UHGV virus genome: UHGV-0144957
Strand: one strand, 5' to 3'
Length of the DNA: 50,831 nucleotides
Source: a virus
Of the stretch, positions 1 through 50,831 are shown piece by piece. Positions within the stretch are counted from its first letter, which is position 1. Each line of letters opens with the position of its first letter. Under the pieces are notes generated by a model that did not search any database, was not told the origin of the DNA, and worked only from the letters and a program-made list of their open reading frames with translations. The position numbers and the translations under genes are program-made.

Positions 1-156
1 AGAACCAAAGGATAGAATTTTACCTGCGGCATCCAGCAGGTCGGCACCTCGCAGGTAGGCACCCCGAAGGTTGGCCCTTTCACCACCTTCTTCATTTTTC
101 AGCCATTTTGCATGACGCTGTAAAATTTCTATTTCTTTTTTCGTGAGTTCGCGCAT
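1..156 (-). CDS. pentapeptide-repeat protein (5' part only; gene continues beyond window start)
   Basis: Minus-strand ORF starting ATG at 154-156 after the RBS GAGGTGG. The translation MRELTKKEIEILQRHAKWLKNEEGGERANLRGAYLRGADLLDAAGKILSFGS shows A(N/D)LxG pentapeptide repeats. It is below the track length cut-off because it is truncated by the window edge. Confidence 0.45.
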   Translation of the reverse strand, partial: MRELTKKEIEILQRHAKWLKNEEGGERANLRGAYLRGADLLDAAGKILSFGS

Positions 157-432
157 AGTTCCACCTCAATATGCTATTAAAAAGGCCCCTTGTCGGGGCC
201 ATGAAATTCAGGTTCATCGGGAATGGTACGGTCTACGCTTTCGCGTTCCGCGTCGTACATGTCGGCTTCCGGCTTCATTGCATGGCCTCCATTCCGTATA
301 AGAGCTGTGGAAGAATGCAGATCCCAAGCATGACCGACATAAAGATGATGACCGCTGCAACCCTAGCCCGGTCAACCTTCTTTCTAGGCCGTTTCAGTGA
401 TACCTTGGCGTGCTTCATGTAAACGTTGGAAA

Positions 433-678
433 TCATGCCGCCACCCCCACCTTTTCAAGAACAGCGTCGATTCCGCCAGCCTCATCGACAAGGAGGCAGT
501 CCGTAATGGGCCATGTTGGGACGAGTTCCCCATTGTCCCATTCCGCCGCCCAGAGGTTCCAGCCGTCCCGTGTAGCCTTGAGGAACGACATCACGGCTGC
601 GGATGAATTGAAAAAGCGTCTGACCGTCCCGCCGTAGAGCGAGTTCCCGGTTTCGATGCAGAAGAATGTTTGAGCCAT
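433..678 (-). CDS. hypothetical protein (81 aa)
   Basis: ORF track. It is preceded by junction repeat B and an RBS (GGAGAAAAATT-ATG), and is followed by two tiny overlapping minus-strand ORFs (ATGA overlaps) in a polycistronic arrangement. Confidence 0.4.
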   Translation of the reverse strand: MAQTFFCIETGNSLYGGTVRRFFNSSAAVMSFLKATRDGWNLWAAEWDNGELVPTWPITDCLLVDEAGGIDAVLEKVGVAA

Positions 679-707
679 AATTTTTCTCCTACGTTGAAGT
701 TTGGATT

Positions 708-762
708 GTTCCCAATCCCGATCAAAAAGCCCCGATTCATCGGGGCTTCTACGGGGCTAGGC
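708..762 (-). repeat. cassette-junction repeat B: GCC-TAG-CCCC stop box + GC hairpin + GGGATTGGGA box
   Basis: Read on the minus strand: GCCTAGCCCCGTAGAAGCCCCGATGAATCGGGGCTTTTTGATCGGGATTGGGAA. The TAG is the stop codon of ORF 757-1038. Confidence 0.6.
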
Positions 763-1038
763 AGGAATGATTTCTTTGATGCAGCAAGCGGGAACGCCAC
801 AACAGCTGATGTTAGCTTCCTTCCTATCAAAATAGGCAACGGTCACTACCCAACCACCTTTTTCAAACCCCAACACAACACCTCGAACGCCTTCCGTGTC
901 CACCACTTCATCGCCACGTTTTAATGAAGTGATTTTGTGAATCCAAGAAAGGCATTCTTTTTCTGATTCAAACTTTGTGGTTTCCGATTTTTCTTGCAAT
1001 TTTTGCAGCATTGATTCCAGAAATTCCTTTTCATTCAT
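757..1038 (-). CDS. hypothetical protein (94 aa; start moved to MNEKEF...)
   Basis: The first 36 codons of track ORF 757..1146 translate junction repeat A. An internal ATG at 1036-1038 follows the RBS AAAGGAGTG. The gene ends with ...IIPA encoded by ATT CCT GCC TAG. Confidence 0.5.
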   Translation of the reverse strand: MNEKEFLESMLQKLQEKSETTKFESEKECLSWIHKITSLKRGDEVVDTEGVRGVVLGFEKGGWVVTVAYFDRKEANISCCGVPACCIKEIIPA

Positions 1039-1068
1039 TTCAGCACTCCTTTTTTTTCGAGATTGATT

Positions 1069-1124
1069 TATCCCAATCCCAATGAAAAAGCCCGGTTGTT
1101 TCGGGCTTTTCGATGGGGCTAGGC
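1069..1124 (-). repeat. cassette-junction repeat A
   Basis: Minus strand: GCCTAGCCCCATCGAAAAGCCCGAAACAACCGGGCTTTTTCATTGGGATTGGGATAAATC. It has a terminator-like hairpin with a T-run. The TAG is the stop codon of ORF 1119-1343. Confidence 0.6.
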
Positions 1125-1343
1125 TCCATGCTTTTTTATGTAGCAATCTCTACATAAATACGGAGAATTGTAGGTTATCGCGATGTTCGATTCATCAGTA
1201 TACTGTACAGGATTTGGTTCTTTGCATCCGCATTCTTCGCATCTTCCGGCATAGTGCCGCGGCTTGCTGTACTTTTTCAGCAAGCGTTGCTGCTTTTGCT
1301 GTTCACGAAAAATACGCCGCTGCATTCTTTCCATTGCGTTCAT
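1119..1343 (-). CDS. small zinc-ribbon-like protein (74 aa)
   Basis: ORF track. The translation has two CxxC pairs (CEECGC...CRDC) and ends ...KKHGA* with GCC TAG inside junction repeat A. Confidence 0.5.
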   Translation of the reverse strand: MNAMERMQRRIFREQQKQQRLLKKYSKPRHYAGRCEECGCKEPNPVQYTDESNIAITYNSPYLCRDCYIKKHGA

Positions 1344-1349
1344 TATCTA

Positions 1350-1372
1350 TCCTTTCCGGTTTGGTTTTTCGA
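1350..1372 (-). repeat. cassette-junction repeat D (stop-box half only)
   Basis: GCCTAGCCCCATCGAAAAACC. It lacks the hairpin and the GGGATTGGG box and is followed directly by RBS GGAAAGGATAGATA-ATG of ORF 1119-1343. The TAG is the stop of ORF 1378-1656. Confidence 0.5.
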
Positions 1373-1377
1373 TGGGG

Positions 1378-1656
1378 CTAGGCGGGAAGTAAATTTACTT
1401 CTTTTACAGGCATCCAAGGGCAGTCGCTATCTATGTAGTACCTGCGCCCTGAGCAGTAGAGGCCCTCGTTGTCTGCCCGCTCCATAACCTTCGTTATAGT
1501 CATGCCTTCAAAAATACAGCCGTAATCATTTATATATGTTACCTTATCGCCAACTTTGAATTTCAGTTCTTTGCCATTTTCAGGGGGAAATGGCTTTATT
1601 TCATCATGCTCTTTAATTAAACGCGCTATCGCTTCGTGATGACTGATACATTCCAT
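1378..1656 (-). CDS. hypothetical protein (92 aa)
   Basis: ORF track. RBS GAGGGACTACTC-ATG. It ends ...NLLPA* with GCC TAG in junction repeat D. Confidence 0.5.
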   Translation of the reverse strand: MECISHHEAIARLIKEHDEIKPFPPENGKELKFKVGDKVTYINDYGCIFEGMTITKVMERADNEGLYCSGRRYYIDSDCPWMPVKEVNLLPA

Positions 1657-1818
1657 GAGTAGTCCCTCTATCGGAATTCAATAAATCAAGGTTATTCAAT
1701 TCCTTTCTCATTTCTCTGCCCCGGCTTGCTTCTTCCGCCGGGGGCTCAGGCTTGCCGCTGGTGTCCAGCTTCGGGCCTTCATCGCGCTGCTTGTCAAAGA
1801 ACCGTGCGTCGCTATGAG

Positions 1819-2046
1819 CTACCAAGCCCTGTACAGCGTCGCCGGAAAGTCGATTCCGGGGCGCACGCCGAAATATGCGGGCGTCCATTCGGCATCGTCA
1901 TCCCAAGGTTCAGCCTGAGCCTCTTCTTCGCCGGGAAAGTCGTTGATGTACTGGCGGGCATCTTCGAGGCAGTCGAGATGTTCGATTTCGATTGCTCCGG
2001 TTGATGTCACTGTCAGAACTGTGCAGGGCGTAGAAAAATCGGTCAT
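1819..2046 (-). CDS. acidic hypothetical protein (75 aa)
   Basis: ORF track. RBS AAAAGGAGAACAGCC-ATG lies immediately downstream of junction repeat C. The product is rich in Asp, Glu and Trp. Confidence 0.45.
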   Translation of the reverse strand: MTDFSTPCTVLTVTSTGAIEIEHLDCLEDARQYINDFPGEEEAQAEPWDDDAEWTPAYFGVRPGIDFPATLYRAW

Positions 2047-2069
2047 GGCTGTTCTCCTTTTCGGGCTTG

Positions 2070-2123
2070 AATCCCAATCCCGGTTGCTACCCCGAAGAAT
2101 CGGGGCAGGGGCCGGGGCTAGGC
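2070..2123 (-). repeat. cassette-junction repeat C
   Basis: Minus strand: GCCTAGCCCCGGCCCCTGCCCCGATTCTTCGGGGTAGCAACCGGGATTGGGATTCAAG. The TAG is the stop of ORF 2118-2363. Confidence 0.6.
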
Positions 2124-2363
2124 GGCAATAAAGAAACGGCTGGGCAAGTCCATAAGTTCGAGTTCTTCACAGTCGATCCAGCGTTCAAAGGCTTCCGCAT
2201 CCCTCTTCTCCAGTTCGTCCATGATCCAGCCGCGAACCATCATTTCTTCCAGCAGATTTTCCCTGCTCGTGCAGTTTGTGGCCTCGAACATCTCGCAAAG
2301 TTGAGCCGTCGAGCGATTGGCGATAATGGCGCGGGCGATATTTTCCTTTCTCTGAGCGTTCAT
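2118..2363 (-). CDS. hypothetical protein (81 aa)
   Basis: ORF track. Strong RBS AAAGGAG 7 nt before the ATG. It ends ...FFIAA* with GCC TAG in junction repeat C. Confidence 0.5.
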   Translation of the reverse strand: MNAQRKENIARAIIANRSTAQLCEMFEATNCTSRENLLEEMMVRGWIMDELEKRDAEAFERWIDCEELELMDLPSRFFIAA

Positions 2364-2406
2364 TCTGTTTTCTCCTTTGGGGGTTCGTCCCCCTTTCGTT
2401 AAAAAC

Positions 2407-2436
2407 AGTATAGGTAATTTTTACCTCTTTTGTCAA
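2407..2436 (-). promoter_or_regulatory. sigma70-like promoter TTGACA-N18-TATACT with 15-bp palindromic operator AGGTAATTTTTACCT (2412-2426) in the spacer
   Basis: Minus-strand read: TTGACAAAAGAGGTAAAAATTACCTATACTG. A 5'-UTR hairpin GGGGGACGAACCCCC and RBS follow. Confidence 0.5.
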
Positions 2437-2527
2437 TATTTATTTAGCAAAAAAATTACCTAAAATTTTAAAATAAAAAAGGCCAGCATTTTGCCAGCCT
2501 TTTTGATATGAGCTTTCAGGAGATGAA

Positions 2528-2872
2528 CTATTTAATAGCCGCTAACCTAGCTTCTTCCTGTACTCGTTCAGCGTATTTAATCGCTTGGTCAAAAACCTTT
2601 TTCCACGGCAGGCCCACAGCCTCGCATAAGTTCAGGATGTCAGTGCCCCGCAGTTGTTGGGGCTTTCTGTTCTCACCTGCTCCTTGTCCTTTACGTATAG
2701 ACTGAACCTTACGCCTTGCATCTGCCACGTGAGGGAACGCCAACTTACCGAGCGAAGATTCGGTCATGTTACGTGAAGACCGCTCTTCCTCGATCTGGCT
2801 TCTGACGGATTCTTCAAAGGCCGCCATACCTATTTCGTTGAGCATACGAAATTCTCCTTTTCCCCTCATCAT
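2528..2872 (-). CDS. hypothetical protein (114 aa; start moved to MMRGKG...)
   Basis: Track ORF 2528..3196 is far too long. The upstream part runs through a second operator palindrome (AGGTAACTTTTACCT, 2922-2936) and a TTGACT box. An internal ATGATG at 2872 follows the RBS AAAGGAG. Confidence 0.4.
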   Translation of the reverse strand: MMRGKGEFRMLNEIGMAAFEESVRSQIEEERSSRNMTESSLGKLAFPHVADARRKVQSIRKGQGAGENRKPQQLRGTDILNLCEAVGLPWKKVFDQAIKYAERVQEEARLAAIK

Positions 2873-3663
2873 AGCAAAAATAACTCCTTTCTGAATTGCG
2901 TGATTTTTTTGCTTGACTGTGAGGTAACTTTTACCTAAAACGAAGTCAAGGCCACCCGGCGAGAACGGCCCCAGCGTATCCGTAAATACCCCACCGCCGC
3001 CGGGTGCGCCTTGCTGATAGCGGCCTTTCCCCTCCGGTGTAGTGGGGAACGCGAGTCGTCTTGCGAAGTAGACGACGGGGAATGTCTGGACGGTATTCAG
3101 ACGGTGGCGGACTTCCCTTGATTCAAAATCCCCCGAAGCCACGAAGCGAGTGTCGGGGTGTCCAGAGACGAAAGTGGAGAAGGGACAATCTCGCAAGACG
3201 GCGCATCAGCCGGAAAGCTCCAAGGCCACAGCATGATGCCTGCGTGTGGCTGCCGAAGCGATAGGGACGGCTCCATACCTGAACCTGTCGAGGCAATGTC
3301 CTGCCCCCGTGTGACAGCGGGTAAGGGCGAGACTTGCCTTTGCTCCTGAGACTCACCACCCTGAACTCAGGGAAAGTCAAAATGCCTTTCTACCTTGCTT
3401 AGTTTTATGTGTAGTTTATGAGCAATTTATGGGATTTTATGAGTTTTAATAAAATTAATATTTCCCATATGATACACTCATTTTATAGTCCGAATAAAAC
3501 CATTTTAATAATCGCTCTTTGACAACCAGCCCCGACGAACCCGCATCCTACGCCATGCCCGGACGTGAACAACGCCGCCTGCCGAAGGATGAACAGGGGG
3601 AGGGATTGAGGACAGAATCCTCTCGCGCTTGGAAGGCAGTTTAGACCGGGGCGCGAAACCTCT

Positions 3664-4098
3664 TCACCAAAACAGAGGTGATGTTCCGGCAGGATAGAAG
3701 CAGAATAGTCGTGGAAAGCATTCCCTGACCATTTTTACAGCCGTATCATCTGGAACATAATTGCAGATAGCAAAGGTTGATTCCGGTTGCCTGTCTGCGT
3801 ATTTTTTGATCCATTGTTGAATGCTCATGACTGCATGGGTTGTATTGGGACACCTAAAACGTTTCATCCCGACGGTATCAACGCCGATATAACGTTTATG
3901 GTTTCGGAAAAACCAGCACTGTGCAGCAAGGTAACAACCAAAATCAATAATAGTGAAATATGGGGGAATAATCTTTGAAATGGCCTCATATTCTTCAATA
4001 AACCCCGCAAAATCACTATCCAATTCGCATCTGTTTTGTGAAAGGATAGATGCAACATCTCTACTTGGGAATTTCCTGTAGAGCGTTTGTGGCTTCAA
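3664..4098 (-). CDS. hypothetical protein (144 aa) on an AT-rich island
   Basis: ORF track. The local composition is markedly AT-richer than its surroundings. I recognise no family for this product. Confidence 0.4.
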   Translation of the reverse strand: MKPQTLYRKFPSRDVASILSQNRCELDSDFAGFIEEYEAISKIIPPYFTIIDFGCYLAAQCWFFRNHKRYIGVDTVGMKRFRCPNTTHAVMSIQQWIKKYADRQPESTFAICNYVPDDTAVKMVRECFPRLFCFYPAGTSPLFW

Positions 4099-4119
4099 TT
4101 TAACCCCCTTTTCATGAGG

Positions 4120-4893
4120 TCAGGCTGCCTTACGGTTCTTTCCGATGTACCTGTTGACGAAATAGACCTGACCTTTTCCGGTGACTTTCGTTGTGAGCGT
4201 GATGCGGACGGAACCGTCAGGATTATTGACGGTACGCTCTTTCAGCTCGAACAGGCCCATTTCCAAGGCCCGCTGTGTCGGGCAATTCCGGCGCTCTCCG
4301 AACTTGATCAGGAATCCATCATTGCGGAGGCGCTCGAAAAGTCGGTTCTGGCCGATGTTCACGCCGTTTTGTTTGAGCAGGGCCGCAAGCTGGCCCACAA
4401 GGATGGAAGACTCCGATGCTGATACTGAATCGGCGAAGAGCTCCTTGGGCTTCATCCGCTGCACATCCTCCTCAAGTTCCACCGTTCGGTTCTTCAAACG
4501 TTCGATTGTTTCCTGCGCGACCAGCACGGCGCGGGCCATGATTGTTTCCGGGGTGTCGTCAGCTTTCGTCAGCATGTAGCCGCCAGTCTTGCGAAGAGAA
4601 GGAATGACCTCTTCGCAAACCCAATCCTGAAATTCTATCGCGGTGGGAAGGTTTGACCGCATGACAAGGCGGTATACGTCGCTTTCCGGGATGATTTTCG
4701 GAGATGGCACCGACGGTGAAACACCCATATTGGAATCATTGATTTTTTTGCAGTGCCTTTGAATAGCGTCTGCCGGATCGGCGTAGCCAAGCGCAACGGC
4801 AACATCCCTTGCCACAAACCACGGCTCGCCGTTGCGCATGACAATGCGAACCTTGCCGAACTCCGCCTTCTCGAAAATCTGCAATTCGTTCAT
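4120..4893 (-). CDS. phage antirepressor, Bro-N domain + KilA-C-like C-terminus
   Basis: The N-terminus NELQIFEKAEFGKVRIVMRNGEPWFVARDVAVALGYADPADAIQRHCKKINDS is a typical Bro-N domain. The C-terminal half resembles phage antirepressor KilA-C. Confidence 0.8.
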   Translation of the reverse strand: MNELQIFEKAEFGKVRIVMRNGEPWFVARDVAVALGYADPADAIQRHCKKINDSNMGVSPSVPSPKIIPESDVYRLVMRSNLPTAIEFQDWVCEEVIPSLRKTGGYMLTKADDTPETIMARAVLVAQETIERLKNRTVELEEDVQRMKPKELFADSVSASESSILVGQLAALLKQNGVNIGQNRLFERLRNDGFLIKFGERRNCPTQRALEMGLFELKERTVNNPDGSVRITLTTKVTGKGQVYFVNRYIGKNRKAA

Positions 4894-5077
4894 TCATCAC
4901 TTCCTTTGCTGTGGTCAAAAAGCACCCGGCGAGGCCAATCCCCGCCGGGGCGCGCTCCCCATGCGGCACATCTAAACGCATGGTTCGGCGCAACGCGCAT
5001 TGTCGCTGCGCCTTTCATGCGGGGCGGTGAATTGTCGAAAAGTCAACTGACCGCCCGTAATTTAGATATTTCGCTTT

Positions 5078-5233
5078 TTATTCTTCCCTTTTCTTCAACA
5101 AAGGCCAGAGCATAACAAACACGCCGGATACAAAAAACAGGTCACTGACTACAGACATGAGCATGTTCGTAAAGTCGATGCCCACGGCACACAGTCCACA
5201 AGCAATTGCTCCAGCAACGCGCCAGTTAAACAT
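5078..5233 (-). CDS. small hydrophobic protein (51 aa, 2 predicted TM helices)
   Basis: ATG at 5231-5233 overlaps the TerB-like stop (ATGTTTAA coupling). The product is MFNWRVAGAIACGLCAVGIDF...VMLWPLLKKREE. No clear SD sequence. Confidence 0.3.
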   Translation of the reverse strand: MFNWRVAGAIACGLCAVGIDFTNMLMSVVSDLFFVSGVFVMLWPLLKKREE

Positions 5234-5678
5234 TTTCGAGCCCGTAATCACGCAGGTTGATGCCAAGCATAGAGGCAACTTCCTTGAGTACCTTAACCTC
5301 TTCGGGCTCAATTTCGCCGTCAGATTCGGCGATAGTCACCATGACATTGAAGCATAAAAGCTTTTCGTCAGGGTTGGCCTTGAGGTCTTCGATTTCCTTC
5401 ATGGCCTTCTGGCGGCCAATACGGAAACCGGTTTCAAACTGCATTCTGAACCGGTTGATAGTTTCACTGATCTCGCTTCCGAAGTGTTGCAGTTCAGGCA
5501 GCGCATTGATGGTCTTGTCGAGCTTGGCAAGTTCCGCGTCTTCGCATTCACCGTCAGCGTAGGCGACCAAAAGAGCGCCGCCGACGATGGCTTGCATGAG
5601 GTCGCGGTTTTCAACCTTGGCAAGTTCTGCTTTGCCTTCCTGAACCTTTTTGCCGAACATCTTACTAAAGAATCCCAT
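5226..5678 (-). CDS. TerB-like (tellurite-resistance TerB family) protein
   Basis: Two acidic DG-E helix-repeat motifs, LLVAYADGECEDAEL and MVTIAESDGEIEPEEVKVLKEV, are typical of the TerB fold. Recognition is by eye. Confidence 0.5.
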   Translation of the reverse strand: MGFFSKMFGKKVQEGKAELAKVENRDLMQAIVGGALLVAYADGECEDAELAKLDKTINALPELQHFGSEISETINRFRMQFETGFRIGRQKAMKEIEDLKANPDEKLLCFNVMVTIAESDGEIEPEEVKVLKEVASMLGINLRDYGLENV

Positions 5679-5840
5679 TTAATTCGCCCTTATGTTTGAG
5701 TTTTACGCTGCTATGGTCGGTCAACAGCTACCTTGCGCCCTTTCGGGGTACGTCATTCCTCATGACGCCTTTTCTCGCACCATACCCCCGAAGGGCACCT
5801 TGTCCTTTGCCTTCTGAATCGGAACGCCGTTCTGTGTTGA

Positions 5841-5926
5841 GGGAAGGAAAGGGATTTGAACCCTTGGAGGAGCTTATCCCTCTACGGTTTTCACCGCTGC
5901 AATCGGCCTCTCTGCCATCCTTCCTT
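5841..5926 (-). tRNA. tRNA-like element, type II (long extra arm), no canonical 7-nt anticodon loop
   Basis: Minus-strand read: GGAAGGATGGCAGAGAGGCCGATTGCAGCGGTGAAAACCGTAGAGGGATAAGCTCCTCCAAGGGTTCAAATCCCTTTCCTTCCC. The acceptor stem is a perfect 7 bp (GGAAGGA/TCCTTCC). The T-arm is perfect (AAGGG-TTCAAAT-CCCTT). A D-arm is present. The arm at the anticodon position folds as GCGGT-GAAA-ACCGT with a 4-nt loop. The 3' CCA is not encoded. Confidence 0.45.
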
Positions 5927-6002
5927 TGGTGGGAATGCCGGGATTTGAACCCGAAACCCGCAGATTATGAGTCTGACGCTCTGCCCATTGAGCTACATTC
6001 CC
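5927..6002 (-). tRNA. tRNA-Met (anticodon CAT), CCA encoded
   Basis: Minus-strand read: GGGAATGTAGCTCAATGGGCAGAGCGTCAGACTCATAATCTGCGGGTTTCGGGTTCAAATCCCGGCATTCCCACCA. Cloverleaf with a 7-bp acceptor stem, D stem GCTC/GAGC, anticodon loop CTCATAA and T loop TTCAAAT. It could equally be a tRNA-Ile(LAU)-type. Confidence 0.75.
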
Positions 6003-6295
6003 TAGTCTCTGAACCTCACCAACTCCATTTTTAGCCTCGTTCGTGCGCTCTACTTGCCTGTAAGCGTTCGATTGCTCCCTACCGCTGAGAATTGGCTTCC
6101 TCCGCCCGACTCCAGCTTTAAGCGGGCCGTTGCCGCGCCATGTTCGCCTTCCCCGGTCGTCGTGGGAAAATAGTCTCTAAAAAGAAACTTTATGTCAATA
6201 GTTTTTCGCATAAAAGATATTTAAACGACGTTTAGAATTTTCTTTTATGAGACTGAAAAGGCGTCAACATTGCTAACCAATTGGACAAAGGGCAT

Positions 6296-6323
6296 AAAAA
6301 AAGCCCCTCATAGTGAGGGGCAG
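6296..6323 (-). terminator. rho-independent terminator downstream of the cI-like gene
   Basis: Minus-strand hairpin GCCCCTCACTATGAGGGGC followed by TTTTTTT. Confidence 0.5.
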
Positions 6324-6400
6324 GAAATGGTTATGGCAGAACCAACAGATTTATATCACTTGTTTTATAAAGTTAATAATTACTATGTGTTATCGTTGAA

Positions 6401-7030
6401 TTATATCACTCTCCCGAACCAACGAACCCGGCCATAAACACGAAAGTTTTCAAGATCCGTACCTTCTACAGCTACGTCTACAAAGTCGCGATTTTCCGAG
6501 CGCAGGAGCCAGCCGCGCGGAGTCCTCTGAACACGTTTAACAAGGAGCTCCTCCCCAAAACCTACAAGAAAGATTTCTCCATCCTTCAAGTCTTTTGTGG
6601 ATTGATCAACGAGAATGGTGTCTTTGTGACGGATAAGGGGTTCCATGCTGTGTCCGAGGACATCCATCATGACAGAATCCTTAGAATGAATGCCCACTCG
6701 ACAAAGAAAATCGTCCCGAAATGCGTACATCCCTAGAACATCATCCGAGGTGACAAGCGAAGAACCTGCTCCCGCTTGTGCTGAAACCTTGGGGATGAGT
6801 GTAAAGCCCTCCAGTTTTTCATCCGGCGGAGTAATCCGAAAGCCTAGGCGATCCAACCATTCAATAAGAGCATCGGCCTTTGGTACGCTTGCGCCAGATA
6901 AGAATTTGTAAAATTTTGATTTTTCTGTGTCAGGGTCAACACCAGCCAGTCGCATCAGGGTCGCCTTGTTTCCGCCCCGCCTCTCGATAAGCTGGTTCAA
7001 TTGGTTAAGAATCTTATCGTATTTCTTCAT
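6401..7030 (-). CDS. cI/LexA-like repressor, S24 peptidase family
   Basis: N-terminal HTH region. The C-terminal domain carries the Ser (GHSMEP) and Lys (LLVKR) catalytic-dyad motifs of S24 autoproteases. It is divergent from a Cro-like gene. Confidence 0.85.
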   Translation of the reverse strand: MKKYDKILNQLNQLIERRGGNKATLMRLAGVDPDTEKSKFYKFLSGASVPKADALIEWLDRLGFRITPPDEKLEGFTLIPKVSAQAGAGSSLVTSDDVLGMYAFRDDFLCRVGIHSKDSVMMDVLGHSMEPLIRHKDTILVDQSTKDLKDGEIFLVGFGEELLVKRVQRTPRGWLLRSENRDFVDVAVEGTDLENFRVYGRVRWFGRVI

Positions 7031-7126
7031 AATATTAGGATATTACCATATTGTCTCAAGAAAGATACTGCTGTTTTATGCACAATTTTCTTGACAATTT
7101 GTATCTAAAAAGAGATTTTAAAGGGC
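7031..7126. promoter_or_regulatory. divergent immunity-switch promoter/operator region
   Basis: A 96-bp AT-rich gap between the cI-like and Cro-like genes. It has a TTGACA box (CTTGACAATTTGTATC) and partial dyads (TTGTCTCAAG / TTGACAA). Confidence 0.4.
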
Positions 7127-7363
7127 ATGAAATATACAGAAGCCATTACTTCCTATCTCGATCAGGCAGATGAAACAGGGGACGCTCTCGCAGAACGTTC
7201 CGGTGTTTCAAGGGCGACATTTTACCGAATTTTACGCGGAAACAATGACCCAAGGCTTAGTAGTATCGAAAATCTTTTGAAGGCGGCGGGGTATGTTCTT
7301 GAAGCTATTCCAGCCACCTCCAGCACGCCCAGCGAATCCGAAAAGGTAAGCCATGTTGGGTGA
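7127..7363 (+). CDS. Cro-like HTH (XRE-family) regulator
   Basis: 78 aa. The HTH is LAERSGVSRATFYRILRGNN. The gene is positioned as cro, opposite the cI-like gene. Confidence 0.7.
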   Translation: MKYTEAITSYLDQADETGDALAERSGVSRATFYRILRGNNDPRLSSIENLLKAAGYVLEAIPATSSTPSESEKVSHVG

Positions 7364-7618
7364 CATTCTGCTTGCGCTTGGCGTCGCTGTCGTCGTGGCC
7401 TTCATCTTTTTCCCGGCGCGCTAACCCTTCCGCGCACCGTCGGGCTACGGCTTCCGGCGTCGGGTAGTCCTCGGCGCGGTATGTCCGCCAGCATGGGCGG
7501 GGTTCGCCGGGAATCAGAATGCGGACGCGCCAGACGTCGCCGTGCCGGGTGAGGAGCAAATGGATAACTGATTCCATATCCCCATTAAAGCATGAGGATA
7601 CATCAAGGGAAATGATCG

Positions 7619-8065
7619 ATGAATACCCAAGATTATAACACGTTGACCGAAGTCATTGAGGCCATGATCGATGAAGGGGAAAAGCCGGTTAAGGCCATTG
7701 CCGCTGAAATCGGCAAGCCGTACCCAACCCTTAAGCGCGAACTGAATCCGGCTGATGATGGTGCAAAGCTTGGAGCGGATGTCTTGCTTGGAATCATGCG
7801 CTCATGTGGTTCCATCGCCCCTTTGGAATGGTTGGCTGACAGACTTGGATATGTCGTAAGGCGTAAGGGATGGTCGGAACCCGATAGGGCTTCGTGGGGT
7901 GAAGAAATGGTTGATGTGCAGGATGCCACCGGAGAAATGGCGTCCCGAATGCTTCGGCGTGAGCACCCTTCACTTGTGCATAATGCTTCGGACTTGGTTA
8001 AAATTCAGCTTGATCAAGCATGTACCAAGTATGAGCGCGGGTTCCCCAAAGCGGGGGAACAATGA
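7619..8065 (+). CDS. CII-like regulatory protein (phage CP76/CII family-like)
   Basis: The segment VKAIAAEIGKPYPTLKRELNPADDGAKLGADVLLGIMRSCGSIAPLEWLADRLGYVV resembles the 186/P2-type CII regulator family. The gene is the first of the rightward operon. Confidence 0.45.
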   Translation: MNTQDYNTLTEVIEAMIDEGEKPVKAIAAEIGKPYPTLKRELNPADDGAKLGADVLLGIMRSCGSIAPLEWLADRLGYVVRRKGWSEPDRASWGEEMVDVQDATGEMASRMLRREHPSLVHNASDLVKIQLDQACTKYERGFPKAGEQ

Positions 8066-8490
8066 TGCCGATTGTGATTTGCCAGCAGTGCGGGCGGATG
8101 TTTGAAGTGAGGCCGTGTAAAGCCCAAAAGGCTAAGTACTGCTCAAAGGCATGTAAAGACAAAGCGGCGCATACACGTCCACGTATCAAATGCAAATGTT
8201 GCGGGAGTGAGTTCATATCACGCAGCAATAAGCAGAAATATTGTTCCAATATTTGCTTCAACGCAGCGCAAAGCGGAATGACGCGGGAAGCGTATCTTGC
8301 ATTAAAAGAAATAGAAAAAGCAGACCCCCGCGAGAGTATGCATCTGTGTGTGGGGATCGGGGGCAAAACCTGCGGAAAACTGATCCCGGAAGGTTTCCGC
8401 CGTTGCCCAGAATGCTGGAAAAAGCTCCGAGGCAGTTCAGAAGTAGATGACACCTCAGAGTATGAAGTTTTGGGGCAGGCATGGGTATAG
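8062..8490 (+). CDS. cysteine-rich zinc-ribbon protein (142 aa)
   Basis: Multiple CxxC pairs (CQQCG, CKCCG, CPEC). ATGA overlap with the upstream gene. Confidence 0.5.
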   Translation: MMPIVICQQCGRMFEVRPCKAQKAKYCSKACKDKAAHTRPRIKCKCCGSEFISRSNKQKYCSNICFNAAQSGMTREAYLALKEIEKADPRESMHLCVGIGGKTCGKLIPEGFRRCPECWKKLRGSSEVDDTSEYEVLGQAWV

Positions 8491-8711
8491 CGCCGTGCCG
8501 CTTTGGTCGGCTTCACCGTGACGGTCGCCGTGTCATGTGTTTTGCGGACTGGTCGAAAGAATACGGGGTTCCGGCGTTTTTTACGAAAAACGGCTACGTC
8601 AAAGACGTGGACTATTGCCGCCTGTACTGCGAGAAGCGCCCGGATATTGTTGAAGTGGAACTTGAAGGGAGGAAGGAAAGTGGAAGAACAGAAAATACTT
8701 ACGCCCATTAA
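8481..8711 (+). CDS. hypothetical protein (76 aa)
   Basis: ATG overlaps the upstream stop. The amino-acid composition is more protein-like than the alternative frame (8503..) over the same DNA. Confidence 0.3.
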   Translation: MGIAPCRFGRLHRDGRRVMCFADWSKEYGVPAFFTKNGYVKDVDYCRLYCEKRPDIVEVELEGRKESGRTENTYAH

Positions 8712-8916
8712 GGCGATCCGTGCCAAGTGCATTGAGTGCTCAGGCGGGAATAGAAGTGAGGCTGATAGATGTCAGATCAAAGACTGCCCGTTGTACACGT
8801 ACCGCCACGGAAGGAACCCGAACAGAAAGCCCCGTGTAATGACCGAAGAGCAGCGCGAGAAGATGCGGGTCAATCTGGAAAAGGCGAGAGAAAAGCGATT
8901 TCAGAAATCGGCATAG
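8680..8916 (+). CDS. small zinc-ribbon protein (78 aa, GTG start)
   Basis: RBS GGGAGGAAGGAAA then GTG at 8680. The product has CIECSGG...CQIKDC motifs. Start choice is uncertain. Confidence 0.3.
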   Translation: MEEQKILTPIKAIRAKCIECSGGNRSEADRCQIKDCPLYTYRHGRNPNRKPRVMTEEQREKMRVNLEKAREKRFQKSA

Positions 8917-8988
8917 GCGAAAGAAAAGGCCCGATGCGGGAACATCGGGCTAAACACAAAACCAACAAAACATGAAAGCAGGATACAT

Positions 8989-9762
8989 ATGGAACACGGA
9001 TATGTCAAGCTTTGGCGGAAATGTTTAGACAGCGGATTGCTTCAAAATGGCCCCGCATGGCAGCTTTTTGGATACTTGCTGCTCAAGACTACGCACAGGC
9101 CGCATCGCCAGATTATCGGTGGCATGGTTTTTGAGCTTGAGCCGGGGGAAGTCATCTTTGGGCGAGCTAAAGCAGCCTCTGATCTGGGGCTGAGCGAAAA
9201 GCAGGTAAGAACAGCTTTTGAGCTGCTTAAAAAACTCGAAATTGTGGCCAGCAGATCGACCAACCGCTGCACGGTGGTTTCTTTTGTTAATTGGCATAGA
9301 TACCAAGATGAAGGGCCAGCAGGAGGCCAACAAGAGGGCCAGCCGCAGGGCCAACAAGAGGCCAGCAGAGGGCCAGCAGAGGGCCAGCAGAGGGCCACAA
9401 ACAAGAATGAAAGAACAAAGAATAAAGAAGAAGAAAAGAAAGTAAGTAAGGCGCGGGCGCGCGAGAAGGACGACCGCACAGAAAGCCGGGCGAGCTATGA
9501 CTCAATGGTGGCGGAATATGCATCGTCCCCCGGATTGAGATCCGCGCTCGGTGATTTCATCGTCATGCGCCAGCGCATCCGCGCACCGGTGACAAACGCG
9601 GCATTGAAGCAAACGTTTCGTGAACTGGACAAGATGGCTGGCGATAATGAAAGCCTGAAAGCGGCGATTGTGGAGCAGAGCGTACAGCGTGCATGGCGGG
9701 GAGTTTTCCCCCTGCGTGAAAATCCCAAAATTCAATCTGACCCGTGGGCAGGCGCGATATGA
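8989..9762 (+). CDS. replication initiation protein (lambda O / DnaD-like N-terminal domain) with internal iteron-encoded low-complexity linker
   Basis: The N-terminal winged-helix-like region WRKCLDSGLLQNGPAWQLFGYLLLK...IFGRAKAASDLGLSEKQVRTAFELLKKLEIV is typical of phage replisome organiser N-domains. The central Q/G/P-rich linker is encoded by tandem DNA repeats. Confidence 0.55.
   Translation: MEHGYVKLWRKCLDSGLLQNGPAWQLFGYLLLKTTHRPHRQIIGGMVFELEPGEVIFGRAKAASDLGLSEKQVRTAFELLKKLEIVASRSTNRCTVVSFVNWHRYQDEGPAGGQQEGQPQGQQEASRGPAEGQQRATNKNERTKNKEEEKKVSKARAREKDDRTESRASYDSMVAEYASSPGLRSALGDFIVMRQRIRAPVTNAALKQTFRELDKMAGDNESLKAAIVEQSVQRAWRGVFPLRENPKIQSDPWAGAI
9311..9393 (+). repeat. iteron-like direct repeats: GGCCAACAAGAG x2 and GCCAGCAGAGG x3
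   Basis: Tandem 11-12 bp repeats lie inside the replication gene. They are immediately followed by a purine/AT-rich tract (9395-9445). Confidence 0.5.
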
Positions 9763-11564
9763 GCAGCATGAAGCAATACGACATCCGGCAAATTTCTGAA
9801 ATGCTGGCGGCAAGGGCCGAATCCGTATGCGAGTGGCTTTTGCCGGGCGGGAAGCGTGAAGGCAGGGAATGGCGGGCGGGAAGCGTAATGGGGGAACCGG
9901 GCCAGTCCCTTGGGGTCAACCTTTCCGGGAAGCCGGGAGTATGGCGTGATTTTGCTGACGATGCCAAAGGCGGCGATCTTATCGACCTCATTCAAGCCGT
10001 GCATGGGATCACGAAGGCGGATGCCGTCAGGGAGGCGAAAGAATTTCTTGGCATAGCCTCAGAACGCCCACAATTCGCTCCTGAGCGCAAAAAGTACGTT
10101 AAGCCGACTCGTCCATCGGGATTAACGAAACCAAGCCCTGAAATGCTTCTCTGGTTTGAAAAACGGGGCATCAGCAAAGAGGTCGTTGAAGCGTTCAAAA
10201 TTGGGCAGCTAAACCATGCCCAGAAAGGGCCTGTCATCGTGTTCCCGTATCTGCGCGGCGGGGAACTTGTTTTTATCAAGTATCGCCCCTTGTATGACAA
10301 AAAAGGCATGTGGACGAGCAAGGATTCTGAACCCTGTCTGTTCGGCTGGGATTTGATGCCGGAGAATGCGAGGACGCTGGTTATTTGCGAAGGGGAACCG
10401 GATGCAATGGCTTTTCGGCAAGCTGGGATTTGCGCCGTTTCCGTGCCCCGTGGAGCTGGCGATGGAGATAAGCAGGACGGGTGGATTGATGCGGAGTGGG
10501 AGCGCCTCCAACTTTTTGACACAATTTACCTTGCGCTTGATCAGGACGAGCAAGGCCATAAAGCGATGGAGCATATTTCCCGCCGTTTGGGGCAGCATCG
10601 CTGTTTCATCGTCAGTTTTGGCGGGTACAAGGATGCAAATGAAGCTTTGGTTTCCGGGGTTGACCTGAAATCCGTTTTTGAATCTGCAAAGACTATCGAT
10701 CCTGTGGAACTGCATTCCGCTTCTGACTATCTTGACGAAGTATTTGCATATTTTAGTGACGCTCAAGAAGCAGGGGGGATCAAGCTGCCGTGGGCGAAGA
10801 CGCATACTACGGTAGGGCTCAGGAATGGGGAAACTACCATCTGGGCCGGGATAAACGGGCATGGGAAAAGCCAGATTTTGGGGCATGTTGCTGTTGATTC
10901 AATGGCGAAAGGAAACCGCTGGTGCGTCGCATCGATGGAGTTCAAGCCATATAAATTTCTTGCAAGGATGGCTCGTCAGGCTTGCGCGGCAAACCAGCCT
11001 TCTTCTCAAGATAAATCGTCCCTCGAATCTTTTTGGGCAGACAGGCTTTGGGTTTTTGATGTCCAGGGAACGGCAAAAGCTCAAAGAATCCTTGAAGTGT
11101 TTGAATATGCCTATCGTCGCTATGGTGTCCGCAATTTTTTGATTGATTCCCTTGCTAAGTGCGGCTTTGGCGAAGATGCATACAATGAGCAAAAAGAGTT
11201 TGTAGATAAGCTGTCTGACTTTGCCCGGAATAATGAAGTACAGATTCATCTGGTATGTCATTCCCGAAAGCGTAATGATGAATCCGATATTCCAGACAAA
11301 TTTGATATTAAGGGGACAGGCGCAATAACTGATATGGTCGATAATGTTTTTATTGTTTGGAGGAATAAGCCAAAAGAGCAGAAGGTACAGGAAGCAAACA
11401 GCGATTGGGGAAAACAGCAGGCGCAGTCAGAGGGGCCAGATGCCATTTTGAGTTGTTGCAAGCAGCGCAACGGTGAATGGGAAGGCAAAATAAAACTGTG
11501 GTTTGATAAAGCTTCACTGCAATATCTTGAATCCTCAACCTCTTCTCCGACGAGGTATTGCTGA
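9759..11564 (+). CDS. bifunctional DNA primase/helicase (zinc-binding N-domain + TOPRIM + DnaB-like P-loop helicase)
   Basis: TOPRIM-like segment LVICEGEPDAMAFRQAGICAVSVPRGAGDGD. Walker A motif GINGHGKSQ. Helicase segment with HLVCHSRK. ATGA overlap with the replication initiator. Confidence 0.8.
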   Translation: MSSMKQYDIRQISEMLAARAESVCEWLLPGGKREGREWRAGSVMGEPGQSLGVNLSGKPGVWRDFADDAKGGDLIDLIQAVHGITKADAVREAKEFLGIASERPQFAPERKKYVKPTRPSGLTKPSPEMLLWFEKRGISKEVVEAFKIGQLNHAQKGPVIVFPYLRGGELVFIKYRPLYDKKGMWTSKDSEPCLFGWDLMPENARTLVICEGEPDAMAFRQAGICAVSVPRGAGDGDKQDGWIDAEWERLQLFDTIYLALDQDEQGHKAMEHISRRLGQHRCFIVSFGGYKDANEALVSGVDLKSVFESAKTIDPVELHSASDYLDEVFAYFSDAQEAGGIKLPWAKTHTTVGLRNGETTIWAGINGHGKSQILGHVAVDSMAKGNRWCVASMEFKPYKFLARMARQACAANQPSSQDKSSLESFWADRLWVFDVQGTAKAQRILEVFEYAYRRYGVRNFLIDSLAKCGFGEDAYNEQKEFVDKLSDFARNNEVQIHLVCHSRKRNDESDIPDKFDIKGTGAITDMVDNVFIVWRNKPKEQKVQEANSDWGKQQAQSEGPDAILSCCKQRNGEWEGKIKLWFDKASLQYLESSTSSPTRYC

Positions 11565-11750
11565 TGCTCAGGCTTCGCTGGTTTTTGAAGGGCTGCATCG
11601 TATCCGCCGCATGTCATGGGGCTATCGGGCCAAAAACCGCGCATTGGCTTTTGTCTGTTCTTGGGCTGGTTCATGTTTGAGTGCCCAAGGTATTGTGAAA
11701 TCTTCGGCCCCGGTGCGTGTGTTGGGGTATTTGATGAAAAGGAGTGCGTG

Positions 11751-12143
11751 ATGAATGCACCACAAACTGCAATGGAAACCTTGCGTCTTGAACTTCCCAT
11801 TCCGCCGCTCGTCAATCACTACTGGCGGCACATTACAATCAAAGGTGCCCCTAGAACGCTCATATCAGCCCGTGGGCGCGATTTTAGGGAAAGCGTGGTG
11901 CGGATTGTGGGCCGAGAGAAAAAGGCCCTTAAAATTGATTCCCGCGTCAAGGTCAATGTTCGGGTTTACCCTCCGGACAGACGCAAGCGTGACATAGACG
12001 GGTATCTGAAAGCCCTTCTTGATTCCCTTACCCACGCCGGGGTGTGGCTGGACGACGAGCAAGTGGACTCGATTTACATCACACGCGGCGAGGTAGTGAA
12101 AGGCGGAAAGGCCGTTGTCGAAATCTTGCCGATGGGAGAGTGA
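11751..12143 (+). CDS. rusA: RusA-family Holliday junction resolvase
   Basis: The N-terminal ELPIPPLVNHYWRH motif is characteristic of RusA, as is the ~130 aa size. RBS AAAAGGAGTG. Confidence 0.75.
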   Translation: MNAPQTAMETLRLELPIPPLVNHYWRHITIKGAPRTLISARGRDFRESVVRIVGREKKALKIDSRVKVNVRVYPPDRRKRDIDGYLKALLDSLTHAGVWLDDEQVDSIYITRGEVVKGGKAVVEILPMGE

Positions 12144-12145
12144 GC

Positions 12146-12334
12146 ATGGCTGATAAAGAACGCAGGCTGTTGTGCGGCTGGAAGGCCATTACAGCCTATA
12201 CTGGGGTTAGCCGTCTGCTCATGATTCGCTACGCCTATCCCGTTCATGACTGTGATAGGGCCACGCATCGCGGGTACGGTGTCTGCGCCTATACCGACGA
12301 GCTTGACGCCCACAAGGAGGCTATCAGTGCATAA
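12146..12334 (+). CDS. hypothetical protein (62 aa)
   Basis: ATG 3 nt after the RusA stop. Possibly HTH-containing. Confidence 0.35.
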   Translation: MADKERRLLCGWKAITAYTGVSRLLMIRYAYPVHDCDRATHRGYGVCAYTDELDAHKEAISA

Positions 12335-12578
12335 CATCGACATCACAATACTTGGTGAACAGGCTCTTGCGGCGCTCATGCAGCGGCTGTCAGAAGCACG
12401 CGGGAAGCATCCTGTTTTCGCGGAGGGCAGATACCACGCGCTTGGCGTCATCGGGGAGGAGTACAGGGAGCTTGTACATGCCGTTGAACATGAGTCCCCG
12501 GAGCGCATCCGCGACGAGGCCCTCGACGTAGCGGTAACGGCCCTGCGGCTCTGGCTTGGGGAACACGAGGAGGCGTAA
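12327..12578 (+). CDS. small all-alpha protein, possibly MazG-like NTP pyrophosphohydrolase domain
   Basis: GTG start 6 nt after RBS AAGGAGG. The segment GVIGEEYRELVHAVEHESPERIRDEALDVAVTALRL resembles MazG/HisE-type helical NTP-PPase domains. This is a weak call. Confidence 0.3.
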   Translation: MHNIDITILGEQALAALMQRLSEARGKHPVFAEGRYHALGVIGEEYRELVHAVEHESPERIRDEALDVAVTALRLWLGEHEEA

Positions 12579-12946
12579 TGAGCGAGACGTGGGTCAGCCG
12601 TGAGGAGCTGGTCGAAGTCATGGGGGACGTCGGGGCGGTCATCCTCTGCGCACAATGCGGGGGGCGGAAATGCTTTGTACCGCTTAAGGCAGGAGGGTTC
12701 CTGCTTGACCTGCTGGGCCCCCGGCGGGCCGAGCTTCTCTGTTCGGCCTTTGGAGGCATGCACATCATCGTGCCCAACCTGCGCCGTGGGGGGCCGTTCA
12801 AAGAGCGCATCATATCACGGCTGGAAGCCGGGGAGAAGCCGGACGCCATCGCAGAAGCCCTCAGCGTAACCACACGGTACGTCCGCAGGCTCAAGAAGCA
12901 GCTTCGTGAGAAACCGGAACCGCAACGGCAATATCGGTTGCTGTAA
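12578..12946 (+). CDS. Mor/C-family-like late transcription activator
   Basis: ~120 aa with the C-terminal HTH IAEALSVTTRYVRRLKK. It sits immediately upstream of the first copy of the conserved late-promoter motif and the lysis genes, mirroring the position of Mu C. Confidence 0.45.
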   Translation: MSETWVSREELVEVMGDVGAVILCAQCGGRKCFVPLKAGGFLLDLLGPRRAELLCSAFGGMHIIVPNLRRGGPFKERIISRLEAGEKPDAIAEALSVTTRYVRRLKKQLREKPEPQRQYRLL

Positions 12947-12947
12947 C

Positions 12948-12966
12948 GCGAACCTTGTTCACGGTG
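12948..12966 (+). promoter_or_regulatory. conserved late-promoter motif copy 1 (GCGAACCTTGTTCACGGTG)
   Basis: A dyad-containing 19-mer lies 48 nt upstream of the endolysin ATG. Near-identical copies occur at 18179-18198, 27477-27496 and 28861-28878. Confidence 0.5.
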
Positions 12967-13013
12967 CCTCCTCACGCCTCACCGTGGTACAGTGGACGCA
13001 GGAGGATTTTTTT

Positions 13014-13400
13014 ATGGCTGTTCTTCCCTTGCGCCATTTCTCCCCGGTCGAATTCCGCTGCAAGTGCGGGTGCGGCGCGGGCATGGAGAAGATGGACGCC
13101 GACCTGCTCCAGATGCTTGATGAGGCCCGCGATTTGGCGGGCATCCCGTTCCCCCTTTCTTCCGCCTACCGCTGTCCGAAGCACAACAAGGCGGTCGGCG
13201 GCGTGCCCACCTCCGCCCATACGCGAGGTTACGCCGTGGACATCCGCTGTGTTGATTCCCATTCCCGTTTCGCCATCCTTCAAGCGTTGCTTGAAGCCGG
13301 GTTCCGGCGCATCGAGCTGGCCCCGACGTGGATTCATGTGGACAACGATCCGGACAAGCCGCGCGACGTGGCGCTCTACCAACAGGGAGGCAAATACTGA
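13014..13400 (+). CDS. endolysin, peptidase M15 (zinc D-Ala-D-Ala carboxypeptidase-like) family
   Basis: SAYRCPKHNKAVGGVPTSAHTRGYAVDIR is the M15 metal-binding core. RBS GGAGG. Confidence 0.75.
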   Translation: MAVLPLRHFSPVEFRCKCGCGAGMEKMDADLLQMLDEARDLAGIPFPLSSAYRCPKHNKAVGGVPTSAHTRGYAVDIRCVDSHSRFAILQALLEAGFRRIELAPTWIHVDNDPDKPRDVALYQQGGKY

Positions 13401-13690
13401 TGGAACAGACCGTGATTGATTTCCTTTTTTCGACACTGGCAAGCCTTGCCGCGCAGTACCCCGAAGCCTCGTGGATCGTCACCGCCGTCGCCGTGTTCAT
13501 GTCCCTGTGCAGTGTGGCTGCCGTCGCGACCATCTGGCTTCCCGTGCCCAAAGAAACGTCCGGGGCCTATGCCGTCTTCTATCGCTGGGCGCACGCCCTT
13601 GCCGCGCATTTCGGGCAGAACAAGGGCGCCGTGGCGGACGGCAAGTCCGAAACCGTGCGGGCCGAAGTCAGAGCCGTGACGGGGAAGTGA
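13400..13690 (+). CDS. holin-like membrane protein (96 aa)
   Basis: ATGA overlap with the endolysin. Two hydrophobic helices (FLFSTLASLAAQY..., VTAVAVFMSLCSVAAVATIWL). Confidence 0.5.
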   Translation: MEQTVIDFLFSTLASLAAQYPEASWIVTAVAVFMSLCSVAAVATIWLPVPKETSGAYAVFYRWAHALAAHFGQNKGAVADGKSETVRAEVRAVTGK

Positions 13691-13758
13691 TGTGCGGGCC
13701 GTCCTTGAGTTCCTCGCCTCTCTCGTCGAGCTCCTCAAGCTGTGGCTTCGCCAAAAGT

Positions 13759-14010
13759 ATGGCGAACGCCGCGAGGCTGATCGCGCTGCTGTTTGTGATG
13801 ACGCCGGCGGCGAGTGGGTGCGCTCGATGGGCGGAACCGACCGCCGCGACAAGCCCGGCCCCCTTGACGCCGGGGGCGGTCGTGACGGGTGAGTGGTCCT
13901 ACACCTACCGGGGCGAGACGTTCACCGAGCCCGGCGAATGGGTACACCTGCCCGCTGGCGAGGCCGGGAACCTGCTCCTGTGGATCAGGGGCGTTGGGGA
14001 GGCGCAATGA
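13759..14010 (+). CDS. lipoprotein (spanin-like lysis accessory protein)
   Basis: Signal peptide with lipobox MANAARLIALLFVMTPAASGC. Confidence 0.45.
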   Translation: MANAARLIALLFVMTPAASGCARWAEPTAATSPAPLTPGAVVTGEWSYTYRGETFTEPGEWVHLPAGEAGNLLLWIRGVGEAQ

Positions 14011-14285
14011 GCGACGACGTGCAGCTTGTCCGTGAAATCGGGGAAGTGAAGGCCGAACTTTCCGGGCTCAAGGCCGAAGTCGCGGGCACCAACCAGCGCC
14101 TCGACGACATCGTGATTACGCAGCTCAAGGATCACGGCAAACGTATCGCCGGGCAGGATGTCCGTATTTCGGCACTTGAAGCGGCGGAGAACAAACGCGC
14201 CGGGGGACTGTCCGTGCTTGCCGGCGTGGCTGCGGCGGCAGGCAGCCTCGGTGCGCTCATCATGAAGCTGATCGGCCCGATGTGA
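14007..14285 (+). CDS. coiled-coil protein with C-terminal TM helix (lysis-associated, spanin/holin-like)
   Basis: ATGA overlap with the lipoprotein gene. Coiled-coil segment VKAELSGLKAEVAGTNQRL. C-terminal hydrophobic stretch LSVLAGVAAAAGSLGALIMKLIG. Confidence 0.4.
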   Translation: MSDDVQLVREIGEVKAELSGLKAEVAGTNQRLDDIVITQLKDHGKRIAGQDVRISALEAAENKRAGGLSVLAGVAAAAGSLGALIMKLIGPM

Positions 14286-14325
14286 GCAGGAAACATCCCC
14301 ATGTGTGTGAGGAAGCTCCATTTCC

Positions 14326-14841
14326 GTGAAGACGAATGCCGTGGGGATGACAGGCTGGCACAGTAATATCATCACTGTAATGGACACCTACGCGCTCCAG
14401 CGCCGGCTTCTTCAGGCGGAACTTCTTCCAACGGAAAAGCTTGTAGGTATGGCGCTCGCCCTGCACATGGACAAACGGACCGGAAAAATCCGCGTGCGGC
14501 AGGAAACCGTCGCGCAGGAGTGCGGCGTGTCTGCGCGAACAGTGCGCAGGGCCGTTGCTGCGCTCGTATCCTCCGGGGTGTTCGTCTCCGTGGCAACCGG
14601 ACGCTCCTCGGTTTTGGTTGCTGGTTCTGGAAAGAGTACTGGAAGAGTGGACCGGCCACCGGTGTCCTATCAGACCGGTCACCGGTGTCCGCATTTGAAG
14701 AGGAAAAGGGCCCCTTGGGAGTATGATTTGGCGTACAGCACGAGGCCGGAGGAAGAGGAGAAACGGGGGCATGAAAGGTTCTTGAGGGAACGGGAAGAGC
14801 GCAGGCCAAACAGGGGGTGCGACGATGGCGGCACGATTTGA
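14326..14841 (+). CDS. HTH DNA-binding protein (171 aa)
   Basis: Winged-helix-like segment VRQETVAQECGVSARTVRRAVAALVSSGVF. Confidence 0.45.
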   Translation: MKTNAVGMTGWHSNIITVMDTYALQRRLLQAELLPTEKLVGMALALHMDKRTGKIRVRQETVAQECGVSARTVRRAVAALVSSGVFVSVATGRSSVLVAGSGKSTGRVDRPPVSYQTGHRCPHLKRKRAPWEYDLAYSTRPEEEEKRGHERFLREREERRPNRGCDDGGTI

Positions 14842-15364
14842 TTGGGAATCCATCCGGGCCGAGTACGAAGTGGGGGCGAGCCAGTCCGATCTGTCCAAGC
14901 GGTACGGTGTGAGCCGGACGGCCATCCAGAAGCGCATCCGGGCCGAAGGCTGGGTGCAGGACATTTCCGGCACCGTGAACCGCATGGCGGAGGCCAAGGT
15001 TGCGGGCGTGGTTACAGGCTGCAACCCTCAAAAAAAGGCCGAAGCCTTGGATCGCGCCGCCGAAGCCAAGGCCGCCGTCATCACCCGCCACCAGCGGGAG
15101 TGGGATCGGCATCAGGCCATTATGGATGAGGCGTTGTCCGAAGGCAGTTTCGACAAGGCCAAGCTCGCCAAGATTACCGCCGAGACGATCAAGATCCGGC
15201 AGGAGGGCGAGCGCAAGGCGTGGGGCATCGTGGACAAAACCGCCTTGGATCACACTTCATCCGACGGTTCCCTGTCTCAGCGTCCGGTGGATCTCTCACG
15301 CCTCTCCCCGGACGAGCTGCTTCGCCTGACGAAGGAAGCCTTCAAAACGCCGGATCATGAGTAG
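14825..15364 (+). CDS. terminase small subunit
   Basis: N-terminal HTH YEVGASQSDLSKRYGVSRTAIQKRIRAEGW. It overlaps the large-subunit gene directly upstream. Confidence 0.6.
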   Translation: MAARFDWESIRAEYEVGASQSDLSKRYGVSRTAIQKRIRAEGWVQDISGTVNRMAEAKVAGVVTGCNPQKKAEALDRAAEAKAAVITRHQREWDRHQAIMDEALSEGSFDKAKLAKITAETIKIRQEGERKAWGIVDKTALDHTSSDGSLSQRPVDLSRLSPDELLRLTKEAFKTPDHE

Positions 15365-16832
15365 CCCAGCCATCCTTGCCGACATCAGGAAGGCGCTGGC
15401 CCGGAGTTGCCTCGCGGCCTTCGTGCGCTACACCATGCCCGGCTACAAGATGGGATGGGTGCATGAGGAAATCTGTTCCGAGCTGGACGCCTTCCTTGCC
15501 GATGTCGTGGCCGGACGTTCCCCGCGCCTCATGCTGACCATGCCGCCCCGCCACGGGAAAAGCGAGCTGGCCTCCCGCCGTTTCCCGGCCTACGCCTTGG
15601 GCCGTTACCCCGATCTCTCCATTATCTCCACAAGCTACGCCGCCGACCTGTCCTCGCGCATGAACCGCGACGTGCAGCGCGTCATCGACAGCCCGGAATA
15701 TCGGGAACTTTTTCCCGGCACGGCGCTGTACGGCAAGAACATCCGCACAGTCGGGAACGGCTCCTACCTCCGCAATTCGGACATATTCGAGGTGGTGGGG
15801 CACGCTGGCTGCTACCGTTCCGCTGGCGTGGGGGGCGGCATCACGGGCATGGGTGGGCATATCGTCATCGTCGACGACCCATTCAAAGATCGGGCGTCCG
15901 CAGATTCCCCGACCATCCGCCAGAACGTCTGGGACTGGTACACGTCCACGCTGTACACGCGCCTCGCGCCCGGCGGGGGGGTGCTCATCATCAATACGCG
16001 CTGGCACATGGCCGACCTTTCCGGGCGGCTGCTTGAGGCCGCCGCACGGGGGGAGGGCGACCACTGGCGCGTGGTGGACTTCCCGGCCATCGCAACGGAG
16101 GACGAGCCCCACCGCAAGGCCGGGGAAGCCCTGCACCCGGAACGCTACCCGCTGAGCCAGCTCCTTGCCATCAAGAAAGCCCTCGGCACACGCGACTGGG
16201 AGGCCCTGTACCAGCAGCGGCCCACCCCCGACGGGGGCAACATTTTCAAGGCAGAATGGTTGCGCTTCTGGCTGCCCAAAGACCTGCCGGAGCGGTTCGA
16301 CCAGCTTCTTATCTCGTGGGACATGACGTTCAAGGACGGCGACGATACCGATTTTGTTGTTGGGCAGGTGTGGGGCCGCAGGGGGGCCGACCGTTACCTT
16401 CTCGATCAGGTACGGCGGCGTATGGGGTTTACGGACACGGTCTCCGCATTCCGGGCGCTTGCCGCCAAATGGCCCGGCGCCACCCGCAAACTGGTGGAGG
16501 ACAAGGCCAACGGCCCGGCGGTCATCGACGCGCTGAAACACGCCGTGCCCGGCATCATCCCCGTGGAGCCGGACGGCAGCAAGACGGCCCGCGCCCATGC
16601 CGTGACCACGTTCTTCGAGGCCGGGAACGTCCTGCTCCCGCACCCTGAGCATTGCCCGTGGGCTCAGGAGTACGTCGCGGAACTGACGCAGTTCCCCGGA
16701 GCGCCCCATGACGACCAAGTGGACGCCACAACGCAGGCCCTGCGCGATTTCGATACCAAACGGCCCATGTGCATCGACACCCGGATACTGCGCCAGCCGC
16801 GCATGGGGCTGAGGCGCATCGGGGGGATTTGA
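15357..16832 (+). CDS. terminase large subunit
   Basis: ATPase/nuclease architecture. Acidic nuclease motif VIVDDPFKD. 491 aa. Confidence 0.85.
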   Translation: MSSPAILADIRKALARSCLAAFVRYTMPGYKMGWVHEEICSELDAFLADVVAGRSPRLMLTMPPRHGKSELASRRFPAYALGRYPDLSIISTSYAADLSSRMNRDVQRVIDSPEYRELFPGTALYGKNIRTVGNGSYLRNSDIFEVVGHAGCYRSAGVGGGITGMGGHIVIVDDPFKDRASADSPTIRQNVWDWYTSTLYTRLAPGGGVLIINTRWHMADLSGRLLEAAARGEGDHWRVVDFPAIATEDEPHRKAGEALHPERYPLSQLLAIKKALGTRDWEALYQQRPTPDGGNIFKAEWLRFWLPKDLPERFDQLLISWDMTFKDGDDTDFVVGQVWGRRGADRYLLDQVRRRMGFTDTVSAFRALAAKWPGATRKLVEDKANGPAVIDALKHAVPGIIPVEPDGSKTARAHAVTTFFEAGNVLLPHPEHCPWAQEYVAELTQFPGAPHDDQVDATTQALRDFDTKRPMCIDTRILRQPRMGLRRIGGI

Positions 16833-17208
16833 GGCTGCGTGGGACCCACGCGTGGCCCCTGCGTGGGCCACGCACCATATATCTAACTGTAATGGTTGAT
16901 TATTTTTTTGGGGCGTAGGTCTTTACATTTTCCGCGTTTTGTGCTGTTCTTTTCCTACGGTGCTCATCACACCAACCATAGGCGGACAACGCCACCCGAC
17001 AGCATGGCGCTTTTTTGTGCCCTTTTTCCAAAGTCAAGAGTTTTTCTTGGCTGTCTTTTGGGCTATTATTGCATCCAATGTTTGCCGGGTGTGCCCGATA
17101 TGTCCAAGGCTTCGGCCTAAAGGCGGGCAGCCGCACCTATGGGCGGTGATGAACACCCGGCATCGTCATTCATCGGCGGTGTCAATCCTCTCACCATAGG
17201 AGTGGCAC

Positions 17209-18138
17209 ATGTCACAGCTTTCTTCTTCCGTTTCCCTTCCTCAGATTGCCTACAAGGGCATCCCCGTTGTCACCACAGAAACGCTTGCTCGTGCGTATGA
17301 GGTGAAGCCCATCAACATTCAAAAGAACTTCTCGGCAAACAAGGACAGGTTTGTCGAAGGTAGGCATTACTACACTATTTCTGGTAACGATTTAAGGGAG
17401 CTAAAGCACAGACTAACCGAAAGTAAGTCTGTGAAAATCGCCCGAAATGTAAACGCCCTCACCCTCTGGACTGAGCGCGGAGCAGCCCGCCATGCCAAGA
17501 TGCTAAATAGCGATAAGGCGTGGGACATGTTCGAGTTGCTGGAAGAAACATTTTTTGCAGTGGTCAAGACAGAGCAGCCCGCCCCTTCCCCCATCTCCAA
17601 GCGCACCGACCCGGAGCGCAAGGCACTGACCGCCATCATCAACACGTGGGTGGGCATGGCGCCGATTCACTATGCTTCGGCACGGGCACAGGTGAACGCC
17701 CATTTCGGCGTCACTTCTGTGGACGCCCTGACCGTGGCGCAGGTTAAGGAGGCTATTCAGTGGGTACAGGCAAAGATTGACGCTCTCCCCGCTGTGCCCG
17801 CCCCCGCCCGTACCCCGGCGCTCGCCGCCTTCAACGTCTACCGTGACCGTGTGAAGGAGCTTGAACGCCTTGAAGTCAAGTTCATGGAATTCGCGGGGGA
17901 AACCAGAACCCGCCTTTCCGAACTCAACGCGGAGTACATCCGCCTGAATCAAGGGGCCTATGCCGCCATGCTTGGCCTCATCCCTTCGATACAGCCCGGC
18001 TCCAAGGATAGGCTTATCGACGCGCTGGCGTCTCAATCATATGATGCCTACAACTGGATTGATGAAGGCTTGCAGCGTATGAGGCTGGCAATCATCGCCG
18101 CACGGTCGGCAAACAGGACAATCGCAGAAGCGAACTAG
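17209..18138 (+). CDS. antirepressor-like protein with ORF6N domain
   Basis: N-terminal IAYKGIPVVTTETLARAYEVKPINIQKNFSANKDRFVEGRHYYTISGNDLRELK is a typical ORF6N (KilA-N-related) domain. The gene has its own ~375-bp upstream region, between terminase and portal. Confidence 0.7.
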   Translation: MSQLSSSVSLPQIAYKGIPVVTTETLARAYEVKPINIQKNFSANKDRFVEGRHYYTISGNDLRELKHRLTESKSVKIARNVNALTLWTERGAARHAKMLNSDKAWDMFELLEETFFAVVKTEQPAPSPISKRTDPERKALTAIINTWVGMAPIHYASARAQVNAHFGVTSVDALTVAQVKEAIQWVQAKIDALPAVPAPARTPALAAFNVYRDRVKELERLEVKFMEFAGETRTRLSELNAEYIRLNQGAYAAMLGLIPSIQPGSKDRLIDALASQSYDAYNWIDEGLQRMRLAIIAARSANRTIAEAN

Positions 18139-18143
18139 CAAAC

Positions 18144-18173
18144 AAGGCCCCCGGAAACGGGGGCTTTTTTTTG
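18144..18173 (+). terminator. rho-independent terminator
   Basis: Hairpin GGCCCCCGGAAACGGGGGC followed by TTTTTTTT. Confidence 0.55.
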
Positions 18174-18178
18174 CCCTA

Positions 18179-18198
18179 TGCGAACCTTGTTCACGGTG
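18179..18198 (+). promoter_or_regulatory. conserved late-promoter motif copy 2
   Basis: TGCGAACCTTGTTCACGGTG, 34 nt upstream of the portal ATG. Confidence 0.5.
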
Positions 18199-18231
18199 TA
18201 AATTCTTCTTCGCTCATAGCATGATGCCCTC

Positions 18232-20508
18232 ATGAGCAAGAAGCGCACTTATCGCCATGCTACCTCCATAGCCCCGCAAGCCGTGCCGCCGTCGCGCCGT
18301 CTGTCACTCTCCCCGGACGTGCGCGGCGGCCTTGCTCAACCCTTGCCGCCTACGCCCGACGACATCAGCCGGATGTACGGCCCTGCGAAGACGCTCGGCG
18401 CGCCCGAAGAGGTGCAGCTTGCGATGGATGCGCGGCTTGCGGATTCCGGCGTCTACTCCCTGCTTCAGCATTCTCTTGAGCTTGGGGTTGGGATTGCGCC
18501 GCAATTCATGGGCTACGGCGTCCTCCAGAACCTTGCACAGAACGGCCTGATCCGTGCCTGCGTCGAGACGGTATCCGACGACATGACCCGTGCATGGATT
18601 GAGTTCAAGCGCGAAGGGGAGGGCGGTGATGACGCTTTGCTTACTGACCTCGCACAGTCGTGCAAACGGTTCGCCCTGCAGCGCCTTTTCCATGAGGCCG
18701 TGGAGCTTGTAGGCTACGAAGGCGGCGCGTTCCTCTTCATCGATACCGGGGCCATCGGAAAAGAGCTGGAGCACCCGCTGAACATCAGCCCGTATTCCGC
18801 CGAACTCAGGCCCGGCGGCCTCCTGCGCTTCGTCGTCATCGACCCTGTGAACGTCTTCCCCGGCGACTACAACAGCCTTTCGCCGCTCGAACCGGACTAC
18901 TTCCGCCCCCGCTGGTGGTGGGTGCTTGGGCAGCGCGTGCATGCTTCCCGGCTCATCCGGCTGGTGGCGAACGAATGCCCGGTGCTGCTGCGGCCCGCAT
19001 ATAACTTTTTAGGCATCCCGCAGGCGCAGATACTTTGGGATTACGTGCTGCACTTTCAGGAGTGCCGCGCGGCGGAAGCCCGGCTGTTAACGAAGTTTTC
19101 GTTAACCGTCTTCAAGACGAAGATGGAAGACATCCTGTACGCGGCTGGAGGCACGGCGCAGCTTGATACCCGCATCCGGTACATGATCCAGTCCATGACG
19201 AACGACGGCGTGCTTGCCGTGGACAAGGAAACGGAAGAGGTGGTGAAGCTGGAAACGCCGCTTTCCGGCGTGACTGACATCGTGCGCCAGTCCCTTGAAA
19301 TCCTCGCCGCCCTGAACCGCACCCCGGCGGTCAAGCTGCTCGGCATCAGCCCGTCCGGGTTCAACGCCACGGGCGAATCGGATATCCGAAACTATTACGA
19401 CCACATCACGAGCCAACAGGAGAAAGTCCTGCGCGACGGCATCAAAAAGGCGCTCGACTGTATCCAGCTCCATTTGCGCGGAACCATCGACCCGTCCGTG
19501 ACGTTCAACTTCGCGCCCCTTGGCGAAGAAGACAGGGCGGCCCTTGCGACGCTCCAGAAGACCAAGGCCGACACCATCGCCGTCTACATGGATCGGGACA
19601 TCATCTCTCAGGAAGAGGCCCGGCAGTCCCTTGCCAGTGACCCGGACAGCGGCTTCTCCGACATAGACCCGGCGGAAGTGCCGCAGGGCAACGGAATGCC
19701 CGACGCCCTGCCGGAAGCCGGGGAAGGGGGCTTGATGCCCGACATCGACGATGTGGACAAGGCCGGGGCCGTCTACGACGCCGCGTGGGACGAGGATGTC
19801 TGGCGTACCGCCGAGAACGGGAAACGGTATCAGATCGACACTGAAACAGGCGAGATCAAGAAGGGGAATGTGAGGCAGCCCGTCGTCAACCGGGAATCAC
19901 GTCCCGTGGAGTCCTCCAAGCCGGACACGGCCCGTTATGAGGCCTTGGTGCGGGAGCACGGCGGTGACCACAAGAAGGCTGCGCATGCTTATTTCCGCGA
20001 AAAATTGCAGGGGCGGCATGTCACCGCGCAGACGGATAATGGGCCGATAGAGGCGTGTTTTACCGGGGCAAGTTGGAAGGAACTCAAAAAAGATATGGCT
20101 ATCGATCCGCTTAAGGCGGAGCTTGTTCCTCATTTGCCGGAAATCATCGCTACAGGGCGTTATGAATCCTCCACCCCGATGCATTTTCATCCCGACGTGT
20201 CCGTATTCCATTCATATACGAAAAGCGTTTCCACCTCGGAAGGTGAAAAGGAAGCCATTGTCGATATAGCGGAACGGCCCATGCGAGAACCCAAGCACCT
20301 TGTTTACAATCTCACACGGGAGGGGACTCGACCCTATACGGATCGAAGGCAAAAAGAATCGGCGCTTTCAGGAGCGATCCGTGGGCAAAACCACGGGAAC
20401 CTGAAAACGCCGACTCATGGCAGCGATGCTGCTTTTGAAAGAAATATAGCTCCTTTCTTCGAGGTTGTAAATATCCGTTTTGTTGGTGAAGGGGCCGCTG
20501 ATGCCTAA
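18232..20508 (+). CDS. portal protein with ~200-aa C-terminal extension domain
   Basis: 758 aa, located between terminase and the MuF-like gene. The N-terminal ~500 aa look portal-like. The C-terminal part (DNA ~19880-20508) is compositionally distinct. Confidence 0.65.
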   Translation: MSKKRTYRHATSIAPQAVPPSRRLSLSPDVRGGLAQPLPPTPDDISRMYGPAKTLGAPEEVQLAMDARLADSGVYSLLQHSLELGVGIAPQFMGYGVLQNLAQNGLIRACVETVSDDMTRAWIEFKREGEGGDDALLTDLAQSCKRFALQRLFHEAVELVGYEGGAFLFIDTGAIGKELEHPLNISPYSAELRPGGLLRFVVIDPVNVFPGDYNSLSPLEPDYFRPRWWWVLGQRVHASRLIRLVANECPVLLRPAYNFLGIPQAQILWDYVLHFQECRAAEARLLTKFSLTVFKTKMEDILYAAGGTAQLDTRIRYMIQSMTNDGVLAVDKETEEVVKLETPLSGVTDIVRQSLEILAALNRTPAVKLLGISPSGFNATGESDIRNYYDHITSQQEKVLRDGIKKALDCIQLHLRGTIDPSVTFNFAPLGEEDRAALATLQKTKADTIAVYMDRDIISQEEARQSLASDPDSGFSDIDPAEVPQGNGMPDALPEAGEGGLMPDIDDVDKAGAVYDAAWDEDVWRTAENGKRYQIDTETGEIKKGNVRQPVVNRESRPVESSKPDTARYEALVREHGGDHKKAAHAYFREKLQGRHVTAQTDNGPIEACFTGASWKELKKDMAIDPLKAELVPHLPEIIATGRYESSTPMHFHPDVSVFHSYTKSVSTSEGEKEAIVDIAERPMREPKHLVYNLTREGTRPYTDRRQKESALSGAIRGQNHGNLKTPTHGSDAAFERNIAPFFEVVNIRFVGEGAADA

Positions 20509-21283
20509 AATCCTCCGCGCCATCAAGCCCAACGCGGGCATCCGGGCGAAATACCGGAAGCGGCTGGTGTCGCTTCTCGACGAGATGCAGCGTTCCGTCG
20601 TGTGGTGGCTGCGCGCCGAGTACAGGAAGCAGGAAACCCGCATAGCACAGGATGCGTCCCCTGCGAGAGACCTACAAGACCGCCTCAAGCGCCTGTTCCG
20701 GTACTGGACGAAGCGGTGGAGGGAAAGCGCGGAGAGTTTCGCACGGGAGTTCGTGGGCAGTACGAGGCGGCGCACGGAAGCCGGGATGAGGCAGGCGTTA
20801 AAAGACGCGGGCTTCACGGTGAGGATGGATAGGAGCAGGGCCATGAGCGACGTGGCGCGGGCCCTCTTCGAGGAAAACGTCAACCTCATCAAGTCCATCC
20901 CGCAGCACTATTTCACGGAAGTGACGGGGCTTGTACAGCGATCCGCCAGCATGGGCCGTGACGTGGAGTTCCTCGCCGACGAACTCCACAAGCGGTACGA
21001 GATCACCCGGCGCCGGGCCGAATTCATTGCCCGCGACCAGTCCAACAAGGCGACCGAGGCCCTTAAGCGGGTGCAGGACAAAGAGCTCGGCATCACCGAA
21101 GGCATCTGGGTGCATGTGCCGGGAAAGAAGACAAGCCGCCATACCCATCAGCTCATGAACGGGAAAAGGTTCGTCATCGCGGAAGGGCTCTACGACTCTG
21201 ACGTGAAGCGCAAGGTGCTTTGCGGCGAGCTTCCGGGGTGCCAATGTACGTATCGGGCCGTCATCCCTGAATTTGGAGACTAG
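20501..21283 (+). CDS. head morphogenesis protein, Mu F / SPP1 gp7 family
   Basis: Characteristic MuF-family segments, with ...HTHQLMNGKRF... near the C-terminus. The ATG at 20501 overlaps the portal stop. Confidence 0.75.
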   Translation: MPKILRAIKPNAGIRAKYRKRLVSLLDEMQRSVVWWLRAEYRKQETRIAQDASPARDLQDRLKRLFRYWTKRWRESAESFAREFVGSTRRRTEAGMRQALKDAGFTVRMDRSRAMSDVARALFEENVNLIKSIPQHYFTEVTGLVQRSASMGRDVEFLADELHKRYEITRRRAEFIARDQSNKATEALKRVQDKELGITEGIWVHVPGKKTSRHTHQLMNGKRFVIAEGLYDSDVKRKVLCGELPGCQCTYRAVIPEFGD

Positions 21284-21286
21284 TCT

Positions 21287-22999
21287 ATGCATCAAGGCAA
21301 AGGCGTCGCCTTCGACGCGGCCCCCTCGCAGCGGGCAACCGACGAGAACGGGTTCCTGCACGTCGGGGCGTCGCACATCACCAAAGCGGCGGTGAACCCC
21401 TACTACGGGAGGGAGGTTCCGGGCTGGCAGGAGGCCGGGCTTGACCCTGAGGCCGTCTACTACGGCCTGCGCGACCCGGAAGAACTTCAAGCATCGCTTG
21501 AGACATGGGCCGGGCTGCCGCTGCACATCGAGCACCATATCGACAGCGCGGAAGAACCGCAGAAGCTCACCCGCGTGGGAGCGGTGGGCACGGGCGCGGT
21601 CTGGAACCCGCCGTATGTGGATGCGCCGTTGACCGTGTGGGATCGGGCCGCCATCGACGCCATCGAAGATGGTTCCTTCCGGGAGCTTTCCTGCGCCTAC
21701 CGTTACGACCCGGATTTCACGCCGGGCAGCTACGAGGGCATCCCCTACGATTTCATCATGCGGAACATCCGCGGCAACCACGTCGCGTTGGTCGAGGAAG
21801 GGCGGGCCGGGCCGGACGTGGTGGTGGCGGATTCTCATCCAACTTCAACGAAAAAAGGAACGCTTATGGGCACGTTCAAGAAATGGTTCCGGGGCGCGCA
21901 AGACGACAACCCGGACATCGAAAAGCAGGAAGTGGAGCTTGCGCAGGCCATCATCGACCTGCACAAGGTCGACCCCGTGACAGGCGAAATCGTGGATGTC
22001 ACCGAAGACGAGGACAAGGCGGAGGAAATCCGCAAGCTCGTCGGTGAATTGTCCGCCAAGCTCGATCCTGAGGACGTCAAGAAGCTGACGGATTCCCTCT
22101 CCGATCTGGCCTACTCCAAGGCCACGGGCGACGGGAAAGCGGAGAAAAAGGACGCGCTGGACGAAGACGCCAGGAAAGCTATGGACGCCTGCGGGCTTGA
22201 TGCGGAAGACCCCGCCGAATCCCGTGCCTTTGCCGAAGGCGTGAAGTACGGCGAGAAACTGGAGCGTAACCCGGAAGAGCGCAGGAAGCTCGACCGCGAA
22301 CATGAGTCCGAGGGCATGAAAAAGGCTATGGATGCCTGCGGCCTCGACGCCGAGAACCCGCAGGAGAGCAAAGCCTTTGCCGAGGGCGTCAAGTACGGTG
22401 AGGAGTTGATCCGGGATCCTGATGAACGGCGCAAGCTCGACCGTGAGCATGAATCCGAAGGCGAACGCCGCGAGCTCGGCAAGGACGAGGACAAGGACGC
22501 GGCCATCAAGCGCATCCTCGCTGCCGTCCCCGGCCTCACGCCGGAACAGCAGAAGAAGCTGACCGACTCCCTGCAAGACCTCGCCTATTCCCCGGCGACC
22601 GGAGATGAAGACCCGGACGGCAAGGGAACCGCTCAGGACAGGGCATTCCGCCGCCGTGGGCCCCGCCCCCTCACCGCGATGGACGCCGCCCGCATCAAGG
22701 CATCCGCAGTCGCCGAAGCGCAGGAACATATGCGGAACCTCACCCGTGCCGTGCGCGACGTGCGCGGGCTGGTGGGCGAGCTTGACCCGTTGTCCTTCGA
22801 CTCCGCGTCCGACGTCTACGGCTACGCGCTGGAGCAGCTTGGGGAGGAGCCCCGCAAGTATCCCCGGCAGGCATGGCCCGGCATGATCGACATCCTCCGC
22901 AAGCAGAAGGCGGCCCCTTCCATCGCCCGCGACGCGGCCCCCGTCGGGCGCATGTCCGGCAGCTTCGCCGGGCTTTCCAACATCACCATTGCCGAATAG
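21287..22999 (+). CDS. prohead protease/scaffolding-like protein (DUF2213-type N-domain) with internal tandem repeats
   Basis: The N-domain contains ...[15 protein letters not shown]... The acidic C-terminal half has two ~49-aa tandem repeats (MDACGLDAE(D/N)P...[10 protein letters not shown]). Confidence 0.45.
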
Positions 23000-23009
23000 G
23001 AGGCACAAC

Positions 23010-23648
23010 ATGCCTTTGCAGTCCCAAGTCAATCTTTCCGTCGCTCCCGGCATCGCGGGCGACAAAGCGACGCCCGACCAGAGCATCTATACCCCGCTCA
23101 ACCCCCTGGCGGCGGTGGCCCTCCCCGTGGGGCGCTTCGTCTTCCCGGTCGTGGATTCCGGCGTGATCGACAACACGCGGGCCACCAACGTCGCGGGTGA
23201 GGCCACTGCCGTGCTCGGCTTCGTGGAGCGCGTCATCAACTATGTGAACTATGAACTGCTTTCTGACGGCACTTTGACCGTCCCGGCAGGCTCGAACCTC
23301 ACCGTCGCCGTGAAGGGCGACTATTGGGCCGTTTCCACGACCAAGGCCACGGTGGGGCAGGCCGTCCTTGCCTCCACCGCCGACGGTTCCATCAGCACCG
23401 GGACGCCCGACGGGACGCACCTCGATACGGGGTGGGTCGTCAAGACCCCCGGCGAAATCGGGGAACCGATCATCATCAGCAACTGGGGACAGGCCGCATC
23501 GTCTGGCTCCGGCGGCGACACCTCGAACCTGATGCGGAAAGATTTCAGCAACGCCACCGGTGCGCTCGGCGTAGCCAACGGCGGAACCGGCGCAACCACT
23601 GCGGAACAGGCCCGCACCAACCTCGGCGCAGCCGCCGCCGGAGCGTAG
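23010..23648 (+). CDS. head structural/decoration-like protein with fiber-type C-terminal motif
   Basis: RBS AGGAGG 6 nt upstream. The gene sits between the scaffold and capsid genes. The C-terminus GALGVANGGTGATTAEQARTNLGAAAAGA resembles the GGTGATTAxxARxNLG motif of phage tail-fiber proteins. Confidence 0.4.
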   Translation: MPLQSQVNLSVAPGIAGDKATPDQSIYTPLNPLAAVALPVGRFVFPVVDSGVIDNTRATNVAGEATAVLGFVERVINYVNYELLSDGTLTVPAGSNLTVAVKGDYWAVSTTKATVGQAVLASTADGSISTGTPDGTHLDTGWVVKTPGEIGEPIIISNWGQAASSGSGGDTSNLMRKDFSNATGALGVANGGTGATTAEQARTNLGAAAAGA

Positions 23649-23658
23649 GAGGAACGTT

Positions 23659-24672
23659 ATGAACCCGACATTTGAACAGGCCCGGCGCTACGGCTTCGTC
23701 TTCCCCCATGCGCGCATGTGGACCACGCCCGAAAACCGCGCCCGCATTGCGCAGGACGCCGCGCTCATCACCACGCCGAACACGACCGTCCCCGCCGAAC
23801 TGCTGGCGTATATCGACCCGATGGTCATCGAAATCCTGACCGCGCCCCGGCGCGCCCGTGAAATCTTCGGGGAAGAGAAAAAAGGCGACTGGACGACCCC
23901 GTACATGAAGTGGCGCGTGGACGAAATGACCGGGAAGACCGAGCCGTATTCCGACTATGCCAACGGCACGACTTCGGGCGTGAACTCCGAATGGCAGACC
24001 CGCGTGCAGTATGTCTTTCAGACGTCCATCACCTACGGCGACTTTGAAGTGGACATGTCGAGCACGGCGAAAGTCAACCTTGCGGCCTCCAAACAGCGCG
24101 CGGCGGCCAACGTCATCGACATCGACCAGAACCGTTTCTACCTGCTCGGCGTCGCCGGGAAGGAGATTTACGGCATCCTCAACGACCCGAACCTCCCCGC
24201 AGCCATCACCGCCGGGGCCACGGGAGAGGGCAGCTCCACGAAATGGGCCGACAAGACCACGGTGCAGATCTACAATGACGTCCTCGCCCTGTTCGCGCAG
24301 CTCTCCGAGCAGTCCAGCGGTCTTATCGACAAGGATACGCCGCTGAAGCTCTGCCTTTCCCCCGAACTGGCCGTGCGCCTCGGCGCGGCTACCGATTTCA
24401 ACGTGTCCGTGCTGGACATGCTGAAGCGGTACTTCAGCCGCATCGACATCGTGACCGTGCCCGAACTGCACAGCATGACCGCCGGGGAAACCATGTTCCT
24501 CATCGCTCCCGAGGTGAACGGGCAGCGCTCCGGAACGCTGGCCTTCGGCGAAAAGATGCGTGCGGGCCGCGTCGTGCCCGACCTGTCCAGCTTCCGCCAG
24601 AAGTTCGTCGGCACCACCTACGGCGGCATCGTGCTCATGCCCTTTGCGTTCGCGCAAATGACTGGCATGTAG
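23659..24672 (+). CDS. major capsid protein (Mu gpT-like)
   Basis: 337 aa, positioned after the scaffold/decoration genes, with capsid-like composition. Confidence 0.65.
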   Translation: MNPTFEQARRYGFVFPHARMWTTPENRARIAQDAALITTPNTTVPAELLAYIDPMVIEILTAPRRAREIFGEEKKGDWTTPYMKWRVDEMTGKTEPYSDYANGTTSGVNSEWQTRVQYVFQTSITYGDFEVDMSSTAKVNLAASKQRAAANVIDIDQNRFYLLGVAGKEIYGILNDPNLPAAITAGATGEGSSTKWADKTTVQIYNDVLALFAQLSEQSSGLIDKDTPLKLCLSPELAVRLGAATDFNVSVLDMLKRYFSRIDIVTVPELHSMTAGETMFLIAPEVNGQRSGTLAFGEKMRAGRVVPDLSSFRQKFVGTTYGGIVLMPFAFAQMTGM

Positions 24673-24749
24673 AGCCTCTCCCTTCCCCCATGTGAAAGCC
24701 CCAACCGCCTGTTTAACGGTTGGGGCTTATTTGCCTCTTTGGGAGCTGT

Positions 24750-25016
24750 TCAGTAATGATAGCGGCATTGGAGTACGATCAGGGCTTCGCTCTTTTCGTC
24801 CAGCTTATAGACGAGCCGATCCTCCTGATTGATGCGTCGTGACCAGCATCCGGAAAGATCGAACCGGAGCGGTTCCGGCTTGCCTAGCCCTTCAAAAGGA
24901 TTCCGCATGGCATCGCGCAGCAATTCGTTGATCCGTTTGACCGTGCGCTTGTCCGCATGCTGCCAATAGAGGTAGTCCTCCCACGCCTGCGGCGTCCACG
25001 TAAGCAGCATGCTCAA
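24750..25016 (-). CDS. yoeB: YoeB-family toxin (RelE superfamily mRNA interferase)
   Basis: Near-colinear with E. coli YoeB: WTPQAWEDYLYWQ...DKRTVKRINELL...NPFEGLGKPEPL...SGCWSRRINQEDRLVY...LQCRYHY. Confidence 0.85.
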   Translation of the reverse strand: MSMLLTWTPQAWEDYLYWQHADKRTVKRINELLRDAMRNPFEGLGKPEPLRFDLSGCWSRRINQEDRLVYKLDEKSEALIVLQCRYHY

Positions 25017-25267
25017 TCCTCCAGCTCATGCGGCATGGCCTTGCCCGCATCGGCGGCCTGCATCGCTTCCCTGAGCCGTGCGGCGTTGGCGGGCGAACGG
25101 AGCAGATACGCCGTCTCCATGATGGCGTTATAATCCTCAAGCGACATCATGACCACAGAGGGCGATTTTTGCCGAGTAATGATGACCGGCTCATGGTGAT
25201 CGCAGACGCGGCTCATGGTTTCCGCAAGGTTCTGCCGGGCTTCGGAGTAGGTAATGGCCTGTGACAT
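25013..25267 (-). CDS. yefM: YefM-family antitoxin
   Basis: MSQAITYSEARQNLAETMSRVCDHHEPVIITRQ... Strong RBS AAGGAGG. 4-nt overlap with yoeB. Confidence 0.8.
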   Translation of the reverse strand: MSQAITYSEARQNLAETMSRVCDHHEPVIITRQKSPSVVMMSLEDYNAIMETAYLLRSPANAARLREAMQAADAGKAMPHELED

Positions 25268-25369
25268 GACGCCTCCTTTATTTTGTACAAAAATACGTAC
25301 AAACAAGGCAGGCGTCAAGAATAAAAGGCGGCTCCGAAGAACCGCCTTTTCTACCATATTCTTTTCTCG

Positions 25370-25825
25370 TTAGAATCCAATCCAGCCGAAGCCTTTGGCC
25401 ATGATCGCGGCAAGGGCAAAGGCTATGGCGAACTGCCATTTGAGCAGATCATATTTGACCTTTTCAACTTCGCCACGCACTTTTTCGATCTCAGTCCGTA
25501 AGCGGGCTTCGGTTTCCTTTACCTCGCCACGGACTTTTTCCGTCTCGCCACGGATCTTCTCGATTTCTACCGTCAACCGCGCTTCCGTTTCCTTCATTTC
25601 GGCACGGATTTTTTCAGTTTCCCCGCGAACCTTTTCCAGTTCGACTTGTAAGCGCAACTCGGTTTCGCGCAGGTCTTCTTTGGTCGCGGACTTATCCTCA
25701 CGCTTTTCCAGCACCTCTACAAGAGCGTCGAACTGCTCGGCAGTAAACGCTTTTTCCAGTTTTTTCCCGGTATCGAACAGCAACATGGGGGAATCCCTCC
25801 GTTGGTAAAGTCTTATATGATTCAT
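25370..25825 (-). CDS. DUF1640-like coiled-coil membrane-anchored protein
   Basis: Repeated TEKVRGEV(K/E)ETEARL heptad-like units plus a C-terminal TM helix LLKWQFAIAFALAAIMAKGFGWIGF. The encoding DNA contains matching tandem repeats. Confidence 0.45.
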   Translation of the reverse strand: MNHIRLYQRRDSPMLLFDTGKKLEKAFTAEQFDALVEVLEKREDKSATKEDLRETELRLQVELEKVRGETEKIRAEMKETEARLTVEIEKIRGETEKVRGEVKETEARLRTEIEKVRGEVEKVKYDLLKWQFAIAFALAAIMAKGFGWIGF

Positions 25826-25841
25826 GCAGGGTTGCCAAGGA

Positions 25842-26123
25842 TTACTCTAGCATCATCCTGTTCGAGGTCTTCGCGGCACGGATGGCAAGGTGCATGTCGT
25901 CAAGTGCGGATTCGAGGTTTTGCCGGGCGATGTAGGTCGGGGCGGTCATGAGCTGGACAAGCGCGTCAACGGGCGTATTCCCGGATAACGAGACGTACCG
26001 GAGCAGTTCGGGATACGTCCCCTGCGTCACCCGACGGAAGTCCCGTTCCAGCCCATAAGCCTGCTCGCGGATCAGGGCTGCAAGCTCAATCCATTCCTGC
26101 TCAAGCCGTTCAAGCGCCCTCAC
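25842..26123 (-). CDS. small helical hypothetical protein (93 aa) abutting the CRISPR array
   Basis: ORF track. It ends 18 bp from the trailer-end CRISPR repeat. A weak resemblance to HepT/HI0074-type helical proteins could not be supported by a motif. Confidence 0.4.
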   Translation of the reverse strand: MRALERLEQEWIELAALIREQAYGLERDFRRVTQGTYPELLRYVSLSGNTPVDALVQLMTAPTYIARQNLESALDDMHLAIRAAKTSNRMMLE

Positions 26124-26141
26124 GCGGTCGCGGTAGATAGG

Positions 26142-26388
26142 CTTCTAAGCCGCCTACACGGCGGATAATAGGACTCTTGTGGGCGTGCTTAATTTGTGAG
26201 ACTTCTAAGCCACCTACACGGCGGATAATTGGCTGCGCGAGCACGTCGATCCGTTGTTGGCTTTCTAAGCCGCCTACACGGCGGATAACTTCTGGTTGAG
26301 CTTCTAAGCCGCCTACACGGCGGATAATTTCCCCCTAAGAGTTGAGTTTGATGCCGGAAACTTCTAAGCCGCCTACACGGCGGATAAT
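26142..26388 (-). CRISPR. orphan CRISPR array, 5 repeats x 28 nt (type I-F-like), spacers 32/32/11/32 nt, no cas genes
   Basis: Repeats at 26142-169, 26202-229, 26262-289, 26301-328 and 26361-388 read CTTCTAAGCCGCCTACACGGCGGATAAT, with single-nt variants in the 2nd and 3rd. The reverse complement ATTATCCGCCGTGTAGGCGGCTTAGAAG matches the I-F consensus GTTCACTGCCGTATAGGCAGCTAAGAAA at 20/28 positions. It has the same 5-bp stem, 5-nt loop and CTTAGAAG handle. The AT-rich leader lies on the right (26389 onward), so the array is transcribed from the minus strand. Confidence 0.8.
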
Positions 26389-26597
26389 AAGAAATATTTG
26401 ATAACTCCTTTTTACTTTTTAGTGGGTTGCATCAACAGCCTTATCAAAACCTTCGTTTTCATGGCTACTTTACAACCACCTTATTTCAAAAGATTTTCCC
26501 AGACAACTTTTTATGAAGCTGGAAGAATCCATAAGAGAGTATGGGGAGTACCATTGCTGGCTGTGATAGGCTCTTTCATCAAGTAAAAGGATTGACA

Positions 26598-26685
26598 GAA
26601 ACACCCCACGTGCGTGGGGAAGACTTGGCTCCGGTGGAATTGACGTTGAGTGTCGGGGAAACACCCCCACGTACGTGGGGAAGAC
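26598..26685. CRISPR. putative 2-repeat mini-array (27/28-nt palindromic repeats, one 33-nt spacer)
   Basis: GAAACACCCCACGTGCGTGGGGAAGAC (26598-624) and GAAACACCCCCACGTACGTGGGGAAGAC (26658-685) are separated by 33 nt. The reverse complement GTCTTCCCCACGCACGTGGGGTGTTTC is reminiscent of I-E-type repeats. The mini-array shares the AT-rich region 26389-26597 with the larger array. Confidence 0.4.
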
Positions 26686-26726
26686 CTCTCTTGCTAAAGA
26701 GTGTTGGCAAGAGTTAAATTGAAAAG

Positions 26727-26747
26727 TCATTGGAAAAGCCCCGTTCA
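26727..26747 (-). terminator. terminator hairpin downstream of gene 26769-27380
   Basis: AGCCCCG-TTCAGGG-CGGGGCT stem-loop, with a T-run on the minus strand. Confidence 0.4.
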
Positions 26748-26768
26748 GGGCGGGGCTTTAAAAAGATT

Positions 26769-27380
26769 CTACCGTAACAAGCTGCAGTCGTCGGCTACCA
26801 CATTACCCAGTGCCATACCTTTAACCGTACACATGAGGGAAACTTTCCCACCTTTTCTTAAAGACGCGGCAGAATCCGTTTGCCCGCGTTCCAAATCGGC
26901 AAAAATATTTTCCAAGAAGCCTGTCCCTTCGAGGGTCAATCTTGCCAGCCCGGTAACGGATTTGGATATATCAGTTACTGTTCCAGTAATAATAATCTCT
27001 TTTCCTTTATATTTTTGGTCAGCGGCAATCTCGTTGGACTTGTACTCACGGACGAGCTGGACAGACGTGATCCGAGGCATTTTTGCTATTTTCTCCTGCT
27101 CGGCTGCGGCTCGCTCAGCTTGTTTACGCAGTTTATACTCTTCATTGGCAGCTTCAATACGGGCTTTCTCTTCTGGAGTTTGCGTTACCGCCTTGAATGC
27201 TCCAATAGCGAAGAAGATAAGGAAAATATAGCCTATCCATTTGATAATTTTTTTCCCGAATATCCCTGATGAACTCCCTTTTTTTCTGTCAGCATCAGTT
27301 ACAGGACGCCCGCATTTAGGGCAAGCCGCTGCGGAAGTCGAAACTTTGGATTTGCAATCCGGGCATTTGAAGGTAGCCAT
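26769..27380 (-). CDS. zinc-ribbon + TM + OB-fold (tRNA_anti-like) domain protein
   Basis: N-terminal CPDCKSK...CPKCGRP ribbon. TM helix IIKWIGYIFLIFFAIGAF. A coiled linker. C-terminal OB-fold-like region (GKEIIITGTVTDISKS...). The gene sits on an AT-rich island. Confidence 0.5.
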   Translation of the reverse strand: MATFKCPDCKSKVSTSAAACPKCGRPVTDADRKKGSSSGIFGKKIIKWIGYIFLIFFAIGAFKAVTQTPEEKARIEAANEEYKLRKQAERAAAEQEKIAKMPRITSVQLVREYKSNEIAADQKYKGKEIIITGTVTDISKSVTGLARLTLEGTGFLENIFADLERGQTDSAASLRKGGKVSLMCTVKGMALGNVVADDCSLLR

Positions 27381-27476
27381 ACATCATCCCCCTTATTTAT
27401 AGATGAGGCTATCATGGCATAGGCCGTTTCAAAAATCCACCGCCGCCGCTCCGAAAGGGGCTTTTGTTTTGCCCTG

Positions 27477-27496
27477 TGCGAACCTTGTTCACGGTA
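27477..27496 (+). promoter_or_regulatory. conserved late-promoter motif copy 3
   Basis: TGCGAACCTTGTTCACGGTA follows a terminator-like hairpin (GCTCCGAAAGGGGCTTTTGTTTT), 48 nt upstream of ATG 27544. Confidence 0.5.
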
Positions 27497-27543
27497 CATC
27501 ATTTCTTTTTTTCAGGGCATCATCCTGAAAAAGGAAGGTCCGC

Positions 27544-27741
27544 ATGTACGTTGAAAATACCAATTATTGGGTTGAGGTTGTGTTGCGGCAGTTAAAGGGG
27601 TTTGTCCCCAAGGGCGAGCCTGTCCATTTTCACATTTGTTTTTCCATGGTGGGGGGGGAACCCACGATAGATTTCACGGCTGTTCAGGTTTTTGATGAGG
27701 AAGATCAACTACAACCTCAAACCGAACCCGCGATGTGCTAG
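27544..27741 (+). CDS. hypothetical protein (65 aa)
   Basis: Good RBS AAAAAGGAAGG and late-promoter motif copy 3 upstream. Convergently overlaps the next gene by 68 nt. Confidence 0.35.
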   Translation: MYVENTNYWVEVVLRQLKGFVPKGEPVHFHICFSMVGGEPTIDFTAVQVFDEEDQLQPQTEPAMC

Positions 27742-28039
27742 AATCGGATGTTTCCCGGTGCCCATCCGCCTTCAGACTTGCGGCAATCACGGCCACGCCA
27801 AAGCCGCCTCCAGCCTTGCCAGACTTGCTGGCCGTAATGGCAATATCAAAAGCCACGGTCTGCAATTGGGTTTGGGAATGAAACGCTTCGGGGTTCTTGA
27901 TCCGTTCAGGGCCATTTTCTTTAGCACGGTAGTACGGATTGATGAGCGCCCCAGAGCCCCGCAACCGCGTCTGCGCGCCGTGGATGCCCTCGGCGATCTG
28001 GCACAGCGTTTCTTCTACAAAGCTCTTCAAGTCCATCAT
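27674..28039 (-). CDS. hypothetical protein (121 aa)
   Basis: ORF track. Globular-looking composition. I have a vague recollection of similarity to small domains associated with trypsin-like/defence modules (AFDIAITASKSGKAGGGFGVAV...), but this is unverified. Confidence 0.35.
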   Translation of the reverse strand: MMDLKSFVEETLCQIAEGIHGAQTRLRGSGALINPYYRAKENGPERIKNPEAFHSQTQLQTVAFDIAITASKSGKAGGGFGVAVIAASLKADGHRETSDSSTSRVRFEVVVDLPHQKPEQP

Positions 28040-28068
28040 TATGGCCGAAACACTATGGAGGTTCAGCG

Positions 28069-28857
28069 ATGGAAAATTCCCCCTTGGCTTTTTTTGAGCA
28101 TGAAAAGTTCGGTTCTCTTCGTGTCGTCAGAAGGGAGCAGGGCGAACCGTGGTTCATGGCGAAAGACGTATGTGGATGTCTCGGTCTGGATACCAGTAAC
28201 CTTTCAAAAATGCTGGATGAAGACGAGCTTTCGACCTGCCCCGTACAGTATACGGATCAGGTCAGGAATCTTTCCGTTGTTTCCGAACCCGGCCTGTATT
28301 CCCTCATCCTCCGTTCCCGCAAGCACGAAGCCAAGGCGTTCAAGCGGTGGGTGACGCACGAGGTCATCCCCTCCATCCGCAAGACGGGCGGGTATCTGGC
28401 AACGAAACCCGACGATACCCCCGAAGCCATCCTTGCCCACGCCGTGCTGGTCGCGCAGGACACCATCAGGCGCATTGAAGCCGAACGCGACGATGCGATC
28501 CGCACCAAGGCCGAAATCAGTTCACGCCGCGAGGCCACCGCAATGGCGACCGCATCCGCCGCCGTCCGCAAGGCTGCGGCTCTTGAGAACGAGCTTGGGC
28601 GGGGCAGGGACTACAAGTCCGTGAAGGGCATCCCGTGGTTCCTTGACGTCTTTGCGGATACGCCAGCCGCGTACTCCGTCGCGGGACGCAAGCTCTCCGA
28701 TATGTCCCGCCGTATGGATTACGAGATCCGGGAGATCGAGGACAGCCGTTTCGGGAGCGTGAAGGCGTACCACGTCGACGTGATTGAAGCCTTCCGGCTG
28801 GCCCTGAAAAACGACCTGAACATGCTGGGCAAGTACCGCCTTCGCCGGGCGGCATAG
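28069..28857 (+). CDS. phage antirepressor, Bro-N domain + KilA-C-like (second copy)
   Basis: LAFFEHEKFGSLRVVRREQGEPWFMAKDVCGCLGL is a Bro-N domain. The C-terminal half is alignable with the gene at 4120-4893 (…VIPSIRKTGGY…PDDTPE…ILAHAVLVAQ…). Confidence 0.8.
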   Translation: MENSPLAFFEHEKFGSLRVVRREQGEPWFMAKDVCGCLGLDTSNLSKMLDEDELSTCPVQYTDQVRNLSVVSEPGLYSLILRSRKHEAKAFKRWVTHEVIPSIRKTGGYLATKPDDTPEAILAHAVLVAQDTIRRIEAERDDAIRTKAEISSRREATAMATASAAVRKAAALENELGRGRDYKSVKGIPWFLDVFADTPAAYSVAGRKLSDMSRRMDYEIREIEDSRFGSVKAYHVDVIEAFRLALKNDLNMLGKYRLRRAA

Positions 28858-28860
28858 CCT

Positions 28861-28878
28861 CGAATTTTGTTCACGGTG
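28861..28878 (+). promoter_or_regulatory. conserved late-promoter motif copy 4 (degenerate)
   Basis: CGAATTTTGTTCACGGTG lies 51 nt upstream of ATG 28929, the start of the head-completion/tail genes. Confidence 0.4.
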
Positions 28879-28928
28879 ATTTCTCTCCGTCCTTTTTGCC
28901 ATGATGACCAAAACAACGGAGGACAGAT

Positions 28929-29333
28929 ATGGCTAGACCCAAAAAGAATACCGCCCCGGAAACGGTGCAGGCGACGAAGGCGGATACCGTGATGGTCGCC
29001 CTGAACCGGACGACCGGGATCATGTTCCCGATGCCCGACGGACGCAAGGTGCTCATCGAAGGCAACGCCGCCAGCCTGCGCGGAAAGGAAAAGGGCGTGC
29101 TGCCCGTGGGCGCGTTCGGGCTGACGCGGGTGAATGCCGACGATTGGGCGTACATCGAAAAGACCTATGGCCCGCACATGGAGATTTTCAAGTCTGGCCT
29201 CATCTTCGCGCAGGCGCGCAAGGCCGACGCTGTGGACGAGGCCGACGAAAGGGCGGAACTGCGCCACGGCCTGGAACCCGTGGACGTAGCCAAGGCGCAG
29301 ACCGAACCGCTCCAGAGCAAGGCGGGGTTCTAG
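28929..29333 (+). CDS. hypothetical virion protein (134 aa)
   Basis: First gene of the resumed structural operon. RBS AACGGAGGACAG. Confidence 0.4.
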   Translation: MARPKKNTAPETVQATKADTVMVALNRTTGIMFPMPDGRKVLIEGNAASLRGKEKGVLPVGAFGLTRVNADDWAYIEKTYGPHMEIFKSGLIFAQARKADAVDEADERAELRHGLEPVDVAKAQTEPLQSKAGF

Positions 29334-29336
29334 CCC

Positions 29337-29768
29337 GTGTCCGTGGTCGTCTTTGATCCGCAGGAGTTCCGGGAGGCCTATCCGCGCTTCGTCGATCCGA
29401 AGACCGGGCAGCCTCTTCTGACTGACGCACAGCTTCGGCAGGCGTTCGACGTCGCCTGTCTGCTTCTGGACAACACGGACTCCTCCCCGGTTCCCTACGA
29501 CCCGGCCCACGGCGTCATGATCCGCAAGACGCTGCTGTACCTCCTCGTCTGCCATCTGGCGACGCTGGCCTTGTGGCCGACGGGACAGGCCGGGCCCGTG
29601 GCTTCGGCGACGGAAGGGACTGTCAGCGTCAGCTTTTCCGTACCTCAGAACACCGGGAAAGCCTTCTATGTGCAGACGCCGTGCGGACAGGCGTTTTGGC
29701 AGGCCATCCAGCCCTATGCCGTGGGCGGGCGCTACTATGCCGCCCGGTATTGGCATCCGTGGGGATAA
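29337..29768 (+). CDS. head-tail connector-like protein (DUF4054-like?)
   Basis: GTG start 3 nt after the upstream stop. 143 aa. The functional call rests on position alone. Confidence 0.35.
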   Translation: MSVVVFDPQEFREAYPRFVDPKTGQPLLTDAQLRQAFDVACLLLDNTDSSPVPYDPAHGVMIRKTLLYLLVCHLATLALWPTGQAGPVASATEGTVSVSFSVPQNTGKAFYVQTPCGQAFWQAIQPYAVGGRYYAARYWHPWG

Positions 29769-29772
29769 AACT

Positions 29773-30333
29773 GTGCCCGGAGAACTCGAAAAACTGCTCA
29801 AGCGGTACATCACCCCAGATATCGTCGTGAAGGCCGGGGTGCTCGAAAATGCGACGCGGGGCGAAGGCGGTACGCCCGTTGCGGAGTATGCGGCGTACAA
29901 CGAATACGGCGCAACAATCGAAATCCCTGAGCGGACGCAAACCTTGTACTTCAAGCGGAAGCGTGACGGCAGCGTCGGGAATCGGTTCGTAAAGAAGGGC
30001 AAAAGCGATTTTGCGCAGGATGCGACGGTCAAAGCCCACACCGTCACCATCCCCTCCCGGCCTTTCCTGCGGTCAACGCTCGATACCAAGGCGGACGTAT
30101 GGTGCGATAACCTCGCGAAAGCGTTGGAAACCGGACGGACGCCGAAAGAGGCGATGCGGCTTGTGGGGCGTCGCATGGCTGACGACATCCAAGCGACGAT
30201 CAAGAGCAATATGCCCCCGGACAACGCCGAGTCCACCAAGCGCCGCAAGAACGCCAAGGGCGCGGGAAAGGGGACGCTCATCGACTCCGGGAGCCTGCTC
30301 AAGTCCATTGATTACGAGGTAGTCAAAAGATGA
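29773..30333 (+). CDS. virion morphogenesis / HK97 gp10-like tail-component protein
   Basis: GTG start after GGGGA. The C-terminal TLIDSGSLLKSIDYEV resembles the DTGxLRxSI motif of the gp10 family. Confidence 0.4.
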   Translation: MPGELEKLLKRYITPDIVVKAGVLENATRGEGGTPVAEYAAYNEYGATIEIPERTQTLYFKRKRDGSVGNRFVKKGKSDFAQDATVKAHTVTIPSRPFLRSTLDTKADVWCDNLAKALETGRTPKEAMRLVGRRMADDIQATIKSNMPPDNAESTKRRKNAKGAGKGTLIDSGSLLKSIDYEVVKR

Positions 30334-30761
30334 ATCTTCATGAGCTGGTGCGTCCGCTTGTCGGCATCGTGAACCCTTTCCAGCCGGTTGTGATTCTCGT
30401 CTCTGTGGGGTTCACGGTGAACGCGCAGTATGAGCAGGTTCCGGCATGGGCCCCTGCCGTGGAGGTCATGGCGCAGCCTCAGCCTGTCGCGGACAAGACG
30501 CTGCAATTCCTCGTGCAGCAGCGCCAGAATACGATCTGGCACGATTTTTACCTTTCCGGGGACTGGTCGGCCCTTGATCGTCCGGCGGAGCAGGGCGGCG
30601 ATCTCGTCTATTGGGATGGCGCCGAGTGGCAGGTTGATCAGGTCTTGGAACGCTGGAACCCCACGGCGGGCTGGACGAAAATCCGGTGCGTAAAGCTCCG
30701 GGAAACCGCGCCGCCGGAAATCGGGGCCACGGAACCGCCCAAAGGGGAAGACGATGAGTGA
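30330..30761 (+). CDS. hypothetical tail-completion protein (143 aa)
   Basis: ATGA overlap. Position in the Mu-like morphogenesis block. Confidence 0.4.
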   Translation: MNLHELVRPLVGIVNPFQPVVILVSVGFTVNAQYEQVPAWAPAVEVMAQPQPVADKTLQFLVQQRQNTIWHDFYLSGDWSALDRPAEQGGDLVYWDGAEWQVDQVLERWNPTAGWTKIRCVKLRETAPPEIGATEPPKGEDDE

Positions 30762-31239
30762 CGGCATCCTCGTGCAGGCCCTTGGAGACTTCTGCAAACG
30801 CTACCTCGGCGATTCCGCCGTTGTTGTGCGCGGCTACGTCAACCGCGTGAGCAAGCCGAAGACGAAAAGCTACGTGCTCGTTACCCCCATGACCATGACG
30901 CGCCTTTCGACGAACCTGCATCAAACGGAGTGCGGCGGGACAGCCATCGTACAGCCGCAGCGCCGCCGGGTACAGCTCGACGTCTATGGGCCGACCGCCG
31001 CCGACCGCGCCCAAACGCTCGCAACGCTCCTGCGCGACGGCGTGGGGTGCCGCTTCCTCCAGACATACGGGATCGCCCCCCTGTACGTCGAAGACCCGCA
31101 GGACATGACGCAGGCGGAAGGTGACGAGCAGTACAATCCCCGCTTCATGCTCAACGTGCTGATTCAGGCTAACCGCGTTGAACACGTTGAGATGGATACT
31201 TTTACCGACGCGGACTTTTCCGTTCATCCGCTGGCATAG
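30754..31239 (+). CDS. hypothetical neck/tail terminator-like protein (161 aa)
   Basis: Overlapping start. It lies immediately upstream of the sheath gene. Confidence 0.4.
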   Translation: MSDGILVQALGDFCKRYLGDSAVVVRGYVNRVSKPKTKSYVLVTPMTMTRLSTNLHQTECGGTAIVQPQRRRVQLDVYGPTAADRAQTLATLLRDGVGCRFLQTYGIAPLYVEDPQDMTQAEGDEQYNPRFMLNVLIQANRVEHVEMDTFTDADFSVHPLA

Positions 31240-31257
31240 CAAACACAGGAGGGCGCA

Positions 31258-32763
31258 ATGAGCGTCAATGCCGACAAACTAGTCCAAATCATCCCCCGCA
31301 TCATCGAAGGCGGCACGCCGGGCCTGACCTTCGCCGGGCTCCTGCTCTCGCAGTCCGAGCTTTTGCCCGCAGGCCGGGTTGTGCAGTTCGCCAGTGCGCA
31401 GGCCGTGGTGAATTATTTCGGATCGCTCTCGGAAGAGGCGGGCATGGCTTCCATGTACTTTTCCGGCTACGTGAACACGACGAGCCTCCCGGACAAGATC
31501 TTCTTTGCCCGGTACAACGGCGATGCCGTGGGCGCATGGCTGCGCGGCGCGAAGTACACGGGCAATCTCGCCGTGTTGCAGGCAGTGACCAACGGCGCGA
31601 TGGTTATTTCCATCGACAACACGCCGTACACGCTTTCCTCCGTGGATTTGTCCGCCGCAACGAGCTTTTCGCAGGTGGCGGAGAAGCTCCAGACCGCGCT
31701 CACGACGGCGGGCGCGACCGGGGCGAAGGTGGCCTACTCCAGCCAGACCGGGGCCTTCCAGATCGACAGCCCGACGACCGGGACAAGTTCCGCCGTGGCC
31801 TTCCCGACGCCGCCGGAATCCGGGACCGACCTCGGCGCGCTTTTGCTGCTCACCGAGCAGGCCGGGGCCGTGCAGTCCGTGGGCATGGCCGCTCAGACGC
31901 TTCCCGACTGCATGACCAACGTGCTCCTGTACGCCCGCGATTGGGTGACGTTCGGGACTGTCTGGGAGCCTGAGCTTGACGACAAAATTTCACTTGCCCG
32001 GTGGTGCGCGGGGTATGACACCCGTTTCGCCTACGTGATGTGGGATACCGACAACGCCGCGCAGGTCGCGGGCTCTACGGCCTCGGCGGGGTATCAGATC
32101 GCCAAGGTGCTCGAACTCGACGGGACGGTTCCCGTGTTCAACACGCCTGAGCTTGCGGCGTGGGTCATGGGCACGGCTGCCTCCATCAACTTTGAAGAGA
32201 CGAACGGACGGCTCACCTTCGCGTTCAAGCAGGGCGAAGGGCTTGCCGTAACCTGCGACAACGACGAGAACTATGACGCGCTGATCGCCAACGGCTACAA
32301 CTGCTATGCGGACTTCGCCACGGCCTCCAGCCAGTTCAAGTTTTTCCAGAACGGGCAGGTTTCCGGCAAATGGGGCTGGCTCGACACCTACCTTGACGCC
32401 ATCGCCATCAAGGACGGCCTCCAGCTGAACCTCCTTGATCTGTTCAAGGCCGTAAAGTGCATCCCGTATAACGAGAGCGGCTACGGCATGATCCGCACGG
32501 CCTGCCTCGACACCATCACCCGTTTCCTCGACTTCGGGGCCATCCGCACCGGAGTGACCCTCTCGAACACCCAAAAAGTGCAGCTTCTTGCTGAAATCGG
32601 GCAGGACGTTTCCCAGACGCTTGAAACGCAGGGCTGGTACATGCAGGTCAAGGACCCCGGCGCGACCGTGCGCGGACAGCGCCAATCCCCGGAATGCAAA
32701 TTCTATTACATGGACGGCGGCAGCGTGCAGCAAATCGTCATGCCCGCCACGGCCATTCAGTGA
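31258..32763 (+). CDS. contractile tail sheath protein
   Basis: 501 aa, directly upstream of the tube and chaperone genes. RBS ACAGGAGGG. Confidence 0.6.
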   Translation: MSVNADKLVQIIPRIIEGGTPGLTFAGLLLSQSELLPAGRVVQFASAQAVVNYFGSLSEEAGMASMYFSGYVNTTSLPDKIFFARYNGDAVGAWLRGAKYTGNLAVLQAVTNGAMVISIDNTPYTLSSVDLSAATSFSQVAEKLQTALTTAGATGAKVAYSSQTGAFQIDSPTTGTSSAVAFPTPPESGTDLGALLLLTEQAGAVQSVGMAAQTLPDCMTNVLLYARDWVTFGTVWEPELDDKISLARWCAGYDTRFAYVMWDTDNAAQVAGSTASAGYQIAKVLELDGTVPVFNTPELAAWVMGTAASINFEETNGRLTFAFKQGEGLAVTCDNDENYDALIANGYNCYADFATASSQFKFFQNGQVSGKWGWLDTYLDAIAIKDGLQLNLLDLFKAVKCIPYNESGYGMIRTACLDTITRFLDFGAIRTGVTLSNTQKVQLLAEIGQDVSQTLETQGWYMQVKDPGATVRGQRQSPECKFYYMDGGSVQQIVMPATAIQ

Positions 32764-32774
32764 TGAGGTAAAAC

Positions 32775-33224
32775 ATGGCTGACAACTTCGGCAACATGAC
32801 GATTACAGCGGCAAATTGCACGCTTTTCCTGACGGTTCCCGGCCTCTACGACAGCCCCGTGCAGATCGAGGGGTTCAGCACCGACGCGATGGTCAGCGTC
32901 GCTGCGAATACGCCCATCGTCGCTGAAAAGGGCGTTGACGGGCATACCTCTTTTGGGTGGGTCCCGACCAACAAGGAAGTCACGATCACCCTCGCTGCGG
33001 ACTCGCCCAGCCGCCAGCTCATGGAAGATTGGGCGACATATCAGGAAACGGCACGGGAGGTGATGCTCTGCAATGCCGAGTTCGCCATGCCGAGCATCAA
33101 CCGGAAGATCACCGGGAAGCGGGGCGGCCTCACCTCCGTGCAGTCCAGCCCCAACGCCGCTCAGACCTTGCAGGCGAGCGCCTTCGTCATCACCTTCGAC
33201 CAGTGGACCGCGAGCCCGCTTTAA
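32775..33224 (+). CDS. tail tube protein
   Basis: 149 aa, located between the sheath and chaperone genes. Confidence 0.55.
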   Translation: MADNFGNMTITAANCTLFLTVPGLYDSPVQIEGFSTDAMVSVAANTPIVAEKGVDGHTSFGWVPTNKEVTITLAADSPSRQLMEDWATYQETAREVMLCNAEFAMPSINRKITGKRGGLTSVQSSPNAAQTLQASAFVITFDQWTASPL

Positions 33225-33239
33225 ACCGTGGAGGCCGTC

Positions 33240-33737
33240 ATGCTCAACGAAAAGATCATTGCCATCGACAAGGGCCGGGACGCCGGGAAGACCTTCAAGG
33301 TCAAGGAAATGCCCGTCACGAAACTGGAAAAATGGGCCGCCCGCGTGCTGCTCGCCGTCTTCGGTTCCGAGATGCCCGCCGACATCCGGGCGCTCTCCGC
33401 GTCATCGAACACAGCCGCGCTGCTTTCCGCAGGACTCCGGGGGCTGTCCGGGCTGAAGTGGGAACAGGCCGAACCGCTCTATGACGAGCTCCTCGGACAG
33501 ATCTACCGCGTCCCGAACCCCGGAAAGCCCGATGACGTCATCAGGCTCACCCCGCAAAACCTCGACGCGCATATTGAGGACGTAGGCACGATCTACCGCC
33601 TGCGCTGGGAGGCCATCGCCGTCTGTCTGGATTTTTTGCAGGGCGGCGAGGGCTTGACCTCCCGCCTGTCGCAGATCCTCAACCTCTCGGACTCCGGGAC
33701 TACGCAAACCTCCCCGGATGCGTCGGTATCCCGGTAA
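33240..33737 (+). CDS. tail assembly chaperone (G-like); a -1 frameshift at 33632-33638 would give an extended G-T-like product ending at 33865
   Basis: GGAGG 5 nt before ATG 33240. The slippery heptamer T_TTT_TTG lies in the 0 frame. The -1 frame is open from 33578 to 33865 and encodes a plausible peptide (...LHEMQTVYGLSDAYELMEIIAVDGHNQRLWSKHDRR). Confidence 0.5.
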   Translation: MLNEKIIAIDKGRDAGKTFKVKEMPVTKLEKWAARVLLAVFGSEMPADIRALSASSNTAALLSAGLRGLSGLKWEQAEPLYDELLGQIYRVPNPGKPDDVIRLTPQNLDAHIEDVGTIYRLRWEAIAVCLDFLQGGEGLTSRLSQILNLSDSGTTQTSPDASVSR

Positions 33738-33851
33738 GCCGGAACCTCGCGACGCTGCACGAAATGCAGACCGTGTATGGCCTGTCCGATGCCTACGAAC
33801 TGATGGAAATTATTGCCGTGGACGGACATAACCAACGTCTCTGGAGCAAAC

Positions 33852-35516
33852 ATGACCGCCGGTGAACTTGTCGTTTCTCTCATCCTCTCCGTAGGAGATT
33901 TTAAAGCGCAGGTGCAGGCCGCACAAAAGGGGCTGGACGGCGTGCAGGCCGCAGCCGTTGACGCGGGGCGCGACATAGCGGACGCCGCAAAAAGAGGAGG
34001 ACGCGGCCTTGATAATCTTGGCTCGGCTGCACGTTCTGCCGGAAAGGAACTCGAAGAGGCAGGGAATCGGGGCGCACTCAGTTTTGAAAATCTTAAGGGA
34101 ACACTTACGAAAGTTTTTGGAGTGATCGGCGGTGTTGCCTTCATCAAAAGCCAGCTCACAGAGTTTACCGACGCAGCTCTTGAAGTCGATACGGCGAGCA
34201 AGACTTTGGGGATGGACATCAAAGAGTTCCAAGGCTGGCAAAAAGCGGCGGAGAAAGTCGGGCTTGAGACGCAAGATCTGGTGCAGCTTTTCGGTGACGT
34301 CAGCGACCGGATGTATGATGCTGTCCTGCATGATGCAGGCCCGTTCAAAGACGCCGTCGAGGATATTGGGATTTCACTCAAGGGTGTCAAAGAAGGGGCC
34401 ACTTCTTCCGCGGATATGCTTTTACGTTTTGCAAAAGCTGTAGAAAAGATGCCGATGGACAAAGCCCACGGCCTTCTCACTCAGTACGGCTTCGATCCTG
34501 AGAGCATCAAGCTCATCATGATGGGGGAAAAAGAGCTTGAAAAGCTGATCAAAACGGGAAAGGAGAAGGCCCGTTTTGATCAGCAAGATATTGAGAACGC
34601 GAAAAAGTTATGGGAAGCGCAGCAGAGGCTTACTGCCGCTTGGCGCACCCTCTCTACTCTTTTTGTAAGTACAGTCTCCCCTGCGGTTACATTTTTAACT
34701 AACTTGTTTAGTGATCTCCTTGGGTGGGTGAAAGAAAACAAGCAGTTCGTGATCATCTTTTTCACAGCACTGGCTGGGGTCATCACTGGGCTTATGCTCC
34801 CGGCCTTAACCGCGATGGCAACGGCTGCATGGGCTGCAATTGCACCTTTTACACCGCTAATTGCAATCATCGGTGCCATCGGACTAGTTGTCGAAGATCT
34901 TATTACTTATATCCAAGGTGGAGAATCTGAACTTTCAAATTTGTGGTCAGTATTTGGATCTGGTGAAGAAATAGGGGAACAATTCAAATCATTATGGGAA
35001 GGTATAAAAAGTGTTCTTGAGAGTATCTGGGAGGCACTGAAAACCATTTCCAAGGTTTTCATACTCATCTTTTCGTTGACCGGGGAAGGGGTTATCGCGG
35101 CAATCGAAGGAATTTGGAAAGGTGTCACCAAGCTTTATGATACGCTTAGATCGATGCTGAATTGGGTAGCCCAAAAGCTCTACAATTTGCTTCCCGACTG
35201 GATCAAGGACTGGCTCGGCGGCGATGAGTCTTCACGACCGGAAGAAACGAAGGCCGAGGCCGCGCCCGGAGGCGTTGCCGATTCGATGCGGGTTGGTGAT
35301 GTCCGTCCGTCAATTCTGCCGCCGCAGGTGCGCGCCGGGGATGCGCGTCCGGGAAGTGTGAGCAACGTCAACAATTCTCGTCAAATGACGTCAACCACCA
35401 ACGTAGGTGAGGTCAAAATTTACACGCAGGCTACGGATGCTGAGGGAATAGCCGAAGGAGTGGTTCCGGCACTTCGCAATCAGACCGCGCAGGCAGACAG
35501 CGCATTCGGGTACTGA
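33852..35516 (+). CDS. tail tape measure protein
   Basis: Long alpha-helical protein with a central block of hydrophobic helices. GGAG-6-ATG at 33852, internal to the track ORF 33813. Confidence 0.75.
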   Translation: MTAGELVVSLILSVGDFKAQVQAAQKGLDGVQAAAVDAGRDIADAAKRGGRGLDNLGSAARSAGKELEEAGNRGALSFENLKGTLTKVFGVIGGVAFIKSQLTEFTDAALEVDTASKTLGMDIKEFQGWQKAAEKVGLETQDLVQLFGDVSDRMYDAVLHDAGPFKDAVEDIGISLKGVKEGATSSADMLLRFAKAVEKMPMDKAHGLLTQYGFDPESIKLIMMGEKELEKLIKTGKEKARFDQQDIENAKKLWEAQQRLTAAWRTLSTLFVSTVSPAVTFLTNLFSDLLGWVKENKQFVIIFFTALAGVITGLMLPALTAMATAAWAAIAPFTPLIAIIGAIGLVVEDLITYIQGGESELSNLWSVFGSGEEIGEQFKSLWEGIKSVLESIWEALKTISKVFILIFSLTGEGVIAAIEGIWKGVTKLYDTLRSMLNWVAQKLYNLLPDWIKDWLGGDESSRPEETKAEAAPGGVADSMRVGDVRPSILPPQVRAGDARPGSVSNVNNSRQMTSTTNVGEVKIYTQATDAEGIAEGVVPALRNQTAQADSAFGY

Positions 35517-35517
35517 C

Positions 35518-36075
35518 ATGGCATTCGGCGCGCTCCCGCCGGGACAGCCCGGCAACTGGTCGATTTTCGATAAAGACGGCGCCAAGGCCCTCAACTTTGA
35601 CACGTTCTTTTCGTGTTCGATCAAGGCCGAGAATAAAATCAGCTCCAACCCTGTCGAGAAAGGGAGTTTCGCGGATTACAACAAGGTCGCTTCTCCCACG
35701 GCGGTATCGGTCGTGTTGGGTCGTACGGGGAAGAGCGACGAGCTTGCGGCATTTCTGACGTCGCTGGACAAGCTGGCGGACAGCACCGACCTCGTGAGCA
35801 TCGTCACCCCGGAAAAGACGTTTCTCGACTACAATCTTGTCTCCTACGACTATGACCGTAAGGCTGAAAACGGCGTGGACAGGCTGCTTGTGGGGCTCAT
35901 GCTGCAAGAGATCCGGCAAGTCGAGCCGCAGTACAGCAATGAAAATATAAAGTCGATTAGTAAGGCGCAGGCCAAAAATCCGACCGACGCAAGCACGACC
36001 CCGGCAGGGAAACAGCAGGGGCAGACAACGCAAAAAAGCACACTGAAAAAGCTAAAAGAGGGGATTTTTGGATGA
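35518..36075 (+). CDS. tail/baseplate protein (185 aa)
   Basis: Position immediately after the tape measure gene (the Mu gp43 slot). Confidence 0.4.
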   Translation: MAFGALPPGQPGNWSIFDKDGAKALNFDTFFSCSIKAENKISSNPVEKGSFADYNKVASPTAVSVVLGRTGKSDELAAFLTSLDKLADSTDLVSIVTPEKTFLDYNLVSYDYDRKAENGVDRLLVGLMLQEIRQVEPQYSNENIKSISKAQAKNPTDASTTPAGKQQGQTTQKSTLKKLKEGIFG

Positions 36076-36374
36076 TGACCGTACCGCTCCGGCAGGAGCC
36101 GAACCAGTCACTCCAGATCGTGCTCGGTGAACAGAACTGCACCCTCCGGTTCATCTCCAGAGGCGTGAACCTGTACTGCGACCTTGCCGTTGACCAGACG
36201 GTCATTTGGTCGGGGTTCATCTGCCGCAACCTCGTCGGCTTGAAGCTGTATGACTATCTCGCCTTCCGGGGGCAGCTCTACTTTGTCGATATGCAGGGAG
36301 AAGAGGATCCGCACTGGTCGGGACTCGGCGACCGATTCCAGCTCGTTTATGTGGAAGAGGGGGAAACGCTGTGA
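36072..36374 (+). CDS. small baseplate-associated protein (100 aa)
   Basis: ATGA overlap on both sides. Confidence 0.35.
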   Translation: MMTVPLRQEPNQSLQIVLGEQNCTLRFISRGVNLYCDLAVDQTVIWSGFICRNLVGLKLYDYLAFRGQLYFVDMQGEEDPHWSGLGDRFQLVYVEEGETL

Positions 36375-37273
36375 ATACGAGCTTCACCAAAAAGCTGCTT
36401 GAAGCGCACATTACGCTCGCCGAGGGCGGCTTCAACACGGCTACCGGGCAAGGTGCGAACACCAAGATCATCCGGCTCGGCATGGATGTGGACATCCAGA
36501 AGCCCGGTGGGAAAGAGAAGAACAAGGCCAAGGTCAAAATTTTCAACATGCCATTGGCGGACATGGAAACGCTGACGACGCTGGCGTTCAAGCCGCTGCA
36601 GGCGTCGAAAAACCGTATTGCCGTGTACGCGGGCGACGAAGCGCACGGGCTGTCTTTGGCCTTTTCCGGCGACATCGTGAGCGCCGTCCCGAACTTCAAT
36701 TCCGCCCCTGATCCCTCTTTCGATATTGAGTGCATCACGGGATACGTCGCCAGCATCACGCCCGTACCGCCGTTGACGGCGCAGGGTTCGCAGGACGTTG
36801 CAACGCTCATGCGGGGGCTCGCGAAACAAATGGGGCTGGCTTTCGTCAACCGGGGCGTGTCCGTTTCCCTTCGCAATGTCGCCCTCGTCGGGGGGCCGAT
36901 GGAGCAGGCGCAGCGGCTTGCCCACGACGCCCGCATCGATCTTATCGTCGACGACGGCGAGATGGTCATCTCCCCGCCAGCGACGCTCCGCAGCGATGAC
37001 GGCGGCTCGACGCCCGTGTGGTCTGCGAAAAGCGGGATGCTCGGCTATCCGAGCTTCGACAACGAGGGCGTGACGGTAAAAGGCATCTACGAGCCGAAAC
37101 TCCAAATCGGGGGCCCGGTGCGCATTGAGAGCATCGTCCCCCGCGCGTCCGGCCTCTGGCAGATCGTGAGCCTGAGCCATAAGCTCCAGGCCGGATACCC
37201 CGGTGCAACGCAGTGGGTGAGCCAGATCAAGGCGAGCTACCCCGGCGCGAAACCGAAGAAGGACAAGGAATAA
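36371..37273 (+). CDS. baseplate hub protein (P2 gpD / Mu gp44-like)
   Basis: 300 aa. The C-terminal LWQIVSLSHKLQAGYPGATQWVSQIKASYPG is gpD-like. Called from position and motif. Confidence 0.45.
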   Translation: MNTSFTKKLLEAHITLAEGGFNTATGQGANTKIIRLGMDVDIQKPGGKEKNKAKVKIFNMPLADMETLTTLAFKPLQASKNRIAVYAGDEAHGLSLAFSGDIVSAVPNFNSAPDPSFDIECITGYVASITPVPPLTAQGSQDVATLMRGLAKQMGLAFVNRGVSVSLRNVALVGGPMEQAQRLAHDARIDLIVDDGEMVISPPATLRSDDGGSTPVWSAKSGMLGYPSFDNEGVTVKGIYEPKLQIGGPVRIESIVPRASGLWQIVSLSHKLQAGYPGATQWVSQIKASYPGAKPKKDKE

Positions 37274-37995
37274 TGCAGGGACAACGCGGCCTCTCGACAA
37301 ACTCCAGCGAGTACAACGCGCAGGACTTCATGATCCGGCAGCTCATCGGCCAGATTGCTACGGCTGAACCCGTGCGCGTGGTCGCCATATCCGGTTCGGG
37401 CATCTCCCCGGTCGGCTTCGTCGATGTGCAGCCCCTCGTCAACCTCGTGACCGGCGAGCGGAAGGTGCAGGAGCAGAGCGTGCTCTTCAAGCTCCCATAC
37501 CTGCGCATCCAAGGCGGGAAAAACGCCCTCGTCGTCGACCCGCAGCCGGGCGACATCGGCCTCGCCGTCTATGCCATGCGCGACACGGAATCGCTCAAGG
37601 AAAGCCGGGGGAAGGACGGGAACGTCAATCCGGGATCGGCGCGCTCACTGAGTAAAGGCGACGGCTTCTACCTCGGCGGTTTTCTGAACGATGCGCCGGA
37701 ACGCTATGTGCTGGTCGACGACGAGGGCGTCACCATCGAAGGCGTGGCAAAATTGACGATGCACGGGGAAACCTCAGTCCTGACGGCGGAAAGCGGCCTC
37801 ACGATCAACGCCGACGTGCGCATTAACGGCAGCCTCACATGGACGGGCACGGCGCAGGGCGACGGCGGCCCGGCCCGGTTCTCCGGCGGCCTCACGAACG
37901 CGGGCGGCACGGTTGAGAGCAATGGCAAGGTCTTGGAAACGCACGTTCATACCGGGGTAGAACCCGGATCCGGCATATCCGGTCAACCGCAATAA
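37273..37995 (+). CDS. baseplate spike protein (gpV / Mu gp45-like)
   Basis: TAATG overlap. It has an N-terminal OB-like region and a C-terminal Gly-rich beta-helix-like region (GTAQGDGGPARFSGGLTNAGGTVESNGKVLETHVHTG). Confidence 0.5.
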   Translation: MQGQRGLSTNSSEYNAQDFMIRQLIGQIATAEPVRVVAISGSGISPVGFVDVQPLVNLVTGERKVQEQSVLFKLPYLRIQGGKNALVVDPQPGDIGLAVYAMRDTESLKESRGKDGNVNPGSARSLSKGDGFYLGGFLNDAPERYVLVDDEGVTIEGVAKLTMHGETSVLTAESGLTINADVRINGSLTWTGTAQGDGGPARFSGGLTNAGGTVESNGKVLETHVHTGVEPGSGISGQPQ

Positions 37996-38005
37996 AGGAA
38001 AATTT

Positions 38006-39343
38006 ATGCCCGATTTTCAGTACCAGCCCCCGACAGGACCGCTGTCCGGCAGCGAGTTCGAGAGACAAACCACACGGTTCTTTCAACAGGTGCAGGGAGC
38101 CGCAGGCGCAGCGCAGTCTGCCGCATCTGCGGCACAGGTTAAGGCAAATAAGGCACTTGAGCGCGCCCAAGCCCCAAACCTCGTCGATGGAAAGACTACG
38201 CAGGCTGACGCAAGCGGTAAGATCACCGTGAAGGATGTGGCGATAGGCGGGGACGCGTCGGATCTGGCGAGTGCGAGAGGGTTCTTCTACGATAACTATG
38301 TACCTTGGTATGCCGGTACTCCGGCAGACACGTATTTGATCACTGATTTTAACGAGTTTACGAAGCCCGGACGTTACCATATCCGCTGGCGTGAGGGATC
38401 GCCCGCGAGCACTGGCGAAGAAGTAACTGCAAATAACCCAAATTTGGGAAATGGGGCAGGGGGATGGTTCGACGCTATCTTAGAGATAGACGGCCTATTA
38501 CCCGCTTTATATGTCACAAGTAACGCACGTATTGTACAGCGAGTTATAGTAACGAATACCGTCAACAACCAAAATAACCGTATAGCGAGCCGATTACATG
38601 CTGGCAATACTTGGTATCCTTGGAAAGTTACAACGCTCAATTCGGACTTTGGCGACGGCCTGCGTATCACTAATTATAAAATTTCTGTGCCTGAGATGGA
38701 AGGAGCTACAGCTTCGGCCAATGGCGTGTCTGGCCTCGTCCCGCCTCCGTTGAAAGCAGATCTTGGGAAGTCTCTTGGAGCCAACGGAGAGTGGACGTAT
38801 CCGGCAGATGTGGCGGTTGGCGGGGATGTGAACGATCTGGCGAGTATGCGGGGACAGATCGGGCAAGCACGAGAACTTGGGGATAACGTAGACTACAATA
38901 CGGTTGTCGAAGCCGGGTTTTACTTAATAAATGCGAATGGCAGTGTGAACGCCCCGTTCGCTGGAAATGCATTCTTCCTGCAAGTTTTTCGTAGTAAAAA
39001 AGACACGCTCAACAAGAATTTTTATCAGATAGCATATAACTATTCATCGGCAAGAGAAAGGACCTTCATCAGGCAGTATCGCACAGCGAGCAAAGATTGG
39101 TCTCCCTGGTCAGAGAGCTTGACGTCTTCCAATACCGGCGACGGCATCACTGTGAATAACGGTATCATCTCCGTGCCCGAATATGAAGGCGCGACGACTT
39201 CGGCCGCCGGAACCTCCGGCCTTGTGCCCCCCGCAGCCGCCGGACAAGCCGACTATGTGCTTTGCGGCGACGGTGAATGGCGCGACATCAAGACGCTTGT
39301 CGCCGCTGCACAGGCCCGGCTTGCAGACGAGAAAACATCATGA
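38006..39343 (+). CDS. fiber-like protein with internal ~200-aa duplication
   Basis: Repeated blocks VAIGGDASDLASARG / VAVGGDVNDLASMRG and VPEMEGATASANGVSGLVPPP / VPEYEGATTSAAGTSGLVPPA. The gene contains AT-rich patches. Confidence 0.5.
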   Translation: MPDFQYQPPTGPLSGSEFERQTTRFFQQVQGAAGAAQSAASAAQVKANKALERAQAPNLVDGKTTQADASGKITVKDVAIGGDASDLASARGFFYDNYVPWYAGTPADTYLITDFNEFTKPGRYHIRWREGSPASTGEEVTANNPNLGNGAGGWFDAILEIDGLLPALYVTSNARIVQRVIVTNTVNNQNNRIASRLHAGNTWYPWKVTTLNSDFGDGLRITNYKISVPEMEGATASANGVSGLVPPPLKADLGKSLGANGEWTYPADVAVGGDVNDLASMRGQIGQARELGDNVDYNTVVEAGFYLINANGSVNAPFAGNAFFLQVFRSKKDTLNKNFYQIAYNYSSARERTFIRQYRTASKDWSPWSESLTSSNTGDGITVNNGIISVPEYEGATTSAAGTSGLVPPAAAGQADYVLCGDGEWRDIKTLVAAAQARLADEKTS

Positions 39344-39780
39344 ATTTCCGAGCTGTTTTGAATATCCGCGCGCTCTCCAATATTCGTGATGAAGCACAAG
39401 CGCAATCTATAGCCGAAGAGACAGATTTTGGACTCCGTTCATTACGGCTTGATGATACGTGGGATTTGACGCTCTCCGCAGGGGGCGATCTTGCTTCGGC
39501 GGGGGGGACTGTGCGCATCGTGCAGGATGTGGCCTCGTATGTACGCACGTTTCAAGGAGAACCGTACTACGCGCAGCAAGACGGCATACCGTATTTTATA
39601 CGTGAGCTTGGCTCCCTTCCCCCCGCCGAACTCGTTCGGGCGCGCTCAAATGCCCGTGCGCTTGAAGTACCCGGCGTAGCGCAGGCCAACACGCAGCTTT
39701 CCCGGCTTGAAAAACGCATCTTGAGCGGGACGATCCGCATCACTACAGAGACGGGGGAAACCGCAGATGTCACAGTCTAG
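39340..39780 (+). CDS. baseplate protein (Mu gp46-like)
   Basis: 146 aa, immediately upstream of the baseplate J gene. ATGA overlap. Confidence 0.4.
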   Translation: MNFRAVLNIRALSNIRDEAQAQSIAEETDFGLRSLRLDDTWDLTLSAGGDLASAGGTVRIVQDVASYVRTFQGEPYYAQQDGIPYFIRELGSLPPAELVRARSNARALEVPGVAQANTQLSRLEKRILSGTIRITTETGETADVTV

Positions 39781-41020
39781 CATCGATTTTACCGAAAACG
39801 GCCCGGTCGTCCCCGATACCGCAACCGTCCGGGACGCCGTTGAAACGGACTGGCAGGCGGCCTTTGGCAATCGGCTGAACCCGGATCCGGCAACGCCGCA
39901 GGGGCAGCTCATCACGTCCGAAACGGCCATCGTACAGGACAAGAACAGCCAGTTGCTTTTCTTGGCGGGCATGTTCAACCCGGAGACTGCGGAAGGCATC
40001 TATCAAGACGCGCTCGCCAAGATTTACTTTCTGACCCGGCAGCCCTCCCGCCCCACGGTTGTCCCCTGCACCTGCACGGGGCTTCCCGGCACCGTTATCC
40101 CCGGCACCGACAGCGACGCCCCGGCGCTTGCAAAGGATGCGGACGGGAACATCTTGGTCTGTCAGACAGGCGGCACGATCCCCCAATCCGGCAGCATTGT
40201 CCTTAATTTTGCCTGTCAGGTTCCGGGGCCCATTGAAATCCGGCAGGGAACCGTGACCACGATCGTGCGGACTATCCCCGGATGGGACACGATCACCAAT
40301 GACGCCGGGATTACCGGACAGAACGTCGAGAGCCGGGCGGCATTCGAGGCCCGGCGCTACGCCAGCGTCGCGAAGAACGCCCGGAGCGTCGCGGCTGCCG
40401 TCTATGCCAACGTCGGCGATCTGGATGGCGTGCTTGACGTCTGTGTACGCGAGAACAAAACCAGCGCGCCGCTTGAAGTGCAGGGCATCACGCTCAAGCC
40501 TCACTCGATTTACGTTGCGGTCGTCGGCAGCGCGGCGGATAGTGATATTGCAGAGGCCATCTATGCCCGGTGTTCCGCCGGATGCGACTACAACGGCAAC
40601 ACCAGCGTGACCGTGACCGATCCGCTGACCGGAGCAGTGGAAACGGTGCTCTTCGAGCGCCCGGAATCGCTTCCGGTGGGTATTCGGGTTACTATCCGCA
40701 AAAACGCCTCGATGCCGAGCAACGTTGAGGAACTCATCAAGGCCGCTGTTGTCGCAGAATTTTACGGAGAAAACGCCGATGCCTGCGGAAATGCTGGGCA
40801 GCGGGTGCGTATCGGGGACACGGTGTACGCCAGCCGTTTTTATTCGGCGGTGCTCGGAACGGGCGTCACCGACTTGGTGAGCATCGAAATCGCGGCGCCC
40901 GTCGGTGAAGGCTCCCAAACATGGGGCGACTACATCACCATCAATATAGATGAAGCCCCCACGCTCGTCTCCGGCAACGTCACGGTGAACATTCTTGAGG
41001 CGAGGTCAGGACGTGGATAA
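39767..41020 (+). CDS. baseplate J-like protein (Mu gp47 / P2 gpJ family)
   Basis: 417 aa. The N-terminal region is typical of Baseplate_J. Confidence 0.75.
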   Translation: MSQSSIDFTENGPVVPDTATVRDAVETDWQAAFGNRLNPDPATPQGQLITSETAIVQDKNSQLLFLAGMFNPETAEGIYQDALAKIYFLTRQPSRPTVVPCTCTGLPGTVIPGTDSDAPALAKDADGNILVCQTGGTIPQSGSIVLNFACQVPGPIEIRQGTVTTIVRTIPGWDTITNDAGITGQNVESRAAFEARRYASVAKNARSVAAAVYANVGDLDGVLDVCVRENKTSAPLEVQGITLKPHSIYVAVVGSAADSDIAEAIYARCSAGCDYNGNTSVTVTDPLTGAVETVLFERPESLPVGIRVTIRKNASMPSNVEELIKAAVVAEFYGENADACGNAGQRVRIGDTVYASRFYSAVLGTGVTDLVSIEIAAPVGEGSQTWGDYITINIDEAPTLVSGNVTVNILEARSGRG

Positions 41021-41678
41021 CTGGCGCGAAACGATACTTTCGCAGTACGACAACTCGGAACGGCTGCTGGCGCTCATCGAATCGATGAATACCGCCATTG
41101 AGCCCACGGCGGATATTGCGGCGTTCTATGAGTCCGTCTTTGACCCCGAAACGGCGTTCGGATGGGGGCTTGACGTATGGGGGCGCATCGTCGCCATCCC
41201 CCGGACGCTTGAAGTGGAGGCGACGGACATCAAACCGTTCGGTTTTACGGGATCAAACCTCAGCAACTTCGGGCACGGCCCGTTTGCTTACGAGAGCAAG
41301 TCGAACACCTTTGTCTTGCAAGACAATGCGTACCGGCTTTTGATCTGGATGAAGGCCGCTTCAAACGTCACCGACGGTAGCCTCCTTGATCTGAACAAGA
41401 TCGTCCACTGGCTTTTTTCTGAGCGTGGACACATCGCCGTCGTGCATGTCGGTACAATGAAAATCCGCTACGTCATCGGGTTCAAGCTCCAGCCGTACGA
41501 ACGGGCGCTTCTCCTGCGCGATGACGTTCCCCCAAAGCCGGCTGGCGTCGGCTATGACGTTTATCAGGTCATCCCAAAGCATACTTGGGGATTCGCCGGT
41601 TCCGGCGGACGAAATTTCAATAACGGCGTTTTTCAGCCGTATGGAGGCCCTGTAGATGCCTATTCCCTCAACGCCTAG
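41013..41678 (+). CDS. tail protein, DUF2313 (Mu gp48 / P2 gpI-like)
   Basis: GTG start overlapping the baseplate J stop. 221 aa. Conserved position. Confidence 0.55.
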   Translation: MDNWRETILSQYDNSERLLALIESMNTAIEPTADIAAFYESVFDPETAFGWGLDVWGRIVAIPRTLEVEATDIKPFGFTGSNLSNFGHGPFAYESKSNTFVLQDNAYRLLIWMKAASNVTDGSLLDLNKIVHWLFSERGHIAVVHVGTMKIRYVIGFKLQPYERALLLRDDVPPKPAGVGYDVYQVIPKHTWGFAGSGGRNFNNGVFQPYGGPVDAYSLNA

Positions 41679-42702
41679 CATCATGCCCAACGTCTTGGGA
41701 TATGCAGCGGATACCGTGCAGCTCCCTGAAACAACCCCCACAGGTCAAGGCATTCCTTCTTTCCGGGATCTCTTTCCTGTCATCACGCAAGTCGACCCCG
41801 ACGCGGGCGGCGTCATGGTCGAACGGGTATGGATGAATGCGCTTTTCAACCTGCTGGGGCAGCACGCCTTTTTCCAGCAATCCGGCTGCGTCTACCCGTG
41901 GCAGGCGACACTTGATTATATCGCCGGATGCCATGTGCTCGGAAGCAATGGTGTGGAGTACATCGCTTTGCAGTCGTCTGGACCTGACATATCCGCAGGA
42001 GCAAAAGATCCCGTTCAGGAAGCGAACCGTACGTACTGGGTTTCTCTCACGTCTTTTGTCTCTAGAGGTTTCGTTCCGAATTCACGGAAGGTCATCGCAG
42101 GAACAGGACTTTCAGGCGGGGGGGCGCTTTCAAACGATATAACCATCTCTCTATCTAAAACGAATAGCGCGAATATTGATGCCGCTGAAGCGTTACGCAA
42201 GACATGGATCGGTATTCCCCGCCCGTGGCGCAGTACGGCGCTGCCAGACGGTTTTGTGTGGGCCGACGGCGGACTCGTTCTTTTTGAAGACTACCCCGAA
42301 CTCGAAGAGGTGTATAATTCCGGTGGGTTTGCAGGGATGTTGCTCGACTGGAATGCCACGGAAGAGATTATCGCAGCAAACCTTGGCAAGTGGCGTCCTA
42401 ATGCGTCTAACCCCACAGGAGTATATACTCCTTTTTGTGGCGGTCAGTTTTCCCGCGCCTGGGTGCCCGGACAAAGCATGGACGCGGGGCGGGAAGCGGG
42501 CTCGTTTCAGCGTGACGAACTTAAGGCGCATGCCCACAGATACGGTTACGTAGGAGATACAAACGGTTTTCATACTGATCCAATAGATACGGCTTTCTTT
42601 TATTCTGGAGATGCATGGGCCACTACATCGACGGGAGGAAGCGAAACGAGGCCGATGAATATCGCACAGCCTTATGCCATTTATCTTGGTGTAATCAAAT
42701 AG
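41656..42702 (+). CDS. tail fiber protein with C-terminal phage tail-collar domain
   Basis: C-terminal ...GIPRPWRSTALPDGFVWADGGLV...GGSETRPMNIAQPYAIYLGVIK matches the tail-collar fiber domain signature (ETRPxN...I). Confidence 0.7.
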   Translation: MPIPSTPSIMPNVLGYAADTVQLPETTPTGQGIPSFRDLFPVITQVDPDAGGVMVERVWMNALFNLLGQHAFFQQSGCVYPWQATLDYIAGCHVLGSNGVEYIALQSSGPDISAGAKDPVQEANRTYWVSLTSFVSRGFVPNSRKVIAGTGLSGGGALSNDITISLSKTNSANIDAAEALRKTWIGIPRPWRSTALPDGFVWADGGLVLFEDYPELEEVYNSGGFAGMLLDWNATEEIIAANLGKWRPNASNPTGVYTPFCGGQFSRAWVPGQSMDAGREAGSFQRDELKAHAHRYGYVGDTNGFHTDPIDTAFFYSGDAWATTSTGGSETRPMNIAQPYAIYLGVIK

Positions 42703-42726
42703 TTTTTTATATAATGACAGGTGATG

Positions 42727-43334
42727 CTATGAACACAATTCCCAAATTGTATTTGTATGATCCAAAGACAAAAGAACTGCTCGGCCAGCGAGACGCAGCC
42801 GCACGTCCCCGTGAGCGTGGCTATATCTTGCAAGCCACGTTTGCCACGCCAGTTGTCCCACCTGACGTACCGGATGGCTACGTAGCGCGCTGGACTGGTG
42901 AGGTGTGGAAGGTGGTGGAAGATCACCGTCAACATATGGATGATATCGGTCGGAAAGAAGGCGGGACGCCGTACTGGCTTCCCGGTGATACGTGGCGTTC
43001 AGAGCCCCGGTATATGGATGAGCTTGGGCCGCTCCCGGAAAACGCCTTGCTTGAGCGCCCCGAGCGCCCGCTCGGTGAATACAAGGCTGATAAACGGCGG
43101 GAGATCGCCGCGGGCTATACGGCGGCACTGACGGCAACCCTGACTATGCCCGCCGAATCCCCGTCCGCGGCGGAAGTGGCGACGGGAGCAGCGCTTTTCG
43201 CTGTTGACGACGCCGAGGGGCTTGCCGACGTGCAGACGATCTTGATCGCGAGGAGGGGCGAGTTGTTGGCGGCGGTGGATGCGGCAGCCAACAGGGAAGA
43301 GCTTAATGAAATTGTCATAGAATATCCGGTTTGA
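42727..43334 (+). CDS. tail fiber assembly protein (Tfa/gp38-like chaperone)
   Basis: RBS AGGTGA 6 nt upstream. 202 aa. It lies downstream of the fiber gene. The N-terminal KLYLYDPKTKELLG is typical. Confidence 0.6.
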
Positions 43335-43383
43335 TCATATTTCTCCAGTACGGTACTCTCCGCTCCCAAAAAGGAGAGAAGCT

Positions 43384-43614
43384 ATGCCCTTGCCAATGCC
43401 CGAAGAAGAGGAAAACTTGCGCTGCCCGCACGGTGAACGCTACCAAGCCTTAATGCTGTGCTCTCTGGACTGTGCAACAAGTGGTGCCCACCCAGACAGA
43501 AAAACAAAGGCCGATGGGCGGTTCATCATCACGCCGTGGTGGTGTCTGCACAAATGCAAATGGCTGCCTGAGCACAGAGACGAGATCAGGTTTGTGGTGA
43601 AAAAGCCTGAGTGA
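43384..43614 (+). CDS. cysteine-rich hypothetical protein (76 aa)
   Basis: Strong RBS AAAAGGAGAGAAGCT-ATG. Last gene before the terminator and att region. Confidence 0.45.
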   Translation: MPLPMPEEEENLRCPHGERYQALMLCSLDCATSGAHPDRKTKADGRFIITPWWCLHKCKWLPEHRDEIRFVVKKPE

Positions 43615-43627
43615 AGGCACAAAAAAA

Positions 43628-43662
43628 TCCCCCTCCCGGCGTGAACCGAGAGGGGAATTTTT
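43628..43662 (+). terminator. rho-independent terminator ending the late operon
   Basis: CCCCTC-CCGGCGTGAACCGA-GAGGGG stem-loop followed by AATTTTT. Confidence 0.6.
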
Positions 43663-43686
43663 CTATGCGTGATTCTATGCGTGATT
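43663..43686 (+). repeat. arm-type site pair, left of the att core (CTATGCGTGATT x2 tandem)
   Basis: The same 12-mer pair recurs at 43893-43916, on the other side of the tRNA fragment. Confidence 0.55.
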
Positions 43687-43801
43687 TACTTTGTATATTG
43701 ATGTGGTATATACCAGTCTATACCATAAAATATAGTGTTTTTAGGTAAATATGGACATATACATCCCTATGCACAAGATTGGAAATCGTGTGTACTCAAA
43801 A

Positions 43802-43835
43802 GGTACCGGGAGTTCGAATCTCCCCCTCTCCGCCA
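43802..43835 (+). other. att core: 3' 34 nt of a tRNA-Ser gene (T-arm + acceptor 3' strand + CCA), no 5' half present
   Basis: GGTACCGGGAGTTCGAATCTCCCCCTCTCCGCCA compares with the canonical tRNA-Ser 3' end ...GGGGGTTCGAATCCCCCCCTCTCCGCCA. No complementary 5' acceptor strand lies upstream. Confidence 0.6.
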
Positions 43836-43849
43836 GAAATTTTAAGGGC

Positions 43850-44911
43850 TTACTGGTTTTCAGTAAGCCCTTTTTTTGTACATTCATTTTCGCTATGCGT
43901 GATTTTATGCGTGATGTCTTCAAAAATGCCAGCAGCTTCCCTGTCGACACCAAGGTCATGCAGATAGATCTCTGTAGTGCGGATGTTCATGTGTCCAAGC
44001 ACCTTCTGCGCCCGGCGCGGGTCTTTGAAGTGGGTAGCCATGAAGTGGCGTAGGCTGTGGGCCGCAAAGAACGGTATACCCGCCTTCTCGCAAAGGCGTT
44101 TCATAAGATACTTGATGCGCGGCGTGGTGCGGGGGTAGGGGAGGCCAGTTCCGGGGGCTTCAAAAACGAAACGCTCATTTTCGCGCAGCGCATAAAGCCG
44201 GAACAGTACACTATATAAGGTAGGACTCATGGCGATGGTGCGCGATTCCCGGTTCCCTCCCCGGCGTTTGCTTGTCCATAACCGGACGGTTCGATTTTCC
44301 AGATCCACATCTTCCCACGCCATTTCCCGGATTTCAGAAATGCGCCCCGCTGTGTGAAGAAGACAGATCAAAAAATCCCGCTCGAAACCAGTAGCGCAAG
44401 CCATGAGCTTGGCAATGTCCCCTTCCGGGGGGATGTACTTTACTGACTGTACCGTTGCGAAAGGTTCCGTCTGCCGAGCAACATTGACCGGAACGTATCC
44501 CTCTCGTGCGGCCCATGAGTAGAGTGCTGATAACTCGATACGGTACTTGTTCGCGGATTTTGCGCTCACGGCTTCCTTGGCCGCTTCGAGGAAGGCTTCA
44601 AGATCGTTTTTTGTGATGGTGGAGAATTCGGTTTTAGGGCCGATGAATTTGTTCAGCTTTCTGAGGACGCTTTTCTTATAGATAAGAGTGTTCTTCTTGC
44701 ATCGTCCTTCGCGTTTTTGCAGATAGAGCGCCGTGACCTCATACAAGGCCAAGCGTTTGGGCATAGTCACGGAGTCCTTGGCGGTCGATTCCCACTTGAG
44801 CGCCTCCAGCTTGGTCAAAAATCCGCCCCGGTACGCGATTCTTTGCCCTCCTTCGAATACTTCCGCCGCGTATCGCATACCATTCTTCGTCTTGTATTTC
44901 CTGATGGACAT
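43850..44911 (-). CDS. int: tyrosine-type site-specific integrase
   Basis: N-terminal arm-binding-type segment SIRKYKTKNGMRYAAEVFEGG. The C-terminal catalytic domain has HSLRHFMATH ... and HMNIRTTEIYLHD (R..H..R..Y). Confidence 0.9.
   Translation of the reverse strand: MSIRKYKTKNGMRYAAEVFEGGQRIAYRGGFLTKLEALKWESTAKDSVTMPKRLALYEVTALYLQKREGRCKKNTLIYKKSVLRKLNKFIGPKTEFSTITKNDLEAFLEAAKEAVSAKSANKYRIELSALYSWAAREGYVPVNVARQTEPFATVQSVKYIPPEGDIAKLMACATGFERDFLICLLHTAGRISEIREMAWEDVDLENRTVRLWTSKRRGGNRESRTIAMSPTLYSVLFRLYALRENERFVFEAPGTGLPYPRTTPRIKYLMKRLCEKAGIPFFAAHSLRHFMATHFKDPRRAQKVLGHMNIRTTEIYLHDLGVDREAAGIFEDITHKITHSENECTKKGLTENQ
43893..43916 (+). repeat. arm-type site pair, right of the att core (CTATGCGTGATT + TTATGCGTGATG)
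   Basis: Direct repeat of 43663-43686, inside the 3' end of the integrase gene region. Confidence 0.55.
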
Positions 44912-45074
44912 GAGAAACCTCTTTGAGTGTATCGCTATCCCATAGAAATCGGACAGAGCGAAGCGTTTTTCCGCGTCCTACGGGGATGTGTGGGTAAATC
45001 TTCCAGATCCTACGGAACGTTTCCCGGCTGATGCCAAGTCGTTCACTCATCTCGTCAGCGGTAAGGGTTTCCAT
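44739..45074 (-). CDS. excisionase/AlpA-like HTH protein (Xis)
   Basis: Strong RBS AAAAGGAGAAAGA-ATG. METLTADEMSERLGISRETFRRIWKIYPHIPVGRGKTLRSVRF is AlpA/Xis-like. The ORF has no stop until 44739, so it overlaps the integrase start in another frame. The true end is uncertain. Confidence 0.5.
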   Translation of the reverse strand: METLTADEMSERLGISRETFRRIWKIYPHIPVGRGKTLRSVRFLWDSDTLKEVSHVHQEIQDEEWYAIRGGSIRRRAKNRVPGRIFDQAGGAQVGIDRQGLRDYAQTLGLV

Positions 45075-45087
45075 TCTTTCTCCTTTT

Positions 45088-45582
45088 CTACGCGGCCCGC
45101 TCATACACCCGCGTCCCAATCTCGGCTATCTGCGGATCAACCTTTTCGAGCGCATTGCACAGCTTGGTTAGCGTTTTAAGCAGGTTGTGCCAGTGAAGGC
45201 CCCGGAAGTATGCGGGGCAGGTGTTCCGGGCGTCTTCGAGGAACGTGAGCCCCGCCCACATTCCGGCGGCCCATTGCGTCCAGCGGGTGGCATCGGTGGT
45301 TGCCGTCTGAACATCCCCGACGTGCCCGGCAAGGATATGGAACCGGGCATCTAGATCCCGCTTTGCGCCAGCGGAGAGCCTGCGTTTCTGTGTGTCGTCT
45401 CCGCATCGGTCAAGCCAGCGGTTGACCTTTTCGATCTGCTTGCCAAGGTCGCCGAGGTGAGGAATGGTTTCCGGCTTGAGGAGTGACAGCGCCACGGTGA
45501 TCATTGACAGGGCCAGAACGCAGCGGGTGTGTTGTATGGCTTCGTGCGGGTATGGGATGATGGGGGTGGTGGGTCTTCGCAT
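45088..45582 (-). CDS. hypothetical protein (164 aa)
   Basis: ORF track. Confidence 0.4.
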   Translation of the reverse strand: MRRPTTPIIPYPHEAIQHTRCVLALSMITVALSLLKPETIPHLGDLGKQIEKVNRWLDRCGDDTQKRRLSAGAKRDLDARFHILAGHVGDVQTATTDATRWTQWAAGMWAGLTFLEDARNTCPAYFRGLHWHNLLKTLTKLCNALEKVDPQIAEIGTRVYERAA

Positions 45583-45622
45583 GATGCTTCTCCTCTATTA
45601 AAAGAAAAGCCCCTGTTCGGGG

Positions 45623-45838
45623 CTACTTCGGTTCGTATTTGTCGGTGGGGACGCATACGGCTATCACTGTATGATTTATCCCGTGTTGCGTCATTATATG
45701 CTTGGCATGTTCTGTACACTGGAACATGCTATTCTGCGGATACTCTCTGGTGTACTCCGAATGCCTTGCGGATTGCCCCTCAATGGTGAGAGGGGAGACG
45801 ATCACGGTCACGATGAGCATTACTCCTGTTACTGCCAT
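45623..45838 (-). CDS. hypothetical membrane-anchored protein (71 aa)
   Basis: N-terminal hydrophobic stretch VTGVMLIVTVIVSPLTI. Weak RBS. Confidence 0.3.
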   Translation of the reverse strand: MAVTGVMLIVTVIVSPLTIEGQSARHSEYTREYPQNSMFQCTEHAKHIMTQHGINHTVIAVCVPTDKYEPK

Positions 45839-45840
45839 AA

Positions 45841-46221
45841 TTACGCCTTCGGTTCACGGGGTTCGGGGATGGGGCCAGCCCATAGTTCATATTGAGAACA
45901 TCCCATTCGGCCCAATTGTTCGATACGGTATTTACTCACATTAATAATACACATTTCATTAGGATAATTTTTTGATCTATTCCAATACATACCCGGCGCC
46001 TTCGGCGGCTCGTCCGTCCACGTCAGCGCACGGGGCAGGGCGTTCCACAATGCGGCGGCTGTTTCTCTGGAACCGTGTTCGCTTGTGGTCAAGCATCCCC
46101 GCGTGCATTGCGCGATCCAACCTATTACGACGTGTCCTTTGTTGTCTCTCTCAAATGCATCTAAAATATGTGCTTCCTCGCCACACGCCGGGCACGGTAG
46201 CAACGTCAGTTCTTCGGGCAT
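45841..46221 (-). CDS. Lar-family restriction-alleviation-like zinc-finger protein
   Basis: Start moved to MPEELTLLPCPACGEEAHILDAF... after RBS AAGGAGAGG. The motif CPxCG...C..C...ALWNALPR is Lar-like. The track's longer N-extension overlaps the methyltransferase gene. Confidence 0.5.
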   Translation of the reverse strand: MPEELTLLPCPACGEEAHILDAFERDNKGHVVIGWIAQCTRGCLTTSEHGSRETAAALWNALPRALTWTDEPPKAPGMYWNRSKNYPNEMCIINVSKYRIEQLGRMGCSQYELWAGPIPEPREPKA

Positions 46222-46727
46222 GATTCCTCTCCTTCCCCCACGGCCTCGCGTGCGGCTTTGTAAAAAGTCATCCAGTGCGTATCTCGGCGTTTCGTTGTCG
46301 TATGTCCAAAAACTGGGCGTCTTGAAAAGCAGGAAAGTACCTCGCGCAAGCTGATTTGTGTTTCGTTCCATTTGAAAATCAAAGTTCCGCCCGGTTTCAA
46401 GACCCTCCAACATTCATCAAAACCTTTGGACAGATCTTCACTCCATGTCAGGCGGTCAAGGCTCCCATATTTTTTCTTTATCCAAGACGTTTCTCCAGCC
46501 TGCAAGAGGTGTGGAGGATCGAAGCAAATAAGAAAAAAGGATTCGTCAGGAAAGGGTAACTTGCGAAAATCGCATATCGTATCCGGGTTTACTTCAAAGA
46601 CTCTGCCGTCACAAAGTATATGCTTTTCTCGTCTGCGGTCACAAAATGCAGCACGACGATCATTTTTATTAAACCAAAGCATTTTTCCACCGCAACAAGG
46701 ATCAAGAATTTGTGGTGCCGTAGTCAT
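46206..46727 (-). CDS. orphan DNA methyltransferase (N6-adenine/N4-cytosine class)
   Basis: Motif I ILDPCCGG and motif IV FDPPHLL (the DPPY/DPPH box). Start chosen at MTTAPQ after RBS AAGGGAGATAGAAAG. No restriction-endonuclease partner is seen. Confidence 0.7.
   Translation of the reverse strand: MTTAPQILDPCCGGKMLWFNKNDRRAAFCDRRREKHILCDGRVFEVNPDTICDFRKLPFPDESFFLICFDPPHLLQAGETSWIKKKYGSLDRLTWSEDLSKGFDECWRVLKPGGTLIFKWNETQISLREVLSCFSRRPVFGHTTTKRRDTHWMTFYKAAREAVGEGEESCPKN
46226..46258 (-). repeat. gene-junction repeat copy 1 (encodes ...AAREAVGEG + RBS + start of next gene)
   Basis: Minus strand: AAGCCGCACGCGAGGCCGTGGGGGAAGGAGAGG. Near-identical copy at 46736-46766. Shorter copies at 47269-47284 and 47093-47104. 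Confidence 0.6.
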
Positions 46728-46731
46728 CTTT

Positions 46732-47082
46732 CTATCTCCCTTCCCCCACGGCCTCGCGTGCGGCTTCCACGAGCCCTTCTGGACTGTCATAAAGCCCCGC
46801 CGTCCCGTCAAACGCTATAATCGCCAGCCAGTACAACTCTCTCTCCAACCGTGCTATCTCTACCTCTTTATAGCCTAGCTGTCTGGTGAATAACTCTCGC
46901 ACGTATTTAGTCTCTTCACGCCAGAAAAATGCTTCTTGCTTTAGCCGTGCTATTTCTTCCTCGGTTTGGTTCAGCGCATTAAGTAGCCGAATGGTGAAAG
47001 TCGTGTGTTCTGCATCGAAACAAGTTAAGTGTGAGAGCAGCCGTTCACGCCACTGGTCGCGCGCTTCTTTCGTTGGGATCAT
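46732..47082 (-). CDS. hypothetical protein (116 aa) ending ...EAAREAVGEGR
   Basis: ORF track. The C-terminus is encoded by junction repeat copy 2 (46736-46766). Confidence 0.45.
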   Translation of the reverse strand: MIPTKEARDQWRERLLSHLTCFDAEHTTFTIRLLNALNQTEEEIARLKQEAFFWREETKYVRELFTRQLGYKEVEIARLERELYWLAIIAFDGTAGLYDSPEGLVEAAREAVGEGR

Positions 47083-47267
47083 TTTTCTTCCACAGCCTCG
47101 CGCCTTTTGATTATCTCATCAGCCTTTTTTATCCAGCACAGTTTTCTTGATACGATGTTTTGACAGCTGTGCAGCCCTCTAAGAGTACATCCTTTACATC
47201 CACCAGAGATGGCAAGCAATTCTGCCAATACCCATATCCTTGCGGCATTTCTTTCATTGGAGTTCAT
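47079..47267 (-). CDS. small hypothetical protein (62 aa) ending ...REAVEEK
   Basis: Internal start MNSNERN of track ORF 47079..47303. The C-terminus again uses the GCCTCGCG junction motif. Confidence 0.3.
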   Translation of the reverse strand: MNSNERNAARIWVLAELLAISGGCKGCTLRGLHSCQNIVSRKLCWIKKADEIIKRREAVEEK

Positions 47268-47775
47268 CTTTTCTGACTGCCTCGCGTGCGGCTTCGCGTA
47301 CATCTTCCGGCAACGGCGGATTCATCGCGCCAGAGTCGATATCGGGCATGAGATCGATGTCTATATATGCGTTTGCAAGCCAAATGCTTAGGACATCAGC
47401 CTCCCGATCCAGCCGCTTAATCTCTTGGCACAGCCTGAAAACCGTAGCCGCAGGCCCCATTTCATCGAGCGCCTTGGAGTCTCCGAGCATGTCGCCAACG
47501 GCGGCGGTTCGGATGCGGGCGAGTTCTTCGGTTCGAGTTTGTGGGCCTCTGTGAGGGAGTTGACCACGATTACTATCTGCGGTTCGGGCATCCTCTTTTT
47601 CCCGCTCACTGTTCAATACTTTATCCCAATCTTGAGGGCGAATGGTCGTGCAAAACAGACATCCAAAGGGGCACTTTTCCACCGGACACTCCATTTCTCC
47701 ATTGTTGCACATATACGCCCGCGCAATGGCCTCTTTCGAGCACTGCATGATGGATTCAAGCGTGGTTTCGTTCAT
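47254..47775 (-). CDS. cysteine-rich hypothetical protein (173 aa) ending ...EAAREAVRKDELQ
   Basis: ORF track. Cys cluster CPVEKCPFGCLFC. Confidence 0.45.
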   Translation of the reverse strand: MNETTLESIMQCSKEAIARAYMCNNGEMECPVEKCPFGCLFCTTIRPQDWDKVLNSEREKEDARTADSNRGQLPHRGPQTRTEELARIRTAAVGDMLGDSKALDEMGPAATVFRLCQEIKRLDREADVLSIWLANAYIDIDLMPDIDSGAMNPPLPEDVREAAREAVRKDELQ

Positions 47776-47953
47776 TGTCTATTTTCTCCCTTTCTTCCCC
47801 GCCCTCTGCTCCATACTTTGCAATAAGCTCTCTCAGTAACTTATGCGCACGGTTCAGATTTTCATTGCTGTGAGAATCCGCAGGGCGGACATCATGCAAC
47901 GCCATGCGTACAGCCCATAATGAGTTAACCAGATCGTATTTATCTTTATTCAC
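47756..47953 (-). CDS. hypothetical protein (65 aa)
   Basis: ORF track, overlapping starts and stops in a tightly packed minus-strand operon. Confidence 0.35.
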   Translation of the reverse strand: MNKDKYDLVNSLWAVRMALHDVRPADSHSNENLNRAHKLLRELIAKYGAEGGEEREKIDNERNHA

Positions 47954-48219
47954 TCTTCCATCTCCTGCTCAACATCTTTTTCATAGCTTGGGCGTCTCCG
48001 CAGGTCAGCAAGTGCTCTTGTCAAATCCATGCTGGATCTAAGTGCGGCGGCATTATATTTTCCTCCATACCAACCTTCTGCATTCAAAGCTGCTTCTGCC
48101 TTTTCAATAAAGCGCTTTGCTTCAAAAATTGCCTTATTGATATTCTTTTTTGTCATACTCATATCTTCATCTCCCGCGCGTTGTTCATGCAGCCGCGCCC
48201 CTGCGCACCATCCACACAA
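47950..48219 (-). CDS. hypothetical protein (89 aa)
   Basis: ORF track. Confidence 0.4.
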   Translation of the reverse strand: MCGWCAGARLHEQRAGDEDMSMTKKNINKAIFEAKRFIEKAEAALNAEGWYGGKYNAAALRSSMDLTRALADLRRRPSYEKDVEQEMEE

Positions 48220-48270
48220 TCCATATGAAGAAGGCGACCCACACCCATGTGAGCCGCCTTTCCCATTTCG

Positions 48271-48618
48271 TCATTTTGATTTTGCCTTTAGTTTTACGAT
48301 GTGTTTTATAATCCTTCTCTCTGGAGCTCGGCAAAAGCTCTTTAAGCGTTCAAGCGCCATTTTTGCGCCTTCATCGTCATCTTTGAGCCCTGTTCCACCA
48401 CAATGAGGACATCCCTCATTAAAATAACGATATTGTTTTTTGAATTGTTTATACGACCACCATGTTGCAAAATCCTCGTATACAATCCAAACCCATATTT
48501 CGCGAAATATTGAGAATATTACCTGTATAAGACAATATATAAGAAAAAGAACAATTGCAGAGCATACAGCAATCCAAAAAACAGCTCCTGTCCAGTACAA
48601 ACAATTATCTAATGTCAT
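48271..48618 (-). CDS. membrane protein with C-terminal CPHCGG zinc-finger (115 aa)
   Basis: Two N-terminal TM helices, then ...NEGCPHCGGTG... Confidence 0.4.
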   Translation of the reverse strand: MTLDNCLYWTGAVFWIAVCSAIVLFLIYCLIQVIFSIFREIWVWIVYEDFATWWSYKQFKKQYRYFNEGCPHCGGTGLKDDDEGAKMALERLKSFCRAPERRIIKHIVKLKAKSK

Positions 48619-48698
48619 ATCTTCCCGCGTGATTCGTATGCGCGGCCCACGGTTTGGGGTATGGAAAGCCCCGCCGGGGGAGGGCGGGGAGTGGGGTG

Positions 48699-48968
48699 CT
48701 ACGCTTTCTCAGCAATCCTTAGCTTGCTTGCCGGAACCGTCCATTTCCCCTCGTAGCCGTATACATTGACGTACATAGCCTTGCGGCCTTTCCCGAAATC
48801 ACGGGGATACGGAGCACAGGATGCCGTCACGGTGACGGTTTGGCGTTCGCCGCCAATCTTCGCCCGGTAGAGGAAACGACGCCCCGGAAAAATTGATGCC
48901 AAATCAGGACATTTTAGTCTGATTTTGGGGAGGTCGTCGGTGTTGGGCATGGCGTATTCTCCATACAA
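48699..48968 (-). CDS. hypothetical protein (89 aa)
   Basis: ORF track. Confidence 0.4.
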   Translation of the reverse strand: MYGEYAMPNTDDLPKIRLKCPDLASIFPGRRFLYRAKIGGERQTVTVTASCAPYPRDFGKGRKAMYVNVYGYEGKWTVPASKLRIAEKA

Positions 48969-48992
48969 CCGGTTTGAGCCGGGCCGGGGTGG

Positions 48993-49490
48993 TTATCGTA
49001 CTTGCAAGCTGTATGTCTTCACCAGAGCACAGCCGGGGATGTGCAGACCTCCCTTGAGGGCTTCTTTGATCGTGGCCTTGTCCGGTTCCATCGTTGTTTT
49101 CGTTCTGCGGTACAACTCTGGAAGCTCTTCCGTTTGCGCCGTTACCGCTACAGCCTCAGATTCCCGAACGCTGATTGTGTAGGCATTTCCTGATACCTTC
49201 TTGAGGCCGTTTTCCCTGAGAATGATAGTGTAGTGTTCCTTGAGCCATGCAAGGCGAGATTCCGCTGCCCTTGCCTTGGCTGCAAGGCGTCTGGACTCTT
49301 CCTTGCAGGCTCCGGCAAGTGCCGACTGGATTTTCAAGAACTGCCCGAATCCATCCACCTTGTCGGCTTCAAGTTTAGCGAGTTCATCAAGATAGGCATC
49401 CATCGCCTCGCGCTGTTCCGGGGTAAGTTCTTCATCGGGAATGGAAAGCATCCCGGCGAGTTCTTGCTGAATTTCGTTGAAAGTCGGCAT
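48993..49490 (-). CDS. Gp157-family-like protein (phage early protein)
   Basis: ~165 aa helical protein located immediately upstream of ssb/erf, as in many siphophage recombination modules. The family call is by recollection only. Confidence 0.4.
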   Translation of the reverse strand: MPTFNEIQQELAGMLSIPDEELTPEQREAMDAYLDELAKLEADKVDGFGQFLKIQSALAGACKEESRRLAAKARAAESRLAWLKEHYTIILRENGLKKVSGNAYTISVRESEAVAVTAQTEELPELYRRTKTTMEPDKATIKEALKGGLHIPGCALVKTYSLQVR

Positions 49491-49500
49491 GTTTCACCTC

Positions 49501-49896
49501 CTAGAAGGGCACAGTGTCCATGCCGGAAGATTCAGAGGGGAAGGATGAACCGGATTTTCCTCCATCCTTTTTGTCGAGGAATTGGATGCGCTGCGCTTTG
49601 ATTTCCGTAGTGTATCGCTTCTGTCCCTGCTGATCCTGCCATTCCCGTGTAGATAATGAACCCTCCACGAATACAAGACTTCCCTTGCTCAAGTATTGGC
49701 TGCAATGTTCAGCGGACTTCTGGAATACAACGACGCTATGCCATTCGGCCTTTTGCACCCGTTTCCCTTCCCGATCCGTGTAACTTTCGTCAGTAGCGAC
49801 ATTGAGACGGCAAATTGCCGCTCCGTTCTGGGAATATTTGAGTTCTGGATCGCGTCCAAGGCGTCCGATGATTTCAACACGATTGAGGCTAGCCAT
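49501..49896 (-). CDS. ssb: single-stranded DNA-binding protein
   Basis: OB-fold N-domain (VEIIGRLGRDPELKYSQNGAAICRLNVATDESY...). Gly/Ser-rich tail ending in the acidic/aromatic tip DTVPF. Confidence 0.85.
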   Translation of the reverse strand: MASLNRVEIIGRLGRDPELKYSQNGAAICRLNVATDESYTDREGKRVQKAEWHSVVVFQKSAEHCSQYLSKGSLVFVEGSLSTREWQDQQGQKRYTTEIKAQRIQFLDKKDGGKSGSSFPSESSGMDTVPF

Positions 49897-50557
49897 TTCG
49901 TCCTCCGTTGATGGCGTTCAGAAATTCGGAAACATCGGCTTTTGTCAGTTCACGGGAGCTTGCAATGGGACGCCCGAAGAATCGTGAAAGTTCGGCAAGG
50001 TAAGCTTCTCGGCTGTCACCATGCCGTTTTGTCAGATAGGACATGAGAAGATCTGACTGTTTTTGCGTCATCGGGCTGGTATTTTCCGCCTTTGCCTTTG
50101 CGCGTTGCTGTGCGGCCCCGTTTTTGGGAGCGAGGTGATCCGTTTCGGCGTCTGGGTCAGGCATTTCCTCCGTAGGGATACAGAACGTCTGGAACATGGC
50201 GTATTTCATGGCAATAGACTGCGCCTTGGGTAACGCCTTGTCTCCGCTGTCCATCGCTTCGCCTACTGTCACACAATGAACGCTGGAACCGTCCTCAGCG
50301 TAAAACGTGAAACGCACCTTTGCGGTCACGTAAGCCATGATTGTGCCTTTGGCATTCGCCCGTTCCTCACGGGTCGTTTCCAGCACTTCCGGCACACAGA
50401 ACACGCCATGCTGTGACATGACTGGATGCAAGGCGTTGTAGACATCATCAATTCCTCGGAACTTAAACGATGCAAAACCACTGGTTTGTCTATCCTTACC
50501 GATTGAGCCACAATCACGCATCACTGCAATGATTGCACTGTAGATCTTTGCTTCCAT
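49889..50557 (-). CDS. erf: ERF-family single-strand annealing recombinase
   Basis: N-terminal ...SGFASFKFRGIDDVYNALHPVMSQHGVF... is typical of the ERF superfamily. It overlaps the ssb start. Confidence 0.7.
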   Translation of the reverse strand: MEAKIYSAIIAVMRDCGSIGKDRQTSGFASFKFRGIDDVYNALHPVMSQHGVFCVPEVLETTREERANAKGTIMAYVTAKVRFTFYAEDGSSVHCVTVGEAMDSGDKALPKAQSIAMKYAMFQTFCIPTEEMPDPDAETDHLAPKNGAAQQRAKAKAENTSPMTQKQSDLLMSYLTKRHGDSREAYLAELSRFFGRPIASSRELTKADVSEFLNAINGGRNG

Positions 50558-50621
50558 ACTTCATCCTTTCACCGCCCATCGGCGGGAACCAAAAACCCCG
50601 GTTGTACCGGGGCCTTCGTTG

Positions 50622-50804
50622 CTATTCTTCGGCATCATCTTGCCAACAAGCGGCATCATGCGCTTTGATGAACTCGATTGCCGCTTTGTAGTATTTCCCA
50701 TGTTGAGAATCACCGTGTTTTTCTTCAACTTTCGCGGTAAACTCTTTCAGCGTACCATAGAAACAACCACATCGAATGTGGATAATCTGCTCGGTTTTGG
50801 TCAC
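50622..50804 (-). CDS. hypothetical protein (60 aa)
   Basis: ORF track. CxxC...C motif. Confidence 0.3.
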   Translation of the reverse strand: MTKTEQIIHIRCGCFYGTLKEFTAKVEEKHGDSQHGKYYKAAIEFIKAHDAACWQDDAEE

Positions 50805-50831
50805 ATATGCTATTTCCTGTCGGGAACCAAT

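Follow-up and report, generated by a model that had tools for sequence, protein, structure and literature searches.

How phage genomes become mosaic is an old debate, in which exchange through short conserved linkers has been set against random illegitimate joining followed by selection; to our knowledge, most mosaic borders carry no linker. Several described systems come close to the locus that we report here. According to the boundary-sequence model for the lambdoid phages, as far as PMC3029335 summarizes it from Susskind & Botstein and Clark et al., a short conserved sequence lies between unrelated flanks at gene borders, and modules are exchanged there by general recombination with the genes left intact. 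In the mycobacteriophage Island3 (genes 67/68), an inserted gene repeats the C-terminal 18 residues of the upstream gene, corresponding to about 50 bp of DNA; the relative Brujita is without this insert, and the authors explained the arrangement by recombination between short repeats (Pope et al., 2011; PMC3029335). T4-type phages possess PeSLs, intergenic units of a promoter and a terminator stem-loop that flank accessory ORFs in hyperplastic regions, and recombination between them leads to insertions, deletions and replacements (Arbiol et al., 2010; PMC2839356; PMC4122927). Likewise, Cluster K genomes carry start-associated sequences (SAS), i.e. a 13-bp non-coding motif, GGGATAGGAGCCC, located 3-7 bp upstream of start codons, and extended versions (ESAS) with 17-bp inverted repeats, and SAS were given no role in recombination (PMC3203893). 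A literature search for junction repeats in Bilophila prophages found no description of such elements.

The window analyzed here is the whole 50,831-nt stretch of the UHGV virus genome UHGV-0144957, which belongs to a temperate Bilophila wadsworthia phage. The early operon of this gut prophage occupies the right end of the window (about 43.8-50.8 kb, minus strand) and encodes, in this order, an Erf-family annealing protein, an SSB, a Gp157-like protein, a series of small genes and a tyrosine integrase. The Erf, SSB and Gp157 genes are found 2-3 kb upstream of the region that contains the repeats, which we refer to as linkers in the following (Table 1). At the other end, the integrase lies next to a tmRNA 3'-end fragment, which points to a chromosomal attachment site. 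Searches in Pfam and PHROGs returned no function for genes A, B and C. Gene A is a chimera, whose junction is located near 47531/47532 at an GAACCGAAG motif.

Table 1. Features of the early region, with their positions in the window.
Feature	Position	Strand	Description
Erf-family single-strand annealing protein	49889-50557	-	Pfam PF04404, E=2e-22
SSB	49501-49896	-	Pfam PF00436, E=7e-39
Gene A	47254-47775	-	173 aa; C-terminal module in the TKEERDQWRER/...EAAREAV paralog family
Linker copy 1	47279-47295	-	5' half only, GAAGCCGCACGCGAGGC; inside the 3' end of gene A; exact 16-mer
Gene B	47079-47267	-	62 aa, Cys-rich, without family match; cassette between linker copies
Degenerate linker copy, B/C junction	47084-47102	-	CGCGAGGCTGTGGAAGAAA, then ATGA stop/start overlap; ends gene B
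Gene C	46732-47082	-	116 aa; full member of the paralog family, tail is the native C-terminus
Linker copy 2, C/D junction	46736-46766	-	Encodes ...AAREAVGEGR and the stop of gene C
Gene D	46206-46727	-	DNA methyltransferase, 173 aa; foreign 16-residue tail
Linker copy 3, D/E junction	46226-46258	-	Encodes AAREAVGEGEE of the methyltransferase tail
Gene E	45841-46221	-	Lar-like protein
Homology island at the start of gene E	46181-46229		First ~49 nt of gene E, adjoining the linker
PIPEPREPK-coding block	45883-45847		Further homology island
Conserved neighbor protein	45088-45582		Used to fetch the repeat-independent sample

A repeat at the junctions of consecutive genes had been predicted from the sequence of this region, and it proved to be real, with copies at four successive junctions. 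The 16-mer AAGCCGCACGCGAGGC occurs in three exact copies on the minus strand (47279-47294, 46751-46766 and 46243-46258). With up to three mismatches allowed, four matches are observed where 0.88 are expected, and none of 100 shuffled sequences reaches this number. At the C/D and D/E junctions, the identity extends over 28 nt (46739-46766 and 46231-46258), and over 31 nt if one 1-nt indel is allowed (GGGAGAT versus GG-AGAG), in agreement with the length of about 31 bp originally proposed for the conserved DNA. The direct repeats are spaced 508 and 528 bp apart, and the gene D cassette is bounded by repeats of 28-31 nt. In copy 1, the 3' part has diverged to AGTCAGAAAAGATGA, which includes the start of gene B; among the relatives described below, this type of junction is found with at least two different upstream partners. 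The degenerate copy that ends gene B differs from the consensus of the 3' half at three positions, a degree of similarity for which 0.07 chance matches are expected.

The original prediction further held that all of these genes end in the peptide AAREAV. This motif is indeed present in genes A, C and D, which end in ...REAAREAVRKDELQ, ...EAAREAVGEGR and ...FYKAAREAVGEGEESCPKN, respectively, each followed by the stop codon, but in gene A six more codons follow the motif, and gene B, which ends in ...KRREAVEEK, has only REAV. In gene D, the tail encoded at the repeat reads KAAREAVGEGEESCPKN up to the stop codon. The proposal that the repeat also supplies the ribosome-binding site and start codon of the following gene fits all junctions, as a Shine-Dalgarno sequence lies directly upstream of each next ATG: copy 2 carries that of the methyltransferase gene (ATG at 46727) and copy 3 that of gene E, whose ATG is at 46221 and not, as first assumed, at 46220.

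Across relatives, the consensus of the block is AAGCCGCACGCGAGGCCGTGGRGGAAGGGAGATGA, about 35 nt in length, and the similarity runs from the first A of AAGCC to ATGA. The block supplies the upstream gene with its final 11-12 codons, (E/K)AAREAV(E/G)EGR and the stop, and its 3' half is a purine-rich Shine-Dalgarno sequence (GGAGG/GGGGG...GGGAG) followed by ATGA, in which the upstream stop overlaps the downstream start. The Shine-Dalgarno sequence and the ATGA overlap are enough to account for the conservation of the 3' half; no Shine-Dalgarno function can be ascribed to the 16-17 nt at the 5' end. Rfam gave no match overlapping the repeat, and neither promoter-like nor terminator-like sites are found at any of its copies.

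A megablast search with the early region as query yielded no close relative among 50,697 deposited phage genomes, so that annotated relatives could not be used for comparison. For comparison, we collected 70 related early regions, which come from prophages of Bilophila wadsworthia and from metagenomes of the human gut. A scan of the IMG/VR viral contigs for the 16-mer yielded 77 loci, only 10 of which are true relatives, the others being chance in-frame codings of the EAAREA type; a scan of human-gut metagenomes for the exact pattern yielded 21 contigs; and a 21-mer scan of genomes yielded eight matches, of which a single one, Bilophila wadsworthia ATCC 49260, is a relative and seven are due to chance. 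Since loci found by the pattern itself are unfit for measuring the conservation of the block, a repeat-independent sample of 39 loci was fetched via a conserved neighbor protein (Table 1). Many contigs are low-coverage metagenome assemblies, in which a shared 35-nt block could seed chimeric contigs; the key combinations described below are replicated, while several represented by a single contig (L089, L095 and L104) are unreplicated.

In these relatives, genes are exchanged exactly at the boundaries marked by the block, as the original prediction had anticipated. With up to three mismatches allowed, the block was found 50 times, and 32 of these occurrences are unique. When 50 nt on each side are clustered, the flanks fall into 11 classes on the left and 16 on the right, which are combined in 23 ways. 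The flanks are divergent right up to the block's first base and again from the position after ATGA. On the left, the block is preceded by, among others, the methyltransferase and two kinds of C-terminal module of the A/C family; on the right, it is followed by genes such as B, the Lar-like E and the methyltransferase, and by several that the window lacks, namely F07 (MNTTVQ...), F25 (MNDNYI...) and those that begin with MSRTRD..., MNKIES... and MMDESL....

Within this set, the four-gamete square formed by A-type or C-type on the left and F07 or E on the right is complete, with each combination present in at least two independent contigs or protein clusters. The A-type is joined to F07 in L093 and L100, and to E in L009 and in the proteins P0033 and P0042 (9 contigs); the C-type is joined to F07 in L027, L032, L103 and L139, and to E in L102 as well as in P0002 (10 contigs) and P0006. 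Exchange of the left and right flanks across the block is therefore required. Furthermore, a G/A polymorphism within the block (GTGGGGG versus GTGGAGG) occurs together with several left and several right classes, and the ends of BLAST segments fall at the block in L009, L013, L027 and L062.

The direct repeats in the window predict two deletion products, A-E and C-E, and both occur in nature. In L009, gene A is joined to gene E via one copy of the block, as if 1,036 bp with B, C and D had been deleted between copies 1 and 3 of the window; at the level of single bases, the sequence follows the end of gene A of the window on the left and its D/E junction on the right, and the switch takes place inside the 16-mer. 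In L102, gene C is joined directly to gene E, and the methyltransferase cassette is missing. Proteins that end in ...PEDVREAAREAVEEGEESCPKN and ...SPERLVEAAREAVEEGEESCPKN are found repeatedly on many contigs. The flank combinations, the BLAST breaks at the block edges and these two loci support the shuffling by homologous recombination that had been suggested for this region.

The block is one of several such sites. A k-mer scan of the early region reveals about ten homology islands that are flanked on either side by several classes of sequence, and the repeat-independent sample of 39 loci again places the block among about 10 of them. One of the islands, at the start of gene E, directly adjoins the linker, and different upstream genes consequently all end in ...(S/A)CPKN and the stop; another is the PIPEPREPK-coding block (Table 1). 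Given these islands and the chimeric gene A, it is reasonable to extend this mode of exchange to the phage lineage, as originally proposed.

We consider it likely that the repeat is a short translated boundary sequence, or linker, where accessory-gene cassettes are reshuffled by homologous recombination. Each cassette would comprise one gene and one linker. The tail codons derive from the native C-terminus of the tandem paralog family represented by A and C, and cassettes unrelated to this family, the methyltransferase and gene B among them, have become fused to the tail. The block is by now present at several junctions of one genome and at the equivalent junctions of co-circulating relatives, so that recombination between its copies could delete, insert or replace whole genes. 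This unequal exchange may take place in replicating genomes or among co-infecting or resident relatives, and would keep both the reading frame of the upstream gene and the translation start of the downstream gene intact.

Homologous recombination, acting on identities of about 30-35 bp, is our inferred source of the crossovers, and the enzyme, the frequency and the intermediates of recombination at the linker are likewise inferred. Minimal pairing lengths are 23-27 bp for Red-beta and 31-34 bp for RecA, and Erf-family recombinases are efficient on short and diverged homologies (PMC3945230). With 28-35 nt, the block is at or above these published Red-beta and RecA lengths, and the phage's own Erf/SSB module probably makes recombination at the linker efficient.

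A different, rather unlikely reading is that the block is an expression element, which couples the translation of successive early genes and possibly acts as an upstream enhancer. Breakpoints would then lie at gene borders because other illegitimate recombinants were lost, and the block itself would be no recombination substrate. Such a role is consistent with the Shine-Dalgarno sequence and ATGA overlap of the 3' half, with an untranslated remnant of the block that L130 has kept upstream of the methyltransferase start, and with L109 and L137, where a 1-nt insertion shifts the reading frame and the DNA of the block is nevertheless retained; moreover, the SAS of Cluster K are a precedent for conserved repeats close to start codons (PMC3203893). 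The 5' 16-17 nt, however, are common to the A/B-type junction and the L009 switch site despite having no part in the Shine-Dalgarno sequence, and illegitimate recombination predicts neither the same 35 nt between all partners nor a shuffled polymorphism within them. Nor is there any sign of RNA structure, since six junctions folded no better than shuffled sequence (z between -0.32 and +0.81). Besides, a function in expression is compatible with the linker and does not exclude it.

Turning back to the linker, one may ask whether it evolved for this purpose. It would then be an exchange site that consists of a portable tail, Shine-Dalgarno sequence and start, is kept uniform for the sake of exchangeability and is maybe favored by Erf/SSB/Gp157 or a nuclease, with cassettes maybe moving as gene-plus-linker circles. 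We regard this as quite improbable; if true, the early region would be a recombinase-driven, integron-like platform for gene exchange in the gut phage population.

Less probable still is that the similarity reflects protein-level paralogy throughout, i.e. that the proteins share a functional C-terminal peptide, for instance a helix by which they all bind to one partner, and that the similarity of the DNA is a by-product. The original prediction had itself named a conserved domain of homologous proteins as the competing explanation, and for A and C it applies: the two proteins can be aligned along their final 50 residues (E=6e-4) and are paralogs in which the tail is native. The 79 database homologs of gene C have an N-terminal TKEERDQWRER module in common, which is followed by one of at least seven different C-terminal modules; every one of these ends in an (R)EAARxAVEEGR-like sequence, including copies that have diverged at the DNA level, such as WREAARRATEEER and WRDVAHKAVEEGR. 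As such varied modules share this end, the tail must be native to the A/C family. Among 18 DNA variants of seven tail codons, a small and non-independent set, 22 synonymous and 26 non-synonymous codon differences are found, an over-representation of synonymous changes that hints at some constraint on the peptide, and a part of the sequence conservation may reflect protein function instead of linker function.

The methyltransferase and gene B, by contrast, are unrelated to the A/C family. Alignment with four methyltransferase homologs, from Acinetobacter, Streptococcus, Enterobacter and Pectobacterium phages, ruled out that the tail is part of the methyltransferase fold, as these proteins end 0-9 residues past the conserved THWxxFxK motif, with unrelated tails. 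Between C and D, identity is limited to the block, where copies 2 and 3 agree at every synonymous site over 28 nt, and the coding DNA beyond it is unrelated. Given an identity of 28-35 nt that includes synonymous sites, and carriers that are unrelated, protein paralogy is insufficient as an explanation; it would also leave unaccounted for that the downstream gene changes exactly past the block. Judged by their sequences, what C and D have in common is DNA and not a domain.

Lastly, a dedicated site-specific system, in which a recombinase or nuclease would recognize the block and move cassettes as in an integron, is very improbable: although direct repeats flank single-gene cassettes and the presence/absence variants resemble precise excisions, inverted repeats and hairpin potential are absent from every copy, the sole recombinase nearby is the ordinary phage tyrosine integrase beside the tmRNA fragment, and the internal polymorphism is shuffled with respect to both flanks, which suggests variable crossover positions and no fixed point.

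The Bilophila linker thus belongs to the known boundary-sequence route to phage mosaicism, of which it is a clear new and unusually well-documented example. Like the lambdoid boundary sequences, it is a short conserved sequence between unrelated flanks at gene borders, where modules would be exchanged by general recombination while genes remain intact. Unlike them, it is translated and gives unrelated proteins a common C-terminal tail. It also extends over the Shine-Dalgarno sequence and the start of the following gene, is present in 3-4 copies in one genome, and is documented with many partners throughout a natural population. The arrangement of gp67 and gp68 in Island3 is very similar, since there, too, a C-terminus is repeated by an inserted gene; it is, however, an isolated event in two phages, whereas the Bilophila linker connects at least 11 partners upstream with at least 16 downstream and has a tail of traceable origin.

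The linker has in common with the PeSLs that each cassette goes together with one repeat, as its copies flank accessory ORFs and account for insertions, deletions and replacements between relatives, but it contains no promoter, terminator or stem-loop and is instead a junction of coding and translation-initiation sequence. The resemblance to SAS lies in the position within the non-structural half of the genome and directly upstream of starts, in the Shine-Dalgarno core and in the association with genes of different families. The SAS motif itself has no match in the window at up to two mismatches, and the Bilophila block, unlike SAS and ESAS, has neither this motif nor inverted repeats. Finally, integron attC sites are hairpin-forming imperfect inverted repeats that act with an integron integrase; the Bilophila locus has neither, and only a phage-type tyrosine recombinase is present.

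For the debate on the origin of mosaicism, this locus speaks for linkers with a clarity that is unusual in a natural case: a single 35-nt block is found with many partners, the deletions that it predicts exist, and its origin can be traced. The linker model predicts that exchange depends on the identity of the linker and on erf, and Bilophila wadsworthia is an organism that can be cultured, with ATCC 49260 as a lysogen from a culture collection. For the annotation of phage genomes, it means that unrelated small phage proteins may share a C-terminal peptide through the architecture of their genome, and not through their function.

Gene A, the 173-residue early-operon product whose C-terminal module belongs to the family of paralogues with linker tails, is a chimera with its junction near 47531/47532. 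Its N-terminus (MNETTLESIMQC...) is found in relatives as a standalone gene of 65-76 aa, and what remains of another gene, now frame-shifted (MPEPQIVIVVNS...), adjoins the junction. The join itself sits at the motif GAACCGAAG, which also terminates the genes of F03 (TEPKE*), a family found in related early regions. A further fusion occurs in Bilophila wadsworthia ATCC 49260, where the start of an F03 gene (MTAQEWLDELER...) is directly joined to the tail of the linker, the translated block at early-gene junctions, to give an ORF that reads ...QEWLDELERLMEAAREAVEEGR*. This fusion appears to be the product of a deletion, with ...ERLME... as the short microhomology.

Beyond these cases, the early region contains short homology islands, each of which has multiple distinct left and right flanks across the relatives and which are probably additional linkers. 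A block encoding PIPEPREPK is one of these islands, and two terminator-like hairpins are found among them.

Coordinates of the features, in the window unless stated otherwise
Feature	Position	Strand
Left-end repeat GG(C/T)TTTTCGATGGGGCTAGGC (3 copies)	742-762, 1104-1124, 1363-1383	
Motif CGAACCTTGTTCACGGT (4 copies)	12949-12973, 18181-18205, 27479-27503, 28861-28885	+
CTTCTAAGCCGCCTACACGGCGGATAAT repeats	26142-26391	
tmRNA-model match	43807-43824	+
Integrase gene	43850-44911	
Short homology islands	48996-48975, 48683-48665, 48654-48626, 48199-48173, 47532-47510, 46229-46181, 45883-45847, 45632-45604	
Gene A	47254-47775	-
Frame-shifted remnant	47609-47531	
ATCC 49260 ORF running into linker (L059/L119/L082)	oriented L059 ~7540-7611	

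Other repeats occur elsewhere in the window. The left-end repeat, with copies spaced by 362 and 259 bp, corresponds to the 'cassette array' named in the original prediction. The four-copy motif may act as a late promoter or as the binding site of a regulator; a terminator-like GGGGC-T-run-GCCC sequence precedes two of its copies. Five copies of the 28-nt repeat CTTCTAAGCCGCCTACACGGCGGATAAT, with a period of 60 bp, spacers of ~32 nt and a shorter one of 11 nt separating copy 3 from copy 4, look like a phage-borne mini CRISPR array. On the minus strand, four of them are matched by Rfam CRISPR-DR4 at scores slightly under the gathering cut-off of 35 (34.7 and 28.2 bits).

Lastly, the sequence adjoining the integrase gene weakly matches the tmRNA model over its final 18 positions (E=0.018), which points to host ssrA as the probable location of the phage attachment site.
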